Shown here in pieces: positions 1 through 64,000 of a DNA stretch of 64,000 bases (within the stretch, counting starts at the first letter, position 1; each line of letters begins with the position of its first letter). A program made the translations under genes and the position numbers. The DNA is from an uncultured Nitrososphaerales archaeon (GTDB taxonomy: Archaea > Thermoproteota > Nitrososphaeria > Nitrososphaerales > Nitrososphaeraceae): assembly GCA_963695855.1 (NCBI GenBank), contig CAVOHZ010000010.1, forward strand, positions 96,001 through 160,000, in the 5' to 3' direction. The notes under the pieces were generated by a model, which ran no database searches, was not told where the DNA came from, and saw nothing but the letters and a program-made list of their open reading frames with translations.

Positions 1-553
1 TGATAACGTAACAATCCCAATGTACTTCCAGCGAAATAATAAATTCTAAAACTCAAACGATAGATATTCTTCTCTTATATTATATTAAAAAATTATATCA
101 GAATTCTTTTGGTTATCAAAAAAGATCGTTAAATCTACAAGATTGTATTGAATACTTAAGCCATGGTTATATTCAGATTTGATATAATATTTGTCAGATT
201 ACGTCATATAGAGGAGGTAGTTACATTTTATTATAACTTTTCATTGTAAAAAAATTATACAAAACGGTCATAACCTTTTCATGTTGTGTAGAGTATATTA
301 GGTCAATTAAAAAGAACTGTGGTAATATTGTTAAGTATATAAAATCATTGAATTGGTTATTTAGGCAATAATATGCTTAAGATGAAGAACAATGAATTCA
401 AATATTGACTGTGAGATATATGGTATCATATGTTAGATGATTTAAATACTAATAATTTAATCGGATGAATAATAGTAATGATCTACAATCATTTTTTTAT
501 AGTTTATAATAAAAGAAAATGTTAACAAATACTTAATTACAAAATGTCCGGTA

Positions 554-1172
554 ATGAAAGTGCTATAGGAAAATTAAAAATAGTCTAGTTATTTTATTTT
601 TCGTTATGATACAACCATCTATAACATTAGTAGAATATTTAACACTGAAGACTGCCAATGGTCAAGTTGATAATACCATTCCTTATTTCGATAAATCTAT
701 TCCAACTGAAAAACCAAAAATAGATGTAGATATCGAAGGAACTGATAACGATGATAAGATTAAGGGTGGTGATGGAGAAGATAAAATAGAAGGAAGACTA
801 GGTAATGATAAATTAGCTGGGGGAACAGGTAATGATAAGATCAATGGTGGAGAAGGCCATGATACGCTGAAAGGAGAACATGACGATGATAAGAGTAAAG
901 GCGGACTTGGAAATGATAAGCTCAATGGAGAAAGAGGTAATGACAAACTTGATGGCGGGAAAGGAGATGACATCTTGTTTGGTGGAAGGAATGATGATGA
1001 GCTTGATGGAGGTGAAGGAAATGATGAAATGATTGGCGGACCGGGATCTGATACCTTTACTTGCGATCGGTTTGATGTAATACTCGATTTTAACTCTAAC
1101 GAAGGTGATCAAGTAAATGAATCATGTTCACCAGAAAATAAAGCCAAAGCAGAAAACAATATTAATAAATGA
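554..1172 (+). CDS. Secreted calcium-binding RTX/hemolysin-type (GGxGxD) repeat protein; signal-peptide start appears frameshifted
   Basis: ORF 606-1172 has about 10 GGxGND nonapeptides and resembles 17729-18382. The in-frame upstream stretch KCYRKIKNSLVILFFV is signal-like, but the ATG at 554 is one base out of frame. Confidence 0.75.
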
Positions 1173-1609
1173 AAAATCTGTTATGGATGTTATCAATTTT
1201 TAAAATTAGGTATATACTCAAATATACTCAATGAAAACGATATGCTTCATACAACAAATCGATATCTGTAAATTGCACTGATAATAATATTACTGGAACA
1301 AAATTTTCCGATTTATTTTGATGACTTTTTATTAATGATCAAACATAATTTTAATCTAATCGATCAGAATAACTTAGAAAATGAACATATTAAAAAATAC
1401 TTAAATGTTATAATCAAACAATGTATATCTTTTTTTAAAAACTAACTTGGAAAATTATCCAACGAGCTAAAAAGTAACAACATCTACTTATCTAAAATAA
1501 GTTTATTCAATAAGACTCAATCTTATTGACTACGAAAATTTCTATTCTCATTCTATACACTGAAAACAAACATCTATTTTAAATTCATTTTCGATATCTT
1601 TCTAATTCA

Positions 1610-2020
1610 ATGAATATCAAATATACGAATTTTATCTGGACCGTATTAATCGTTATGGGTTTAGGCTCATATTCATCTGTAAATCATGTATCTTACATAA
1701 ATGCTCAAGAGGATAAAGACCCGTTAGAAATGGTAAAGAATATTAGAAATTTATTAAATCAAACAATGACAGAATATAAAAATGCAAATTATACAGGTGC
1801 ATCTGATCTCGTAGACATAGCATATCTAGATAATTATGAATATATTGAAGACCCATTGAAAAAGCTAGATAAAGATTTAATGGAAGAAACCGAAGTATTG
1901 ATTAGGGTAGATTTTTCAAATGCAATAAATGATCAAGGTTCTATCGATAATATAAACAGCATGTATAGTAAAATTCAGGACAATCTTGATTTGATAGAGA
2001 ATCTATTCAGACAGAATTAA
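1610..2020 (+). CDS. Secreted helical hypothetical protein; resembles the AYLDNYEYIE domain seen in thaumarchaeal FTR1/PEFG-type proteins
   Basis: N-terminal signal peptide, AYLDNYEYIE motif; family assignment from memory. Confidence 0.55.
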   Translation: MNIKYTNFIWTVLIVMGLGSYSSVNHVSYINAQEDKDPLEMVKNIRNLLNQTMTEYKNANYTGASDLVDIAYLDNYEYIEDPLKKLDKDLMEETEVLIRVDFSNAINDQGSIDNINSMYSKIQDNLDLIENLFRQN

Positions 2021-2645
2021 AAATTACTATATTCTAAATTTTAAAGCGAATTCTAATTTTTATTTTATCAGGTACATTTTATTACCCTAACGATATATTG
2101 GCAGTGAATGATTGTTAATAAATTAAAAATTATTGCAATTGATTGTAGATAACTTCACCTATGCAATTAATTAAACAATCATTGCACGGAATTATTGAAT
2201 AATCATTCTCATTTTTGATTCCAATTCCGTCGTAGAAGTGATACCAATACAATTCCTTCCTTTGTTATGTTTTACGTAAGCACCACACATTCTAAATCTG
2301 AATAATGTACCATAAAGCAAATAGAAGAATCGTATAGCATATCTAAATTGTACGTAGAAAAAAATAAGATGACATTACTGTACAATATTTATCATAGTCT
2401 AGATTGTACTTTTCGTTTATGGATTAGCCATAATATCTATATATGATCTTATATGCCACGACATATCAAATAATATCACCGATACGTGTGCAAAATATGG
2501 TTTACTGGTTTCGCCTGAACTTTGGAATGAATTTCTAGTAAATAACGCAGGTTCTCAATATCTTTTTCTTTTAAACTGGACAAGATTCTCTAAATGGAGA
2601 AATACTGGCAGATTTATTAATTGATACAGAGAGATATTTTGCCAG

Positions 2646-3662
2646 GTGTTCAATCGTTATTATCACTACAATTATTCCATTTTCATTTTTTTATTTGCAG
2701 TTTTTTCTTCAATCCAGATGTCTGTAAATGCTGAAAAAATAAACCCACCTATCGAAGATGAGATTAATATTGTAGCGGCAGGAGATTAGTACTGTAATGA
2801 AGAAACTAAAAAAACTATAGCGAATATTGTCTCTGTAAAACCAGAAATAATAATTACAACTGGAGACCATGTTAAGGAAGAAAAATCCGCAGATTGCTGG
2901 ATTAAAATGTCTAAACCAATTCATGATAAACTGTTTATAGCAATAGGAAATCATGATGCGGAATTTAAAAAAATATATAAACAGATTGTTGATCATCATG
3001 ACCTGGAAAGTCCTTATTATTCACACGATTTTCAAAATATCCATCTTATCAGTTTATCATCTGAGCATCCTTTCGAAAATGGAACTAAACAATATGAATA
3101 CATAAAAAAAGATTTAGAACAGATTTCAAAAAATCCCAAAATTGATTGGATAATGTTGCATCAGCATAAGCCTTTTTACTCTAGCAAACAAGATAAGGGT
3201 CAAGCAGAAAATTTAAGAGATACATTTTTACCATTATTTGAAAAACATGGTGTTGACCTAGTAATTTCAAGTCATAATCAGTACTATGAGAGAACATATC
3301 CTATCTGGTATAACAAACCAATAGAAATTGTAACAGATGAGCAAGTGATACCAGAACAAATAATCACTGATAAGTCAAAAACCAACTATAACAACCCTAG
3401 AGGAATCATATTCTTAACAGTTGGTACAGCAGGAGATAAACTAAACAAGGTCAGGGAGAATCATGATTATTTTATAATACAGGAAGATAAGTTTGGTTTT
3501 CTTAATATGAAATTACAAGATGACGGCAGAACTTTAATTGGAGAGTTTCGTACAAATGATGGAAAAATAATAGACCATTTTGAAATAAGCAAAAAGATAC
3601 TATTATCAAATGTAGTCGATCAAAAAAGTATACCATCATATGATGTCGATTTACAGACTTGA
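2646..3662 (+). pseudogene. Secreted calcineurin-like metallophosphoesterase (purple acid phosphatase-like) interrupted by an in-frame TAG
   Basis: GTG 2646, signal peptide, AAGD*YCN (TAG 2787-2789 where the paralog at 34025-36451 has GDWGCN), then TGDH, GNHD, HKPFY, SHNQYYER motifs in the same frame as ORF 2907-3662. Confidence 0.8.
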
Positions 3663-3781
3663 ATATGCAACGCCATTCTAGTAATCGAAAAATGAAATAT
3701 TTCATATTATCCTCTACAAAATGTATGAATGATATTTAAGTAAGAAATGATAATTACTACTAAAACAAATAAAGAGGGTAA

Positions 3782-3824
3782 ATCTCAGATGTAGATCATA
3801 TACTTATCCATCTACATCTGAGAT
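3782..3824. repeat. Perfect 15-bp inverted repeat with 13-nt loop
   Basis: ATCTCAGATGTAGAT (3782-3796) / ATCTACATCTGAGAT (3810-3824). Confidence 0.85.
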
Positions 3825-4006
3825 CATGTCGAATGACTGGGTGTAGTCTATTTACAGTGACAATGCCAACGTCTTCCAGACGTCGATATAGTTAGGTTAA
3901 CCTAATATATAATGATATATCAAATTCTAATCTTGGAAAATAAAAAGAAGTTATTAATCAATTCTTTTTTTGTTTCTTACTTTTTGGCTAAAGAATATTT
4001 GTCTTA

Positions 4007-4912
4007 GAGCCTATCGCAAAAATAGATAGGAATATAGCTCATTGGTTTCTTATCATATCTGATAATGCTTAATAAAAAGTATGGTAGAACAATCATACGC
4101 ATTCCAGATGATCTTTGGAATGAAATTTAAGATATTTTACCAGATGAGAAACCGGAGAACACTATAGATAGTCCAATTGTTCCATACAGAAAAGTCCTTG
4201 ATGGAATAATGTTTATACTAAGAACTGGATGTCAGTGGAAAATGTTACCCAAAGAATATGGTTCTGGTTCAACATGTCATAGAGGATTTCAAGAATGGGT
4301 ACAATCAGATATATTTGATAGAATCTGGACAAGATTGCTACAAATATATGATTTAACGAAGGGAATCAAATGGAACTGGCAATCACTTGACAGCATCTCT
4401 ATAAAGTCACCTTTAGGGGGGCGAGGACAGGCCATAATCCTACTACAGATAGAAGCAAATTAGGCACCAAAAGACATATTCTTACAGATAAAGATGGTAT
4501 TCCTCTCTCTACTGTTATAACATCTGCGAATACTCACGATGTTACTGTTGCAATTGATACAGTTGATAGCATTGTAATCAAAAGACCATCATCATCTCCC
4601 AAAGTAAAGCATAACCAGAAGAAACAAAATCTGTGTCTTGATAAAGCATATCATTCCAACGAAGTAGAACAAGAAATGGTCAAGAGAGAGAGGATACATT
4701 CCACATATCCGACACAGAAGAGAAGAAAAGATATTTTGTAGAAAACATCCTTTAAGACGATGGGTTGTCGAGAGAACAAATTCATGGCACAATAGATTCA
4801 GGAAATTATTTACAAGATATGAAAAAAAAGAAGGATGAGGAGAACTATCTAGGTCTTGTACAATTAGCAAATAGCATTATTATCTACAGGAGGATAATTT
4901 TGGGATAGGTTC
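4007..4912 (+). mobile_element. IS5-family element (IS1031/IS427-like), degenerate transposase
   Basis: TIRs GAGCCTATCGCAAAA / TTTTGGGATAGGTTC, TTA duplication (4004-4006, 4913-4915); motifs ILRTGCQW, DKAY, RWVVERT; premature TAA near 4128 and a frameshift in the A-tract near 4822. Confidence 0.9.
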
Positions 4913-4969
4913 TTAGTATAAAAAATTGTATAAAAGTTAAAATATATACATCATATTTACAGAAATAAC

Positions 4970-5395
4970 ATGAAAAAAACTTTGTATTCGCTTATAGCGA
5001 GTCTAGTAGTACTTACTGTTTCTGTTCCTTCATTTGCTGGGGATTCAGTATTTGCACAAAATACAACAAAAGCCATAGGTGCATCAATGCCTTACTATCT
5101 CTTTCCAGCACATATTGAAGGAGTTGAAGAAGGAATTTTAAAAATCCCGCATCATGCTTTTTCATTGCAAACAATTGTTGCAAATAAAGGCGAGAATGTA
5201 ACTATTAAATTCTATAACACTGAAGCATATGAAGCACATACATTCACTTTAGACGCTCCATATAATATTAATAAAGATCTGATAGGAGGACAAAATTCAA
5301 CAATTAATTTTGTTGCTGATAAAGAAGGAATATTCACCTACTATTGTGTATATCATCTGCCAACTATGACAGGAAAATTGGTTGTATTACCATAA
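4970..5395 (+). CDS. Secreted cupredoxin-domain (blue copper-type) protein
   Basis: Signal peptide; HTF...YYCVYHLPTM with His/Cys/His/Met type-1 Cu ligands. Confidence 0.85.
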   Translation: MKKTLYSLIASLVVLTVSVPSFAGDSVFAQNTTKAIGASMPYYLFPAHIEGVEEGILKIPHHAFSLQTIVANKGENVTIKFYNTEAYEAHTFTLDAPYNINKDLIGGQNSTINFVADKEGIFTYYCVYHLPTMTGKLVVLP

Positions 5396-5721
5396 CAATA
5401 ATTATTAAATTATTTTTTTAAAACCTTTAAATTTATTTTATTTAAGCTATGAGTATAAATTATAATTATTGTATGAAAGTTGGGTATAATTGAGCGCATG
5501 TATCATAGATTATATATTTGAAACATCAGTCATATAGAAATTTCTATCGTATACATATTTCACTTTGTACCTAAACATCATTTTCTATTCTTCTTATAGT
5601 CAATAATTCAGCATGATAAAATATTACGAGATTAAATAATGTTCCTTCTAACCTTAGATATATTGAAATCGTATTTAACAATGTAATAGCCAATAAAAAG
5701 ATAGTTCTGGCTACTATCACC

Positions 5722-6384
5722 GTGATAGTAGCCGCAGGTCTACTGGCTCTAAACCCATCGATGATAGGATACGCACAAGCGCAAATGTACGACAATCAGT
5801 ACAGACACGACAATAACTATTACCAAGACGACAATAGATATAGTTATGATAAAAACGATCCAAAGAGTTCTCAAGTAGATATACAGAAAATAAATTGTGT
5901 GAACAGTAACATAAATGTCAATGGTGTAGATATTACCCAGATACCCCAAGACGATGCTGGCATAGGAGCAACAAATGAAGAAGCAGGTCCAGATGGAGCA
6001 AACACACAGAATGGCAAAGGGCTTACAGATATAATAAACTTCAAGAAGAAGCTTGTCAATATATGTGTAAATGTGAATGACAACGAAAAGGTAAAAGTTA
6101 CTCCTCCAGAAGAATAAGGAGACCAAGGATGTGAAGACTGTTTTAGGAATAATCTAGATGCAGATCAAATCGATTTACTACTGGAACGTGCAGTGATAGC
6201 ATTGCAAATCGTCAGAGGAGATATATCCCTTGAAGACCTATGCACAATACTAGATCTCATTGAAAATGGCCAAGATGAAACCCAAGCATTAAGCAGAATA
6301 ATAAATTCGATTGATGACTCCAAGACAAGCACAATACTGAATTGCTTGGTACAATTGCGATTAATTCACCCAATACAACCCTGA
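5722..6384 (+). pseudogene. Secreted hypothetical protein (KINCVNSNINVNG family) split by an in-frame TAA
   Basis: ORFs 5722-6117 and 6193-6384 share a frame; read-through gives PPEE*GDQGCEDCF...LNCL; paralog at 47558-48025. Confidence 0.7.
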
Positions 6385-6543
6385 AATCTTTTTTTCTTTT
6401 TTTTTAACATGAATAGTGTGATTAATCTATTATTACTCTAGCGCTATTGCTACCCCCAGCAATAAGATAAGTCGTAGAAGATTTTTTTCTTGCCTGATTT
6501 CTTAGTGTTGTCGTCTACGTTATAACTTTAGACAATTTAACAT

Positions 6544-7767
6544 CTATCTTTTTAGAATAATTTCTAATTCATCATCATCAAGTTTACTAGAGACAATTCT
6601 CATGTTCAGAGCAGCCAATGGCAAAGTAACAATATGGGTAATATATCTCAGGTCATGTTCTATGCTTATAATTAATTCATCATATTTTTTTTTAATGTCT
6701 AGTTGAGCATTACTTGCAAAAGGAATTTTGAACTTGATGATTATTGAATCCTCTTTTTCTTGTATAGAATAGACTTTTCCTTCAAAAAAAATGGTAGATG
6801 GATCATCATTGCCAAAAATCCCTAGACCGTGTTCTCTTAACATTTCAATACCTTGTAGCTCTTCTTTTTGATATTTTGCTTCTTTACAAGGTAAAGGAAA
6901 AAAATTTAATTTTATTTTTTCTGAGGTTATTCTCTTTGCTTCTTGATCAAAATCTACTTTATTTATTACCACAAGATCAACATTTATTCCAAATATATTT
7001 GCTGACATTAAAGAGCGTTTAGCATTTTTTACACTAAAATTATCTGGATTAGTTACTAGTCGTAAACTAGTGACCCCTTGATTGGAAATTACGCTAAATA
7101 AGTTCTCAAGGCGTTTTAGTATATCGGTTTGAGCTATGATAGAATCTAAATTGGTATTGTAAGGTGAGAATGGTTGAAACATTTTGGCGAATCCCGCAAA
7201 TAAATTACTCAATCCAGTAGTATGTCTTCTCATCGATCCAATTATTTTTGGAAGATAGAGAAAACGAAGCGCTTCTCCAGAAGCTGGCATATCAAGTATA
7301 ACGACGTCATAACTATCTTCTTTAATTACTTCTTCAATTTTAAGCAAGGAAAAAAGTTGGGTCATTCCAGGCAACATTGCTATCTCATATTCGAGATTTG
7401 ATTCGAGTCCTTTGCCAAAAAATGAGGTACTCATGGTGGAAACAATATCAAGGTATTTTTCACTGATTTCTACTATTGGATCGATTTCAATTGCCTCAAG
7501 ATTTGAAAGGACATTCTTGATCTCATACCCAATATCCACACAGAGAGCATCACTAAGTGTGTGCGCTGGATCTGCAGACATCAAAAGTGTTTTATATTTT
7601 CGTTCTGCCAAATTAATAGCAGTAGCACAAGAGGTGACAGTCTTTCCTGTTCCGCCCTTACCTGTATAGATAATCAGTCTCAACTCAATTAATTTACCAT
7701 TATCAATATTTATCTGCTTAAGTTTAAAGGTAGAAACAACAAGATAAAATATAGTTTTATTGAACAC
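6544..7767 (-). CDS. ArsA/GET3-family ATPase with C-terminal HSP20-like domain
   Basis: GKGGTGKT P-loop, SADPAHTLSD, DMPASGE; true start probably near 7686. Confidence 0.85.
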   Translation of the reverse strand: MFNKTIFYLVVSTFKLKQINIDNGKLIELRLIIYTGKGGTGKTVTSCATAINLAERKYKTLLMSADPAHTLSDALCVDIGYEIKNVLSNLEAIEIDPIVEISEKYLDIVSTMSTSFFGKGLESNLEYEIAMLPGMTQLFSLLKIEEVIKEDSYDVVILDMPASGEALRFLYLPKIIGSMRRHTTGLSNLFAGFAKMFQPFSPYNTNLDSIIAQTDILKRLENLFSVISNQGVTSLRLVTNPDNFSVKNAKRSLMSANIFGINVDLVVINKVDFDQEAKRITSEKIKLNFFPLPCKEAKYQKEELQGIEMLREHGLGIFGNDDPSTIFFEGKVYSIQEKEDSIIIKFKIPFASNAQLDIKKKYDELIISIEHDLRYITHIVTLPLAALNMRIVSSKLDDDELEIILKR

Positions 7768-8385
7768 TAGTAAAAGATCATTATAGTTATTCTTTTCGGG
7801 TATCTATTCTCAAATAGTTAACGTACCTGCCTCCTATTATGTTCCATCTCTATTAAAGCAATACTTCTATTTTGATGAATTTCATTATATTTGCATGATT
7901 TACCCTTTGAGACTACTATAAGATTTGACGGATATTTTCTTAGCTTTGTTCAACTGATTTCTTCTGTTGTTTGTGAGAATATTGGAAAGAATAGTAAATG
8001 TGATGAGATAATAAAGATAGAATTAAAAAAATAAAAAAACTGTATCGTTAACAAACCACGATACTAGAAAAACTTTGCACTATAGCCAAAAAGATCCTCA
8101 TGTTATACAGTATTATTCATCAATTACAAATCTCATAATAAAGTATCTAATTATTATCATCAAAAATATTCTACCTGTGTATTAGAATCCCTGCTTTTGG
8201 AAGGTGTCATCTAGCACAAATTAATCGGCATATATTAATATTAATATATTCACATTGAAAAATAGTATATTAATCTAATTTATCTTCAAATCTTAAATAG
8301 TAATTTCATTTTCATTTTAGTATGTAATCGTTTATTAGACGTTAGACACAATTTACCAAATCGATATCAAAATTTTGAAGATATC

Positions 8386-9276
8386 TCACTCAATTCCCGT
8401 AGAAAATTTCATAGACTCAATTTTGTCGGCCAATTTGTTCATCTCTAAACTAAATTCATGGGTAGGATTTTTTAAAACAGTTAAAAATTCTCGACTGTCA
8501 AATTGAATATCGCAGTAACATGGAATGCTGGATATTATTTCCATGTCCATTTCCTTTCTTAGTCTTGTTATTCTTTCAGATTGTTCGTAGAACAACTTAG
8601 GCAAATTGGTGTAGTCAGCCTGAAATTTTACTGCATCATCTGATGTACGACAAAAACCAGCTATTCGATTAAGTAATAGAAACGATCTAGTTCCATGGTT
8701 AGTCAAAACATCATAAATTTCTGTTACCATCCTACCAGTACATTCCATATCTATTCCATCCATCTTCAAGAACAAAATAATAACATCAGCAATCGCTAGT
8801 GAATTTATAGACCAGTATCTTATACCTGTGCTAGTATCAAGGATAATGTAATCAGTATCTTGTTTGGAAGCCATTTCCTTAATTTTAATGAATTTTCTAA
8901 GTAATTCTATCTTTGAGACATTATCTCTAAGAGCATTATCTAATTTTGTGATTTCATTTTTTGATGAATTCGAAAAGGAGACATAGAATTTTCCCCTCTG
9001 GGCTCTATTTCCAGACTGGGATGAAATAAATTGATCAAATACAGAATTAACATTATAAATCACATCGTCAAAATCTGAGGCATTGAATAGAAAGTCATTT
9101 ATCCATTTTTTTGGATCTTTGTCAAAATATGTCTGCAATGTTGGAGCATATACATCCATATCTATCAACAGAACATTGTTACCGCGCAGTACCAACAAGG
9201 CAGAGATATTGGAGGCGATTGTAGACTTCCCCGTTCCGCCTTTGTAAGAATGTAGTGCAATACATTCTTTGAGCAA
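8386..9276 (-). CDS. MinD/ParA-family ATPase
   Basis: HSYKGGTGKST deviant Walker A, LLIDMD, ILDT. Confidence 0.85.
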   Translation of the reverse strand: MLKECIALHSYKGGTGKSTIASNISALLVLRGNNVLLIDMDVYAPTLQTYFDKDPKKWINDFLFNASDFDDVIYNVNSVFDQFISSQSGNRAQRGKFYVSFSNSSKNEITKLDNALRDNVSKIELLRKFIKIKEMASKQDTDYIILDTSTGIRYWSINSLAIADVIILFLKMDGIDMECTGRMVTEIYDVLTNHGTRSFLLLNRIAGFCRTSDDAVKFQADYTNLPKLFYEQSERITRLRKEMDMEIISSIPCYCDIQFDSREFLTVLKNPTHEFSLEMNKLADKIESMKFSTGIE

Positions 9277-9335
9277 TTCATATAAACTAAATACTTTATT
9301 ATATTTATTTTTTTATGATTATAATCAAAGTTATA

Positions 9336-10058
9336 GGCTGTGTTAACTTAAGACTGTTTCACCTCCAATTTTGAATACAATATTGTTTCTGATTTTTGCG
9401 TTATACAGATAAACAAATAATTTGATCCAATTGTATACATGCTGTAGATCACAATTATTCTTACTCTTAACAAAACATGGATAGTAATCATCAAAACATT
9501 CTGTTCTATCCTTGAAATACTGCATTACTCTTTCGATAAGGCTCTTCTCTAAAGGTGAATGCAACCTATGTTTCAGATTTAAAAAGTTGCATGCTTGTGG
9601 ATACCATGTACCTCCATCTGTGTATACAGTATGTTTTCCATACCTTGATACAAGCGATCTGATAAAATTTTCTGCTACAAACATGTTTCTCTCTTCTGAA
9701 ATATAGATTCCAAGTACAGATTTGTCAATTGGTTCAATACAGATCCACAACCAAAAATGTTGATTACCAATCTGAATTATAGTTTCATCTATGATGAACG
9801 CTGATACTCTTTTTCTCTTGTAAATCTGCAATGAACCAAACCGTTGAATCCATTTCCAAACAGCAACATAACTCCTTTTTTGGTCCTTAAACAGTTCCAA
9901 TGCTTTGGATGTATTTCGTAGACTGAGACCAAGAAAGTACAAATAAAGAGAATACATTACTATACATGTGGATGTTCTATTTCTGACAAATCTTAACAAC
10001 ATATGTTGTTAGAATAGAACCTTCACAGCTGTAGCTCTTTCCTTAAGTTAACAGGACC
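9336..10058 (-). mobile_element. IS6-family element with intact transposase
   Basis: TIRs GGCTGTGTTAACTTAAG / CTTAAGTTAACAGGACC; 8-bp direct repeat AAGTTATA at 9328-9335 and 10059-10066. Confidence 0.9.
9343..10002 (-). CDS. IS6-family DDE transposase
   Basis: GLSLR...VWKWIQ HTH region; IDET, TDGG, IER DDE motifs. Confidence 0.9.
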   Translation of the reverse strand: MLLRFVRNRTSTCIVMYSLYLYFLGLSLRNTSKALELFKDQKRSYVAVWKWIQRFGSLQIYKRKRVSAFIIDETIIQIGNQHFWLWICIEPIDKSVLGIYISEERNMFVAENFIRSLVSRYGKHTVYTDGGTWYPQACNFLNLKHRLHSPLEKSLIERVMQYFKDRTECFDDYYPCFVKSKNNCDLQHVYNWIKLFVYLYNAKIRNNIVFKIGGETVLS

Positions 10059-10583
10059 AAGTTATATATTGCATATTTTTGATTAACCTACTAAACATTA
10101 TGATATTTTATTTTAATCAACAAGACAAATTATTTGGTGAATATAATTAAAATATTAACTTTTTTCATTCTATAAATAACTTGCTTTAACTCTTTATTCT
10201 ATCTAATGGATTTTTTGCTCATGCTAAATTTTGTTCTCAATTTTTGCATCTTTGCGTCCGCATTAAATGATCTGCTTACACAACAAAAAATTGTTATGTC
10301 TTAAATTTTGATTTATTATTGAAAACTTCAAGAAACTTCATAAAGATACCGGTCTTTAGAGAAATTCATTCATTTCAATATAATTTTAAAGGGATGAACA
10401 ATCTAAAGTAGTAAATCTGAATATTTTAATTAAAAATAAATGGATAGCAAAGATAGTATTGATGATTATTATGTTTTATAATATATGAATTTAAAATTTA
10501 TCTAAAATTATGAATATTAAAAATTAAGACTATTGAAAAAATAAATATAAAAGATTTTTGGGGTTATTTTACCCCTAGTTGTG

Positions 10584-13034
10584 TTACTTGAATGTCGGTA
10601 TTACATTAGGGAAGGATGGAGTTAATGTGGGTATTATATTAGGGAAGGAGGGAGTTATGCTGCCTACATCTAAGGAACTTGAATCTTTCTTTGCATTCTG
10701 TGTATCTATATCATTAAGATTTAATTGATTTTGTTCTTGTTGTTTTTGTTGCATTATTGCACTACCAGAATTCAATAGTCTAGTATCTTTTTGTTGTTGC
10801 ATTATTGCACTACCAGAATTCAATAGTCTAGTATCTTTTTGTTGTTGTTCTTGTTGCATTATTGCACTACCAGAATTCAATAGTCTAGTATCTTTTTGTT
10901 GTTGCATTATTGCACTACCAGAATTCAATAGTCTAGTATCTTTTTGTTGTTGTTCTTGTTGTTTTTGTTGTTGTTTTACAGGTTGTTCTTGTTGTTTTGG
11001 TTGCATTATTGCACTACCAGAATCCCACATTCTAGTATCTTTTTGTTGTTGTTCTTGTTGTTTTTGTTGTTGTTTTACAGGTTGTTCTTGTTGTTTTTGT
11101 TGTTGTTTTACAGGTTGTTCTTGTTGTTTTGGTTGCATTATTGCACTACCAGAATCCCACATTCTAGTATCTTTTTGTTGTTGTTTTTGTTGTTGTTTTA
11201 CAGGTTGTTCTTGTTGTTTTTGTTGTTGTTTTACAGGTTGTTCTTGTTGTTTTTGTTGGATTATTGCACTACCAGAATTCAATAGTCTAGTATCTTTTTG
11301 TTGTTCTTGTTTTAATTGTTCTTGTTGTTGTTTTAATTGTTCTTGTTGTTTTTGCTGTTGTTTTAATTGTTGTTGTTGTTGTACAAGCTGTCCTTGTTCT
11401 TCTAATGAATTAACGGGGGATACTTGGTCTATGTCATTAGCTTCTACTTGGAAAACAATATTATTTTGTTCCGCTATACAGTTGATTATTGCCAAAATCA
11501 CTAAGCCAATATTATCTCCATTAATATTTCTAGGAGCTCCTTGGTAATTGGCAATATTTTCCTCTACATTATTTGCCCAGCTGATTAGTAAGCTAGATAA
11601 AGCACTAGATTTATTATCAGAAGACAATAACTTTGCTATCGCTTCACATATTTCCCAAAGATTAGCAGAATCGAATAAGGGAATCTGTTTTTGTGTAGTC
11701 AATTGGTCTAAATTAGCTCCATTTTCATTTAAAGTATTGATTAGCTCTTTGTAGGCTACTGTTATTTCATCTCTTGTCAGGAAATCCATATAGAAAAGAT
11801 AACAATCATCACATAAGTTTACTGGATCATTGTCTCCTGAAATTGTTCTAAATTTTACATTATTTTTACTATCTTTGTTATTTTCGCTATTTGATCTTAA
11901 ATTCTCTTTCTTGATTTTTTCCTCATCGTTTGTCTTGAGATTTTTTTCTTCAGATTTATCATTATCCTGTTTTTGATTCTGAGAAGATTCAGTTTCAGTA
12001 ATGATATCATCATCCTGTTCGGTATTGTTTTTATCTAATTTTATTTCAGCAATATTTGTACTTTTGGGATTAAGTTCTATTTCATCATTAATTTGCTTAT
12101 CTTCATTGATGTCATACGAATTTACCTTGTTTTTATTTCCTTCGTTGTATTCTTTCATGCCATCACTGTTGTATTCTTTCTCCTCATCACTGTTGTAGTC
12201 TTTCTTGTATTCTTTCTCATGGTCTTTGTTGTATTTGTATTCTTTCATGCCATCACTGTTGTATTCTTTCTCCTCATCACTGTTGTAGTCTTTGTTGTAT
12301 TCTTTCTCATGGTCTTTGTTGTATTTGTATTCTTTCATGCCATCACTGTTGTATTCTTTCTCCTCATCACTGTTGTAGTCTTTGTTGTATTCTTTCTCAT
12401 GGTCTTTGTTGTATTTGTATTCTTTCATGCCATCACTGTTGTATTCTTTCTCCTCATCACTGTTGTAGTCTTTGTTGTATTCTTTCTCATGGTCTTTGTT
12501 GTATTTGTATTCTTTCATGCCATCACTGTTGTATTCTTTCTCCTCATCACTGTTGTAGTCTTTGTTGTATTCTTTCTCATGGTCTTTGTTGTATTTGTAT
12601 TCTTTCATGCCATCACTGTTGTATTCTTTCTCCTCATCACTGTTGTAGTCTTTGTTGTATTCTTTCTCATGGTCTTTGTTGTATTTGTATTCTTTCATGC
12701 CATCACTGTTGTATTCTTTCTCCTCATCACTGTTGTAGTCTTTGTTGTATTCTTTCTCTCTATCATATACGTTGCCGTTTTGTGAAAAGTAATTATCGGG
12801 ATTTACTTCAGGATCCCCATAGTTATTATTTTGTTTATAATTTTCATAAGTGTCTTCATATGACCCGTATTCGTTATTAGAATTTTTTTCATTCATGTAA
12901 TAATCATATTTTTTTTCTTTCTCATCGCTAGACGCTATCACATCATTAATAATAAATGTTGGAGATGCAATATTGATAGCACCGGCTAGCAAAATAGCAG
13001 CTAAAAACACTGCTGTAATCTCTGACTTGTGCAT
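10584..13034 (-). CDS. Large secreted low-complexity repeat protein (Y/K/D/E repeats, CxxC-containing central domain, Gln-rich repeats)
   Basis: Signal peptide, 30-aa tandem repeats, LCDDC...EIC...INC domain, QQKDTRLLNSGSAIM repeats. Confidence 0.8.
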   Translation of the reverse strand: MHKSEITAVFLAAILLAGAINIASPTFIINDVIASSDEKEKKYDYYMNEKNSNNEYGSYEDTYENYKQNNNYGDPEVNPDNYFSQNGNVYDREKEYNKDYNSDEEKEYNSDGMKEYKYNKDHEKEYNKDYNSDEEKEYNSDGMKEYKYNKDHEKEYNKDYNSDEEKEYNSDGMKEYKYNKDHEKEYNKDYNSDEEKEYNSDGMKEYKYNKDHEKEYNKDYNSDEEKEYNSDGMKEYKYNKDHEKEYNKDYNSDEEKEYNSDGMKEYKYNKDHEKEYKKDYNSDEEKEYNSDGMKEYNEGNKNKVNSYDINEDKQINDEIELNPKSTNIAEIKLDKNNTEQDDDIITETESSQNQKQDNDKSEEKNLKTNDEEKIKKENLRSNSENNKDSKNNVKFRTISGDNDPVNLCDDCYLFYMDFLTRDEITVAYKELINTLNENGANLDQLTTQKQIPLFDSANLWEICEAIAKLLSSDNKSSALSSLLISWANNVEENIANYQGAPRNINGDNIGLVILAIINCIAEQNNIVFQVEANDIDQVSPVNSLEEQGQLVQQQQQLKQQQKQQEQLKQQQEQLKQEQQKDTRLLNSGSAIIQQKQQEQPVKQQQKQQEQPVKQQQKQQQKDTRMWDSGSAIMQPKQQEQPVKQQQKQQEQPVKQQQKQQEQQQKDTRMWDSGSAIMQPKQQEQPVKQQQKQQEQQQKDTRLLNSGSAIMQQQKDTRLLNSGSAIMQQEQQQKDTRLLNSGSAIMQQQKDTRLLNSGSAIMQQKQQEQNQLNLNDIDTQNAKKDSSSLDVGSITPSFPNIIPTLTPSFPNVIPTFK
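10745..11385. repeat. Composite Gln-rich coding repeats (QQKDTRxxxSGSAIMQ, QQEQPVKQQQK)
   Basis: Several near-identical DNA blocks seen directly. Confidence 0.85.
12145..12759. repeat. 90-bp coding tandem repeat, about 6.8 near-perfect copies
   Basis: Unit encodes YNKDYNSDEEKEYNSDGMKEYKYNKDHEKE; copies start at 12145, 12235, ... 12685. Confidence 0.95.
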
Positions 13035-13729
13035 TAGTTAGTGAACGATACAATCAATTATATGAAATTCTAAGAATTCTTTGAGGTATTTCTTTAAATG
13101 CTTTGTTGTAGTTTATACATATTGATTTTTTTATAAATCGATTATTACCTACGAATGTAGATTTTCTTTAATATAACATTTTTATGAATCATTTAACTTT
13201 GAAATTTGTATTTATATTTATATTGTGTAAATTTTTTTATCTTTCATGATAGCATGGCCATAAAAATAACTTAATTAAATACTTTTCATTGTATTTCTCC
13301 ATTGCAATGTTGTCCTCTTGAAAGGACATTTAATACCTATTCGCACTTATGTTCCTATTGGGAAACAATTTTGGACTAATGCCATAACTGTATAAAGTCT
13401 TTTTGCTGAGATTAAATGATGATGTGTTATCTATCACAAACAACGATAAATCTTTTGAATCTTCTTCTCTTACTATCTTTTGATGCTATTTAGATGATTT
13501 ATGAAATACTTGCCATTTCCTGATTCGCGTGTTGTAAATCCGATTACGTTTAGTGGATAAAAAAGTATGATGAATTCATTGACCTTATTATTATTGAATT
13601 TCTTGTGAAATATCTTATGTTGCTCTGCTCTTTTCATGTAGGTTCTGGTTACGTATTTCCCTGTATACCACCACGTTTCATCTTTAAATCCCACTAGAAT
13701 CTTTTTTTAAAAGAACAAGTGATACTTTC

Positions 13730-14107
13730 TTGTATCTGTCTATCTTCCTCTTTGCTCATAATTTTCCGTTTTTTCAGTTCAAGTTTAGGTTTTTTTCCAT
13801 ACTATCTTACTTTGCTTTGAATATACCGGATACAGATAGTGTAAAATTGGCTGTGTCATACATTGATAAAAACGGAAACAAGAATCACGGTGTATCAATT
13901 GATCTTATGAAAATCCAAAAAATAATCAACAACCAAGCATTGTTTACAATTGAATTAGATGAAAAAATGACCGGTAAAAATCCAGTGTCAGACAAGAGTC
14001 ATACCTTGGGAAAAATAAATGGACTAGCCTTATACAATCATGGAGACAAAACGATAACATTCAAGTCAGGTAATATGGCTGCACTCACACCAGCATTATC
14101 AAAATAA
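13730..14107 (+). CDS. Hypothetical protein, probably a 3' fragment
   Basis: C-terminal part looks protein-like (INGLALYNHGDKTITFKSGN); N-terminus looks spurious. Confidence 0.4.
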   Translation: MYLSIFLFAHNFPFFQFKFRFFSILSYFALNIPDTDSVKLAVSYIDKNGNKNHGVSIDLMKIQKIINNQALFTIELDEKMTGKNPVSDKSHTLGKINGLALYNHGDKTITFKSGNMAALTPALSK

Positions 14108-14140
14108 CCTCACTCTTTATTTTTATCTTTTTGAAACTTA

Positions 14141-14190
14141 GACCCTATTCCAAAATACATAGAATATAGCTCGTTGTTTTCTCATTACAT
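14141..14190 (+). mobile_element. Left-end remnant of the same IS5 type as 4007-4912
   Basis: TTA+GACCCTATTCCAAAATACATAGAATATAGCTCGTTG aligns with 4004-4045. Confidence 0.65.
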
Positions 14191-14247
14191 CAAAATTTGT
14201 ATTAAATATCAGGGTAATATTTCATATATTATCTAACAATGATGTAT

Positions 14248-15144
14248 CTATCTCATTTTATAAAATTTGTAAAGGCCACCACTTTCTCTATTAATATACT
14301 TCCAGTCTTTATCATCAGTTATAACTTCATTGAATGAAGGTTGGATTCTAGGATGTAATAACTTGTATAAGTTTTCACCTACAGACACCTTATTTGCTTC
14401 GGTAAGAGATGTTATCTTTGCAGTTACATTCATACAATAACCAAGGACATCAATCGGAGAGCTCTTGTCGTAACCATACTGTACAATTACATTTTCTCCC
14501 ACATCAATTCCAATTTTCACTGCAAGATTGGGATAATCATAATTCTTTAAAATAGGATTGAGACCTTTCGTTATTGTATCTATCATTGATTTTCCACACT
14601 GGACAGACTTGTCACATACTAGAATCTTGTTAAATCCTATTGGAAAAAAAGAAATTATTGCATCTCCAGCATACTTTAACACGAAGCCATTATAACTTTC
14701 AATAACTGAAGACAATTCATGTGAAAAAGCTCGAATTATTGTGACCATTTGTTCTGCAGGTAATGTCATACTCATCTTTGTAGAACCAACAAGATCAGCA
14801 TACAGAACGACGAGTTCAATCTTAGAATTAACATGTTTGAGAAGAAAATTTTGACCTCTCATTATGGATGTATTATATTGGTAACGTTCTTCTAATGCTT
14901 GCCAAAATCGATCTTTCCTCTGAGCAAAGAGAGTTTGCAAATCGACAAGATTATTAACGCTGGATTCAGCCATCGAGTTATCACTATAGTATTGATTACC
15001 TATCATTCTATTTAGAATCCTTGTTTTGTTTGAATCTTGGGCTGTCTTCAATTTTTCTTCTTTTTTTAACTTTAATTTTTCTATATCTTTATTAATTCTT
15101 GTTTTCTTTGAACCCTTTTCTTTACTAATTTTTCTTGAAGACAT
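14248..15144 (-). CDS. Class III adenylate/guanylate cyclase
   Basis: LYADLVGST, VLKYAGDA, KIGIDVG, DVLGYCMNVTAKI. Confidence 0.9.
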   Translation of the reverse strand: MSSRKISKEKGSKKTRINKDIEKLKLKKEEKLKTAQDSNKTRILNRMIGNQYYSDNSMAESSVNNLVDLQTLFAQRKDRFWQALEERYQYNTSIMRGQNFLLKHVNSKIELVVLYADLVGSTKMSMTLPAEQMVTIIRAFSHELSSVIESYNGFVLKYAGDAIISFFPIGFNKILVCDKSVQCGKSMIDTITKGLNPILKNYDYPNLAVKIGIDVGENVIVQYGYDKSSPIDVLGYCMNVTAKITSLTEANKVSVGENLYKLLHPRIQPSFNEVITDDKDWKYINRESGGLYKFYKMR

Positions 15145-15269
15145 TTGTTTTTAGATGTTTTAGAGAACCAGATACATATAAGATTTTCAAGTAATTTTAA
15201 TACAATATTCTTTTTCTAAAATTTTTTTTTAAAAAATTGGATGGCTATACGCCAAACCTCAAGGGAACT

Positions 15270-15875
15270 TTATTTCCACTCCCAAATATTACTTGTAGTA
15301 GTTCCATTTGGATAATATTTGTATACATATATCCCTACCAAATTATTAAGAAATGCTAGCTCTCCATCTGAATCGGTAATAAATATTTGGATTCCTCTAA
15401 ATGTTTCAGTTTCATTTTCATTCATTATACCTACATCGTTTCCAGCATAGGTAGCTATCTCCCCATTAGCAGTCGTCATAATTCCTTTTCCGGTACTTGT
15501 AGAAATACCATCCAGCTTGTGTGTGGTCAAGTATGTCGCTTTATCTGTTACGTTTCCAATATTTTTTAGGTGTCCATAAGCGATGTACGAATCTTCAGTT
15601 ATAATCGAATTATCAACATCTTCTACGATAGAACTTGTTCGATTATGTATCCATTCTTTGTAGATAGGTTCACCAAATATTTTAGTTAAATTGGTGATAG
15701 AAGCTTGCGAAGATTTAGAGTTTATCTCTGAAATTAAAGGCAAAGGTGTTTTGGTGTAAGTTTCAGATTTTTGTGAATAAGAGTCATTTATTTCTAAATA
15801 TCCGAATAAAAATACTGAACTCAAAATAAAGGTTATCATATAAAATCTGGTCTTGTTATATCCATTTTTTTTCAT
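15270..15875 (-). CDS. Secreted hypothetical protein
   Basis: Signal peptide; beta-rich domain ending in IWEWK. Confidence 0.7.
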   Translation of the reverse strand: MKKNGYNKTRFYMITFILSSVFLFGYLEINDSYSQKSETYTKTPLPLISEINSKSSQASITNLTKIFGEPIYKEWIHNRTSSIVEDVDNSIITEDSYIAYGHLKNIGNVTDKATYLTTHKLDGISTSTGKGIMTTANGEIATYAGNDVGIMNENETETFRGIQIFITDSDGELAFLNNLVGIYVYKYYPNGTTTSNIWEWK

Positions 15876-16120
15876 AGCTCGTATGTGATTTATAGTTTAA
15901 TAAATTTTTATAATTGATTTAGTTTATTCCTATATCAAAATTCAAAATGTAATTAAATTATTTTTATTAGATTTTTTAGCAATATTTCCTTTTCCAGCTA
16001 ACAGACATCAGAAAGATAAATAACAGAATGAATCAACTAATAATGTGAATTTTTAAGATACATTTTTGAGATTTGAATTTGATAGACTTTTTATATATGA
16101 CTAGATAAAAAAATTGTAAA

Positions 16121-16525
16121 ATGAGAGTGGATCATATTGCAATTGCTGTAAATAACGCTGAATCAGCTCTTAAGAATTATCAAAATATTTTGAAAATTGA
16201 CAAGGTAGAGATTGAAGAAGTTCCCAATGAAAAGGTTCGTGTTGTTATGCTCAATTTAGAAGATACTAGAATTGAGCTGTTGGAGCCAACGGCTGACGAT
16301 AGTCCAATATCCAAATTTTTAAAGGAAAAAGGCGAGGGAATTCATCATATTGCAATCACTGCAGATGACATTGATAATGATGTTGCAAGGGCGGAAAAAA
16401 ATGGTATGAGGTTCCTAGGTGGAATTAGAACAGGATCATATGGAAGAAAGATAACTTTTATTCATCCAAAATCACTAAATGGTGTATTAACAGAATTCTG
16501 TCAAGCCGCTCCAGGAGCAGAATAG
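16121..16525 (+). CDS. mce: Methylmalonyl-CoA epimerase (HP/HB carbon fixation cycle)
   Basis: DHIAIAV, IELLEP, GEGIHHIA, FIHPKSLNGVLTE. Confidence 0.92.
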   Translation: MRVDHIAIAVNNAESALKNYQNILKIDKVEIEEVPNEKVRVVMLNLEDTRIELLEPTADDSPISKFLKEKGEGIHHIAITADDIDNDVARAEKNGMRFLGGIRTGSYGRKITFIHPKSLNGVLTEFCQAAPGAE

Positions 16526-16538
16526 AAAAGATTTTGTA

Positions 16539-17576
16539 TCAAAGTGAGGTTCCTGACAGTTCTTTTACGACTAGGTTTGTAAATTCGTCGGTAAAAAGAT
16601 TACCTCCAATATCCTTTGTTTTTTGATTTTTCTTTAACAAAGAAATAATTGCATCTTCAATATTCTTTCCCTGGCTGTATAAATTAGGATGATCAGATTT
16701 TTCTGCAAGCCATTCTATCATCATCTTAGTGCTAAGTAAAATGGAACAAGGATTAGCAACGTTCTTTCCAGCTATGTCAAAGGCAGCACCATGAACTGGC
16801 TCAAATAAAGAAAAACTTTCTCCGATATTTGCGGCAGGTCCCATCCCCAATCCGCCAACAACTTGTGCTGCTTCATCAGAGAGAATATCTCCAAATAGGT
16901 TTGTGGTTACAATTACATCAAAATCTTCAGGTTTTCTGATAAGATTCATAGCAGCAGCATCGACATAAAGCTCGCTATAATTTATGTCAGGGTATTTTTT
17001 TGAGACATCCTCACAGACACTTTTGAAGAGACCGTCACTTTTCCTTAAAACGTTTGCCTTATGCACTGAAACAACTTTTTTCTTCTGGTTCCTCATTCGG
17101 GCTGTTTTGAAAGCGTACTCTGCTATTCTTCGTGAGGCCTTTTCAGAAATAACTCTTAAAGCAACTATCGTGTCTATATCTACATTGAATTCCCAGCCCA
17201 AATATACATCCTCTGTATTTTCTCTTGCTATTACAAGGTCAACATTTTCGGAAAGTGATTTTATATTTGGATATGACTTGGCAGGTCTTACATTAGCATA
17301 AAGATCAAAGAATCTCCTTAATACGATTATAACATCAGCAGCACTCTCTCCCACAGGTCCCTTCAAACATACATCACTTTTTTTGATTGAATCTAATGTA
17401 AAGTCAGGTAGGGCTTTTCCGTATTTAGAAAGTGCTGAATCTCCAGCAACAACCTCAATTATATCAAATTTAAAACTAGTATTATCATTTAGAAACTCAA
17501 GGATCTTACTAGCACTTTTGGTCAATTCTGGTCCGATTCCATCCCCCGGGATCAAAGAGACCTTGTATCTACTCAT
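16539..17576 (-). CDS. leuB: 3-isopropylmalate dehydrogenase
   Basis: IPGDGIGPE, RENTED, NLFGDILSD, EPVHGAAFDIAG; next to leuA. Confidence 0.85.
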   Translation of the reverse strand: MSRYKVSLIPGDGIGPELTKSASKILEFLNDNTSFKFDIIEVVAGDSALSKYGKALPDFTLDSIKKSDVCLKGPVGESAADVIIVLRRFFDLYANVRPAKSYPNIKSLSENVDLVIARENTEDVYLGWEFNVDIDTIVALRVISEKASRRIAEYAFKTARMRNQKKKVVSVHKANVLRKSDGLFKSVCEDVSKKYPDINYSELYVDAAAMNLIRKPEDFDVIVTTNLFGDILSDEAAQVVGGLGMGPAANIGESFSLFEPVHGAAFDIAGKNVANPCSILLSTKMMIEWLAEKSDHPNLYSQGKNIEDAIISLLKKNQKTKDIGGNLFTDEFTNLVVKELSGTSL

Positions 17577-17728
17577 TTTGACTCTATCAGAAAAGAAATA
17601 GTATTAGTCTTTTTAAGATTTTATTTTATTTTGTTATATTTTATTGATCTATACAAAAAAGTTTGAACACAAAAACACCATAATAGGTAAAAAATTAATT
17701 GATCAGTATTTTCGTGATTTCCTGTTTT

Positions 17729-18382
17729 TTAGACACCATTATTTTCAGTTTCTTTAACTTTAGGCGCACCTTTGTCTTTATATTCACATTCTCCAGTGAT
17801 CTTATCTCCTTGTTTGGAATTGAAATCTTTGATTGTATCGCCAAAATCACATACAAAGGTATCCATCCCTTTTCCTCCAGTAAGTGTATCATTTCCTACA
17901 CCTCCATTAATATTATCATTGCCAGCACCCCCCTTCAGAACATCATTTCCTCGGGTACCACTCAGATCGTCGTTACCCTCTCCACCATTCAAATTATCAT
18001 CTTGGTTACCGCCTTTCAAAATATCATTACCCTCTTCTCCGTCAAGTGTATCGTCGCCGTTACCACCCTTCAATGTATCATTACCTTCTCCACCAGCTAT
18101 ATCGTCATTTCCATGAGCACCGTCTAACGCATCATTTCCTGGTCCCCCAGAAATTTTATCATCGCCGTCACCTCCTTTTATCTTGTCATCATTTTCTGTT
18201 CCTTCTATCACAACATTGACTTTCGGCCTGGGGATTTCACCTGGAGGAAAAGCTTCCTGATCATTACCATCATCATTACCATCATCCTTTTGCGAATAGA
18301 CAATACCTGTTACCTGAAAGATATTTAACAATAATGTAAAAGAGAGTAGAAAAACGTAAACTGGAATCGTATTTTTATCCAA
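17729..18382 (-). CDS. Secreted RTX/hemolysin-type calcium-binding protein
   Basis: Signal peptide plus GGxGND repeats. Confidence 0.85.
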
Positions 18383-18509
18383 GGGATGTTAATTTATTAT
18401 CTCACCATCTATATATTTATCCGCGAGTAGTCCCTATGATCTGCTTTAATGCAGATCACTTGCCAAGAAAAATGTTCAAAATCGATAATCTATTATAAAT
18501 TGGAAAATA

Positions 18510-20057
18510 TTAAGCTTGTAAAACTTTTCTCAGCATTACCTTGTTTATTGCATCCATCATGGCCTGAACTGATGCTACCACTACATCTGCGCCTGATTTT
18601 CTTGCTGAAACCACGTTTCCGTTAATGTCCTCTACCCTTACCGACACCTCTGCGAGAGCATCTGAGCCACCTGTAATTGATTCCAGTCTATATTCACGGA
18701 TCTTAATTTTTGCTACTTCCACCGCGATCTTTTGTATTGCCTTTAGAGCAGAATCTACAGGCCCTACACCAATTTCAGAAGCAATGTAGTCTTTTCCTCC
18801 AATATTCAACCTGATAACGGCTGTTGGTGTTATATTTTGACCGGTGACAATATGGAAATCCTGCAACTTGAATTTCTCTTCAAATTTCGAGTTACCCATT
18901 ATCTGACCAGATATGGATAATAAATCCGCAGTTGTTATGGATTTTCCAGCATCTGCAACAGTTTTTTGTCTTTCTACTATTTCTTTTAGCTGTTCCTCTG
19001 TTGGTTTTATACCAAAATCTTGCAACATTGCTTTAATTCCATGAGCTCCTGCATGCTTTCCTGCCTGTAACCATCTCTTTCTTCCCACTAGCTCAGGACT
19101 AATCGGCTCATATGTTAGTGGATTGTTAATTATACCATGTGTATGAATTCCAGATTCATGACCGAATGCATTTTCACCTATGATTGCCTTGTTTGGCTGT
19201 ACGATTATTCCCATGGTATTGGATACAAATTTTGATGTCTCATAAAGCAGCTCAGATTTGATATTTGTTCTTCTATTATAAAGACAATGTAATGACATTA
19301 CAAATTCCTCTAGGGATGCATTGCCTGCCCGCTCTCCGATTCCATTGATTGTTACATGTGCACAACTCGCTCCAGCATTTATTCCAGCAAGTGAATTTGC
19401 TACTGCGTGTCCAAAATCATCATGACAGTGCATACTTATTGGTACAATGATATTGTCTGCGACTTCATGTACAAGACTTGAAATGTATTCAGGAGTCGCA
19501 TATCCTACTGTGTCAGGGATATCGATTCTATCAGCCCCTGCCTCCTGAGCTGCTTTTAAGACTTTGATCAGAAACCCTCTATCAGAACGTGTTGCATCTT
19601 CTGCTGAAAATTCAACCTGAACCCCGTGTTTTTTTGCATAATCTACTGCCCATATAGCTCTTTCAAATACTTGATCTGGTGTCATGTTCAGTTTATACTT
19701 CATGTGGATTTCCGAGGTAGCTATAAATGTATGTATGTATTTTAGGTCACATTTTAATGCAGCATCAATGTCTGCCTGGACCGTCCGCGCCAATCCACAG
19801 ATTTCGGATTTTAATCCTTGCTTTACTATTGTCTTTATAGCTCTTACTTCTCCATCTGAAACAATAGGAAAACCTGCTTCGATAGCATCTACTCCGAGTT
19901 CGTCCAATTTGATAGCAATTTTTACTTTTTGTTCTGCATTTACGGAAACCCCTGGTGTTTGTTCTCCATCACGTAAAGTGGTATCAAATATACGAACTTT
20001 TTGCAAGTTATCTGGGTTTTTGTTATTTATGTTGATATAACTTGTTGAATTAGTCAT
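18510..20057 (-). CDS. leuA: 2-isopropylmalate synthase (LeuA/CimA family)
   Basis: [22 protein letters not shown]-terminal regulatory domain. Confidence 0.88.
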
Positions 20058-20066
20058 CTTGATTAT

Positions 20067-20603
20067 TTATCCTCCTCTTCGCAGAGCAGAAATTCCTGTC
20101 CTCGCAATCCGGACTACTCCATAATGAGTGACAAGGTTTATGAATGCATCTATTTTATCGGGGGTCCCAGTTAACTCTACTATCACGGATTCTTTACCTA
20201 TATCCAAAATTTTTGCCCTAAAAATACCTGCAAAGTGAGATATTTCCATTCTAGTTGTAGGATCAGGTGCCTTCATTTTGATAAGCGCCAATTCCCTAAA
20301 AACGGTATTATGTGTGTCCAATACTCGGACATCAATAACATCGATCAACTTTTTCAACTGTTTTACAAGTTGGTCTAGCGTTCTGGAATCACTTTGTGTT
20401 GCAATTGTCATTCTAGATAGATCTTTTTGTTCAGTAGAACCTACAGTAATGCTAGCGATATTAAAGTTTCTGGCCCTAAATAAATTTGTAATTCTAAACA
20501 AAACTCCTGGTTTGTCTTCTACCAGTACCGATAGTATTCTATAAGGTAACTGGATTTCTTCGTTTTTATCTTCATCATCAGAATTCAAATAGAGATTAGA
20601 CAT
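20067..20603 (-). CDS. ilvN: Acetolactate synthase small subunit
   Basis: ACT domain LVEDKPGVLFRI, ARTGISALRRG. Confidence 0.92.
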   Translation of the reverse strand: MSNLYLNSDDEDKNEEIQLPYRILSVLVEDKPGVLFRITNLFRARNFNIASITVGSTEQKDLSRMTIATQSDSRTLDQLVKQLKKLIDVIDVRVLDTHNTVFRELALIKMKAPDPTTRMEISHFAGIFRAKILDIGKESVIVELTGTPDKIDAFINLVTHYGVVRIARTGISALRRGG

Positions 20604-20616
20604 ATCTTTTCTTTTT

Positions 20617-22305
<1,689 letters not shown>

Positions 22306-22484
22306 AATGTTTCCCCAATCTTTTATAATATCAGTTGGATAAATTCTAATCTAAATTACTACTGAAAATTTTCTAAATTAGTACGGGTTACAAAATTTCT
22401 TATTTCTAAAGGATCAAAAAATATAAAAATTGCAAAAACTTTTGGATCTAAAATTTCCTGTAGAAGAATCCAAAAAAATCACTC

Positions 22485-24080
22485 TTAATTATCGCTGTTG
22501 TCATCACTATTATCATCTTCATTACCTTCCATGGGTACACATTCAAATTCATCTACTAATCCATCAACATCATTATCTATTTCATCTTCACAGATTTCAA
22601 CTGGCTCAACTTGACTTTTCTTTTTGTCTTCTTTGGTTTGGTCCTCTTCATCTACTTGCTCTTCTTCGTCTTGATCATCTTTTGCTTGTTGTTGTTTCTC
22701 TTCAGCTACTTGTTGTTTCTCTTCAGCTACTTGTTGTTTCTCTTCAGCTACTTGTTGTTTCTCTTCAGCTACTTGTTTTTCTTCCTGACCTTTTAATTCC
22801 GTACATTCTTCTTCATCAACCAGTCCATCTAGATCATTATCTTGTTCATCATCGCATATTTCTTGTGGTGCTAATTGACCTTCACCTATTTTATCCTGTG
22901 TGGAAATTCCTTCTTTTGCTTGTTGTTGTTTCTCTTCAGCTACTTGTTTTTCTTTAGCTAATTGTTGTTGTTCTTCTTCGTCTTGATCATCTTTTGCTTG
23001 TTGTTGTTTCTCTTCAGCTACCACATCACCTTCCACTTCTGCAATAGGCGGTTCTTCTCCTGCTGTCTCCTCCACCGTACCAGTAGTTTCATTGCCTATG
23101 GAAGTTTGGTTCTCCATTGGGCTTGGCACTTCCACAGGTGGAGTGATTTCTTGAGGTACTTGTGATGGTTGTGTTTGTCCCATTTCTTCAGTAGTTTGTT
23201 CCGACTCTGTAACAGCCTCACTGACTGTTTCATTTATGGGTACCTCTTCTGTCGGTATTTTTGTACCTGCAGGTTCTCCAGCCGTTGTTTCGTTTGAAAT
23301 TGGTGGAACGGTTTCTTCTGGTATTTCTTCTGATGGCTGCTGCTCTTGAATACCCGGACCCTGTATTGAAGGTGGGATGGATTTGGAAGCATTTATTACA
23401 GTTTGATTAACAAACTCCAAGACCTGTGTGTCTGGTGTCTCAGTCTCAGATATTACATCTTCTTCTTCGGTCTCTTCAGTAGCATTGACAGGCACCCCGG
23501 TTACATTTGCGCCAGTTGGTCCGCCTGGTAACGTTGTTGTGGTCTCATTTGTCACATCCGTCGCAGCCTGCTGTGCTGTAAATAATTGATCTAATCTTTG
23601 TTTTTCAAATTTAATATTAGAAGTATTAAAAGCCACCGTACCAGCATCATCACTAATAATTGACTCATTCTTGATTATTTCCTCGACGACACTCTTTATC
23701 GGATCCTCAAATGATGTAGCGTTTGGAATAATGGTTAAAGATTTTGTCTGATCTGTTTCATTATCAAAGACAAATTCTTGAAATTCCCTTTCAGTTAATG
23801 GAGGTAGCGGGTCTCTTTCTCCCTCGATAGCCGCCTGTTCTTGATCTAAAACTTCTTCCTCCGCCTCATCGGTAGGCGGAAGATCCCCTACTGAAATGGC
23901 ATCACTAGGGGGGGTTTGGGGTCCTCTTTCTGTTGTCGGTGGAGGAACAAAAGGAGCTATATCTCCCTTGAAGGATTTATCATTTTCTTGAGCCCAAATC
24001 GTATCGTAATTGGGGTTATTTATTAAAAGAATTGATAACGTCGCAAATATCAGAGATATAATAGTTAATCTTTGTCTCAT
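22485..24080 (-). CDS. Secreted acidic E/P/T-rich protein with two EICxDxxDNDxDGLVDE metal-binding-type motifs and QQVAEEK repeats
   Basis: Signal peptide, low complexity, 21-bp repeats near 22690-22775. Confidence 0.75.
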   Translation of the reverse strand: MRQRLTIISLIFATLSILLINNPNYDTIWAQENDKSFKGDIAPFVPPPTTERGPQTPPSDAISVGDLPPTDEAEEEVLDQEQAAIEGERDPLPPLTEREFQEFVFDNETDQTKSLTIIPNATSFEDPIKSVVEEIIKNESIISDDAGTVAFNTSNIKFEKQRLDQLFTAQQAATDVTNETTTTLPGGPTGANVTGVPVNATEETEEEDVISETETPDTQVLEFVNQTVINASKSIPPSIQGPGIQEQQPSEEIPEETVPPISNETTAGEPAGTKIPTEEVPINETVSEAVTESEQTTEEMGQTQPSQVPQEITPPVEVPSPMENQTSIGNETTGTVEETAGEEPPIAEVEGDVVAEEKQQQAKDDQDEEEQQQLAKEKQVAEEKQQQAKEGISTQDKIGEGQLAPQEICDDEQDNDLDGLVDEEECTELKGQEEKQVAEEKQQVAEEKQQVAEEKQQVAEEKQQQAKDDQDEEEQVDEEDQTKEDKKKSQVEPVEICEDEIDNDVDGLVDEFECVPMEGNEDDNSDDNSDN

Positions 24081-24267
24081 TTCAATAACTAAAGAATAGA
24101 AGTATACATCATTAATATAAATAATTCTTGATAATTGTTAAAGGAAGTTCTCGATTTACACGCCATTTATTTTTTATTTTTAGTACAGTCTCAAGCCAAA
24201 GAATACAAAAAAATGTTTCTCCGTAAATAAAAACTGCCTTAAAAAGAGTAAAAATTGTTAAACTATT

Positions 24268-25020
24268 TTAGAATACCTCACAATTTTTAGATTTTGTATC
24301 TCCTTCAAATTTGATATAATCAATGATAATATCGAATCCTTTTCCACAATGAAATTCATCTCCTCCTGGACCTCCTATCAATACATCTTTACCGGATTTT
24401 CCCCAGAGAATATCATCTCCAGAACCACCTATTAACAAGTCACGGTTATTTCCCCCATTTATCCAATCATCTCCAGCGTTACCTTCAATTCTATCATCGT
24501 CATCTTCTCCGTAGATTGCATCCTCTCCTTTGTTTCCTTGGATAATGTCATCGCCATCAAAACCTAAAATTTCGTCATCGCCAGAATTTCCCTGAATTAG
24601 ATCATCACCATTGTATCCATCAATGTAGTCATTTCCGCTGTTACCTTCAATTTTATCGCTTCCAGAATCCCCAAAGATATTATCTTTCCCGCTGTTACCT
24701 TCAATTCTATCTTTTCCAGAACCACCATCAAGATAGTCACCCTTGTCCCTTCCCCATATTTTGTCACTGTCTTCCAACCCAAAGATAGAATCTTTTTGGT
24801 TGGTCCCCTTAATCCTGTCTTCATCATCCGTACCTACGATAATTGCTCCATACGCTGATACGATGAATAGATTCATGCTGGTTAGCCCTAAAATTAGAAA
24901 TGTAAAGCCTATCAGTGAAAATGTTAACAAGGTTTTTTTTATCAAACTATAATCTACTACTCTAAAATCAATTTCAAAAATATAAAGATATTCATAGGCT
25001 ATCTTTGATTCCTTCGCCAC
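24268..25020 (-). CDS. RTX/hemolysin-type calcium-binding protein
   Basis: GxxGxD nonapeptide repeats after a hydrophobic segment. Confidence 0.85.
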   Translation of the reverse strand: MAKESKIAYEYLYIFEIDFRVVDYSLIKKTLLTFSLIGFTFLILGLTSMNLFIVSAYGAIIVGTDDEDRIKGTNQKDSIFGLEDSDKIWGRDKGDYLDGGSGKDRIEGNSGKDNIFGDSGSDKIEGNSGNDYIDGYNGDDLIQGNSGDDEILGFDGDDIIQGNKGEDAIYGEDDDDRIEGNAGDDWINGGNNRDLLIGGSGDDILWGKSGKDVLIGGPGGDEFHCGKGFDIIIDYIKFEGDTKSKNCEVF

Positions 25021-25106
25021 CGTATCTGTTAGAATGTTAAAATCCAGCCAAAATTGAAATTTTTAATTTAAAAGATAATTGAAAAAATAAAAGATACCCT
25101 ATTGTG

Positions 25107-25925
25107 TTATCTTGTTGTTATTGTTGTACTTTTTTGTTCCCTTTTCTTTTCTTTTGTAAAAAGATCGTATGCTTCCTTTACCTGATAATTCTCATGAACT
25201 ATAGATTTGACTGCTTTGATCATTGCTACTGGATAATCTGATTGCCAGATATTCCTTCCCATATCAACACCTGCCGCTCCATCTCTAATTGCTTTGAATG
25301 TAAGTTCTAGTGCATCGATTTCCTTTTCAAGTTTTTTTCCTCCAGCTATGATAACTGGAACTGGACATCCTTCGACAACTTTCTCAAAATTGTCGCAATA
25401 GTAGGTTTTAACAATATGTGCTCCTAATTCGGCGGCCACCCTGCATGCCAATCCCAGGTATCTTGCATCTCTGACCATATCTTTTCCAACTGCCGTTACC
25501 GCGAGAACTGGAATTCCATATTTTTCACCACAATCTACCAAGTTAGCTAGATTCGTAAGTGTCTGATGTTCATATTTTGAACCTACAAAAATAGACAGAG
25601 CAAGACATGAAACATTCAGCCTGATTGCTTCTTCTATAGATGTTGTGATTGTCTCATTAGCAAGATCCTGGCCTACAATACTTGTTCCCCCAGAAACTCT
25701 TAAAACGATTGGAACATCTGTACTAGGGTTTACTGATGTCCGTAGGACACCTCTTGTCAACATAAGTGAATCTGCATATGGTAATAATGGTTTGATAGTT
25801 CTATTAGGTACTTCCAACCTTTCCGTTGGCCCAAGAAAATAGCCATGATCGACCGCTAGCATCACGCACCGTCCATCATTTGGTTTGATGATCCTCGAAA
25901 TCCTATTTTTCATTCCCCAGTCCAT
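25107..25925 (-). CDS. lsrF: LsrF-like class I aldolase/thiolase (DhnA family)
   Basis: MDWGMKNR, LAVDHGYFLGP, IVKTYY, GVDMGRNIWQ. Confidence 0.85.
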   Translation of the reverse strand: MDWGMKNRISRIIKPNDGRCVMLAVDHGYFLGPTERLEVPNRTIKPLLPYADSLMLTRGVLRTSVNPSTDVPIVLRVSGGTSIVGQDLANETITTSIEEAIRLNVSCLALSIFVGSKYEHQTLTNLANLVDCGEKYGIPVLAVTAVGKDMVRDARYLGLACRVAAELGAHIVKTYYCDNFEKVVEGCPVPVIIAGGKKLEKEIDALELTFKAIRDGAAGVDMGRNIWQSDYPVAMIKAVKSIVHENYQVKEAYDLFTKEKKREQKSTTITTR

Positions 25926-26179
25926 TTAAAAATTCAAGATCCAGTTTTGTTTTATAACTATTTATATCTTATTTAGGCGAATTTTGAGCTTTACCCGTCA
26001 TTTTTTGGTCGACTAAAGACGGAGTTTCTGGAAAAAGATTATGAAAATTTCAGATATCAATTTTGTAGCAAATGAACTTAAACAATTGAAGAATTGAAGA
26101 TTTTAAATACATTACGAAAAGAAATGAGATTAAATATGTGAAAAATTAAATTGAAGGTTTTTCTCGTCCCAGAAAAAGG

Positions 26180-27223
26180 CTATTTTGATATAATAATTAC
26201 TTTCATGCAATCTTTTGCCTTGTGTGCACAATTGAAAGCATCTTGTGAATGGTCTAAATCAAATCGGTGTGTGATGAGAAAATCCAGATCGACTATTTTT
26301 TCTGCCAACAACTTAAGGGCTTCCTTGGTATCTACATCAGAAGCCGCGTAACTTGTCAAAAAAGAGAGTTCATTAGAATAGATTTTGGCAACATCGAATT
26401 GGAATTTACTTCCTTTCTTAGGGACTCCAAACAACATGACGGTTCCACCTTTTCTTACAATATCATAGCTGTTTGAAAGGGCATGCAAGCTACTTGTTGC
26501 TACGATAGAGAGGTCTACTCCTCTATTTGATATGTGTTCGTTTATAATCTCCACAAAATTTACTTGTTCAGGATTTATTGTAATAACATCCGGAAAATTT
26601 TTTTTGCAAAAATCAAGTCGAAACTGGTTTAAATCCAAAATAAATATTTTTCTGAAATCGTATAGCCTTGCAAGAGCGACAAGCATAAGCCCAGCTGGCC
26701 CTGCTCCAAAAATTGCTATAGAATCTCCTTTGTTTGAAGATTTTATCTTCTTAAAAGCCCTGATGCAACAGGCAAGTGGTTCAATTAAAGAAGCCTGTTC
26801 ATAGCTGACAGCATCTGGTAATTTAAGTACACCACCTCTGGAAACATTCCATTCAGGAACAAGGAATTCATTGGCCAGACCGCATGGTTCGAAATTACTT
26901 TTTTGGTAATGTTCGCACATTGTAAAATCTCCGTGTCGACAAAGGTGACAGGAATTACAACTGACATGATGATGGACAAAAACCCTATCACCAGGTTTGA
27001 AATCTTTAACATTTTCTCCTACTTTTACGATTTCACCTGCCGGTTCATGACCTAGCCTTGCTGAAGACATGCCATATCTTCCAAATACCTTCTCGAGATC
27101 AGAACCACAGATACCACAAGCTTTCATCCTGACAATTATATCTCCAGGAGAAGAAAGTTTTACCTTTCCATTTGAATTTGTTATACTTACAGTTCCATTT
27201 CCAGAAATTATTACGGATTTCAA
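26180..27223 (-). CDS. Zn-dependent medium-chain (sorbitol/threonine-like) dehydrogenase
   Basis: CGICGSD, GHE, CxxCxxC, EPLAC, GAGPAG. Confidence 0.9.
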   Translation of the reverse strand: MKSVIISGNGTVSITNSNGKVKLSSPGDIIVRMKACGICGSDLEKVFGRYGMSSARLGHEPAGEIVKVGENVKDFKPGDRVFVHHHVSCNSCHLCRHGDFTMCEHYQKSNFEPCGLANEFLVPEWNVSRGGVLKLPDAVSYEQASLIEPLACCIRAFKKIKSSNKGDSIAIFGAGPAGLMLVALARLYDFRKIFILDLNQFRLDFCKKNFPDVITINPEQVNFVEIINEHISNRGVDLSIVATSSLHALSNSYDIVRKGGTVMLFGVPKKGSKFQFDVAKIYSNELSFLTSYAASDVDTKEALKLLAEKIVDLDFLITHRFDLDHSQDAFNCAHKAKDCMKVIIISK

Positions 27224-27412
27224 GTGTTAGGTATCTTATCTTCAGACGACGGGATATAAAAAATATAGAATTTACTTCTTGTTTTTTGTTTTTATTTTTT
27301 ATTCGTTGTGATAATTTTCGCTTAGTCCACAAGGGAAAAGAAATTAGAAATACAAATAGAGCTCAATAAAAATGTGAATATTTGTCAACGAAAAATGCTC
27401 AATTTTAGAATT

Positions 27413-27559
27413 CTACACTTTGTCTTGATATTTTTTAGGCTTTCTTTTAAATATTCCCTTACAGCCCTCACAACAAAAGAAATATTTTTTATTTTGGTGT
27501 TCAAGAGTAACTGCTAAGTCTTCATCCATTTCTATACCACAGACAGGATCGATTGGCAT
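27413..27559 (-). CDS. YHS-domain small protein (48 aa), not in the ORF track
   Basis: MPIDPVCGIEMD...KYFFCCEGCKGIFKRKPKKY. Confidence 0.88.
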   Translation of the reverse strand: MPIDPVCGIEMDEDLAVTLEHQNKKYFFCCEGCKGIFKRKPKKYQDKV

Positions 27560-27793
27560 ATAATACTAGTTATCATTTTGTTTGTATTTATTTTTTTATG
27601 ATCCATTTTTTCTGTTGATAAAAATACAATTCTATGAAAAAACTGCATAAAATCAATTAATAAATTAAAAAAAATAAAAAAATAAAACTATTCTAAATAG
27701 GCAAAAAAGCTTTATTGTTTTAATTACCAAAATCGTCAACAATATTTTACAAAAAGAATATTAAGCGGATATGAGATCGTTTTAAGATATAAA

Positions 27794-27964
27794 ATGTCTT
27801 ATCCATGTATTGAAATTGTTTGTGAAAAGTGTGGTTCAACCCTAAACAGGATGATAAATTTAAAATCCATAAAGGATAGCATAAGACCTTTCAGCGGAAG
27901 GTGCAACAAATGCGGTGTATCAATGAATCCTTCTGACTTTACTTTAAAAGCCACTAAACAATAA
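27794..27964 (+). CDS. Small zinc-ribbon protein (56 aa), not in the ORF track
   Basis: CEKCG...CNKCG; TATA-like element upstream. Confidence 0.75.
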   Translation: MSYPCIEIVCEKCGSTLNRMINLKSIKDSIRPFSGRCNKCGVSMNPSDFTLKATKQ

Positions 27965-28059
27965 TATCATTTTTCTCTTTTATTTGATTTTGGTATTTCC
28001 CAAACAGATGACCATTATATGTTTCTAATTTAGCAGAAATAAATAAAATATTTTTTCAA

Positions 28060-28968
28060 TTACTGTTTTACCAGGCTAAAAAAAATTCCAAGCACATATG
28101 TCAGACAAAGACAGACTCCAAATAACCTGGAGAATGCAATGGTATTGGAAATGGAATTTACGGTTTTTTCTATATTGTTGTAACCATCCTTTAAATAAGT
28201 GACGGCCCTTATTGCAAAGGGAACTGTTATAAAAACTGAAAAAGCAAATACAGGGATATAATTCAAAAAAATTCCAATTACAGTCAAAGCATAAATTGCA
28301 CAGAAAATGCAGGGAAATATCATGGATCCTTTTTCTCTCCCAAAAAGAATAACCAAAGTTTTTCTACCCTTCGTCTTATCTGCATCATGGTCTGGAAATG
28401 ATGCGATAAATAATACAAGAGACGATAGCATTCCTATTATAAAACCCAAAAGTACAATAGAACTATCTATGATCTCGGTTTGAACATACGAAGTTCCTAC
28501 TACTATCATAGAACCTTTTATAGCAACGAGGGTCTCTCCAAGTCCTACATTAACGATTTTAGTAGAGTAGAAGTAAATTGAAAATACTGCGATAGCCAAA
28601 ATAACTGCTATTATGATTCCATTCTGAATAACAAAATAACTTCCTATTGAAAGTCCTACTATCATAAAAAAAAGACCAGCATTGTAAACATCTTTTGGTA
28701 CTAATTTTTTTTCTGGTAATACCCCTGTTCCTCCACTGTATTTGGTTCTTGTTGTGGTAGTATCTATCCCACGTTTATAATCCCAGTAGTCATTAAATAA
28801 ATCTACACTAGCATGTAAAAAAATAACTCCAATATAGGTTAAGAGAGCAGATAGCCAATCAAACTTTCCATAAGAATAAAAAGAGAATAATAGCGCGACA
28901 GTTATTCCAATTATTGAAGCAAGCAAAAATTTTATTCTAATGATCCGTAGCCAAACAGATAATATCAT
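28060..28968 (-). CDS. menA: UbiA-family prenyltransferase (1,4-dihydroxy-2-naphthoate prenyltransferase-like)
   Basis: NDYWDYKRGID, DHDADKTKGRKTL, multiple TM helices. Confidence 0.8.
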   Translation of the reverse strand: MILSVWLRIIRIKFLLASIIGITVALLFSFYSYGKFDWLSALLTYIGVIFLHASVDLFNDYWDYKRGIDTTTTRTKYSGGTGVLPEKKLVPKDVYNAGLFFMIVGLSIGSYFVIQNGIIIAVILAIAVFSIYFYSTKIVNVGLGETLVAIKGSMIVVGTSYVQTEIIDSSIVLLGFIIGMLSSLVLFIASFPDHDADKTKGRKTLVILFGREKGSMIFPCIFCAIYALTVIGIFLNYIPVFAFSVFITVPFAIRAVTYLKDGYNNIEKTVNSISNTIAFSRLFGVCLCLTYVLGIFFSLVKQ

Positions 28969-29048
28969 GTGTTGGATAGAATAAAGAAAGAATTTGTATT
29001 AATTGTTTTTAAATTGATCTTTTTAAAAGAAATAAAATACTTATCAAT

Positions 29049-29399
29049 TCAATCTTTATCATATTCGTCAACTGTTTTTTGAAATACAGCTAGTCGGATA
29101 TTTTGTGATAGAATCTTGTCTACAAGTCTTAAGAGATCGTTGATCTCATTTTCATTCACAACATTCTTGAGAGAATCCTGCAAATCTGTAATAATATCAG
29201 AAATTTCAAAATCTTGTCGATGTAGCACAATTACGACATAGCCGTATTTCTGAATGTTATTTGTTGAATTAGCAATAAACTCATCTACAGGAATCTTTAT
29301 TCTTGTCTCCTTATCAACACTATGATGATGGAAAAGAACCGTAGCTCGTCAATGTTATAATGAATTCTTTCTATCATTTTTTATTTCAGTGGATACCAT
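29049..29399 (-). pseudogene. Possible degraded hypothetical gene
   Basis: ATG at 29399 is in frame with an open stretch of about 100 codons, but TAA and TGA intervene near 29350. Confidence 0.3.
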
Positions 29400-29740
29400 T
29401 GTCTGATTTTTTTGACTTGTTTTCGAGAAAAAATTACTTTTGGTTTGGTGAAATTTAGTTTCTTAAAGTATATCGCTAATTATTTTTAAATCTAAATCGG
29501 TCATTACATTTTAGAGTCGAAGTAATAAGAAGAAAATATGACGGGATAACTCCGTCAGAGGTCAGCAGAATAACAAAGAAACTTCATTTCTTGAAAATAT
29601 CATATGAAAAAGCTTTAGAAACCTAAGACTTGGCAATATTTGAACAAAAAATCACAAAATTTTAGAAAAATAGGGAATGCTTTACGTTTTGAAGTGTTTG
29701 CAATAATATATAAATTATCTATATTCTATAGGGAAAAATA

Positions 29741-30166
29741 TTGATGTTTACCCATTATACTTTAGATAGAGCAAATTCTGTTTTACCCGAAGTAAGAAGG
29801 AAATTTAATGAGACGTTGTTGCAAAAAACCAAGGTCATCAATATTCAGGAGGAATTGCAAAATGTTATTGATTCCGAATCAGGATTTGAAAAGTATTTTA
29901 AAAAGAAGCAGGAACTAAATCATGCTGTTACTATTCTTTATCAGAAGATTGAGGAGATTGAGGATATGGGTATAATGATAAAGAGTGTCGATGAAGGTTT
30001 GCTAGATTTTCCTTCCATTAAGAATGATGAGGAGATATGGCTTTGTTGGAAGTATGGAGAAGAAAGGATAAAATTTTGGCACCGAAAGGATGAGGGTTTT
30101 AAGGGAAGAAAACCTATACCACAAAAAGGATTTAACCTTATCGATGATTTGGCAGACCTAAGATAA
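29741..30166 (+). CDS. DUF2203-family protein
   Basis: GLLDFPS...IWLCWKYGE...FWH...GFKGRKP. Confidence 0.85.
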   Translation: MMFTHYTLDRANSVLPEVRRKFNETLLQKTKVINIQEELQNVIDSESGFEKYFKKKQELNHAVTILYQKIEEIEDMGIMIKSVDEGLLDFPSIKNDEEIWLCWKYGEERIKFWHRKDEGFKGRKPIPQKGFNLIDDLADLR

Positions 30167-30274
30167 CCATAATAATATTATTGAACATAAAAAGACACAG
30201 ATAATCGTAATAAATAAAAAAAGAAAGAAAAAATATAAAAACGATTTTTTAACATGTTAATGCAGTATAGATAA

Positions 30275-31831
30275 ATGCAGATTCAAAATAAAATACAATT
30301 AGTTCGTCAGCATGGACACTTTGAATCATTCAATATCTGCATGTCTGCATTGGAAGCAGCTTTGCAATCTGTGGATCCCTATGAATTAGTAAAAAAATCT
30401 GTGCATATTAAAAAAAATGTCAAAAAAAATAATAAAGAAACTGCAAAGAACAATGATAACAATTTGTTAATCATAAAAGATGTAAATTCTAAGGAGTTTA
30501 AGTTTGATCTTACAGCCTTTGACTCCATTCATGCTGTTGGGGCAGGGAAAGCAACTGCCAGGATGGCCATAGCTATAGAAGACATCCTAGATGAAAAGAA
30601 CATAAATTTGAATTCAGGAGCAATAAATGTACCATACAAAGAAAAGAGTAGACCAAAAAAGATCAAAGCGACTTTAGCTTCTCATCCTGTGCCAGATGAG
30701 AAGAGCACACAGGGTACAAAAACCATAATTGATCTACTTGGGAAAATTAAAGGTAGACCTCTTGTGTTTGTATTGATTTCAGGAGGCGCCTCTTCGTTAC
30801 TTTGTTATCCTATTGACGGATTGGATCTAAAATCAAAACAAGAGATAACGGAAATGTTATTAAAATCGGGAGCCTCTATCCATGAAATAAACATAATAAG
30901 GAAACATCTTTCCAAGGTCAAAGGAGGCAATCTTGTAAGGTATGCAAACGATAATGCTATCCTCGTGACTTTGATTTTGTCAGATGTAGTAGGAGATGAT
31001 TTAAACATAATTGGGTCCGGACCGACAGTGGGAGATGATTCCACTTACAATGACGCGATAGAAATCTTGAAAAAATACAAATTATGGGATCCTATTGACA
31101 AGAGAAAGAAGATCAGAAAGATAAGAACTATTCTTGAAAAAGGATCTCTGGGTCTTATTCCAGAAGTACCAAGGCAACAAGATCCAATATTTAAGAAAGT
31201 CAGCAATATTTTGATAGGAAATAATGAAATTGCATGCAGAGCAGCGGTTTCAGACATTAGAAAATATGGAATAAATCCAATATATTTGGGATCACAATTT
31301 GTGTCCGAAGCCAAAATATTTGGAAAAGAACTAGCAAATATTCTGTTAAATAGGAAAATAGAGGATAACGTCCCTGAAGGTTATAACGAAATAACAGCAC
31401 ATAGAAAATCGAAAGTAAATATAGCTGCATTCGTTCTTGGGGGTGAGACGGTTGTTAAAATAGAGTCACCTGACAGCAAAGCAAACAAGGATGTTACAGG
31501 AATAGATAAGAAAGAGAATATTTTAACGGGAATAGGAGGAAGAAACCAGGAGGCAATTCTTGTGGCGTCACAATATTTGAAATCGATGAACCTGTCTGAT
31601 TTTACCATACTCTGTTGTGGCACAGATGGAATAGATGGAAATTCAGATTTTGCCGGCGGTATAATTACTCCTGCAACAATAGACTTTATAAACAGAAAAA
31701 AAATCAATCTTGATAAATATTTACAATTTCATGACAGTAGCTCATATCTTAAGAGGGTGAAGTCAGATATAAAAACAGGAAGGACAGGAACAAACGTAAA
31801 CGATATAGCTATAATTTGTAGAATAAAATGA
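30275..31831 (+). CDS. Glycerate 2-kinase (type-2/MOFRL family)
   Basis: GAGKA, LISGGAS, RKHLSKVKGG, GGRNQE, GTDGIDG, TGTNVND. Confidence 0.9.
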   Translation: MQIQNKIQLVRQHGHFESFNICMSALEAALQSVDPYELVKKSVHIKKNVKKNNKETAKNNDNNLLIIKDVNSKEFKFDLTAFDSIHAVGAGKATARMAIAIEDILDEKNINLNSGAINVPYKEKSRPKKIKATLASHPVPDEKSTQGTKTIIDLLGKIKGRPLVFVLISGGASSLLCYPIDGLDLKSKQEITEMLLKSGASIHEINIIRKHLSKVKGGNLVRYANDNAILVTLILSDVVGDDLNIIGSGPTVGDDSTYNDAIEILKKYKLWDPIDKRKKIRKIRTILEKGSLGLIPEVPRQQDPIFKKVSNILIGNNEIACRAAVSDIRKYGINPIYLGSQFVSEAKIFGKELANILLNRKIEDNVPEGYNEITAHRKSKVNIAAFVLGGETVVKIESPDSKANKDVTGIDKKENILTGIGGRNQEAILVASQYLKSMNLSDFTILCCGTDGIDGNSDFAGGIITPATIDFINRKKINLDKYLQFHDSSSYLKRVKSDIKTGRTGTNVNDIAIICRIK

Positions 31832-31930
31832 TCATGTTTTACAATTTTTTATAGTATTTTCGCTATTCTCTTTTGCAATTATAATTATTTTGATCTATAT
31901 GGATCTAATTGTTTTAAATTATATTTTTTA

Positions 31931-33000
31931 CTATACTGACTAACTAAACTTTGTAGATATACTTTTAGCTAACTGTTATCTATAGACATTCAATAATTGA
32001 GAACGTCTAAACTAGATGTAGCATATAATAGAGAAAAAGATGCAGATGTAAAGGAAAGAATACTGCTTATTAGACGTATATTAGAAGACAAAAAGTACAT
32101 AGAAGACGTAGCAAAAGAATTGCATAGATCCAGAGCATGGGCTTACAAGTGGTACAAAAGATATAACGAAAATGGATTAGATGGATTGAAAGATAAGGAA
32201 AGAAGTGGTAGACCTCCAGATGTACCAAAAGAGATAATGGTAAAGATACAAAAAGAACTAACAGATAGTAATACAGGATGGGATTTCAGACAGGTAATGG
32301 ATTTAATATACAACAGAACTGGAGTCAGATATCATGAGGTACATATTTATCGTCTATTACACAAATGGGGTTTCAAATCTAAAGTACCGCAGAAAAGGTT
32401 TGTAAATACTGCCTCAGCAAAGGACAAAATGAAATTCAAAAAAGAGTAAAACAGATTCTAGCCAATTTAAAATCAGATTGGACTGTACTTGTACAGGATG
32501 AATCCATCTTTGTATATGATTATCTGATAAGAAGAAAGAAATGGATTTCTGCAGGAAAAAGACCGATAGTTATAGTTACTGGTTCTCGTAAGAAAACTAT
32601 TGTTTTTGGCAGTCTATCTTTCGATGGTAAACAGTTAGTCAAACAATATGATAAATTTAACAGCAATACATTTGTTGATTATCTAAAACATGTACAGAAA
32701 AGATTTGGTAAATACATCATATTTGTTGATAGAGCTACACCTCACTGTTCAAACATTACAAGAAGATTTCTTGATACTAATAAGGATACCATCAGACTGG
32801 AATATTTTCCTGTTGGTTCTCCTGAATTTAATGCAGTAGAAGAATGCTGGAGACAAGGTAAGTATTACATTCTATCTAATTACTACTCCAATTTCAAGAA
32901 TCTCAAATATACAATAACAAGGTATTATAGAACCAAAAGATTCCAACTAGACATAACAAAATATCTCTTAAGGTCTACGAACTAATGTTATTGAGTATAG
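31931..33000 (+). mobile_element. IS630-family element, apparently intact
   Basis: TIRs CTATACTGACTAAC / GTTATTGAGTATAG flanked by TA at both ends. Confidence 0.9.
31997..32985 (+). CDS. IS630 transposase: orfA (HTH) joined to orfB (DDE) by a probable -1 frameshift
   Basis: orfA ends at TTCAAAAAAGAGTAA; the -1 frame continues with QDES...VDRA...SPEFNAVEECW to TAA 32983-32985. Confidence 0.85.
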
Positions 33001-33054
33001 TAGCAATTTTAAATTTGTAAATTATTGATTGATTTGCTTTAATGTTTTTTTGGT

Positions 33055-33948
33055 TCAGATCTCTCTTAATGAAACGTCTCCAAAAAAAACTTTATCAACA
33101 ACAATATGACCTCCTTCGTTTCTTTCTATAACTAGAGAACCATCATCATCGATTTCTTTCGCAAAACCACAATATCTGATTTCACCCTTATCATATATAC
33201 ATATCCTCTTGCCTATAGTTTCACATAGACTTTTGTACTTTTCTATCAAAATGGACATATTTGCATTATAAAGGGATTCTTGGTCTTGTTCTATAGAAAA
33301 AAGATAAAACTCTATCTTTTCCAGAATGTCTTTTAATATTTTTAATTTGTCTAATTTTTGGTTATTTAGTTCATCTTTAAGTGAGGTTACATCAAGAGTT
33401 AGATGATTATTAGTTTTTTTTGTATTTTCATGTTCATATTTTCTTCTTTTTTGTAATTCGTTCCTAGTAGCAATACTATCGGTATTGACGTTTATTCCTA
33501 TTCCAATAACTAGATAATCTATTTTGGAATCTTTAATCCCGATGTCAAGTAGTATTCCCGCTACCTTTTTTGAATTAATCAAAATATCATTAGGCCATTT
33601 GATTTTAGCGTTTAAATTTGTGAGAGCGTTTATTGTTTCACATACAGATGTTGCCGATAGCATTTGAATCAGATTGGTAATTGAGGCAGGAATATTTGGT
33701 TTTATAAGCATTATAGAAAACCATAGCCCTCCAGTATTTGACACCCATTTTCTTTCTGCTCTTCCTTTTCCTGCTGTTTGTTCATCAGAAAGAATAACGA
33801 GGCCTTTTAAATGGCTATTACCTCTTTCTTTGGAATTATTGATCAGAGATAACGCCAGATCCTGTGTTGAAGATATTTTCTTGTACCTGTGTATCTCTCT
33901 TCCAATTAATCTATTCTTATGACATAGTTCCAGAATTTCATAACTCAA
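33055..33948 (-). CDS. birA: Biotin-protein ligase
   Basis: STQD, QTAGKGR..RKW, KWPND, KVAGIL, GIGIN; no N-terminal HTH. Confidence 0.92.
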   Translation of the reverse strand: MSYEILELCHKNRLIGREIHRYKKISSTQDLALSLINNSKERGNSHLKGLVILSDEQTAGKGRAERKWVSNTGGLWFSIMLIKPNIPASITNLIQMLSATSVCETINALTNLNAKIKWPNDILINSKKVAGILLDIGIKDSKIDYLVIGIGINVNTDSIATRNELQKRRKYEHENTKKTNNHLTLDVTSLKDELNNQKLDKLKILKDILEKIEFYLFSIEQDQESLYNANMSILIEKYKSLCETIGKRICIYDKGEIRYCGFAKEIDDDGSLVIERNEGGHIVVDKVFFGDVSLREI

Positions 33949-34024
33949 AAGTTATTGGTTTAAAACATATAGTCATATATATTTAAGATCACTTAAAAAA
34001 TAAGAAAAAAATTTCTTATTCGAT

Positions 34025-36451
34025 TTAATTCTCGTCGTCTGGAATAAATGATTGTATGGGTGGCAGCAACAAATCTCGTGGAATAAATGATTGTATGGGT
34101 GGCAGCAACAAATCTCGCAAAGATAGTATTTCTGCTTCAGAATTTTCTTGTAGTTTTTCTTCCATTCCTATTCCTTTAGCCGTCTCGTTAGGATGTAACG
34201 GTAATTTGTCTTGAATTTCTTGCGATGGTGGTTCTATAGAAGTTGGTGAAATACCAAATGTATTTTTGTATTTCCAGTCAGATGGAAAAACTCCAAAATT
34301 TCTCAGGTTGTCTATCTCTTCCTTTAACAGAGCCCTACCCCATACTCCAACCTCATCTATTTGACCAACAAAGAAGTCAGATGATGATCTTGAATTTGCT
34401 CCGATTCTGAGTGGCTGGTTTCCCGTATTGTCAGGTGTTGATGTAGATGCCAAACTTGAAACCTGTACACCATCGATGTAGAGTTTTAGAACAGAACCAT
34501 CAAAAGTTACAACTCCATGATGCCACTGGTTATCATTAAATGTAGTTGGAGAGGTAACAAATTTGTTAGACCCACTTGTTGTTTCATATCCCCCAGTTGC
34601 GTTCTCTCTAGAGTTGAACCATAGTCCATAATTCTGGTTCTGGCCCGAACTGTCAGATCCTGAACCGCCTTTATTTACAATAAAGCCATCGTCTCCAAAA
34701 GTACTCGATGTCTTGAACCATGCTGCAACACTAAATTTCGTCAGTTTAAGTGCTGTCGAGCTGGGTTCATCTATGAAGTTTGAACCCGTTGCTGTAAAAA
34801 AGGGTTGGTAATGGTATCCAATTACCTGACAGTTCGGATCTGCTGCATCTTTAAATCCATCACGATCATCATCCAGTCCATTATTGCATATCTCTGGTAC
34901 CGCTGGACAGCTATTCACATCTTCTGCATCTTTAAATCCATCACGATCATCATCCAGTCCATTATTGCATATCTCTGGTACCGCTGGACAGCTATTCACA
35001 TCTTCTGCATCTTTAAATCCATCACGATCATCATCCAGTCCATTATTGCATATCTCTGGTACCGCTGGACAGCTATTCACATCTTCTGCATCTTTAAATC
35101 CATCACGATCATCATCCAGTCCATTATTGCATATCTCTGGTACCGCTGGACAGCTATTCACATCTTCTGCATCTTTAAATCCATCACGATCATCATCCAG
35201 TCCATTATTGCATATCTCTGGTACCGCTGGACAGCTATTCACATCTTCTGCATCTTTAAATCCATCACGATCATCATCCAGTACATTATTGCATATCTCT
35301 GGTACCGCTGGACAGCTATTCACATCTTCTGCATCTTTAAATCCATCACGATCATCATCCAGTCTATTATTGCATATCTCTGGTACCGCTGGACAGCTAT
35401 TCACATCTTCTGCATCTATCTTTCCGTCACCGTCATCATCCACGCCATTGTTACATATCTCTGTGGTGGGTACTGCAGTTTTTGTGATTGTGAATTGATC
35501 CATAACTGAATTATCGTTAGCTATGAATTTTCCAGTAAGGGTTTTGCCATTATTGGTTATCGCTACATTCAGATGCCCGAATTTGTCATCCTGTTGTGAC
35601 TTTATGAAGGATTTTGGTGATGACAGCTCATGAAAATTTATTCCACCAGTCCCTACAATCACATGAATCTCTCCTGGCGGATCGGTATACGTATTAGGAT
35701 TATTGTTGGTTACTATTGGATTAGATTTGCTATTTGGATTAAATTTGATTGGAAATGAACGCTGATAATCATGAACATGGCCTTCAAGAACTAGATCAAC
35801 ACCCTTGTCGTCAAAGAGAGCATGATATGTATCTCTTAAACTACTTAGACCTGAACAACCAGATGAAGAACAACTATTTGATGATGAATACATAGGTTTG
35901 TGGAAAAATACTACTATCCAATCTATGTCAGGATCAGAAGATGCATCAGCGAGGTCATTCGTGACAAATATATGTTGAGCAGAACCTGAGGAATAAGAAA
36001 TTTCTGTGGCCATGACGAGGAAATGAACATTTTGAAATTTGAAAGAATAATATTGATTTGTGAGCCCTCCAAAATGACTAAGATATGTGTTCAAATCTTC
36101 ATCTCCGGAATTTTCATGGTTTCCAATTGCGATGGCCATATTTTCATCGATGGGGTTTACCCTAGATATAAAACAGTTTGCACTGGACTGATATGAATAA
36201 TCCCCGAGTCCCAAGGTAAAATCAGATTCCTGATTTACAATTGAATTTACGGTTGCAACTGTATTTGAGTTACAACCCCAATCTCCAGCAGCAGCGAAGT
36301 TAAAATCTGGAATAGATGGTTGTGCTGCAGCACCGAGTAAGTACATAGAACCGTGAGATGCTCCGCCTAGACCAACAGAAATTGTAGAAGATATCAACAT
36401 GCCGAAAATTATCGAAATTAGATTTATAGAAATCCCATTATTTGTAGTCAT
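34025..36451 (-). CDS. Secreted metallophosphoesterase + EICNNGLDDDRDG repeats + LamG/concanavalin-like domain
   Basis: GDWG, GDYSY, GNHE, GHVHDY motifs; 8 Cys/Asp repeats; WHHGVVTFDG...GQIDEVGVW. Confidence 0.9.
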   Translation of the reverse strand: MTTNNGISINLISIIFGMLISSTISVGLGGASHGSMYLLGAAAQPSIPDFNFAAAGDWGCNSNTVATVNSIVNQESDFTLGLGDYSYQSSANCFISRVNPIDENMAIAIGNHENSGDEDLNTYLSHFGGLTNQYYSFKFQNVHFLVMATEISYSSGSAQHIFVTNDLADASSDPDIDWIVVFFHKPMYSSSNSCSSSGCSGLSSLRDTYHALFDDKGVDLVLEGHVHDYQRSFPIKFNPNSKSNPIVTNNNPNTYTDPPGEIHVIVGTGGINFHELSSPKSFIKSQQDDKFGHLNVAITNNGKTLTGKFIANDNSVMDQFTITKTAVPTTEICNNGVDDDGDGKIDAEDVNSCPAVPEICNNRLDDDRDGFKDAEDVNSCPAVPEICNNVLDDDRDGFKDAEDVNSCPAVPEICNNGLDDDRDGFKDAEDVNSCPAVPEICNNGLDDDRDGFKDAEDVNSCPAVPEICNNGLDDDRDGFKDAEDVNSCPAVPEICNNGLDDDRDGFKDAEDVNSCPAVPEICNNGLDDDRDGFKDAADPNCQVIGYHYQPFFTATGSNFIDEPSSTALKLTKFSVAAWFKTSSTFGDDGFIVNKGGSGSDSSGQNQNYGLWFNSRENATGGYETTSGSNKFVTSPTTFNDNQWHHGVVTFDGSVLKLYIDGVQVSSLASTSTPDNTGNQPLRIGANSRSSSDFFVGQIDEVGVWGRALLKEEIDNLRNFGVFPSDWKYKNTFGISPTSIEPPSQEIQDKLPLHPNETAKGIGMEEKLQENSEAEILSLRDLLLPPIQSFIPRDLLLPPIQSFIPDDEN
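34844..35460. repeat. 81-bp coding tandem repeat (7 near-perfect copies plus 1 degenerate)
   Basis: Unit encodes PAVPEICNNGLDDDRDGFKDAEDVNSC. Confidence 0.95.
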
Positions 36452-36699
36452 GAAGATAAAAATGATATATTCCTTATATCAGAATGCAAGGATTTCTAGC
36501 TAAGAATTAATTATGTTCAAGCTAATGAAAGATATACTACAATAGAATTAGATAACTAAATGAGTATTAAATATGTTATTTAAATTATATGCGATTTAAA
36601 AAAATAAATCGTTCTATTATAGTAAACCAGTTTTTATAGCCTTCATACCAATTTGATACGACCTTAAAAAAATATATTAGCCGTTATTATGTTCCAAGA

Positions 36700-37095
36700 T
36701 TAATATCTACATGGAAGGCTAATACTAGTTTGGAAGCTCTGTCCATTTCTATCCAATTTGCTATCATTATTACTATCATCAAAAAAATTCAAGTTATATC
36801 TTCCCGGAAGTAAATCATCAGCATAAGTTACCTCGTTAAATCCTCCTGTACTATTTGTCATGAAATAGCCGGTCAATACAGGTTTTAGATCTGCATTTAC
36901 GAATTCCCAAGATACGTTAACACCAGGAGAAAAACCATTAGCATTAAATACGACATTAAATCCCTCAGTAGGTCCACATGGCGGAGAAACTAGGACATAA
37001 GGTGTAGCAAACACACTACTAAGAAAACCTGAATTCATTGCTATGACCAATGTTGAAAATATTATGGTATTTTTCATTATATTCTGGTAATTCAC
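36700..37095 (-). CDS. Secreted hypothetical protein (possibly Ig-like)
   Basis: Signal peptide, PxCGP...GF.P motif, terminal Cys. Confidence 0.65.
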   Translation of the reverse strand: MNYQNIMKNTIIFSTLVIAMNSGFLSSVFATPYVLVSPPCGPTEGFNVVFNANGFSPGVNVSWEFVNADLKPVLTGYFMTNSTGGFNEVTYADDLLPGRYNLNFFDDSNNDSKLDRNGQSFQTSISLPCRY

Positions 37096-37345
37096 ATCAA
37101 AAATACTGCATGCTATTTTATATAGTTATTTGAAATTTCTACTATGACATCTTTTTTAAAATTTTATAGTTGTGATTCCATGAAATGATATGATCAAAGA
37201 TGAAAAATGAAATGGTTCTAAGGATATTCTTTAATTAGGAAGGAAGCGAAAACCAGTATAAAATTTTTACTATATGATAGAACTACCATTGATGGTTTGA
37301 CCAGACCAGAATTATTAGTTTAAAATAATAGTATATTATTTTCTA

Positions 37346-37552
37346 ATATTTAGTAATATAATTTATTTATATTTAGTAATATAATTTATTTATATTTAGT
37401 AATATAATTTATTTATATTTAGTAATATAATTTATTTATATTTAGTAATATAATTTATTTATATTTAGTAATATAATTTATTTATATTTAGTAATATAAT
37501 TTATTTATATTTAGTAATATAATTTATTTATATTTAGTAATATAATTTATTT
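37346..37552. repeat. Non-coding 23-bp tandem repeat x9 (ATATTTAGTAATATAATTTATTT)
   Basis: TAG recurs at 37351, 37374, ... 37535 with an exact 23-bp period and no spacers. Confidence 0.95.
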
Positions 37553-37838
37553 CAGTCTAACAATAATTAAAAATCCTCTATACGAAAAGACCTTCAACTA
37601 TATAAAATATATTGATGAATATAAGTCTAATTTCGTGAGATCATACAAATATGATCTATTGTTTTTTTCACCAGAAATAATAGCCATAAAAATACTTATT
37701 ATTTTTTATAATGAAAATATACACTTGAAAGCTCGTTATTTTCGTTCACTTATATTTTAGTATACATAATAGTACTAGAACGACATTTTCCAAAATGTCT
37801 GCAGATTCAGAACAATAGAAGCGTATGGTTCTATACAC

Positions 37839-38457
37839 ATGACGTGCAAATATCTTGCCAATAGAAAAATTAACCAGAAGGCTTCTGTTTATTTAATCTT
37901 AAGTTTAATTGTTGTATTAACTTTTGCCTTTGACAATGATGCTTTTGCTGTTGTTTATCACTACTCACCATCCTTTATCGCAGATGGTAAAACTGTATTA
38001 GATGTTACAAATACTCAAGATCTCCGACTAACATCTTTTACTGTTTCTACTTGGTTCAAGACAACAGCCAATTTTCCTAGTGAGGGAGTTATGGTAAACA
38101 AGGGCGGTCTTGGGTCTGAAAGTGCAGGTGGAAATCAGAACTATGGAATATGGTTCACCTCTTCTGAAAGATTGCAGGGAGGCTTTGAGACTACTGGTGA
38201 TTCAAACAAGTACATCTCGTCCCCGAACACCTACAATGATGGTCAATGGCACCACGGTGTAGTAACATTTGATGATGCAGGTAATATTGTTAGACTATTT
38301 GTTTGATGATGGTGTACAGATAGGAACACTATCTACCAGTTCCACTCCAGATAACACTGCAAGCCAGCTTCTGAGGATAGCAGGTAATGCCCAGTATCTG
38401 TTAGAAGACTTTTTTGTAGGTGAGCTAGATGAGATTGGTGTCTGGAACACGTGGTAA
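37839..38457 (+). pseudogene. Secreted LamG-domain protein, frameshifted and truncated
   Basis: Close paralog of the LamG domains at 34.3-34.8 kb and 42.4-42.9 kb; a 4-bp TGAT duplication near 38303 breaks VRLFVDG. Confidence 0.8.
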
Positions 38458-38559
38458 TTGAATCGATTTAATGTGAGAAAATAAATAACTTTTTTGCCCT
38501 CTGATAACACTTAAATAATAAAAAGAAAAGAATGGAAAGAAAGGAGATTTGATATTGGT

Positions 38560-40155
38560 GTGGATTATGGTTCATCTTCATCGTACTTATCGTTATCAGA
38601 CTTTTCCATCAAAAATCTTAAAGACATGAGAGAATTTAATTTACAAGTTATTGATTCTTCTAAAAATCAATTTGATATTTTTTCTAAAATTTATAATATT
38701 TACGACTCTTTATTTATTTTTGAATCTCTCACTGGACCAAGGGAACTGGCAGAAACATCCATTATTGGTTTCGACCCCTCATTCCTAATACAATGCAATA
38801 CACAGAATTTTATGATTGTAGACAACAGGAAACGGAAAATCATTAAAAAAATAAAGGTGACTGAACCACTAGAACAATTACGATCAATAATTCCAAAAAT
38901 TACAAGATCGCAAAAAAGTGAAAAAATAAAGAACTACAGGTATATGGGTGGAGCAGTGGGTTACGTCAGCTACGATGCTATTAGATTTTGGGAAAAATTG
39001 CCCAAACCCAAGAAAAAGATCTTGAATTTTCCTCTACTTGAATTTGGAATTTTTCCAGATGGAATATTATATGATCATTTAGAAAAACAGGCATATTACT
39101 TTTCCGCAGGAGATCAAAGACAATCAAGAATAGATGAGATTAATAAAATTATCAGTGATAAAAATATTGATAAATATAAAGAAGACAAGGATATCGAAGA
39201 TTCTGAACAATTTGTAAAATGCTCGATCCCAAAAAGAAATATTTCAAAAAGAGAATTCGTCAGAATGGTCAAAAAGGCCCAACGATATATCTATGATGGA
39301 GATATTTTTCAGGTCGTTTTATCAAAGAATTTTAAATTTGAGATAGAAGGAAATCTATTGAACGTATATTCAAGGTTAAGGGATCTAAATCCTTCTCCTT
39401 ATATGTATCTATTTAAGATTGACAAAAGATGTATAATAGGCTCCAGTCCGGAAATGCTTTTAAGAGTTACCGGTGATATCATAGAGACTTTTCCGATAGC
39501 AGGTACTAGACCAGTGATAAAAGATGACGAAGTTGCCAACAAGAAAATGGCTGAAGATCTTTTGAAGGATGAGAAAGAGCTAGCGGAACACACGATGCTG
39601 GTAGATCTTGCGAGAAATGATGTTGGAAGGGTTTCGACTTTTGGTACTGTAAAGGTAAAATCATTAATGCATATAAAAAAATTCAGCCACGTACAACATA
39701 TTGTATCACATGTAACGGGGAAATTAGACAAAAAATATGATGTCTTTGATGCATTAAAAGCAGTTTTTCCAGCGGGAACGGTTTCAGGAGCCCCCAAAAT
39801 TCGTGCAATGGAGATCATCAATGAATTAGAGCCAGAAAGAAGAGAACCTTATGCAGGTGCACTAGGATATTTCTCATTCAATGGTTCATGTGATTTTGCA
39901 ATTACGATAAGGAGCATATTTGTAAATAGGAACAAGGGCTACGTTCAGTCCGGCGCAGGAATCGTCATGGATTCTATACCAGAAAATGAATGGGATGAAA
40001 CAGAGAGAAAAGCAGATGCAATGATCTCTGTTTTGAGGAGTATAAATTATCAAAAGAAATACATACCACACAAAACACACAGAAGAGACGAAATTCAACA
40101 AGAAGGATCAGGCAGCAAAAAGATTGGTTATGGCGAGAATCAATTTGCGGCATAA
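38560..40155 (+). CDS. trpE: Anthranilate synthase component I (chorismate-binding enzyme)
   Basis: GDIFQVVLS, NPSPYM, SSPE, PIAGT, EHTMLVDLARND, GTVSGAPK. Confidence 0.85.
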   Translation: MDYGSSSSYLSLSDFSIKNLKDMREFNLQVIDSSKNQFDIFSKIYNIYDSLFIFESLTGPRELAETSIIGFDPSFLIQCNTQNFMIVDNRKRKIIKKIKVTEPLEQLRSIIPKITRSQKSEKIKNYRYMGGAVGYVSYDAIRFWEKLPKPKKKILNFPLLEFGIFPDGILYDHLEKQAYYFSAGDQRQSRIDEINKIISDKNIDKYKEDKDIEDSEQFVKCSIPKRNISKREFVRMVKKAQRYIYDGDIFQVVLSKNFKFEIEGNLLNVYSRLRDLNPSPYMYLFKIDKRCIIGSSPEMLLRVTGDIIETFPIAGTRPVIKDDEVANKKMAEDLLKDEKELAEHTMLVDLARNDVGRVSTFGTVKVKSLMHIKKFSHVQHIVSHVTGKLDKKYDVFDALKAVFPAGTVSGAPKIRAMEIINELEPERREPYAGALGYFSFNGSCDFAITIRSIFVNRNKGYVQSGAGIVMDSIPENEWDETERKADAMISVLRSINYQKKYIPHKTHRRDEIQQEGSGSKKIGYGENQFAA

Positions 40156-40183
40156 CATATTCGTGAAGTTATTTGAAGTCTCA

Positions 40184-40300
40184 AAATTATTTACAGGATA
40201 TGAAAAGAAGGATTAGAACTATCTTGGTCTTGTACTGTTAGTAAACAGTATAAAGTAAACAGTATAATTGTTTACATGAAGTTAATTTTGGGATAAGCTC
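40184..40300 (+). mobile_element. Right-end remnant of the same IS5 type as 4007-4912
   Basis: AAATTATTTACAGGATATGAAAAGAAGG...CTATCTTGGTCTTGTAC...TTTTGGGATAAGCTC aligns with 4803-4912. Confidence 0.75.
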
Positions 40301-40527
40301 GAATTATTTTGTGTATTATTTAGTTTATGTTGTAATTGAGTCACATCACTTCACCTGTTTACACCCAAGCTACAAATGCTAGATAATTTCATTCCATTAG
40401 TATAATTTGTTTGAATATCCTTGGCTGGTTTGACATTTGACTTGTGGACTTGTAACATAAATATTATTTCATCTTTCATCTAAAAGATATTGTAAGACAA
40501 TGACTGGGTTATAGTATTGAAAAAATA

Positions 40528-40633
40528 TTTCAATTAGTTTTCATATCCATTTCAAATGTATTTCAAAACGCTTTCAAATGATTATTTTTTAGCTTTCATA
40601 TAATTTTCAAATTTCTTTCAAATGCTTTTCAAA
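40528..40633. repeat. 11-bp-phased TTTCA(AA) array, iteron-like
   Basis: TTTCA starts at 40528, 40539, 40550, 40561, 40572, 40594, 40605, 40616 and 40627 (9 of 10 slots). Confidence 0.85.
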
Positions 40634-40961
40634 CACCCTATTTTGTGCTCATATAGGTGTATCACTATGCCAGTATCAGAACAAATTGATTTAAGCTAAC
40701 TATAATTTTTTTAAATTACTAGATTAAATTGACTAATATGAACAAAATTAATACCCCCTTTCCCATTAGAAATTTGTATGGATATATAATAATTTTTATG
40801 TTACATTCTGAAAAAAGTCATTGATATGTTTATTGGAATAATTTATCTAAAAAATATTAAAATTTAATGCAAATCATTTTGAATATCAGAATAAAACAGC
40901 TTCTAAAATTAAATTTATTTGGATAGTAAATGTTTTAAATAAATTCTTCTTCTTTTTTCAA

Positions 40962-41701
40962 GTGAGACGTGTTCCGGATTCAATAATATCAGACATTATT
41001 ACAAAATATTTAGAAGGACCTTCGACTGCTGAAATCAGCAAATTGTTGGGTGTGAGTGTCGGAACTGTATCTGCAGTTACAACTGAGGCAGCGAAACAAG
41101 ACGAATATTTTAAATATAGCTAGAGATAGCAAAAAAGTTTTATACCAAGAAATTAATATTTTCTGATGTAATTTCGGGAATACGACTTTACCACAAGATA
41201 AAAGACGTTGATTTAAGTTGCTCATTCTTTGAGGATTTTTTAGAATCTACAAACTTAGAAAGTTATAGATTAGAAATTGAACAAGATAAATTTCTAACCA
41301 AAATAACTAAAATCTTACAATTTGAAAAACAATACAAGATAAATCTGGTAGATATTCCAGATCATATTAGAAATAGAAAGGAAGAGATTTATAGGATCAA
41401 TGCTGAAATTTCTCGCATTGATCAATCCCTTCATTCCAGATATTCTGTCAAGGAAGCAGAAATGCAAGAGTATAAAAGAGAAAAACCAGGTTTATCAAGA
41501 GCACGATATTTTCCTAGTATAGCTCTTCCAACCCATATGGATTGGTTGATTATTACTGATTATTTATTTAAGAAAGCCAGTAGAAAGAGCAAAATCAAAA
41601 TTGAACCAAATATTTTGTATAAAAAACTGAACCATATCTATAAAAATCCTGATAAACATATAGATATTATTAAACAAATTTTGGAGGTTCCAACTGATTA
41701 G
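40962..41701 (+). pseudogene. N-terminal HTH + helical/coiled-coil protein, frameshifted near 41120
   Basis: STAEISKLLGVSVGTVSAV HTH, then TAG at 41121; the shifted frame is open from 41120 to 41701. Confidence 0.65.
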
Positions 41702-42355
41702 CAAAGAATATCATTATGTGGTTTTTCTGATGTTGTTAGGTTAAAAGACATGCAAACAAAAACATAATTTCATTAAGCTATTTCTAGTTATAATTCTGTG
41801 AGATTTGTTGTACTTCAAATAATCACACTGTATTTCCAATATCAGATTGATTTCTGAATGTGGAGTTGTTGATCGCTTTTCTCTGTAGCCAGATCCACGT
41901 TACATCTATTATACCAAAAAAGATAAGATTAGATCACTTGCGCAATTGCACCGAGTCTATATCTCATTCTTCAAATCCATAATCCAGTCACTTTAGGCTA
42001 GACATTATTCACTATCCTGTAGTTCACAAGACAGGATAGAATGTCTAAAATATAGACATGTGCTTTCTGTCTGTATGTTGTTGTATTTTGATTTTGTGGC
42101 CATAATACCGATCTTGATTATATACATGGTATGCTCAAGTATCACTAGCTGACAGAACGATTATTTTTGTTATACTCTTTTTCTATTAGATTCCACGAAA
42201 ATCATTGATATGTTTATAATAAAAATTGAATGGGTTGTGAATACAAATTCTGTAAAGATAAACACAGATGTTGTTACTATCCGTTATTTTATTTCTATTT
42301 TTTTTCCTTGTCCTTTGAACTGACAAGATTATTTCGCTTCGACATACAATTCAAT

Positions 42356-44449
42356 TTAAGGACCAAAGGAGTTGTTGTATACAATTCCAATTGATGGAAA
42401 TAAGCCGTTATTCATCAAACTGGTAATTTCTGCATTGGTGAGAGCCCTGTTCCAGACACCAACCTGATCCAGTTGACCTACAAAAGCGTCTTGTCCGAGA
42501 GACTGGGCATTTTCTGCTATCCTCAATGGCTGCGTTCCCATGTTGTCTGGATTGGTTGAAGTAGATAGTGTTCCTATCTGTGCACCATCAACAAATAGCC
42601 TAACAATATTATTTGCATTATCAAATGTTACCACTGCATGATGCCATTTGCCATCATTGTAAGTACTCGTGGATGTTATCCATTTGTTTGAACCGCCTGT
42701 AGTCTCAAAGCCTCCGACCAATCTCTCAGATGAGTCTAACCATATTCCATAGTTAAGGTTATTACCTGCACTTTCCGGTCCAAGACCTCCCTTGTTCACC
42801 TCCATCCCTTTTCCAACGAAGTTGGCTGTTGTTTTGAACCAAGTTGCAACAGTAAACGATGATAAATGAAGTTTCTGAGTATCAGGAACATCTATTCTAT
42901 CTGACCCTGTTGTGGTAAAGAATGGTTCGTAGTGATATCCAATAGCCTGCTGACAATCTGAATCTGCTGCATCTTTAGACCCATCACGGTCGTCATCCAG
43001 TCCATTATTGCATATCTCCTGTACTGCGGGACAATCCGTATCTTCTGCATCTATCTTTCCATCACCATCGTTATCTTTTGCGTCGTTACATACTTCTGGA
43101 TTAGAGGTAACAGAAGAATCAATATTTCTCACATATAGCAATCCTTCTGCAGAAGTGTCTTTATCACCAGTAAAGTATCCTCTACCTTGTCCATCACATA
43201 AGGTAGCTGGATTTGTTCCCAAATTCTTAATTGTATTTAATACAACGGAAGGAGACGTGCCTGGATGTGATGAAAGGTAAAGTGCAACAGATCCAGTTAC
43301 ATGTGGTGTAGCCATACTTGTTCCACTGAGAGTTGCATAGCTGGATTTATAGGTAGAATAGATATTTACACCTGGAGCTGCCATATCTACTACATTTCCA
43401 TAGTTACTAAATGATGCGAACGAATCATCTTTACCATAGTTTGAAGAACCTCCCAATCCACCGCATTTGCCATCTGTATCTACAATTGCTGAAACTGCAA
43501 TAACATTGGGATGATTTGCAGGTGAAAATGAAGAAGCATTTTTGCCGTCATTTCCTGCCGCAACCACAAATGTAACACCAGCGTTGACTGCTGCATTAAT
43601 AGCCGTATTCAATGCAGATGATGTACATTGACAACCCAGGCTCAGATTAACGACTTCGATTTGATCCGCGTTTGCAGTAACATAATCTATTGCTGAAATA
43701 AGAGATGATATTGAACCGGATCCGCTGTCATCTAGAACCTTCAAATTCCATAATCGTGCTCCAGGTGCTACCCCTACAACTCCAACAGTGTTATCCTTTG
43801 CAGCTGCAGTTCCAGCTACATGAGTTCCATGACCATTTCCATCGGTGGCAAGATATGAGGTTCCGCTGAAGTCCTTATTTATAAAAATATTCAAATCCTG
43901 GTGATTGTATATTCCAGTATCAAGTATTGCTATATCTACATTGACACTTCCAGACCCATCCCCAGATCTGGTGAAACTTTGATCTGCATCAATTCTGTTT
44001 ATACCCGTTGGTAATGTTTGAGCAAATGATTGAATCTTTTGATCCTGCTCTACGTACTTTACATTCGGATCTGCTCTTATTTTATCAAGCTCTGATTGGG
44101 TATTAATTTTAACGACTGATGCTTTAATGGAATTTTGAAAAATATTTAAAATATCAAGATCTTTAAAAGTGCTTTTTTCTATTTTTTTTACTAGCTGATT
44201 TATTAGGTAATTGGGGTTCTTGACATCGTCCTTGAAAACTACAATGTACTGGTTTGGAATTTTGGGGTCGCTAAACGTGTCTACTTGTTGTTTTACTATG
44301 TTGTCATCGTTTACAGCAGAAGGTAATGATAATAATGATGATGACGTTTGTCCATAGATTTCGTTCGAAATGGACGGAAGTGAAAAACAAGATGCAAAAT
44401 AAATCACCGATATCATAGAATATACTGCAAGAGTATTTACTTTTTTCAA
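42356..44449 (-). CDS. Secreted subtilisin-like S8 protease with I9 propeptide, two EVC/EIC-Asp repeats and a LamG domain
   Basis: ILDTG, GHGTHVAG, GTSMATPHV catalytic triad motifs. Confidence 0.92.
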   Translation of the reverse strand: MKKVNTLAVYSMISVIYFASCFSLPSISNEIYGQTSSSLLSLPSAVNDDNIVKQQVDTFSDPKIPNQYIVVFKDDVKNPNYLINQLVKKIEKSTFKDLDILNIFQNSIKASVVKINTQSELDKIRADPNVKYVEQDQKIQSFAQTLPTGINRIDADQSFTRSGDGSGSVNVDIAILDTGIYNHQDLNIFINKDFSGTSYLATDGNGHGTHVAGTAAAKDNTVGVVGVAPGARLWNLKVLDDSGSGSISSLISAIDYVTANADQIEVVNLSLGCQCTSSALNTAINAAVNAGVTFVVAAGNDGKNASSFSPANHPNVIAVSAIVDTDGKCGGLGGSSNYGKDDSFASFSNYGNVVDMAAPGVNIYSTYKSSYATLSGTSMATPHVTGSVALYLSSHPGTSPSVVLNTIKNLGTNPATLCDGQGRGYFTGDKDTSAEGLLYVRNIDSSVTSNPEVCNDAKDNDGDGKIDAEDTDCPAVQEICNNGLDDDRDGSKDAADSDCQQAIGYHYEPFFTTTGSDRIDVPDTQKLHLSSFTVATWFKTTANFVGKGMEVNKGGLGPESAGNNLNYGIWLDSSERLVGGFETTGGSNKWITSTSTYNDGKWHHAVVTFDNANNIVRLFVDGAQIGTLSTSTNPDNMGTQPLRIAENAQSLGQDAFVGQLDQVGVWNRALTNAEITSLMNNGLFPSIGIVYNNSFGP

Positions 44450-44725
44450 TATTTATTTGACTAAACTATAAATATATTAGCAATTCTCATATTTATTAGA
44501 AAAAATTTGTTATATTCTTTTTTTTATATAATATTATATAATTTAGTATTTTTTACTTTTAATATAACGTATATAGATGACTAGAACTCTTGAATGGTAT
44601 GTACGCTAGATTCATCATCACTAGAAAATATTATATTTAATATGTTTATTCTTCTGGCTCTGTAGGTGAAATGTTCGACAGAGCTAACATTCAAGAAGAA
44701 AGCCACTACCAATACTCTTGCAAAT

Positions 44726-45754
44726 ATGTATGCGGCATTAGATTTAGGACAGAAAAACATTCAGGCAGTATTGAAAAATAAAGATGGTAAGATTATAAAG
44801 GAAAATAAAATACAGCGTAATACCAAAACAATACTAGAATTTCTTGATAATAGTAACAAGAATCATAATAATATTGATATTGTAATGGAGTCTGGTTACA
44901 ACTATCAATATCTATATGATCTTTTACAAGATGAAGGTTATAATGTAAAAGTAGCACATCCACTAATGGTCAAGGCAATAGCATATGCTAAAGTCAAGAC
45001 AGATAAAGTAGATGCTAGAATATTAGCAGATCTACTAAGAATGGATATGATACCAGAATGTTATATACCTAATAAAGATATAAGAAATTTACGAGATCTA
45101 GTTAGACGCAGATACTATTTTGTCAGTATTCGAACAATGTTCAAAAACAAAGCACATGTTGAGATGAGTAAAAGATGGTTAGATGCTAATGTGACTAATA
45201 ATATAACAACAACAATGATTAAAAATGATCCATTTTCTAAAAAAGGAAAATGTCATTTACGTTCACTGGGAATACATGCATTAGATGATTGCCTTGATAC
45301 CATAGATTTTCTAGATAGAAAAATAAAAGAGTTGGATACAGAAATAAAGAAATTGGCAATAGAAGATAAATACTCTAAACATCTTATGACAATTCCAGGT
45401 ATATCTTACTATGCAGCTCTTCTAATATCAAGCGAGATAGCAGATATTAACAGGTTTCCAGACTATGAACATCTGTGTTCTTATGCTAGATTAGTACCTG
45501 GTACATATCAATCTGGAAATACATCATTCTCAAAAACAGACAAAAAACAAGGGAGCAAAATGCTAAACTGGATTATGGTACAGTGTACTCATACACATGT
45601 ACGTTATTGCCAATCATCGATAACAGTACATTACAACAAGATAAAGAATAGAAAGAGAAATAACAAAATTGCTATAATTGCAGCAGCAAGAAAATTAATG
45701 CGTGTGATATATGTTATGCTAAAGGAAGATCGTCCCTTTAGACTGGATGAATAA
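44726..45754 (+). CDS. IS110 DEDD recombinase/transposase
   Basis: YAALDLG, VMESG, KTDKVDA (D-E-D-D); TIPGI; PGTYQSG catalytic-Ser motif; AAARKL; likely start ATG 44726. Confidence 0.95.
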   Translation: MYAALDLGQKNIQAVLKNKDGKIIKENKIQRNTKTILEFLDNSNKNHNNIDIVMESGYNYQYLYDLLQDEGYNVKVAHPLMVKAIAYAKVKTDKVDARILADLLRMDMIPECYIPNKDIRNLRDLVRRRYYFVSIRTMFKNKAHVEMSKRWLDANVTNNITTTMIKNDPFSKKGKCHLRSLGIHALDDCLDTIDFLDRKIKELDTEIKKLAIEDKYSKHLMTIPGISYYAALLISSEIADINRFPDYEHLCSYARLVPGTYQSGNTSFSKTDKKQGSKMLNWIMVQCTHTHVRYCQSSITVHYNKIKNRKRNNKIAIIAAARKLMRVIYVMLKEDRPFRLDE

Positions 45755-45759
45755 TAATA

Positions 45760-45900
45760 TAGTATAGGACCTCTTGGTTTCTTGCATCGTCATATTGTTA
45801 TTATTATATGATAAGTATGATGGATGCCATCTGTAGGTTAGGTCTGGCTACTACTAGCGCAAAGCCACGGTGCACTATTGGTGCGTATGGGAGAATGCTA
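45760..45900 (+). ncRNA. Putative bridge/seek RNA with target-binding and donor-binding loops
   Basis: Two stem-internal loop-stem modules; loop segments TGGTTTCT and TCTGTAG match the target halves, ATGGGAG matches the element's right end; boundaries approximate. Confidence 0.8.
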
Positions 45901-45986
45901 TTATTCATCAGTTAATCATATTAGGAACGAGTATTATATGAACATGGGAGAAACCATCATAGCTAGCAACATTCTACAGTTAATTA

Positions 45987-46988
45987 TTGAACAAACAACA
46001 ATCAAAATATGTTAGATTAGCAGATCAACTATTACGTATTCTCAAACATTGCAGAATTCCATTATATTTGCATAGAAAGAGCAACCACATTTACACAGTA
46101 TGGCAACACATAGTACTTGTTACAATAAGACAGTATGAAGGTAAGAGTTATCGAATGTTTACAGACTGGCTTGTTGAAGCATACTATTTGAGATTGTTTT
46201 TACAACTATCCAAAATACCACATTATACAACCTTACAAAAATTCACTGATAGAATCAACATCATGAAGCTTGGAAAGATAATCTCATCATTTATCCTCTT
46301 TACAGGTACAAGACACATATTTGCTGGAATAGATGCAACTGGATTCAAAATAACATATGCGTCAGAATATTATACGAATAGAGCCAAATTGAGAAGGAAG
46401 AAATATGCTAAATTATCTATTGGTGCAGATGTTCTAAAACAGATAATCTGCAAGGTCAAGGTAAGACGAGCTCCAACAACAAGACATGACAATATGGATT
46501 TCAAACCTATTGTAACAAAAATATCAAAAATAAAACCATTATCGGTAGTTGTAGCGGATAAAGCATATGATAGCGAAGATAACCATGTACTTGTAAGAGA
46601 GAAACTACATGGATTCAGCATCATGCCTCCAAGATATGAACAAGTACCAGTATGGAAAACTCGTGGTAAATATAGAAAGGAGATGAAACGTGGATACAAC
46701 AAGATTCTATACAATCAAAGAAACAAGGATGAAACTATGGTATCTGTCATAAAAAGACTATTTGGGGAACATATCACATCCAAACTTGTGAGAATGCAAA
46801 ATAGAGAATTGACATTCAGATGTATAGCATACAATACTCACAGAATGGTGAAGTTGGTTGTTATAGTAATGGTTTCTACACAGCGATTCTTCTACAAATT
46901 CACATATATTCAGGAACTGATATTGATGTGCTTGAAGCAAACTCTCGTACTACGTCTTCAGTTTCTCTGTATGGTAAATGAAAGTTAA
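45987..46988 (+). CDS. IS5-family DDE transposase; reads through the right TIR into the flank
   Basis: PHYTTLQKF, GIDATG, VADKAYDS, YNQRNKDET..SVIKR. Confidence 0.9.
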   Translation: MNKQQSKYVRLADQLLRILKHCRIPLYLHRKSNHIYTVWQHIVLVTIRQYEGKSYRMFTDWLVEAYYLRLFLQLSKIPHYTTLQKFTDRINIMKLGKIISSFILFTGTRHIFAGIDATGFKITYASEYYTNRAKLRRKKYAKLSIGADVLKQIICKVKVRRAPTTRHDNMDFKPIVTKISKIKPLSVVVADKAYDSEDNHVLVREKLHGFSIMPPRYEQVPVWKTRGKYRKEMKRGYNKILYNQRNKDETMVSVIKRLFGEHITSKLVRMQNRELTFRCIAYNTHRMVKLVVIVMVSTQRFFYKFTYIQELILMCLKQTLVLRLQFLCMVNES

Positions 46989-47557
46989 AACTCATATAAT
47001 TAAGTAACTTGATCGTTGATTCTGGATATACGAACATTCCATCTTTTCGCCTTCATTCATATTTACAAGTTCTGTATTCCAGTTATCGATAACAAAAAAA
47101 TCAAGTAACATCTCTGCTGTCTTTATCAGAGATTCATTACCAGAGATTCATTATATTTCGTTCAGCTAGTCACATAATATACTAGAATACGTTAGTTAAA
47201 CGTATTAGGAATGACAATTTGCACGGAGCAAGAGATCCACTAGTTATAAAATTGATTGAAAATACTTTATAATAAGCACAAAGTATGGGAGATATATTTG
47301 TATAACAATCATCTAAAAAATTCATAAATTCAAAAGTTAGCATTTAAATTGCAAGAGACAAGATTATATGTCTATCATCATATAAAATGTACCTAATTAC
47401 TAAAATACTTGAAAACACAACATAATATAATATTGGTCCAAATTAAAAAATATTATATATTTTTGTAACTATTATTGGTTCTGAAAATTGAGATAGTAAA
47501 AATTCGTCTAATAATCCTTCCTATCTCTGATATACTTTAAATTAAAATAATAAGATA

Positions 47558-48025
47558 ATGAACTTTTTCAAAAACAGTCCAATGCTTTTTGCTACTGTAA
47601 TGGTAGCGGCAAGTGTTTTGGCTCTAATGACACCATCAGTTACGACAAATGCGCATGCTGTACCCTATGGGACAAATGCGCATGCTGTATCCTATGGCAG
47701 CGATTTCAACGATCAATATAGCTATGGATATGGAGATAAATCTCGATATAACGATGATAAATATAGCTATGACGATCCAAGAGATAAAAGTGTAAGTGTC
47801 CAAGAAATAAAATGTCAAAACAAAAATGTCAATGTGAATGGAATAGATATCACTGAAATACCTCACGATACTACAACAACAGATGAATTACAAGCAAATG
47901 AACAAGGTCCAAATGGAGGACAAAATGGTAACGATTTTGACAAGATAAACTTTGACAGGAACTTGGTGAATATCTGTCTAAACGTGAATGTTAATAATCA
48001 AGAAGAAGGACCACCACCAGCTTAG
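47558..48025 (+). CDS. Secreted hypothetical protein, paralog of 5722-6384
   Basis: Signal peptide, IKCQNKNVNVNGIDITEIP, RNLVNICLNVN; internal 27-bp duplication (TNAHAVxYG). Confidence 0.75.
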   Translation: MNFFKNSPMLFATVMVAASVLALMTPSVTTNAHAVPYGTNAHAVSYGSDFNDQYSYGYGDKSRYNDDKYSYDDPRDKSVSVQEIKCQNKNVNVNGIDITEIPHDTTTTDELQANEQGPNGGQNGNDFDKINFDRNLVNICLNVNVNNQEEGPPPA

Positions 48026-48282
48026 TGGGCCTATGTAAGTATCAGTAATGATGTTTACATTCAATCATTTTTTTTTTGGTGAGCAAAATACATGTTTTCA
48101 AATTTGTCTTTTATACTATCTATAGTTTTAATTCTGTAAACTAATTTTGGAAATAAAAGGATAGACGTGAAGTAAAAAAATATTTTTTGCTAAAATATCA
48201 AATAAGGGTCTAAAAGAAAGGTTAATAATATATAAAATAAATTTACTTTCAATTTCCTTCTGCCACTTTTTTTCATTGATCT

Positions 48283-49626
48283 CTACCAAGTAATTTCTTT
48301 AGGCGGTTTTGAAAACCTGTTCTTTGTATTGAGATGATACTCCACAGCGATGGAAGGGTCCTTCTGTCTTCCTGTCAAAATCCCAACAACAACATCGTCT
48401 ATTTTGATTATCTCCTGCTCTCTTAACTTTTTTATTCCCGCAGGTACTGCACCAGAAGCCAATTCACAATCAAATCCATTTAAACCAACAAGAGACATGC
48501 CATCCATCATCTCGTTATCTTCAACCTGAATAACCAATCCCTTGGTAAACCATAAAGCTCTCAATCCTTTTACAATATTTAGTGGTTTTCCAATCTGTAT
48601 TGCCGTTGCCCTCGTCTTTGGCAGGATATTCTTTCTTTTTTTATCCTCGTAGTATCTTTCTACTAAGGACGTATCTGGTCTGCCATCATTCCATTCCAAT
48701 TTCGTGTCTTCAAAAAGTCCATTAAACAATTCATAAAGAGTATTAGCCCCTTTCGCATTTACCACTGCAATACGGGGAATCTTTTTTATCCATCCCCATT
48801 CATACAACTCCATTAATGCTTTGCCGCAGCTAGATGTATTTCCCAGTGCACCTCCAGGATATACTATCCAGTCAGGAGGGTTCCAGTTCAGGTGTTCTAG
48901 CGCTCTGAAAATTATTGTCTTTTGTCCCTCGATTCTAAATGGATTTACAGAATTTACGGTATAACCATCAGTGGTCTTTGAATATTCCAGAGACGCCTGT
49001 AATGCGTCATCGAAATTTCCATCAACCTGAATAACCTGTGCTCCAAATTGAAATGCCTGTCCTAATTTTCCAGGAGCGATCTCACCTCGAGGGATAAAGA
49101 CATCGCATTCCATGTTCTCGTTAGACGCGTACATTGCGGCAGACGCGGAAGTATTTCCGGTAGAGGCACATATCAACTTAGAAACTTTAAGCATTTTCGC
49201 ATGAGTAACAGCTGCAGACATTCCATTGTCCTTAAATGAACCGCTTGGATTGTATCCCTCTGGCTGTAAAAATAAACCTTCATGAGGTAAATCTACAAAA
49301 TCAGCGACCTTGGACATGTTGTAAGGCTTTGAAAGTCTCCCTTCGGCACCATCCAAAGATACTAGAACCTCAGAACATTGAACGATGTCCTCGGTACCTA
49401 TTCCGGGAAAATTTAAAAGCTCCCTAAATCGCCATACACCACTCTCATTATAGATATTTCCATTTGGATTTCTTCTCTCATAGAACTTCTCCACAAGATC
49501 TTGTTTTGCGACTTTTTCATAAATAATGTCCAGAAATGAACCACAGGAACACTGATAAATATTACTAATCATATCGTATGTTAAACCACAGGAAGGATTG
49601 ATACATTTTTTTGAGACTTTACCCAT
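48283..49626 (-). CDS. thrC: Threonine synthase
   Basis: NPSGSFKD, CASTGNTSAS, NSVNPFRIEGQKT. Confidence 0.9.
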   Translation of the reverse strand: MGKVSKKCINPSCGLTYDMISNIYQCSCGSFLDIIYEKVAKQDLVEKFYERRNPNGNIYNESGVWRFRELLNFPGIGTEDIVQCSEVLVSLDGAEGRLSKPYNMSKVADFVDLPHEGLFLQPEGYNPSGSFKDNGMSAAVTHAKMLKVSKLICASTGNTSASAAMYASNENMECDVFIPRGEIAPGKLGQAFQFGAQVIQVDGNFDDALQASLEYSKTTDGYTVNSVNPFRIEGQKTIIFRALEHLNWNPPDWIVYPGGALGNTSSCGKALMELYEWGWIKKIPRIAVVNAKGANTLYELFNGLFEDTKLEWNDGRPDTSLVERYYEDKKRKNILPKTRATAIQIGKPLNIVKGLRALWFTKGLVIQVEDNEMMDGMSLVGLNGFDCELASGAVPAGIKKLREQEIIKIDDVVVGILTGRQKDPSIAVEYHLNTKNRFSKPPKEITW

Positions 49627-49874
49627 CCGAATGTTTCAACATTTGTCTTATTTATAATATTAATGGATTAAACGGAAACCACAACTGCAATTCTATTTAT
49701 TAGAGCCAGAATTAAAAAATTATGCCACAAGATATTCAAAAAAGATTTCTTAAATAAGATATCTAACTTTGTTCTAATTCGCAAACATTTTTCGTTCAAA
49801 TATTTATAAAGTTAATTTACTTTATAAGAAGGAATTTGTGAATTAACAAAAAAAATAACAACACTCCGTACCTT

Positions 49875-50141
49875 CTATCTTTTAGTCCTTTTCTCGTACA
49901 TCTTGAGAATTTGTTGGATCGTTCCATCCATGTCCTCTTCTAGAACCTGAGGAGTTACTGATATTTTCAGCAAGCTATTAATGGTCGTTGAAATTTCCGA
50001 GCTCACCTCATCAAAACTATCCATATCGCTATAACTTTCTTGATATAATCTTCTCAGTTTCATTGCATTTAACTGAGTCTGATCATTTAACGCAATGACA
50101 TATTCTCTATTATTGACAGTGATATTCTTTTCTTCATTCAT
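49875..50141 (-). CDS. Conserved-looking hypothetical protein
   Basis: Clean ORF with an upstream TATA-like element. Confidence 0.65.
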   Translation of the reverse strand: MNEEKNITVNNREYVIALNDQTQLNAMKLRRLYQESYSDMDSFDEVSSEISTTINSLLKISVTPQVLEEDMDGTIQQILKMYEKRTKR

Positions 50142-50356
50142 AAGATCATAGCCTATTCCAAGTATTTAAAAAACTTTCTATTAGAATAACACTCTTTTTT
50201 AAAGGATTAGTACATTCTATCCTAAGATAGTATCTGTTAAAACCCTTGAAGGATTTTATTTTTCGATCTTTGTTGTTAAATATCTAACTACAATCTAAAT
50301 ACCAAAAGTAAAAACTAAAATAAATTAATAAATGAATAAACAATATTATTGCCTGT

Positions 50357-51346
50357 TTGTCAACTGATGACGATAAAATTTGTATCAAACTTTACTCGTT
50401 ATTAAGAGAAATTATAAAGGATATCTCCTCTGAAGGTTTGTTACTGTCCGGAGGAGCAGATAGTAGCATCATTGCAAGCGTCCAAAAACCCAAATATGCT
50501 TTCACTGTGAGTTTAGAAGGAAAGGGTTCTGATCTAATATATGCAAGTCAAATAGCTGAAAAATACGGATCAAAACACATTCAAGTAAAAATTGCATATA
50601 AAGAGTTAGCTAAAATCGAAGAGAAAATAATTCAACTTTTTGAAACCTTTGATCCAATATTTGTAAGGAATTCTAGTGTGATTTTTGCTGGTATACAGAA
50701 AGCGTCTCAATTTGGAATTTCTACTATTTTGACCGGTGATGGAGGAGATGAATTATTTGCAGGGTACAATTATCTGAAAAGGTATTACAACGACCCTAAA
50801 AAATTGGATATGGAACTGAAAAGGCTCTGGGATATAATGCATTTTCCATCTAAAAAAATAGGTAGTTACTTCAAGATCAACGTCGAGACGCCATTTCTCA
50901 ATGAAACATTTATTGATTTCGCAAAATCGTTAGATGTCCGTTTCAAGGTTAATGAATACAACGGTAAGGTTTGGGGCAAATATATCCTAAGGAAATGCCT
51001 TGATAAATACACTGCAATGAAAACCCATTCATGGAGAGAGAAGGAAGCACAAGAAGAGGGTTCAGGTTTTTCCTTAATAGGCGAGTACTTTAATAAGGTT
51101 TTTAATGACGAGGAATTTGAATCAGAAAGCAAAAGGATAAAAGAAAAGGATAATGTAAAAATTAGAGATAAGGAACATCTATTTTATTATAACACATATC
51201 GAAAATATTATGCAGTTCCACAAGAATCCAAATGTAATAGAAGGTGTCCAGAATGTAATGGTTGTTTTCAGTGGTCTGGGAGATTTTGCAGGTTATGTGG
51301 AGCCTTCCCTGTAGACCCTATTGTACAGAAAAGCAGCAGTATGTAA
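50357..51346 (+). CDS. Asparagine synthase C-terminal-domain protein with C-terminal zinc ribbon
   Basis: LLLSGGADSS, LTGDGGDELFAGY, KYILR; CPEC...CRLC. Confidence 0.85.
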   Translation: MSTDDDKICIKLYSLLREIIKDISSEGLLLSGGADSSIIASVQKPKYAFTVSLEGKGSDLIYASQIAEKYGSKHIQVKIAYKELAKIEEKIIQLFETFDPIFVRNSSVIFAGIQKASQFGISTILTGDGGDELFAGYNYLKRYYNDPKKLDMELKRLWDIMHFPSKKIGSYFKINVETPFLNETFIDFAKSLDVRFKVNEYNGKVWGKYILRKCLDKYTAMKTHSWREKEAQEEGSGFSLIGEYFNKVFNDEEFESESKRIKEKDNVKIRDKEHLFYYNTYRKYYAVPQESKCNRRCPECNGCFQWSGRFCRLCGAFPVDPIVQKSSSM

Positions 51347-51542
51347 TACATTAAATTCAAAATTCGTAAAACGGTCAAGACACAAGTTAGCAAAACAATA
51401 TAGAGATGCATCAATTTTCTTTTAATCTTTACAAACAGAACTATTAAAGATCGGGTAATTAACTATTAATTTGGTCTAAAGATTTTCACTTTATCAATTT
51501 TAAACAGATTATTCTTTAAACAAATGGTGATTAGAGACTAGA

Positions 51543-52223
51543 ATGGAATTTAATAGGAAATGGATAAAACCACCAACTAATGATAGTATTACATCAAATG
51601 TAGCAAATAAGATTCTTGACAATAAATTTGTAGAAAATATAAAGCCGCAAGCACCTCTTAAACCTAAAATTGAGGAAGCGCAAAAGAAATTACAACTTCA
51701 AATTACAAAGTTAGAGGGTATTTCACATAAAATGCAAGATAAAGATCAGCTTATTTTTAAACGAATTGTTTATGCTATGCAAAACCATGACAGCCAATAT
51801 GCAAAGGTATTATCTAACGAATTATCGCAAATTAGAAAAATGAACAAGATGGTTAGTTCTGCAAAACTTGCAATGGAACAAATCCAATTAAGATTGAATA
51901 CAATTACTGAATTAGGAGATGTTGTTATAACATTAAGTCCCGCAATGTCGGTCATAAAAGGAATCCAAGGAGGACTATCCTCGATGATGCCAGAAGCTGA
52001 CCAATCATTTGGACAAATATCTGATCTGTTAGCCGGTATTATGACTGAATCTGGACAAATACCAAATGCAGAGATAACAGGACTAGGCGGAATTACAGAA
52101 GATTCAATGAAAATATTAGAAGAAGCGAGTATCGTGGTAGAACAGAACATGAAAGAAAAATTCCCAGACTTTCCTACCAACCAAGAAGTCGATTCACAAA
52201 GCTCGGAAGCTTCAATGTATTAG
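51543..52223 (+). CDS. cdvB: ESCRT-III/Snf7 (CdvB-family) cell-division protein paralog
   Basis: ELSQIRK...EQIQLRLNTITELGD...ILEEA..V.E. Confidence 0.8.
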   Translation: MEFNRKWIKPPTNDSITSNVANKILDNKFVENIKPQAPLKPKIEEAQKKLQLQITKLEGISHKMQDKDQLIFKRIVYAMQNHDSQYAKVLSNELSQIRKMNKMVSSAKLAMEQIQLRLNTITELGDVVITLSPAMSVIKGIQGGLSSMMPEADQSFGQISDLLAGIMTESGQIPNAEITGLGGITEDSMKILEEASIVVEQNMKEKFPDFPTNQEVDSQSSEASMY

Positions 52224-52286
52224 TTCCTCAATATAACGTCATAAAAATAAGAGAAATAAACCAGATTTCCGGCATTAAAGAAATAA

Positions 52287-52607
52287 TCAAGACTCGGCAA
52301 CTTTTTTTATCTCTTTTTTTATCCTTGAAATAGTAGGATAGCTATATCCCTTCTCTCTATAACTTTTTATCATTTTCTTCCAATTTTCCAATCTCCAATA
52401 TGCCTGTTCCTTACTAAGCATATTTGTCTCTTTTTTTATCAAACTTTTTCTACCAGGAAAAAGATATCCTCCATTTTCCGCACTATGTCTCTTGTATGCA
52501 AATCGGAGACCAAGCAAAACAATATCGGTAGGAAGCGATTTTAGGTAAAACAAAAATTCATTATAATCTTTCTCTTTAATTTCTAGTTCTAGTGCTAATT
52601 TTTTCAA
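52287..52607 (-). CDS. Conserved-looking hypothetical protein with C-terminal HTH-like segment
   Basis: GYSYPTISRIKK. Confidence 0.7.
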   Translation of the reverse strand: MKKLALELEIKEKDYNEFLFYLKSLPTDIVLLGLRFAYKRHSAENGGYLFPGRKSLIKKETNMLSKEQAYWRLENWKKMIKSYREKGYSYPTISRIKKEIKKVAES

Positions 52608-52639
52608 TAAATAGAAATGAAACCTTTTCTGTTTAAATC

Positions 52640-52661
52640 TTTCTAAACTCGAGTTTAGAAA
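52640..52661. promoter_or_regulatory. Palindromic site, copy 1 (TTTCTAAACTCGAGTTTAGAAA)
   Basis: Perfect 22-bp palindrome 33 bp upstream of the 52287-52607 gene; function inferred. Confidence 0.55.
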
Positions 52662-53056
52662 TATGCAATATTTTGGGCCTGAACTATATAAAATCAGTTG
52701 TTAGTCCAAGCAAAAGGTCTTTCTGACTTTGATATGAAATTTTTTTGGATGATAAATATTTCGTGTACTATGTACCTTCTTCTTCTTGAAATAAAAGAAT
52801 CTCCCAAGCAATAAGCGGTCCTAAATCATGGACACATTGACCGGACAAAGCGTCCTTAAGGAATACAAAAGAGATAAAGTAAAGATGACTATTTTAATGG
52901 TCAACTTTTGTTAAAGAAAATTTACTAATAGCTTTGAATAATAATTTAAAATATAATGTAAAACATTGTAATGTAAAACATTGTATAAAGTCAAAACAAG
53001 TCTATTGTGTTGTTCTATATTGTCAAGTCATAACTTTTACATCAGATAAAAGTATG

Positions 53057-53084
53057 ATATTTCAAAACTCGAGTTTAGAAATAT
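53057..53084. promoter_or_regulatory. Palindromic site, copy 2 (ATATTTCAAAACTCGAGTTTAGAAATAT)
   Basis: 28-bp near-perfect palindrome downstream of bioF. Confidence 0.55.
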
Positions 53085-53140
53085 AGGTATGTAGTGCAAC
53101 TTTTATTTAGATCTAATGTGTCTTATAAACTAGTGATATA

Positions 53141-54315
53141 TCATATTATTTTATATTTTTTGCCCAATGTTTCTAGACATGTTAATACATATTCTAATTT
53201 ATTTTTTTCTATATGTCGATTAAGAGATATTCTTAGGCGAGATTCACCGAACTTTACAGTAGGATACCTTATGGCTTGTACAAGATCCCTTGTTTAAATA
53301 GATCATCAGAAAATCTGACAGCTAGTTTCTCATTGCCAATTATTATTGGCACGATCTGACTGGAACTCGATCCTGTGTTGAATCCTAATTTCTTTAATTC
53401 TCTCAAGAACCAATGTATTTTAGTAAAGAAATCGACTTGCAAAACGGGATTTTTCTTAAGGATCGAAATGGCGTTAATTGCAGAGACGCACAAGTGTCCA
53501 GGGATCGCCGAAGTATAGATAAACTGCCTAGATCGATTTACAAGGAGATTTCTTATCATATTAGAAGATGCGACGTAACCGCCGAAACATCCCAGTCCTT
53601 TGCTAAGACTACTGATATGAATATCTACGTCTTTTTCCACACCAAAGTACTCAGGAATTCCTCCCCAATTCCCTTGCTTACCAAAGACGAAATCGCCATG
53701 TGCATCATCGACAACAAGAATCACATCGTATCGTTTGGATAGTTCTACAAGATGGTCCAGTTTTGCTAAATCGCCATCCATGCTGAAAACACCCTCTGTA
53801 ATTACGATGCTTTTACCTTTTGTTTTTTTTAGTTTTCCTTGAAGGTCATCAGGATCATTGTGATTGAAAATAAAAACATTCTTGTTTGTTTTTGATATTT
53901 TACAGGCATCTATTATACTTGCATGGTTCAGTTCATCACTAAATATTTTATGCTCTCCTGTAGCAATTGCAGAAATTGCTCCAAGATTTGCCATATATCC
54001 TGTAGGATATACTAAAGCAGACTCCGAGCCTCGATGTAAAGCAAGAATTTCTTCAAGTTCGACAATAGCAATATCATTTCCTGATAAGAGGCGTGAACTA
54101 CAAGGAGAAATCTGCTTTAAAGACCCTTTCGTTTTTTCAACTATAATTTTATTTTGTGATAACCCAAGATAGTCATTAGAACATAGATTAATTACCTTCT
54201 TTCCGTTGATGTAAAAATCATTTTCTCTTACTTGTGTTGTTAATAGTCTTCGATATATGTTGTTCCTTTTAAAATCTTCCAGTTGAGCCTTAACATGCTC
54301 ATACTTTGAGGCCAA
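53141..54315 (-). pseudogene. bioF: 8-amino-7-oxononanoate synthase, frameshifted near the C-terminus
   Basis: SNDYLGL, HASIID, EGVFSMDGD, DDAH, SLSK; the conserved AIRYPTV..GESRLRISL tail is in another frame after about 53284 and ends at 53141. Confidence 0.85.
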
Positions 54316-55321
54316 TTTCTTTTATCATTTGAATATCTTTATTGTGTCTGTTTCCGCCTGTAGTAAGATATCCACCAGTAATTATACCATTAGCTCCTGC
54401 CTGAAGAACAAATTTTCCATTGTCCTCAAAATGAAATTCCCTTCCTCCGGCAATTTTCAAGATAGTCTTTGGCATGATAAATCTCCAAACAGCAATGGTC
54501 CTTATTACTTCCTCATTAGATATTGGATTTTGAATTCCCAGCGGCGTTCCCTCTCGCGCAATCAACACATTTACCGGAACCTCATCAGGTTCAAGTTCAG
54601 CAAGCGCAAAGGCCAATTCAAGCCTTTGTCTTGGCGTTTCACCCATTCCAATGATCCCGCCACAGCAGAGTTCAAGTCCAGCGTCTTTCACTATTTTAGC
54701 TGTATTTACTCGGTCCTCATAATCATGGCTCCTACATATTTGTGAAAAATAGCTTTTTGATGTCTCTAAATTATGGTTATATCTCTTTACCCCCAAAGAT
54801 TTGAGTATACTGGCTCGTTGAGGAGTCATAAATCCCAGGGATGTATTTACTTCAATTCCAACCCTATTCTTAATTTCTGTTATTGACTTGCAAATGTGTT
54901 GAAAATCTTTTTCGGGAGGAGATCGATAGGCACAAACAAGACAGAAACTATTGGAACCCTCATCTTTCGCATCTTGTGCTTTTTCTACCAAAGTCTCCGT
55001 TGGTAACAGGGTATATTTTGATATTCCAGTATCGTAAAATGATGATTGTGCACAGAACGAGCAATCTTCTGGACAATTACCCGATTTTGCATTTACTAAG
55101 GATTCGACATCTACCCGGTCACCATTAAATTGCCTGGTAATCTCGTTGGCACATCTTGCCAGAGTCATCATATCTCTTGTATTCAATAATGATTCTGCAT
55201 CTTCAAATGTCATTTGGCCACCATTCAGAACCTTGTTCATAACTTCCTCAGGTGATCTCGAATCTCTCATAACATGATAATTTTTAAATCCTATAATTAA
55301 TTCTTGTTCTCCATAGACCAA
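54299..55321 (-). CDS. bioB: Biotin synthase (radical SAM)
   Basis: CPEDCSFCAQS, YNHNLET, GGIIGMGE, AGAN..ITGGYLTT. Confidence 0.95.
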   Translation of the reverse strand: MVYGEQELIIGFKNYHVMRDSRSPEEVMNKVLNGGQMTFEDAESLLNTRDMMTLARCANEITRQFNGDRVDVESLVNAKSGNCPEDCSFCAQSSFYDTGISKYTLLPTETLVEKAQDAKDEGSNSFCLVCAYRSPPEKDFQHICKSITEIKNRVGIEVNTSLGFMTPQRASILKSLGVKRYNHNLETSKSYFSQICRSHDYEDRVNTAKIVKDAGLELCCGGIIGMGETPRQRLELAFALAELEPDEVPVNVLIAREGTPLGIQNPISNEEVIRTIAVWRFIMPKTILKIAGGREFHFEDNGKFVLQAGANGIITGGYLTTGGNRHNKDIQMIKEIGLKV

Positions 55322-55676
55322 AATACATGATGAATTTGGTAGGAACCTGAATATCTATCAACTACATCAGAATATTGCGCAAAAAGATCTCAAAAATGCA
55401 TACTTGTTATGCTTTTTTAGGGGGTAAAATGATATAAAATGGCAGATTATCAATAGATGAATAAATGTGCGTTTTTCGTTATTTTCGGTCATCCAAAAAA
55501 ATGCTCAAAAAAGGACCCTTTTATGATACGTCTGAAAAATAGTATCTTTTTTTTACCTTTAAAATGGTTCCAATTAATGATTAAAATCGTTTAAAAAATA
55601 TTACCTTTTTTATACTGTTTGTCTTGTTTTTTTAACATTTGAATATAGATATCATTTTTAATGTTTATTTCGGTAT

Positions 55677-56309
55677 ATGCGAAAATATGCTATAGCATAT
55701 CTTAGGGTAAGTACTGAAGAACAGACTGTACAGAATCAAAAGATTGCAATTACCAAATGGGCTAGCGATCATGATTATCAGATGTTGTATTTTTTTGAAG
55801 ATCCTGCAGTAAGTGGAAAAACACCTGCCACTTCTAGAAAGGGTTTTCAAGATTTGATGGAATTTGTAAGGGTATCAAAAGTGGATGCGGTTTTGGTCTA
55901 CGAGCTGTCGAGGGTAGGAAGGACTTTTTGGGATACACTCGACGCAATAAAGGTTATCGAAGAACATAGTCCGCTGATATCCTGTTCGCCTAGAGAGTCA
56001 TTTTTGCAGACCACAGAACCAAGCATCAGAAAACTGATGATAAGTATCCTAACATGGGTTGCTGAAAGAGAAAGAGAGATGCTTGTTCAACGTACAAAGG
56101 ATGGGATGAATAGAGCAAGAATTGCTGGAAAGGAAATCGGAAGACCGGAAAAGGTTATTGACAAAAACAACCTGATTACCCTATTAGCTGAAAATATTTC
56201 AAGAGCAAAAATCGCAAGGGAACTGGGTATATCAAAGGCTACTCTTTACAAGGAGTTTAGGAGGTTAAATATACATTATAATGATTCTAAAACTATCTTT
56301 CGTCAATAG
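55677..56309 (+). CDS. Small serine recombinase (resolvase/invertase) with C-terminal HTH
   Basis: YLRVST..Q, SRVGR, AERERE...RT..G, IARELGISKATLY. Confidence 0.92.
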   Translation: MRKYAIAYLRVSTEEQTVQNQKIAITKWASDHDYQMLYFFEDPAVSGKTPATSRKGFQDLMEFVRVSKVDAVLVYELSRVGRTFWDTLDAIKVIEEHSPLISCSPRESFLQTTEPSIRKLMISILTWVAEREREMLVQRTKDGMNRARIAGKEIGRPEKVIDKNNLITLLAENISRAKIARELGISKATLYKEFRRLNIHYNDSKTIFRQ

Positions 56310-57719
56310 GTTTTATTATATCAAGCAGAGTATCAATCAGAACATCTAGTTGGTTTCTTGGCATAGCAAGAGGGGGAATCAGTGTAACAATATTTCCAAG
56401 AGATCTAAGGAAAACTCCTCGCTTCATTGATTCTCTCATTATATAGTTACTAAGATCAAGACCATCAATATAAGACAGTGGTTGTTTTTTTCTCTTTTCT
56501 TGGGGCATTTTATTTTCTCTTGTTAATTCTAACCCTACTAAAAGACCTTTATGTCTAATTTTATGGACAGATTTATAAACTTCAAATTCTTTCAATCTTT
56601 TTTTAATATGCTTACTATTGTCTCTTATCTTTTGAATTAGATTACTTTTCTCATACATTTCCAAATTCGCAATACAAGCTGCACATCCAGCGGGATGACC
56701 AGTGTATGTATGTCCGTGGAATAATTGTTTATTTTCATCATATTCACTTAGAAATTCTTTATAAATTTCATCTGTGGTCAATGTCACTGCAATAGGGAAA
56801 TATCCTCCATTCAACGCCTTTCCATAGCAGACAATATCAGGCTTGGAAGATTGTGCGAGATATTCTATCATATTACCTAACCTGCCAAACCCTGTGGCAA
56901 TTTCATCTAAGATAAGTAGAACATCATATTTTTTACATAGATCGGAGACTCTTTTTTGGTATGTGTTAGGATAAATGGATACTCCGCCTGCTATTTGTGC
57001 CCCACTTTCCATCACAAGTCCAGCTATATTTTTTGAATTTTCTTTAAGTATGTGTTCTGTTTTTTCTATACATATATCAACTATCTCTGAATCTGTCAGA
57101 TCGTTGTCTAAATCATTTTCAAATGATGACGGCGCAGGAGTTCTAAAAGTTTTAATTAGTAATGATTTATAGGGATTGAAATATCTATCTACGTAACCCA
57201 TAGACATGGTCGCGATTGTATCTCCATGATAACCATTCTCTAATGAAAGAAATCTGTTCTTTTTTGGAAATTCTTTATTTTTCCAATACTGAACTCCCAT
57301 CTTCAATGCTACTTCCATAGCCGTCGAACCGTTATCGGAATAAAAGATTTTGTCCATCCCCTTGGTCAATTTTAAAAGTTTAGCAGCAAGTACTATTGAG
57401 GGTTTATTACCTAATCCAAATAGAGTAGAATGAGGAAGTTCCTGAAACTGTCTTCTGATTGCTTCAATAACAGGGTTTGAATCATACCCCCATACGCTGC
57501 ACCACATATTCGCAATTCCATCAAGGTACTTTTTTCCATTCTCACTGACAAGATAAAATCCATCTCCATGAGTTATTACTACATTATCTTGCTTGTTCCA
57601 AATTCGCATCTGAGTATAAGGATGCCAAACGTATGTCTTATCAAGATAAACTAATGATTTGTTAATATCTGTATCATTTATTTTTGGATTTTTTTTGTAA
57701 CTTCCTTTTTTTTATCCAT
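56293..57719 (-). CDS. bioA: Adenosylmethionine-8-amino-7-oxononanoate aminotransferase; 5' start one base out of frame
   Basis: SDNGSTAMEVALK, YHGDT, DEIATGFGR, HGHTY; the conserved VWHPYTQM lies upstream of the ORF-track start, and ATG 57719 joins it only with one extra A in an A8 tract. Confidence 0.85.
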
Positions 57720-57778
57720 TCCTCTTTCAAATGTTAGTTGAGATAACTAATAAAATTTATTAATATATATAATAATAT

Positions 57779-57798
57779 ATCTAAATTCGAGTTTTGAA
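57779..57798. promoter_or_regulatory. Palindromic site, copy 3 (ATCTAAATTCGAGTTTTGAA), next to the bioA promoter
   Basis: Reverse complement matches copy 2 at 18 of 20 positions; adjacent to a TATA-rich stretch. Confidence 0.55.
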
Positions 57799-57810
57799 AC
57801 ATACAAGATG

Positions 57811-58008
57811 TCAATGGTTAACTTTGATATTAATTTCATCCTTTTTTGTTGGTTTTTTCTTGATATCCTTCTTCTTCTTTATCCAATCATTTATCGCTTC
57901 TACGATTGATTCTTGGATCGCTCCACGATATAATCCTTTTTTTGATGCTATTATCTTTCTGAATTTTTCATTTAATGTATCTTCTAGTTCAAAAGTAATC
58001 TTTACCAT
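57811..58008 (-). CDS. Ribbon-helix-helix-like small DNA-binding protein
   Basis: MVKITFEL beta-strand pattern, then helices LNEKFRKII and IQESIVEAINDWI; start re-called at 58008. Confidence 0.6.
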   Translation of the reverse strand: MVKITFELEDTLNEKFRKIIASKKGLYRGAIQESIVEAINDWIKKKKDIKKKPTKKDEINIKVNH

Positions 58009-58558
58009 ATTACCATATATCGGTATTCCCTTATTTATGGTTTCCTGTCTTACCGTATACATGGTTTCCCATAATACCGGTTGCATATTAAGAATTTCAG
58101 CAAAAATATATCTAAAAATTTGAATTGGTAAATCATAATAGAAATATCAGATCCTGGCACAGAAACCAAAAAAACTGGAAAAATCAGACGTCAAACAAAT
58201 AGAAAATGGATCAAAAAATTGAGTTTTAGGAGAGATCTACCTACAAATGTGGAGACCCATTGACGGAGAAAGAATATCTAAAGCTAATCAAATTGGAATA
58301 ACAGAGTACAAATAGTACATATGTCTTTTTTCTATTACAAAATATGCCTCAGTTTTAGCTTTATTTATAATAATATATTAATTAAACACTTGGATACACC
58401 AATGTTTTCTCTTCACACGATTGTAAACCATGCTTTATTATCATCTATTTAAAAAAGATATGCTAGCATTAAATTGAATAAAAAAGGAATCATGAATTAG
58501 GACAGAGTATTACAGGATAGAATTAAATATATAATTTGAGATTGGATAAAGGAACTAC

Positions 58559-59617
58559 ATGAACCAAAACAAAGTAAATGAACTGTCAGAGCGAATTCTA
58601 AATGAAACTAATTCTGCAATGACTTGTCTAAATTTGTATATTGGTTACAAACTAGATCTTTTCAAAATTCTAGCTGAAGCTGGTGCGATATCTTCTGCAG
58701 AATTTATAGCCAAAACTAACCTATCGAAACGTTATATGCAGGAATGGCTAGAGTGTATGACTGTACAGGGTTACATAGAATTTGATTCTGCAACAGGAAA
58801 TTTTACCTTGCCTCCTGAGCATCAAGCTGTTTTATGTGATCGTTGTAATGAAGCATATACAATCCCCTTTGTGTGCTGGATACCAAGTTTTTCTTTAGTA
58901 CTGGAAAAATTGATAGAAGCATTTCGGACTGGTGAAGGCATCCCTTATTCAGATTATGGACAGGATCTAATTGAAGCACAAGGAGAGGGAAATAGACCCA
59001 TGTTTATCAATAATATTACGAAATGGATAGCCGCCATGCCTGACTTGAAGGAAAAATTCGAAACAATCGGAGGTAAAGTAGCTGATGTAGGATGTGGTGA
59101 TGGATGGGCAAGTATTGCATTAGCAAAAGCGTTTCCCTTAACAAAGATAGATGCAATTGATGTAGATGAGATGTCTGTACAAAATACCAGCGAAAACATA
59201 GAAAAGAACAATCTTTCAGATCGGATAACAGTCTATAATATGCCGATTGAGAAAATGTCTCATAAAGACCAGTACGATCTAGTCATGTCCTTTGAAACAA
59301 TTCACGACATGGCTTATCCAGTAGAAGCTCTAAGCCAAATGCGAAAAATGGTATTTCCCAACGGTTCGGTTCTTATTGCTGACGTAAAAATGAATGAAAA
59401 TCTAATCGATAAAAAGGATTTTCCCGGAAGGCTGTATTATAATTTTAGCGTTCTTCTTTGTCTCCCTCAATCTCTGGTTTACCCCGATAGCATGGGTACT
59501 GGAGCAGCTATGATCCCTTCAACCTTCCAAAGATATGTAAAAGAAGGAGGTTTTTCAAAAACAGAAATTCTATCTGTCGATCATTTTCTGTGGCGATTTT
59601 ATCGTTTGAAACCTTAA
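58559..59617 (+). CDS. Class I SAM-dependent methyltransferase with N-terminal winged helix (Rv2258c-like)
   Basis: IGYKLDLF, RYMQEWL, VADVGCGDG, FETIHDM. Confidence 0.85.
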   Translation: MNQNKVNELSERILNETNSAMTCLNLYIGYKLDLFKILAEAGAISSAEFIAKTNLSKRYMQEWLECMTVQGYIEFDSATGNFTLPPEHQAVLCDRCNEAYTIPFVCWIPSFSLVLEKLIEAFRTGEGIPYSDYGQDLIEAQGEGNRPMFINNITKWIAAMPDLKEKFETIGGKVADVGCGDGWASIALAKAFPLTKIDAIDVDEMSVQNTSENIEKNNLSDRITVYNMPIEKMSHKDQYDLVMSFETIHDMAYPVEALSQMRKMVFPNGSVLIADVKMNENLIDKKDFPGRLYYNFSVLLCLPQSLVYPDSMGTGAAMIPSTFQRYVKEGGFSKTEILSVDHFLWRFYRLKP

Positions 59618-59747
59618 TTAATTGTAATTATATTTCCTAGTCAAATTTTTATATCTCATTCAATAGATAAGACTAATAATAACAGAAATAGGCCAATTTT
59701 TTGTTATTATTACCCGTTGTTTATTTATAATTCAAATCAAAAAAAAA

Positions 59748-60191
59748 TTATTTTTGAGGTAGTACTGTCATTTTTCCTTTTATGTTTAACGGATCAGTAC
59801 TAGAATAGAAAGGATAATCTCCAGGTGATAGATTAAATGATAGAATATTCGGAAAACGATCCAGGCATAATCATCTTTGTGTCGAATATTTTACCTGCCA
59901 TTTGGTCATCTGGACTTGCACCATTTGTAAACGAATGATCTTTAGTTGAATTATTCAAGACCAATACCTCCTCCCCCTGCTTGATTGTAAATTCAGATGG
60001 CTTAAAGAATACATTTCCGCTTTTATCTTCATTGATATGGAGAACTAAAGCGATCGGAGTAGCATCTGGGCTTGTGTCAGGCATATGTATCTGACCATCT
60101 ATAGACTGGACTGCAAATGAATTTACGCTAAAGGTTAACAAGGCTAAAAGAACTGACAAAAGTATGGTGTTTGATATTATTTTTTAGTCAT
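59748..60191 (-). pseudogene. Cupredoxin-fold secreted protein with two frameshifts and no Cu-ligand Cys/His/Met
   Basis: ATG 60191 out of frame; FKPSEFTIKQG, HSFT; after a second shift PGDYPFYSSTDPLNIKGKMTV. Confidence 0.65.
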
Positions 60192-61123
60192 TTTCTTATT
60201 AACAATATATCATTTGATACCAATATTTCATTTTTTTCTTTTTTATCTTGATTTTACTGTTATAATAATAAAATAAAATATTATTTTATTATATTTTTCT
60301 TTTTTTTGATTTAGATTAATTAATTCATTAACTAATCTAATACACTAGCAATATTTGTTAATCATTATGGGTAAATAGCGATCATAGGTAAAGACCGATC
60401 CAGTTTTCTATCAAAAAAGCAACATTTAATGATGTACCAACTATTTACCACGACATGTAGAAGTGAAAAGACAGTGCAACTCCCATAACACCAAAAACAA
60501 CCATAAAAAATCTTCTGAAGAAAATTATTATTAAGCTTAATGATTTCTCTTTTTTTCTTTGTTCTTATTCTTATTCTTCCTTTTCTTTTTCACACTTTAT
60601 AGAAACACACATTTCCTTATCTATAGAATAACTATCAAGCAAACTTCCTGCATAGAATAATAAATCATCGTCCTCAAATGATTTATCTACATACTACAAC
60701 ACTATAGATTATCCCTGTTCCTAGGGTCTTGATCACATCATCTTTTTCATAGTTTCTTTTGAACCACATAATTCTTCTCCTTGTTCGCTTTCCACAGAAT
60801 TTCATTTCAGAAAGTCAAGGAGGTGTTAATCATAGACTCTGCTTTTTTTACTATTTCCGAGTTTACTTGATAAAGGTATCATAACTGTATTTTTTCCCTC
60901 TGAAACATATACTTTTTATTGTTTTTCACAGCAAATAGCATTAAGTACACTTTTGTATGTGTTATAAAAATTCATGGATAAATCTAGCGAGCGATAATTC
61001 TAAAAAATATGGCAACCAAAGTCGAATTAAAATCAAAATACAAGTTGCTCTATCGAAATAGTATCACAAACCGTTGCAAATATACTAAGGATCTATCAAA
61101 TGAGACAATTATAGTAATCATCT

Positions 61124-62236
61124 GTGAAAACAACAACGAAAATGACATCCATTATGCATCGTGAATCTTGCAGTGGTCGTAATTTTTTAAAAGATTTAAA
61201 GATGCAAGAACAACATAACAGTATGAAAATTCAGGGTTACGCAGCAAAGAGACCGCATGATAAACTAGAATATTTTGAATATGATGTAGGTAACGTCAAA
61301 CCTGATGAGATCGAGATTGACATCGAATATTGTGGTATTTGCCACAGTGACTTGAGCATGATTAATAATGATTGGGGATTAACTGAATATCCTATAGTTC
61401 CAGGACATGAAATTATTGGAAAGGTTTCAGAAATTGGCAATATGGTAGAACATCTAAAAGTCGGACAATATGTTGGAATAGGTTGGAGAGCACGTTCATG
61501 TCTAGTTTGTGATCAATGTTTGAGTGGTCATCACAACAGGTGTTTAAGGGGTGAAGATGTTATTGTTGGCAGGCATGGTGGGTATGCTGATAAAGTACGT
61601 TGTCAGGGAATATGGGCTTTTAGTTTACCTCCAAATATAGATCTTAAAAGTGCTGGACCCCTATTTTGTGGAGGAATTACGGTATTCAATCCGATTATTC
61701 AAAACAAGATAAAGTCCACAGACCATGTTGCGGTGGTTGGAATAGGTGGGTTGGGACATATAGCCATAAAATTTCTTGATGCGTGGGGATGCGAGGTTAC
61801 AGCCTTCTCAACCAATCCAGACAAAGAGAAAGAAACACGACAGTACGGTGCAGATCATTTCGTAAACTCTAAAGAATCTGGTTCTTTGGAATCGATAGCA
61901 AATCGTTTTGACATGGTTTTAGTTACAACGAATGTCAACCTTGATTGGGAAGGTTATATTAATACACTTAAACCAGGAGGCAAGTTGCATATCGTTGGAG
62001 CTACACCTTCCATTCAAACATCTGTTTTCCCATTAATTTCTGGTGAAAAATCAATAGGCGGTTCTCCTATCGGAAGCCCAGCTACTATTAAAATGATGCT
62101 AGACTTTTGTAATCGTCACAAAATCATTCCTGTAATTGAAGAGTTTCCATTATCACATGTCAATGAAGCACTCGATCACCTGCGAGCTGGTAAGGCAAGG
62201 TACCGGGCAGTATTAAAAAATGATTTTACCAGATAG
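61124..62236 (+). CDS. NAD(P)-dependent Zn alcohol dehydrogenase/aldehyde reductase (Ahr/YjgB-like)
   Basis: CGICHSD, GHE, CxxCxxC, GPLFCGGITV, GIGGLG; true start probably 61202 or 61223. Confidence 0.9.
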   Translation: MKTTTKMTSIMHRESCSGRNFLKDLKMQEQHNSMKIQGYAAKRPHDKLEYFEYDVGNVKPDEIEIDIEYCGICHSDLSMINNDWGLTEYPIVPGHEIIGKVSEIGNMVEHLKVGQYVGIGWRARSCLVCDQCLSGHHNRCLRGEDVIVGRHGGYADKVRCQGIWAFSLPPNIDLKSAGPLFCGGITVFNPIIQNKIKSTDHVAVVGIGGLGHIAIKFLDAWGCEVTAFSTNPDKEKETRQYGADHFVNSKESGSLESIANRFDMVLVTTNVNLDWEGYINTLKPGGKLHIVGATPSIQTSVFPLISGEKSIGGSPIGSPATIKMMLDFCNRHKIIPVIEEFPLSHVNEALDHLRAGKARYRAVLKNDFTR

Positions 62237-62882
62237 AAATTATTATGAAAAAATCTTGTAATATTATATATTTATATTACCAAAATTGCGGATTTTGTGT
62301 AACTATTTGTAGTACGGAGTGAATCAAACCTCTATCTTTTAACGCTGGGTAAGAGGTTTGAACTTTGTTTCGTTCTTTTTTCTTTAAGGCATTAAAGGAA
62401 TAAAATTAAAAATATATAGATTCTTTGGTTAATTAACGACCGTGTAAAAATTCATAGGTCCAGATATATTTCATGGTAAATATGAAATTTAGAAATTTAC
62501 AATATCCCCGATTTCAGTCTCCGTCTGTAAAAATTTCGGTCGTGGCTAATTACGCAATAATTTGAATGAGAATAGACACATCATGTCTCTTCTTGGAAGC
62601 AAAAAACTATATTCATTTTTAATGTAGTGGGGTCTAGGTTATATAATAATTAACCACATAAACTCCTCAAATTAATAAATCCGTGGACAAATGTGTATTC
62701 ATTTATGCATCCAAATATTGTAATATTCTTTTCTTATATCAAAATGTTATCTTTTTTAAAAATTGTTTTACCAAACTTTGAATTATCAATAAGACAATAT
62801 GAAGCTAATATTTTACTAAATTATACCATCGGAAATTATTAATTTAATATTACTCATCTTGATGACATATGAAATTGTTTGG

Positions 62883-63515
62883 TTATTTTAGTTCAGTATC
62901 TGCAACATAATAAAGTTTTTCCTCATCACAATCAACGATGAACACCAGTTTATCGGTATTCTCACCTTCACCATTCTCAAGCTGGGCTTCTGTAATATCA
63001 TTGGGAATGGTTGCAGTTTCAATACCTTCTTCTTGTGGAGAAGAATTGCTGTAAAATTCCTTCTGTTCTCCTTTTAATTCAAGAGTTTGAATTGCACCAG
63101 TAGATGAAAGACTTTGAACTAACATTTCAGGAGAGCCTCTTAAAAATAATCCTTGAACACTATCAGGGAAACCGCATGGTGATTTATATGAAATCTTGAT
63201 TGCTTCGCCTCTTGATATAGGCACTTTATCGTTAGTAACATCATTATTTTCAGAGACTTTAACACCCTCTTCCATTATAAAAGTTGGATAAATCTCAAAA
63301 TTAGATCCGTCTGCCTTTGTTATACTAATAGGAGAGACATTATCGAATTCCATGGCATAAGTGGTTTCTAAATAAAAAAATGACAGGACTGAAAGAGAAA
63401 AAAGCAAAGCCAAAGATAGAAAATTTGAGTTAAAACGTCGCATCATCATAATTATCATCATAGTATAATCAAATATAGATAGATAAGTCTTTCCGAGAAT
63501 TAAATATATTAGCAA
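62883..63515 (-). CDS. Secreted hypothetical protein
   Basis: Signal-like segment followed by an acidic domain with two Cys. Confidence 0.65.
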   Translation of the reverse strand: MLIYLILGKTYLSIFDYTMMIIMMMRRFNSNFLSLALLFSLSVLSFFYLETTYAMEFDNVSPISITKADGSNFEIYPTFIMEEGVKVSENNDVTNDKVPISRGEAIKISYKSPCGFPDSVQGLFLRGSPEMLVQSLSSTGAIQTLELKGEQKEFYSNSSPQEEGIETATIPNDITEAQLENGEGENTDKLVFIVDCDEEKLYYVADTELK

Positions 63516-63607
63516 AATAATATTTAGAAAACAAAAAATGCTTTTTTTCTTATATTTGAACCAAAGTTTTCTTTATTTTTAAAAAAAAATAAACTATGAA
63601 ATTTGGA

Positions 63608-63739
63608 TTATTTGTCATTATTATTGGGATCGTCACTTCTAAAATCTTCATCTTCGTCGTCATCCATTTCTTCTTCAAAGTCCTCTAGGTCGTCTGTGTC
63701 ATCACTGATTTCCTCTCCATTTTGATTTTTGTGACTCAT
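63608..63739 (-). CDS. Small, highly acidic peptide (43 aa)
   Basis: MSHKNQNGEEISDDTDDLEDFEEEMDDDEDEDFRSDDPNNNDK; open frame with coding-like composition. Confidence 0.45.
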   Translation of the reverse strand: MSHKNQNGEEISDDTDDLEDFEEEMDDDEDEDFRSDDPNNNDK

Positions 63740-64000
63740 GACTCAAATTGGTGATTAGTTTTTTAAAATGTTTTCATCATTAAATAATATTATCTAGAAA
63801 TTGAGCTATCGAAAATGGAGAAATTTGCTGCGGGGTTCTGGATATTGCCTTTAGAGGTAAAGGACCTTTTGAAATGGCGATGTCATGAGATCATTTCTTG
63901 GAAATCTAGTTTAAAAACAGTAATTACTTTTTTTACTTTTCTTCTTTTATCCCTTTTTTGTATTATTATTCAAATTTTCAATCTTTTGTTATATCTCTAA

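Follow-up and report, generated by a model that had tools for sequence, protein, structure and literature searches.

The span 44666-45950 of our window, by which we mean the whole 64,000-nt stretch of contig CAVOHZ010000010.1 that was analysed, holds an IS110-family, IS1111-like element of 1285 bp (with one AG counted), and sequence comparison makes it very probable that this element is active and that its recombinase is aimed by a seekRNA or bridge RNA from the 196-nt tail behind the gene. We observed independent insertions that share one site and one orientation, guide strands that covary with the flanks on both strands, compensatory base pairs in the stems that enclose them, and intact catalytic residues in the recombinase. 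A preliminary description of the window had read the element as an RNA-programmed recombinase of an ammonia-oxidising archaeon that parasitises the ends of IS5 elements, and all of the coordinates that it gave for strands, stems and junctions agree with the sequence. The proposed host is correct as well: the genome is archaeal and carries amoA, and the relatives of the element come from Nitrososphaerota records. The mechanism, the family and the targeting of transposon ends have already been published, and the element is an archaeal example of a mechanism known from bacteria. The accessible text of PMC11187229, PMC11208160 and 10.1101/2024.06.21.599552 covers RNA-guided IS110/IS1111 elements, archaeal IS110 recombinases and the targeting of transposon repeats by IS1111 elements.

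The gene product is an IS110-family recombinase of the DEDD/Ser type, as had been proposed from the bare translation. Pfam profiles place DEDD_Tnp_IS110 (PF01548, E = 4.9e-24) ahead of Transposase_20 (PF02371, E = 2.8e-18), and the NCBIfam model NF033542, "IS110 family RNA-guided transposase", gives 218 bits against a cut-off of 140. Similarity to the IS621 protein is low (E about 4e-13); in an alignment with IS621 (8wt6), D6, E55, D93, D96 and S263-G264 fall on D11, E60, D102, D105 and S241-G242, residues whose catalytic roles in IS621 are given in PMC11208158. They are invariant in a five-sequence alignment, except that G264 is Ala in two of the five. The IS1111 motif GL-P----S(T)G fits loosely, with RLVPGTYQSG here and GLVPG..QS(A/G) or (G/R)LSPGVRQSG in the relatives. 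Although the open frame starts at GTG 44666, which had earlier been taken as the start codon, translation probably begins at ATG 44726 (MYAALDLG), because the NCBIfam profile begins there and the relatives align from there.

Table 1. Features of the element and of its IS5 host, with positions in the window.
Feature	Positions	Strand	Remarks
IS5 direct repeat ATTCTTCT, 8 bp	left 44648-44655, right 46886-46893		IS5-made target-site duplication
Outer 10 bp of IS5 left inverted repeat, GGCTCTGTAG	44656-44665	+	empty repeats at C2:69024 and C3:379967
Left target half TCTGT	44659-44663	+	within IS5 left repeat
Core dinucleotide AG	44664-44665	+	at both junctions
Non-coding left end, 60 nt, starting GTGAAATGTTCG	44666-44725	+	
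Heptamer AAGCCAC, copy 1, in left end	44700-44706	+	
Recombinase gene, 342 aa from ATG	44726-45754	+	PF01548, PF02371, NF033542
Hairpin 1, target-binding loop (putative)	45767-45845	+	RNAalifold; compensatory changes in both stems
Hairpin 1 outer stem	45767-45772 with 45840-45845		GGACCT/AGGTCT
5' strand of loop 1, TGGTTTCT	45775-45782	+	complementary to + strand AG+AAACCA (core and right target half)
Hairpin 1 inner stem	45784-45788 with 45823-45827		GCATC/GATGC
3' strand of loop 1, TCTGTAG then GT	45830-45838	+	TCTGTAG (45830-45836) = left target half and core
Hairpin 2, donor-type loop	45855-45900	+	
Hairpin 2 outer stem	45855-45859 with 45896-45900		TAGC(G)/(T)GCTA
Heptamer AAGCCAC, copy 2, 5' strand of loop 2	45862-45868	+	where an IS621-type right-donor guide is expected
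Hairpin 2 inner stem	45870-45875 with 45881-45886		one position shows four kinds of pair
3' strand of loop 2, ATGGGAG	45887-45893	+	same as the element's last 7 nt, 45944-45950
A/T box TATTATAT	45932-45939	+	ends 11 nt before right end, faces outward
Rest of IS5 host, starting AAACCATC (inner part of left repeat)	45951-46885	+	
IS5-family transposase open frame, 333 aa	45987-46988	+	PF01609 DDE_Tnp_1; NF033579
IS5 right inverted repeat ATGGTTTCTACACAGCG	46869-46885		2 mismatches against left repeat (15/17 agree)

The element at 44666-45950 is inserted at GGCTCTGTAG|AAACCATC, where it splits an IS5-family left inverted repeat in two (Table 1). Excision of this span in silico restores GGCTCTGTAGAAACCATC, just as the preliminary description had claimed, and the same GGCTCTGTAGAAACCATC is found uninterrupted in two other IS5 copies of the genome (C2:69024 and C3:379967). 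The host has what defines the IS5 family, namely a DDE transposase of IS5 type, terminal inverted repeats and a flanking direct repeat; the NCBIfam IS5 model NF033579 scores 161 bits (cut-off 140) against the neighbouring ORF, which extends through the IS5 right repeat. The non-coding lengths of the inserted element, 60 nt at the left end and 196 nt 3' of the gene, fit the layout of the IS1111 group. Five nucleotides inside each tip lies a 6-bp subterminal repeat, ATGTTC (44671-44676) inverted against GAACAT (45940-45945), for which the relatives have ATG(C)TCG against CGACAT; the accessible text of PMC11208160 gives 7-17 bp for the subterminal inverted repeats of the IS1111 group. An outward-facing A/T box precedes the right end, and GC-rich relatives carry A/T boxes at a similar distance from theirs. 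We predict a circular intermediate with a promoter at its junction, where the box, as a TATA-like element, would drive transcription of the recombinase gene after the joining of the ends.

The tail carries the two target-matching loop strands, TGGTTTCT and TCTGTAG, and the right-end match ATGGGAG, each where it had been placed before. Of these two target-matching segments, the 5' one (45775-45782) complements the top strand of the target and the 3' one (45830-45836) the bottom strand, the same order that the accessible text of Siddiquee et al. (PMC11187229) gives for IS1111 seekRNAs. In the mechanism that we propose, the internal loop of hairpin 1 would read both target strands: its 3' strand, UCUGU-AG, would pair with the bottom strand of the left half-site and the AG core, and its 5' strand, UGGUUU-CU, with the top strand of the core and the right half-site, so that the two would jointly specify TCTGT-AG-AAACCA, which in this genome is confined to IS5 left repeats. 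The 3' strand of loop 2, AUGGG-AG, would read the element's own right end likewise. Recombination at AG would then insert the circularised element in one orientation and with no target duplication, dividing the IS5 repeat at a point 10 bp inside its tip.

Covariation of the loop guides with their targets had been named as the check on this reading, and both strands of loop 1 do track the flanks across relatives. Relatives from further Nitrososphaerota genomes and metagenomes share the conserved non-coding tail, of which 32 distinct versions were aligned, and both loop anchors are present in 35 of 95 sources (the window and 94 fetched loci), the rest being cut by contig ends or too distant. Across 27 distinct left junctions, the left guide matches flank positions -7 to -3 in 21, 26, 25, 25 and 27 cases and position -8 in one. 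The right guide, compared at 31 distinct right junctions, matches positions +1 to +4 in 30, 28, 28 and 30, falling to 17 and 16 at +5 and +6 and to 8 and 8 at +7 and +8. When the flanks were shuffled, a test that overstates independence because the relatives share descent and were located through their recombinase (flanks were de-duplicated), 0 of 10,000 shuffles reached the observed total on the left (125 of 162; shuffle mean 71.8, maximum 96) or on the right (165 of 248; mean 134.5, maximum 152).

Several relatives have been retargeted and match their new sites on both sides, for instance L034 at TTACTAG|TAAATT, L044 at TCTTGAG|AACGGC, L051 and L054 at TCGAAAG|AATCCC and L033 at TTAACAG|AGCCTA. 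Close pairs of recombinases were also found to have different loops: L052/L054 (92.9% amino acid identity), L032/L033 (89.6%) and L042/L044 (85.4%). The loops of L054, L033, L042 and L044 fit their own flanks and L032 fits through +4, while the left guide of L052 is two positions off its flank; the right flanks of L045 and L018 are the other poor fits. These comparisons indicate that site specificity follows the loop and not the protein.

RNAalifold on the aligned tails recovered the outer and inner stems of hairpin 1 and, from hairpin 2, the inner stem, with compensatory changes in three of the four helices (1, 2 and 4). The covariation score is 0.181 against 0.077 in shuffles, with 0 of 500 shuffles reaching the observed value; cells with changes on both sides number 38 (9.0 in shuffles), and the structure pairs 80.6% of cells compared with 18-55% in slid controls. 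Helix 3, which forms hairpin 2's outer stem, does not vary and shows zero covariation, so the comparison neither supports nor contradicts that stem. The fold check suggested for the window's own sequence had a divided outcome. Hairpin 1 took the expected fold when folded alone (z = -2.66; 2 of 200 shuffles as good), whereas the minimum-energy fold of the whole 196-nt tail is only as stable as its shuffles (z = 0.05) and pairs hairpin 1 otherwise; hairpin 2 folded alone gave z = -0.40. We did not rely on the whole-tail fold, since folding one AT-rich 196-mer by itself is uninformative. An Rfam scan of the tail at E up to 10 matched no family.

We infer from family membership that the guide acts as RNA: bench-tested members co-purify with RNA and require it, according to the accessible text of PMC11187229 and PMC11208160. 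That the tail instead acts as DNA, for instance as a single-stranded or extruded hairpin at the element end that pairs with the target, is very unlikely given those members, even though sequence comparison cannot separate RNA from DNA pairing and the covariation fits either. G-U pairs in the conserved stems (invariant U-G in columns 119/137 and G-U in columns 107/148) also fit RNA better.

It is still more improbable that the protein alone recognises the IS5 repeat and that the matches in the tail are incidental, or remnants of captured targets with no guiding role. In the window by itself such a coincidence is rare yet possible, since, when the 196-nt tail was shuffled by mononucleotides 20,000 times, 84 of the shuffles held both site matches (a top-strand match of at least 7 nt plus a bottom-strand match of at least 8 nt to the 18-nt site), and the whole-tail fold is not unusually stable. 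However, the loop strands change with the flanks over 27 and 31 distinct junctions (0 of 10,000 shuffles), and recombinases that are 85-93% identical sit at different sites matching their own loops. Further, the matches always fall in the same two loop strands, closed by stems with compensatory changes, and bench-tested members of the family need RNA (PMC11187229, accessible text).

Guiding by the tail is also consistent with where the element lies within this genome. There are three copies, 100% identical over 1285 bp, all at the same point GGCTCTGTAG|AAACCATC and in one orientation. The IS5 hosts of the other two copies are 88.7% and 85.9% identical to the IS5 of the window, and the host copies have distinct flanks, each with its own direct repeat. 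Given that the inserts are 100% identical and the hosts merely 86-89% alike, the insertions were separate events. The least probable alternative is that the IS5 transposase mobilised, as one unit, a composite IS5 into which the element had already inserted, so that there would be one insertion event and no demonstrated preference for the repeat. In its favour, the direct repeat around each host is a sign that the IS5 copies did transpose at some time. We rejected it on the divergence of insert and host, as a co-moved unit would diverge together; relatives elsewhere also occupy this point in IS5-type repeats, and their guides track the repeat variants (L031, L056).

The 13-nt site TCTGT-AG-AAACCA occurs five times genome-wide, every time in an IS5 left end, with three sites occupied and two empty. 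None of the 18 one-mismatch versions in the genome, which include all six IS5 right repeats, is occupied. Comparison of the three occupied with the two empty, identical sites shows that insertion is precise and oriented, with the core at both junctions and no ordinary target duplication; with relatives included, 53 of 55 distinct junctions have AG ahead of the left end. The earlier view that the element parasitises IS5 ends thus gains repeated, precise and independent insertions into the IS5 left inverted repeat.

Relatives from other samples that are 57-95% identical in amino acid sequence occupy the same point of IS5-type repeats, and their guides follow the variants of the repeat. L031, with the guide TCAGTAG, lies at GGCTCAGTAG followed by an IS5 transposase gene, and L056 sits in a right repeat. 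The three genomic copies are all flanked by this IS5 repeat, and the retargeted relatives stand at other sites with loops altered to match. Beside the GC-rich relatives, 10 ORFs to the right of 10 elements included no transposase families, six ordinary families (two matched weakly) and four ORFs with no match. These relatives adjoin ordinary genes, and IS5-end targeting is a derived retargeting within one sub-lineage, as judged from these comparisons. Of 24 genomes from the same genus, 13 gave a hit with E no higher than 0.001, for the most part short pieces from fragmented assemblies. The best hit (G017), 86% identical over bases 1-781, stands at a contig end, and the 24 genomes yielded no new complete junction.

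The donor side of the guide is less symmetrical. The pentamer in loop 2 equals that of the right end in 33 of 36 rows (GGGAG 20 times and AGGAG 13 times), so the strand ATGGGAG does track the right end of the element, as had been suggested. No such guide was found for the left end: bottom-strand matches to the joined ends run to 5 nt at most, and by eye no tail columns follow the left-end variants among the aligned relatives. Left ends vary (GTGAAA, GTGACA, GTGATA, GTGGGA) while the 5' strand of loop 2, where such a guide would lie, is invariant. The preliminary description had doubted its own left donor guide (GCCACGG, 45864-45870), and rightly so, because that strand is the invariant AAGCCAC, which stays the same as left ends vary. 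An IS621-type RNA has two donor guides; here the one for the right end is present and the one for the left end is absent.

The heptamer AAGCCAC occurs twice per element in 31 of 31 complete elements, and its left-end copy lies 32-38 nt inside the left end and 10-19 nt before the start codon. From this pattern we infer, with considerable doubt, that the clade may recognise its own left end in a way undescribed for IS621-type bridge RNAs, through a displaced donor guide or an RNA handle. In one reading, the heptamer of loop 2 would pair with the bottom strand of the internal left-end site and so serve as a displaced donor guide. In another, it would be the RNA handle of the recombinase, copied into the 5' UTR of its own mRNA for self-regulation. 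A small hairpin GGCU...AGCC that includes the heptamer, taken from the fold of L015, was rejected, as L034 and L056 break the pairing with no compensation. We also set aside a "handshake" in which the GU that follows the left guide corresponds to the first two bases of the left end; this GU is invariant and so uninformative on such pairing. In loop 2, the bases beyond the core show no clear agreement with the right flank: L034 fits, but L031 and L045 do not.

The closest bacterial parallel for one insertion sequence living inside the ends of another is IS4321/IS5075, an IS1111-group pair that inserts in one orientation at a fixed point of the 38-bp repeats of the Tn21 family and has subterminal inverted repeats. 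Partridge and Hall reportedly described in 2003 the insertion of these elements into the terminal inverted repeats of other transposable elements. Our element shares with them the single orientation, the fixed point within the repeat of another element and the subterminal inverted repeats, but differs in its archaeal host, in its use of an IS5-family repeat in place of the 38-bp Tn21-family repeats, and in the 6-bp length of its subterminal repeat (ATGTTC/GAACAT). With ISEc11, ISKpn4 and ISPa11, as the accessible text of PMC11187229 presents their seekRNAs, it has in common a long non-coding region 3' of the gene and the order of the strands, and its close relatives have been naturally retargeted as have ISEc11 and ISXne4 there. 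Compared with those seekRNAs, the putative guides here are short (left, 5 nt plus core; right, core plus 4-6 nt). IS621, in the available portions of PMC11208160 and PMC11208158, likewise has two internal loops, a target loop and a donor loop, with a two-base core in every guide, and the DEDD and Ser-Gly catalytic residues are common to both. However, the RNA region lies before the gene in IS621 and after it here, the strand order is reversed, the core here is AG on the gene strand and CT on the other, and an invariant heptamer stands here in place of one of the two donor guides.

In the accessible literature, our search found no paper on a Nitrososphaerota IS110/IS1111 element that targets IS5 ends. 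[quoted passage not shown]

The elements described here form what appears to be a clean comparative case for RNA-type guiding of IS110/IS1111 recombinases in the Nitrososphaerota, the phylum of soil ammonia oxidisers, with a target code that can be read and retargeted relatives that form a natural series. The IS5 end is a site that is multi-copy, mobile and harmless to the host. The recombinase of this clade is also compact, at about 340 aa, and native to the Nitrososphaerota, with a putative target code of 5+2+4-6 nt. We know of no genetic tools for ammonia-oxidising archaea, so a native, putatively programmable recombinase is an obvious candidate to try.

Pieces of 3' region were also seen on their own or in series. 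In this genome, an orphan 3' fragment lies at C3:39413-39742, and the relative L019 carries three tandem 177-nt tails. Both resemble ISPpu9 of the IS110 family, whose 3' small-RNA module Ssr9 also occurs alone or in extra copies according to the accessible text of Pares-Guillen et al. 2025 (PMC12288879), which reports Ssr9 as dispensable for transposition, whereas the tail here holds target-matching loops. The tandem tails of L019 look like a natural by-product: their first junction is at a site inside the 3' end of the gene that matches the left guide of L019 at 7 of 7 positions.

Every string and position of the preliminary description was borne out when 44000-47400 of the window (G000:C10:96001-160000) was read. 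An open frame (44666-45754) within the element at 44666-45950 carries the Pfam domains DEDD_Tnp_IS110 and Transposase_20, and its product scores 218 bits against the NCBIfam equivalog NF033542, "IS110 family RNA-guided transposase" (cut-off 140). Because the first residue covered by this profile is the one that follows ATG 44726, and the alignment of relatives begins at MYAALDL, the gene probably starts at 44726, leaving a non-coding left end of 60 nt. Alignment to 8wt6 places D6, E55, D93, D96 and S263-G264 of the recombinase at the catalytic positions of IS621, whose catalytic residues were shown by Hiraizumi et al. (PMC11208158). The surrounding element is of the IS5 family (NF033579, 161 bits, cut-off 140), bounded by the inverted repeats GGCTCTGTAGAAACCAT and CGCTGTGTAGAAACCAT and flanked by an 8-bp direct repeat, ATTCTTCT. 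It is inserted about 200 bp upstream of the start of a 697-aa frame with motifs that we take to be subtilisin-like (GHGTHVAG, GTSMATPHV). Since the genome encodes archaeal AmoA, the label "ammonia-oxidising archaeon" is reasonable for the host.

Coordinates of additional features in the window and in L019, a locus carrying a relative of the element
Feature	Position	Strand	Remarks
Open frame, 697 aa	42356-44449	-	directly left of IS5; long C-terminal extension
AAGCCAC copies in window	44700-44706 and 45862-45868		left end and donor loop
L019 tandem units	L019:3504-4033		gene 3' end, guide region and right end

Three full copies of the element, 100% identical across 1285 bp, were found in the genome, and all three lie in an IS5 left repeat, between GGCTCTGTAG and AAACCATC, and are oriented alike with respect to the IS5 gene. 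The other two IS5 hosts are 88.7% and 85.9% identical to that of the window, and their surroundings differ. Movement of IS5 and insert as one composite unit would not produce identical inserts in such diverged hosts, and for this reason we read the copies as three recent insertions. Uninterrupted IS5 left repeats occur at C2:69024 and C3:379967 (C2, C3 and C10 are contigs of this genome), and a one-base variant, GGCCCTGTAG, at C10:1663241. The 13-nt string TCTGTAGAAACCA occurs twice genome-wide and each of the two junction strings three times, so that the 3.55 Mb hold five target sites, all within IS5 left repeats and three of them occupied. A genome-wide search for sites differing by one base gave 18, including every one of the six IS5 right repeats (variants with TGTGTAG or AATCCA), and none of the 18 is occupied.

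A scan of species genomes returned 15 loci, among them six from MAGs of Nitrososphaerota (one of which bears the title Candidatus Gagatemarchaeum), whose recombinases are 56-63% identical, and one truncated copy at 86%. A search of metagenomes with an alignment of five sequences returned 79, with identities from 95% down to about 31%. Homology of the tail, the non-coding region 3' of the recombinase gene, is plain between AT-rich and GC-rich relatives, and 32 distinct tails were aligned by MAFFT without fitting to structure. On this alignment RNAalifold recovered both stems of hairpin 1, outer and inner, but of hairpin 2 the inner stem alone. The four helices described earlier pair in 80.6% of cells, versus 74.8% in shuffles and 18-55% with partners slid, the structure having an advantage over the slid versions as it was taken from the window sequence. 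Cells changed on both sides number 38 (9.0 in shuffles), and the covariation score of 0.181 (0.077 in shuffles) was reached by none of 500 shuffles. Compensatory changes fall in helices 1, 2 and 4, where one helix 4 pair takes U-A, G-C, A-U and C-G; helix 3 (GCG/UGC), which forms the outer stem of hairpin 2, does not vary and is hence uninformative in this comparison.

The decisive test was whether loop guides covary with targets, and they do on both strands. Of the 95 sources (94 loci plus the window), 35 had both loop anchors in parsable form, which gave 38 rows, while the other sources were truncated at contig ends or too distantly related; rows with a spurious anchor (L066 at 1717) or short flanks, and duplicates with identical guide and flank, were excluded. 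The 3' strand of loop 1, the target loop, reads N5-AG-GUU, and N5 is identical to the flank at positions -7 to -3 in 21, 26, 25, 25 and 27 of 27 distinct left junctions (-8 in 1). The 5' strand, reverse complemented, reads AG-N and equals positions +1 to +4 in 30, 28, 28 and 30 of 31 distinct right junctions, with +5/+6 matching in 17/16 and +7/+8 in 8/8. Match totals were 125 of 162 on the left and 165 of 248 on the right, and the maxima in 10,000 shuffles per side that re-dealt flanks among elements were 96 and 152. Left flanks end in AG in 53 of 55 distinct cases. Rather than keeping unchanged loops in unrelated targets, relatives carry different loops that mostly fit their own flanks. The clearest sign that loops follow targets comes from the retargeted elements, whose loops equal their own flanks on both sides: L034 (TTACTAG/TAAATT), L044 (TCTTGAG/AACGGC), L051 and L054 (TCGAAAG/AATCCC) and L033 (TTAACAG/AGCCTA). 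Because recombinases 85-93% identical bear different loops, most of which fit their own flanks (L054, L033 and L044, for instance; the left guide of L052 has two mismatches to its flank), insertion specificity tracks the tail and not the protein.

The 3' strand of loop 2, the donor-type loop, (AUGGGAG) equals the last seven bases of the element. Where the right end has AGGAG instead of GGGAG, loop 2 does likewise, the two agreeing in 33 of 36 rows (20 GGGAG, 13 AGGAG) with at least two separate switches by inspection. The earlier caution over the left donor guide was warranted, as the strand at the IS621-type place is invariant (AAGCCAC) and does not fit left ends that vary among GTGAAA, GTGACA, GTGATA and GTGGGA. 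All 31 complete elements contain this heptamer exactly two times, with one copy in loop 2 and the other 32-38 nt into the left end. According to Siddiquee et al. (PMC11187229), IS1111 and IS110 types may recognise their ends differently, and for ISEc11 a short seekRNA bearing only the target matches was enough. Such odd left-end recognition, if real, would raise the significance of the element above moderate. We infer a circular intermediate, a junction promoter (A/T box 45932-45939) and, likewise, the fate of the interrupted IS5. The GC-rich relatives (L015-L020, L035-L055) have an isolated A/T box (ATAAATAT or GTATTAAGG) roughly 22-26 nt ahead of the right end, the spacing of an archaeal TATA box, which would fire across joined ends.

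Targeting of IS5 ends is a trait of the lineage, and residence in transposon repeats has bacterial precedent in IS4321 and IS5075. GGCYNNGYAG stands left of the element at nine distinct loci. At L031 (70% aa) the guide is TCAGTAG at GGCTCAGTAG, and after the element comes an IS5-type transposase gene (52-70% aa); L030 runs on into IS5 DNA. L056 lies in a right repeat, since the IS5 gene that it faces is reversed and turns its 3' end towards it. GC-rich relatives instead adjoin ordinary genes, and 0 of 10 open frames neighbouring them matched a transposase family.

L019 carries three tandem copies of the tail, as units of 176-177 nt that all begin at ACCTTCAGG. The first is preceded, within the 3' end of the gene, by GGAACAG, which equals the element's own left guide plus core (7 of 7), as would be expected if the right end had recombined with a target-like sequence within the element itself. 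The tandem resembles a product of self-targeting, or else of the RNA module moving by itself, which has been reported for ISPpu9 (PMC12288879).

The layout, with a tail 3' of the gene and the top-strand-complementary strand first, is that of the IS1111-type seekRNAs (PMC11187229), and the two-loop idea is shared with bridge RNAs (PMC11208160). Archaeal IS110 recombinases have been catalogued (662; 10.1101/2024.06.21.599552), archaeal members in ISfinder are mentioned in PMC11187229, and a 2026 preprint (10.64898/2026.10.21.760802) clustered non-coding RNAs adjoining IS110 recombinases across 144K species. Paper supplements aside, our searches turned up no publication about this clade or about archaeal targeting of IS5 ends. 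The observation of the preliminary description is confirmed, and its interpretation, an RNA-programmed recombinase that parasitises IS5 ends, is supported by loop-flank covariation and site-specific copies, the guide RNA itself being putative. The data support the element as a new member of an already known kind of RNA-guided IS110/IS1111 element.

Other remnants lie in this genome outside the window. An orphan 3' fragment at C3:39413-39742 (L004; element bases 957-1285, 94% identical) has intact loop 1 strands and a mutated right end (CATTGGAG), and is adjoined on its 3' side by AAACCTTCC, possibly a decayed IS5 repeat. At C2:54954-55301 (L005, L012, L109), some 260 bp away from the archaeal amoA gene (C2:55563-56111), is a degenerate relic with 79-80% nucleotide identity to element bases 1-66 and 226-485; since corresponding pieces occur in two genomes of the same genus (G019:C5, G014:C61), it may have been inserted long ago and inherited. 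IS110-family recombinases only 32-38% identical to that of the element are encoded at no fewer than eight other loci, including an inverted pair (C10:287645-288634 and C10:291009-290020) and several frameshifted copies.

Follow-up and report, generated by a model that had tools for sequence, protein, structure and literature searches.

The predicted bridge RNA of an archaeal IS1111-type insertion sequence contains, next to each of its two right-hand guides, a dinucleotide (GU in the target loop, AA in the donor loop) which probably acts as a handshake guide of the type described for IS621. The element is located in the stretch of 64,000 nt from an uncultured Nitrososphaerales archaeon which was analysed here (in the following, the window), and its features are listed in Table 1. 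The original prediction started from two sequence identities, both of which are exact: TCTGTAGGT at 44659-44667 recurs at 45830-45838, and ATGGGAGAA at 45887-45895 recurs at 45944-45952. Both shared runs comprise exactly 9 nt and extend no further on either side. The assignment of GT to the donor and of AA to the target, which was also proposed, is confirmed by empty sites.

The boundaries of the element rest on three near-identical copies in its own genome, all of which interrupt an IS5-like element at one and the same position in its left end, and on three unoccupied copies of this target with the sequence GGCTCTGTAG|AAACCATC (L010 and L011; L007 with one change). The occupied copies read ...CTGT[AG]GTGAAATG...CATGGG[AG]AAACC, the left end beginning with GTGAAA after the core. 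Comparison of occupied and empty sites leaves an ambiguity of two nucleotides, AG, and this is the core common to target and donor. This gives CTCTGT-AG-GTGAAA as the left junction, CATGGG-AG-AAACC as the right junction, and GGCTCTGT AG AAACCATC as the target in the IS5-like end. Thus, the insertion is site-specific, with a shared core of 2 nt and no further duplication at the three occupied and three empty sites, as is characteristic of the IS110 family. The non-coding region downstream of the gene, which contains the RNA, and the subterminal inverted repeats are marks of the IS1111 group, as is a top-strand match located 5' of the bottom-strand match, which is also present here (for the group as described in PMC11187229 and PMC11208160).

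Table 1. Features of the insertion sequence, its predicted RNA and the interrupted target, in the order of their positions in the window.
Feature	Position	Strand	Basis or remark
Left portion of interrupted target	44656..44665	+	First 10 bases, GGCTCTGTAG, of the IS5-like left end; target resumes at 45951; empty sites
Core copies of the element	left AG 44664-44665; right AG 45949-45950	+	
IS1111-type IS110-family insertion sequence	44666..45950	+	1285 bp including one copy of the AG core; boundaries from occupied versus empty sites
Recombinase ORF	44666..45754	+	362 aa if the start is GTG at 44666; Pfam domains, IS621 match
Left subterminal inverted repeat ATGTTC	44671..44676	+	5 nt inside the core; partner of GAACAT (45940-45945)
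Bridge/seek RNA (predicted)	45740..45912	+	Consensus fold, covariance model, pair counts
Closing stem P1 (predicted)	45743-45756 with 45899-45912	+	5' strand includes the last codons and the stop codon
Target-loop 5' guide (LTG equivalent) UGGUUUCU	45775..45782	+	Complementary to top strand AGAAACCA, core plus right target half, 45949-45956
Hairpin P3 within the target loop (predicted)	45784..45827	+	Consensus fold, pair counts
Target-loop 3' guide (RTG equivalent) UCUGU plus core AG	45830..45836	+	Same sense as left target half plus core, 44659-44665; pairs with bottom strand
Target-loop handshake-type dinucleotide GU	45837..45838	+	Identical to the first two bases of the left end, 44666-44667
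Donor-loop 5' strand CAAAGCCACGG	45860..45870	+	Conserved across the clade
Donor-loop 3' guide (RDG equivalent) AUGGG plus core AG	45887..45893	+	Same sense as right end plus core, 45944-45950
Donor-loop handshake-type dinucleotide AA	45894..45895	+	Identical to the two bases that open the right target half, 45951-45952; abuts stem P4
Stem P4 (predicted)	45896-45898	+	Adjoined by the donor-loop dinucleotide
Right subterminal inverted repeat GAACAT	45940..45945	+	3 nt ahead of the core
Rest of the IS5-like element	45951..46988	+	DDE_Tnp_1 ORF at 45987-46988

Several further sites in this genome are related to the element or to its target. A pattern search detected eight target-like sites without the element. 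The sites at G000:C10:1600856-1600875 and G000:C2:69939-69958, both unoccupied, read GGCTGTGTAGAAACCAT[C/T]AC and differ from the left-end target in two to three of 20 bases, one of which is within the part read by the 3' target guide; they likely represent the IS5-like element's other terminal repeats. A truncated fourth copy of the insertion sequence (L004, G000:C3:39402-39742) consists of the last 340 bp with the RNA only and is 94% identical. Its flank AAACCTTCCTAC differs from those of the other copies and is similar to the usual right half of the target; the right end of this copy now reads ATTGGAG, while its RNA still contains AUGGGAG. In the window, the sequence TCTGTAGGT is found once more at 14377-14385 (minus strand), inside a 298-aa ORF (14248-15144, minus strand) and as part of a 13-nt match to the left junction, TCTGTAGGTGAAA. 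Around this copy neither an IS5-like end nor more sequence of the element was found, and it may be a chance match or an old scar. Just upstream of the element, a 697-aa ORF (42356-44449, minus strand), in whose translation subtilisin-like motifs were recognized by eye, ends approximately 200 bp before the IS5-like end; it is not part of the finding described here. Finally, an AT-rich box, TATTATAT, is present at 45931-45938, 11 nt ahead of the right end, and GC-rich relatives have the AT-rich sequence ATAAATAT in the same stretch. Since circularization of the element would bring the box directly in front of the left end and the ORF, it could be a junction promoter such as those described for IS110/IS1111 elements.

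[quoted passage not shown] Its conserved N-terminus MYAALDL starts at 44726, and thus the true start of the recombinase is uncertain. In the alignment with the IS621 chain 8wt6_A (E 4e-13), residues D26, E75, D113, D116 and S283 are found opposite D13, E, D104, D107 and S243 of the chain, which correspond to the published D11, E60, D102, D105 and S241 (the chain is offset by 2 residues, counted by hand). According to its sequence, the protein belongs to the IS110 family, with a RuvC-like DEDD domain and a Tnp domain with the catalytic serine. A scan of viral contigs revealed no relative.

To describe the RNA, relatives were drawn from genomes of the same class, from public genome contigs and from metagenome contigs, and 28 of their 3' regions align well. 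The minimum free energy fold of the single sequence 45755-45950 was no better than those of shuffled sequences (z 0.05), and therefore the comparative fold was used. In this predicted structure, the stem P1 closes a target loop composed of the outer stem P2 and the hairpin P3, and a donor loop composed of the outer stem P4 and the hairpin P5, with compensatory changes in P1, P2, P3 and P5. Such a structured RNA with two internal loops in the non-coding end is the hallmark of a bridge or seek RNA. The consensus fold of the MAFFT alignment has 25 pairs, 10 of them with double changes. In the alignment fitted to the covariance model, 97.9% of the cells are paired and 17 of the 25 pairs are changed on both sides, which was reached in none of 500 shuffles; since the fitting to the model favours structure, the independent MAFFT fold is the safer basis.

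The covariance model, which was built from the alignment of the 28 sequences, matches the window at 45740-45909 (94.7 bits, E 1.1e-23). Among the 46 matches listed, 44 have E values of at most 1.8e-15, including the three copies in the own genome. Further, the model recovers eight more RNAs in loci outside its training set, in addition to the degraded L043 and two weak matches. Rfam contains no family for the RNA region, its sole match being a chance-level snoRNA outside this region. Two pairs of paralogues in the own genome (L022/L023 and L024/L025, approximately 36% identical) differ in architecture, have a long non-coding region at their 5' end and were set aside. A contig of an uncultured archaeon MAG (L076:3010-3499) contains three tandem copies of the bridge-RNA region: behind the right end CATGGGAG, the sequence begins anew at ACCTTCAGGCTGG, the 3' end of the recombinase ORF, and at this restart the ORF reads GGAACAG|ACC, near the element's own target GGAACAG|AACC. 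From its sequence, this arrangement looks like a self-insertion into an own copy followed by loss of most of one copy.

The guides of these RNAs follow the flanks of their elements. We tabulated 43 RNAs against their junctions and counted 35 distinct guide sets. Excluded before the guide sets were counted were L043, in which a deletion removed the right donor guide, and the weak model matches L051 and L066 (E ~1e-3). The right flanks of L102 and L075 misfit the 5' guides of these elements and are probably rearranged; they were still counted among the observed flanks. Around 20 different arms of the 3' target guide each match the left flank of their own element. In 20 of 30 comparisons this match is exactly 5 nt long and in none is it longer; 5 nt is also the length bound by the RTG of IS621 (positions 10-14; PMC11208158). 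For the 5' target guide, 31 of 37 comparisons showed a match of 4 to 7 nt to the right flank, counted after the core. Thus, the target loop contains one guide per target strand, and the two guides meet at the core and change with the target, as is expected of a bridge RNA. The top-strand match UGGUUUCU is located 5' of the bottom-strand match UCUGUAG. A convincing left donor guide was not found in the donor loop when it was read by eye: in CAAAGCCACGG only CAC can pair with the GTG of the left end, which amounts to three bases here and to four in most relatives.

Two other candidate guides were rejected. AUGAUGG at 45818-45824 is complementary to a part of the right target half, but it lies inside the hairpin P3 and is altered in the partial copy L004, whereas the real 5' guide UGGUUUCU sits in the loop. 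UCUGGCU at 45843-45849 repeats 44653-44659, and was rejected because this flank is unique to the copy in the window and is absent at L002 and L003.

Both dinucleotides directly follow the core-pairing bases, at the end of the 3' strand of their loop and next to the closing stem, which is the place of the handshake guides in IS621 (bases 81-82 and 166-167). When the DNA is read on the strand antisense to the gene, it has CT as core and ACAGA and CCCAT as arms, and the bases preceding the core are AC in the donor and TT in the target, which are complementary to GU and AA, respectively. Before exchange GU faces the AA of the target, with at most one G.T wobble, and AA faces the GT of the donor; thus, GU and AA together form none of four possible Watson-Crick pairs before exchange and all four after it. 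This corresponds to the definition of handshake guides in IS621, which can pair with positions 6-7 of the non-cognate DNA but not with those of the cognate one. According to the available descriptions of IS621, the RTG and RDG bind top-strand positions 10-14 and, after exchange, the incoming core; the next two RNA bases are then paired with positions 7-6 of the other DNA (PMC11208158). Sequence comparison establishes for the element in the window the complementarity, the register of 5+2+2, the fold of the RNA and the way in which the guides follow their targets.

We propose the following course of events. In the target loop, the 5' strand would pair with the top strand of the core and the right target half, and the 3' strand UCUGUAG with the bottom strand of the left target half and the core. 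In the donor loop, the 3' strand AUGGGAG would pair with the bottom strand of the right end and the core. The first pair of strands would then be cut at the core and swapped, upon which each dinucleotide could pair fully with the strand arriving from the other duplex. By analogy with IS621, the strand exchanged first would be the one antisense to the recombinase gene, and the four handshake pairs would affect the efficiency or the direction of recombination.

Since each 3' strand has 9 nt of complementarity to a junction of the integrated element, the matches could also be understood differently: the RNA would read both junctions of the integrated element and drive its excision, the additional bases being extended excision guides. 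Indeed, the same RNA of IS621 was reported to mediate excision, with the RTG and RDG on the junction halves (PMC13626964). The same report describes that excision of IS621 is reduced when handshake pairs are already present before exchange, and that insertion benefits from the natural arrangement, while extended excision guides predict the opposite. In addition, three copies of the element are still in place in the own genome beside unoccupied targets. We consider a primary role in excision improbable.

A more serious competitor is the possibility that the RNA is a real bridge RNA, in which the additional matches have no role of their own. GU would then be a scaffold closing the target loop and AA an A-rich linker before P4, and their agreement with the junctions would be a product of chance and shared descent. 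The run TCTGTAGGT occurs three times in the whole window, while 0.27 occurrences are expected, and none of 100 shuffles reaches three. For ATGGGAGAA two occurrences compare with 0.78 expected, and 20 of 100 shuffles reach two. Given the 7-nt matches, the chance that both dinucleotides match their non-cognate partners is approximately 0.006, with base frequencies as well as with dinucleotide frequencies and with the prior search for extensions unaccounted for, and this speaks against mere coincidence, as does the register of exactly 5+2+2 in both loops, which is that of IS621. The match of AA alone has a chance of approximately 0.11 in this AT-rich DNA and agrees with a linker.

The relatives of the clade offer no usable covariation. 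The target-loop dinucleotide is GU in all 35 guide sets, and the donor starts with GT in all 28 left junctions seen and also in L044. In all 28 aligned RNAs, GU is part of the invariant motif AGGUU[A/G]G. Since neither GU nor the donor end varies in the clade, the pairing was never challenged there, and a conserved scaffold motif explains the agreement equally well. In the donor loop, the first base forms a Watson-Crick pair with the target implied by the own 5' guide in 32 of 35 sets, whereas pairing of this base with the cognate donor was found in none of them, which is at odds with a linker of no function. The second base forms a Watson-Crick pair in 10 sets and a wobble in 21, and is unpaired in four.

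This agreement in the donor loop arises mostly because both partners are nearly constant. In 34 of the 35 sets, A is the first base of the implied right target half, and in 32 this half begins with AA, while the donor-loop dinucleotide occurs as AA, AG, AU, UA and UG, a variation facing a mostly uniform target which would be expected of a linker. Only in L091 does the target start with T, and here the first donor-loop base is U and matches. It is the sole match among the four sets with U at this position, since in L088 and L044 the U faces A, and in L046 UA faces GC in the observed flank (AC in the target implied by the own 5' guide). Conversely, L090 has kept AA although its target reads AG. 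An exact test on the first bases (2x2, calculated by hand) gave p ~0.11.

To look beyond the clade, a second archaeal family was compared, consisting of nine elements of the same class with two copies each (L052, L056, L058, L063, L070, L175, L178, L180 and L182). Its recombinases are 35-40% identical to that of the window. The constant bases are TA-AC-[C/T]ATATGTG on the left and CACAT[G/A]GA-TA on the right; the bases beyond them vary, and therefore TA is the core and AC a part of the donor. In the target loop, the 3' strand reads through the left flank and UA, followed by AC in seven of the nine elements, by AA in one and by AU in one, while the donor has AC in all nine. This suggests that the target-loop dinucleotide follows the donor end across families, as judged from the sequences of two families in which both sides have changed (GU with GT, AC with AC). 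Such a joint change is not expected of a mere scaffold.

For the donor loop, comparison by eye of the dinucleotide with the observed right flank gave clean matches of the first base in only two of the nine elements (L052 and L182), which is approximately the level of chance and is in line with a linker. In L178 only one of the two copies matches, and in L180 one copy has only a G.T wobble. The registers of the 5' guides of L052, L056 and L180 disagree by 1 nt when read by eye; hence, the core TA was derived from the constant bases and only observed flanks were used. In L058, L063 and L180 (G357, G349 and G135), two sublineages of this family are inserted a few bases apart in one repeated sequence, ...CAAT TA TGCA TA [A/C][A/G]GTCTAAT..., so that the flank of one element is the empty site of the other.

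IS4321 was compared by eye using one bacterial copy and one empty site in the same plasmid. The 3' strand of its donor loop reads on into the target (ATAGAT+TC), in agreement with a handshake. The 3' strand of its target loop runs on with the sequence of its own target (TATTTTC) rather than with that of the donor (AA), and thus is of the cognate type, which again would be compatible with dinucleotides lacking a role of their own. Target and donor of IS4321 share only 1 nt at the crossover, and consequently the register of the core is uncertain by 1 nt; the target-loop result holds in both registers, whereas the match in the donor loop is full in only one. In IS621, an arrangement of the cognate type as in this target loop was reported to block insertion (PMC11208158). 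The handshake rule is not universal among the IS1111-type RNAs compared, and the mixed results from the relatives suggest a tendency rather than a requirement.

Taken together, the relatives are suggestive of a handshake in the target loop, and their support for one in the donor loop is weak. The covariation across homologues which the original prediction named as its check is visible for the target loop in the change between the two archaeal families, and for the donor loop in the single lineage L091. Within the clade, the target loop is invariant, and L044, L046 and L088 have mismatches in the donor loop. Outside the clade, the donor loop of IS4321 agrees with the rule, its target loop is of the cognate type, and the donor loop of the second family is at the level of chance. 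Weighing both sides, we regard dinucleotides without own function as rather unlikely, and a role of GU and AA as handshake guides as the better explanation. The tuning of both loops for the post-exchange state, proposed as separate support for the RNA, fits the geometry and is the best reading of it, although it adds little to the case that the RNA is functional. A working RNA and a mechanism common to archaea are both supported mainly by the covariation between guides and targets and by the conserved fold, and less by the two-nucleotide positions.

How does this RNA compare to known systems? Like the RNA of IS621 (as described in PMC11208158 and PMC13626964), it has two loops, and in each of them the 3' strand is composed of an arm of 5 nt, two core-pairing bases and two bases for positions 6-7 of the other DNA. 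The strand with which the 3' guides pair has a CT core in both systems, more pairs are formed after exchange than before, and the recombinases are homologous, with DEDD and Ser kept. Unlike in IS621, the RNA in the window is located downstream of the gene and its closing stem uses the last codons, its guides have the reverse order relative to the gene strand, and a clear left donor guide was not recognized. Further, the host is an archaeon, and all four predicted handshake pairs are of the Watson-Crick type after exchange, while wild-type IS621 is reported to have one pair before exchange and three after it (PMC13626964). The handshake arrangement of IS621 pulls strand exchange forward toward insertion and disfavours excision.

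With the IS1111-group seekRNAs of ISEc11, ISPa11, ISKpn4 and ISPst6 (PMC11187229), the element shares the downstream region, the subterminal repeats, the specific target and the top-strand match located 5' of the bottom-strand match. The descriptions available from this source give target matches only, which overlap in the target, with no donor loop or handshake bases, and in this they differ from the RNA in the window. As in a known system which is reported to insert in the terminal repeat of another mobile element, a single fixed point and a single orientation are used; here, however, the target is an IS5-like archaeal insertion sequence, the core is a different one and the proteins are only ~21% identical. 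The second archaeal family resembles the element in its RNA at the 3' end, in inverted repeats located 5 nt and 3 nt from the core, and in a target-loop 3' strand composed of the left flank, the core and the first two donor bases. It differs in its TA core, its AC donor and a donor-loop dinucleotide which does not agree with the target.

Archaeal recombinases of the IS110 family are on record, with 662 of them reported in one survey and attributed there to several horizontal transfers, and bridge RNAs were reported as predicted for 93% of the catalogued IS1111 elements. Descriptions of handshake guides exist for IS621, and among IS110-type orthologues they were reported as a covariation signal (PMC11208158, PMC13626964). 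In the main texts of the literature searched, whose supplements may hold such data, we found no description of them for IS1111-type or archaeal elements.

The identification of handshake-type bases in this element is of interest for several reasons. In the published accounts, the efficiency and direction of bridge recombination are at present controlled at the RNA level mainly by handshake guides. The element in the window is a clean natural test case for them: it is archaeal and of the IS1111 type, its four handshake pairs are perfect, its donor and target are defined, and empty sites exist in its own genome. A handshake rule that is a tendency would also matter to the design of guides for IS1111-type recombinases. 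It is tempting to speculate, although we would not yet call it the expected outcome, that archaeal IS1111-type RNAs share the handshake step of IS621 in spite of their location at the opposite end of the element and their reading of the other strand, that the order and polarity of strand exchange are fixed across subgroups and domains, and that the target-loop handshake is hard-wired to the donor end while that of the donor loop is relaxed. If this is true, a relaxed handshake in the donor loop would allow the element to take a new target by changes of its guides alone, and the natural variants AA, AG, AU and UA would set differing balances between insertion and excision.
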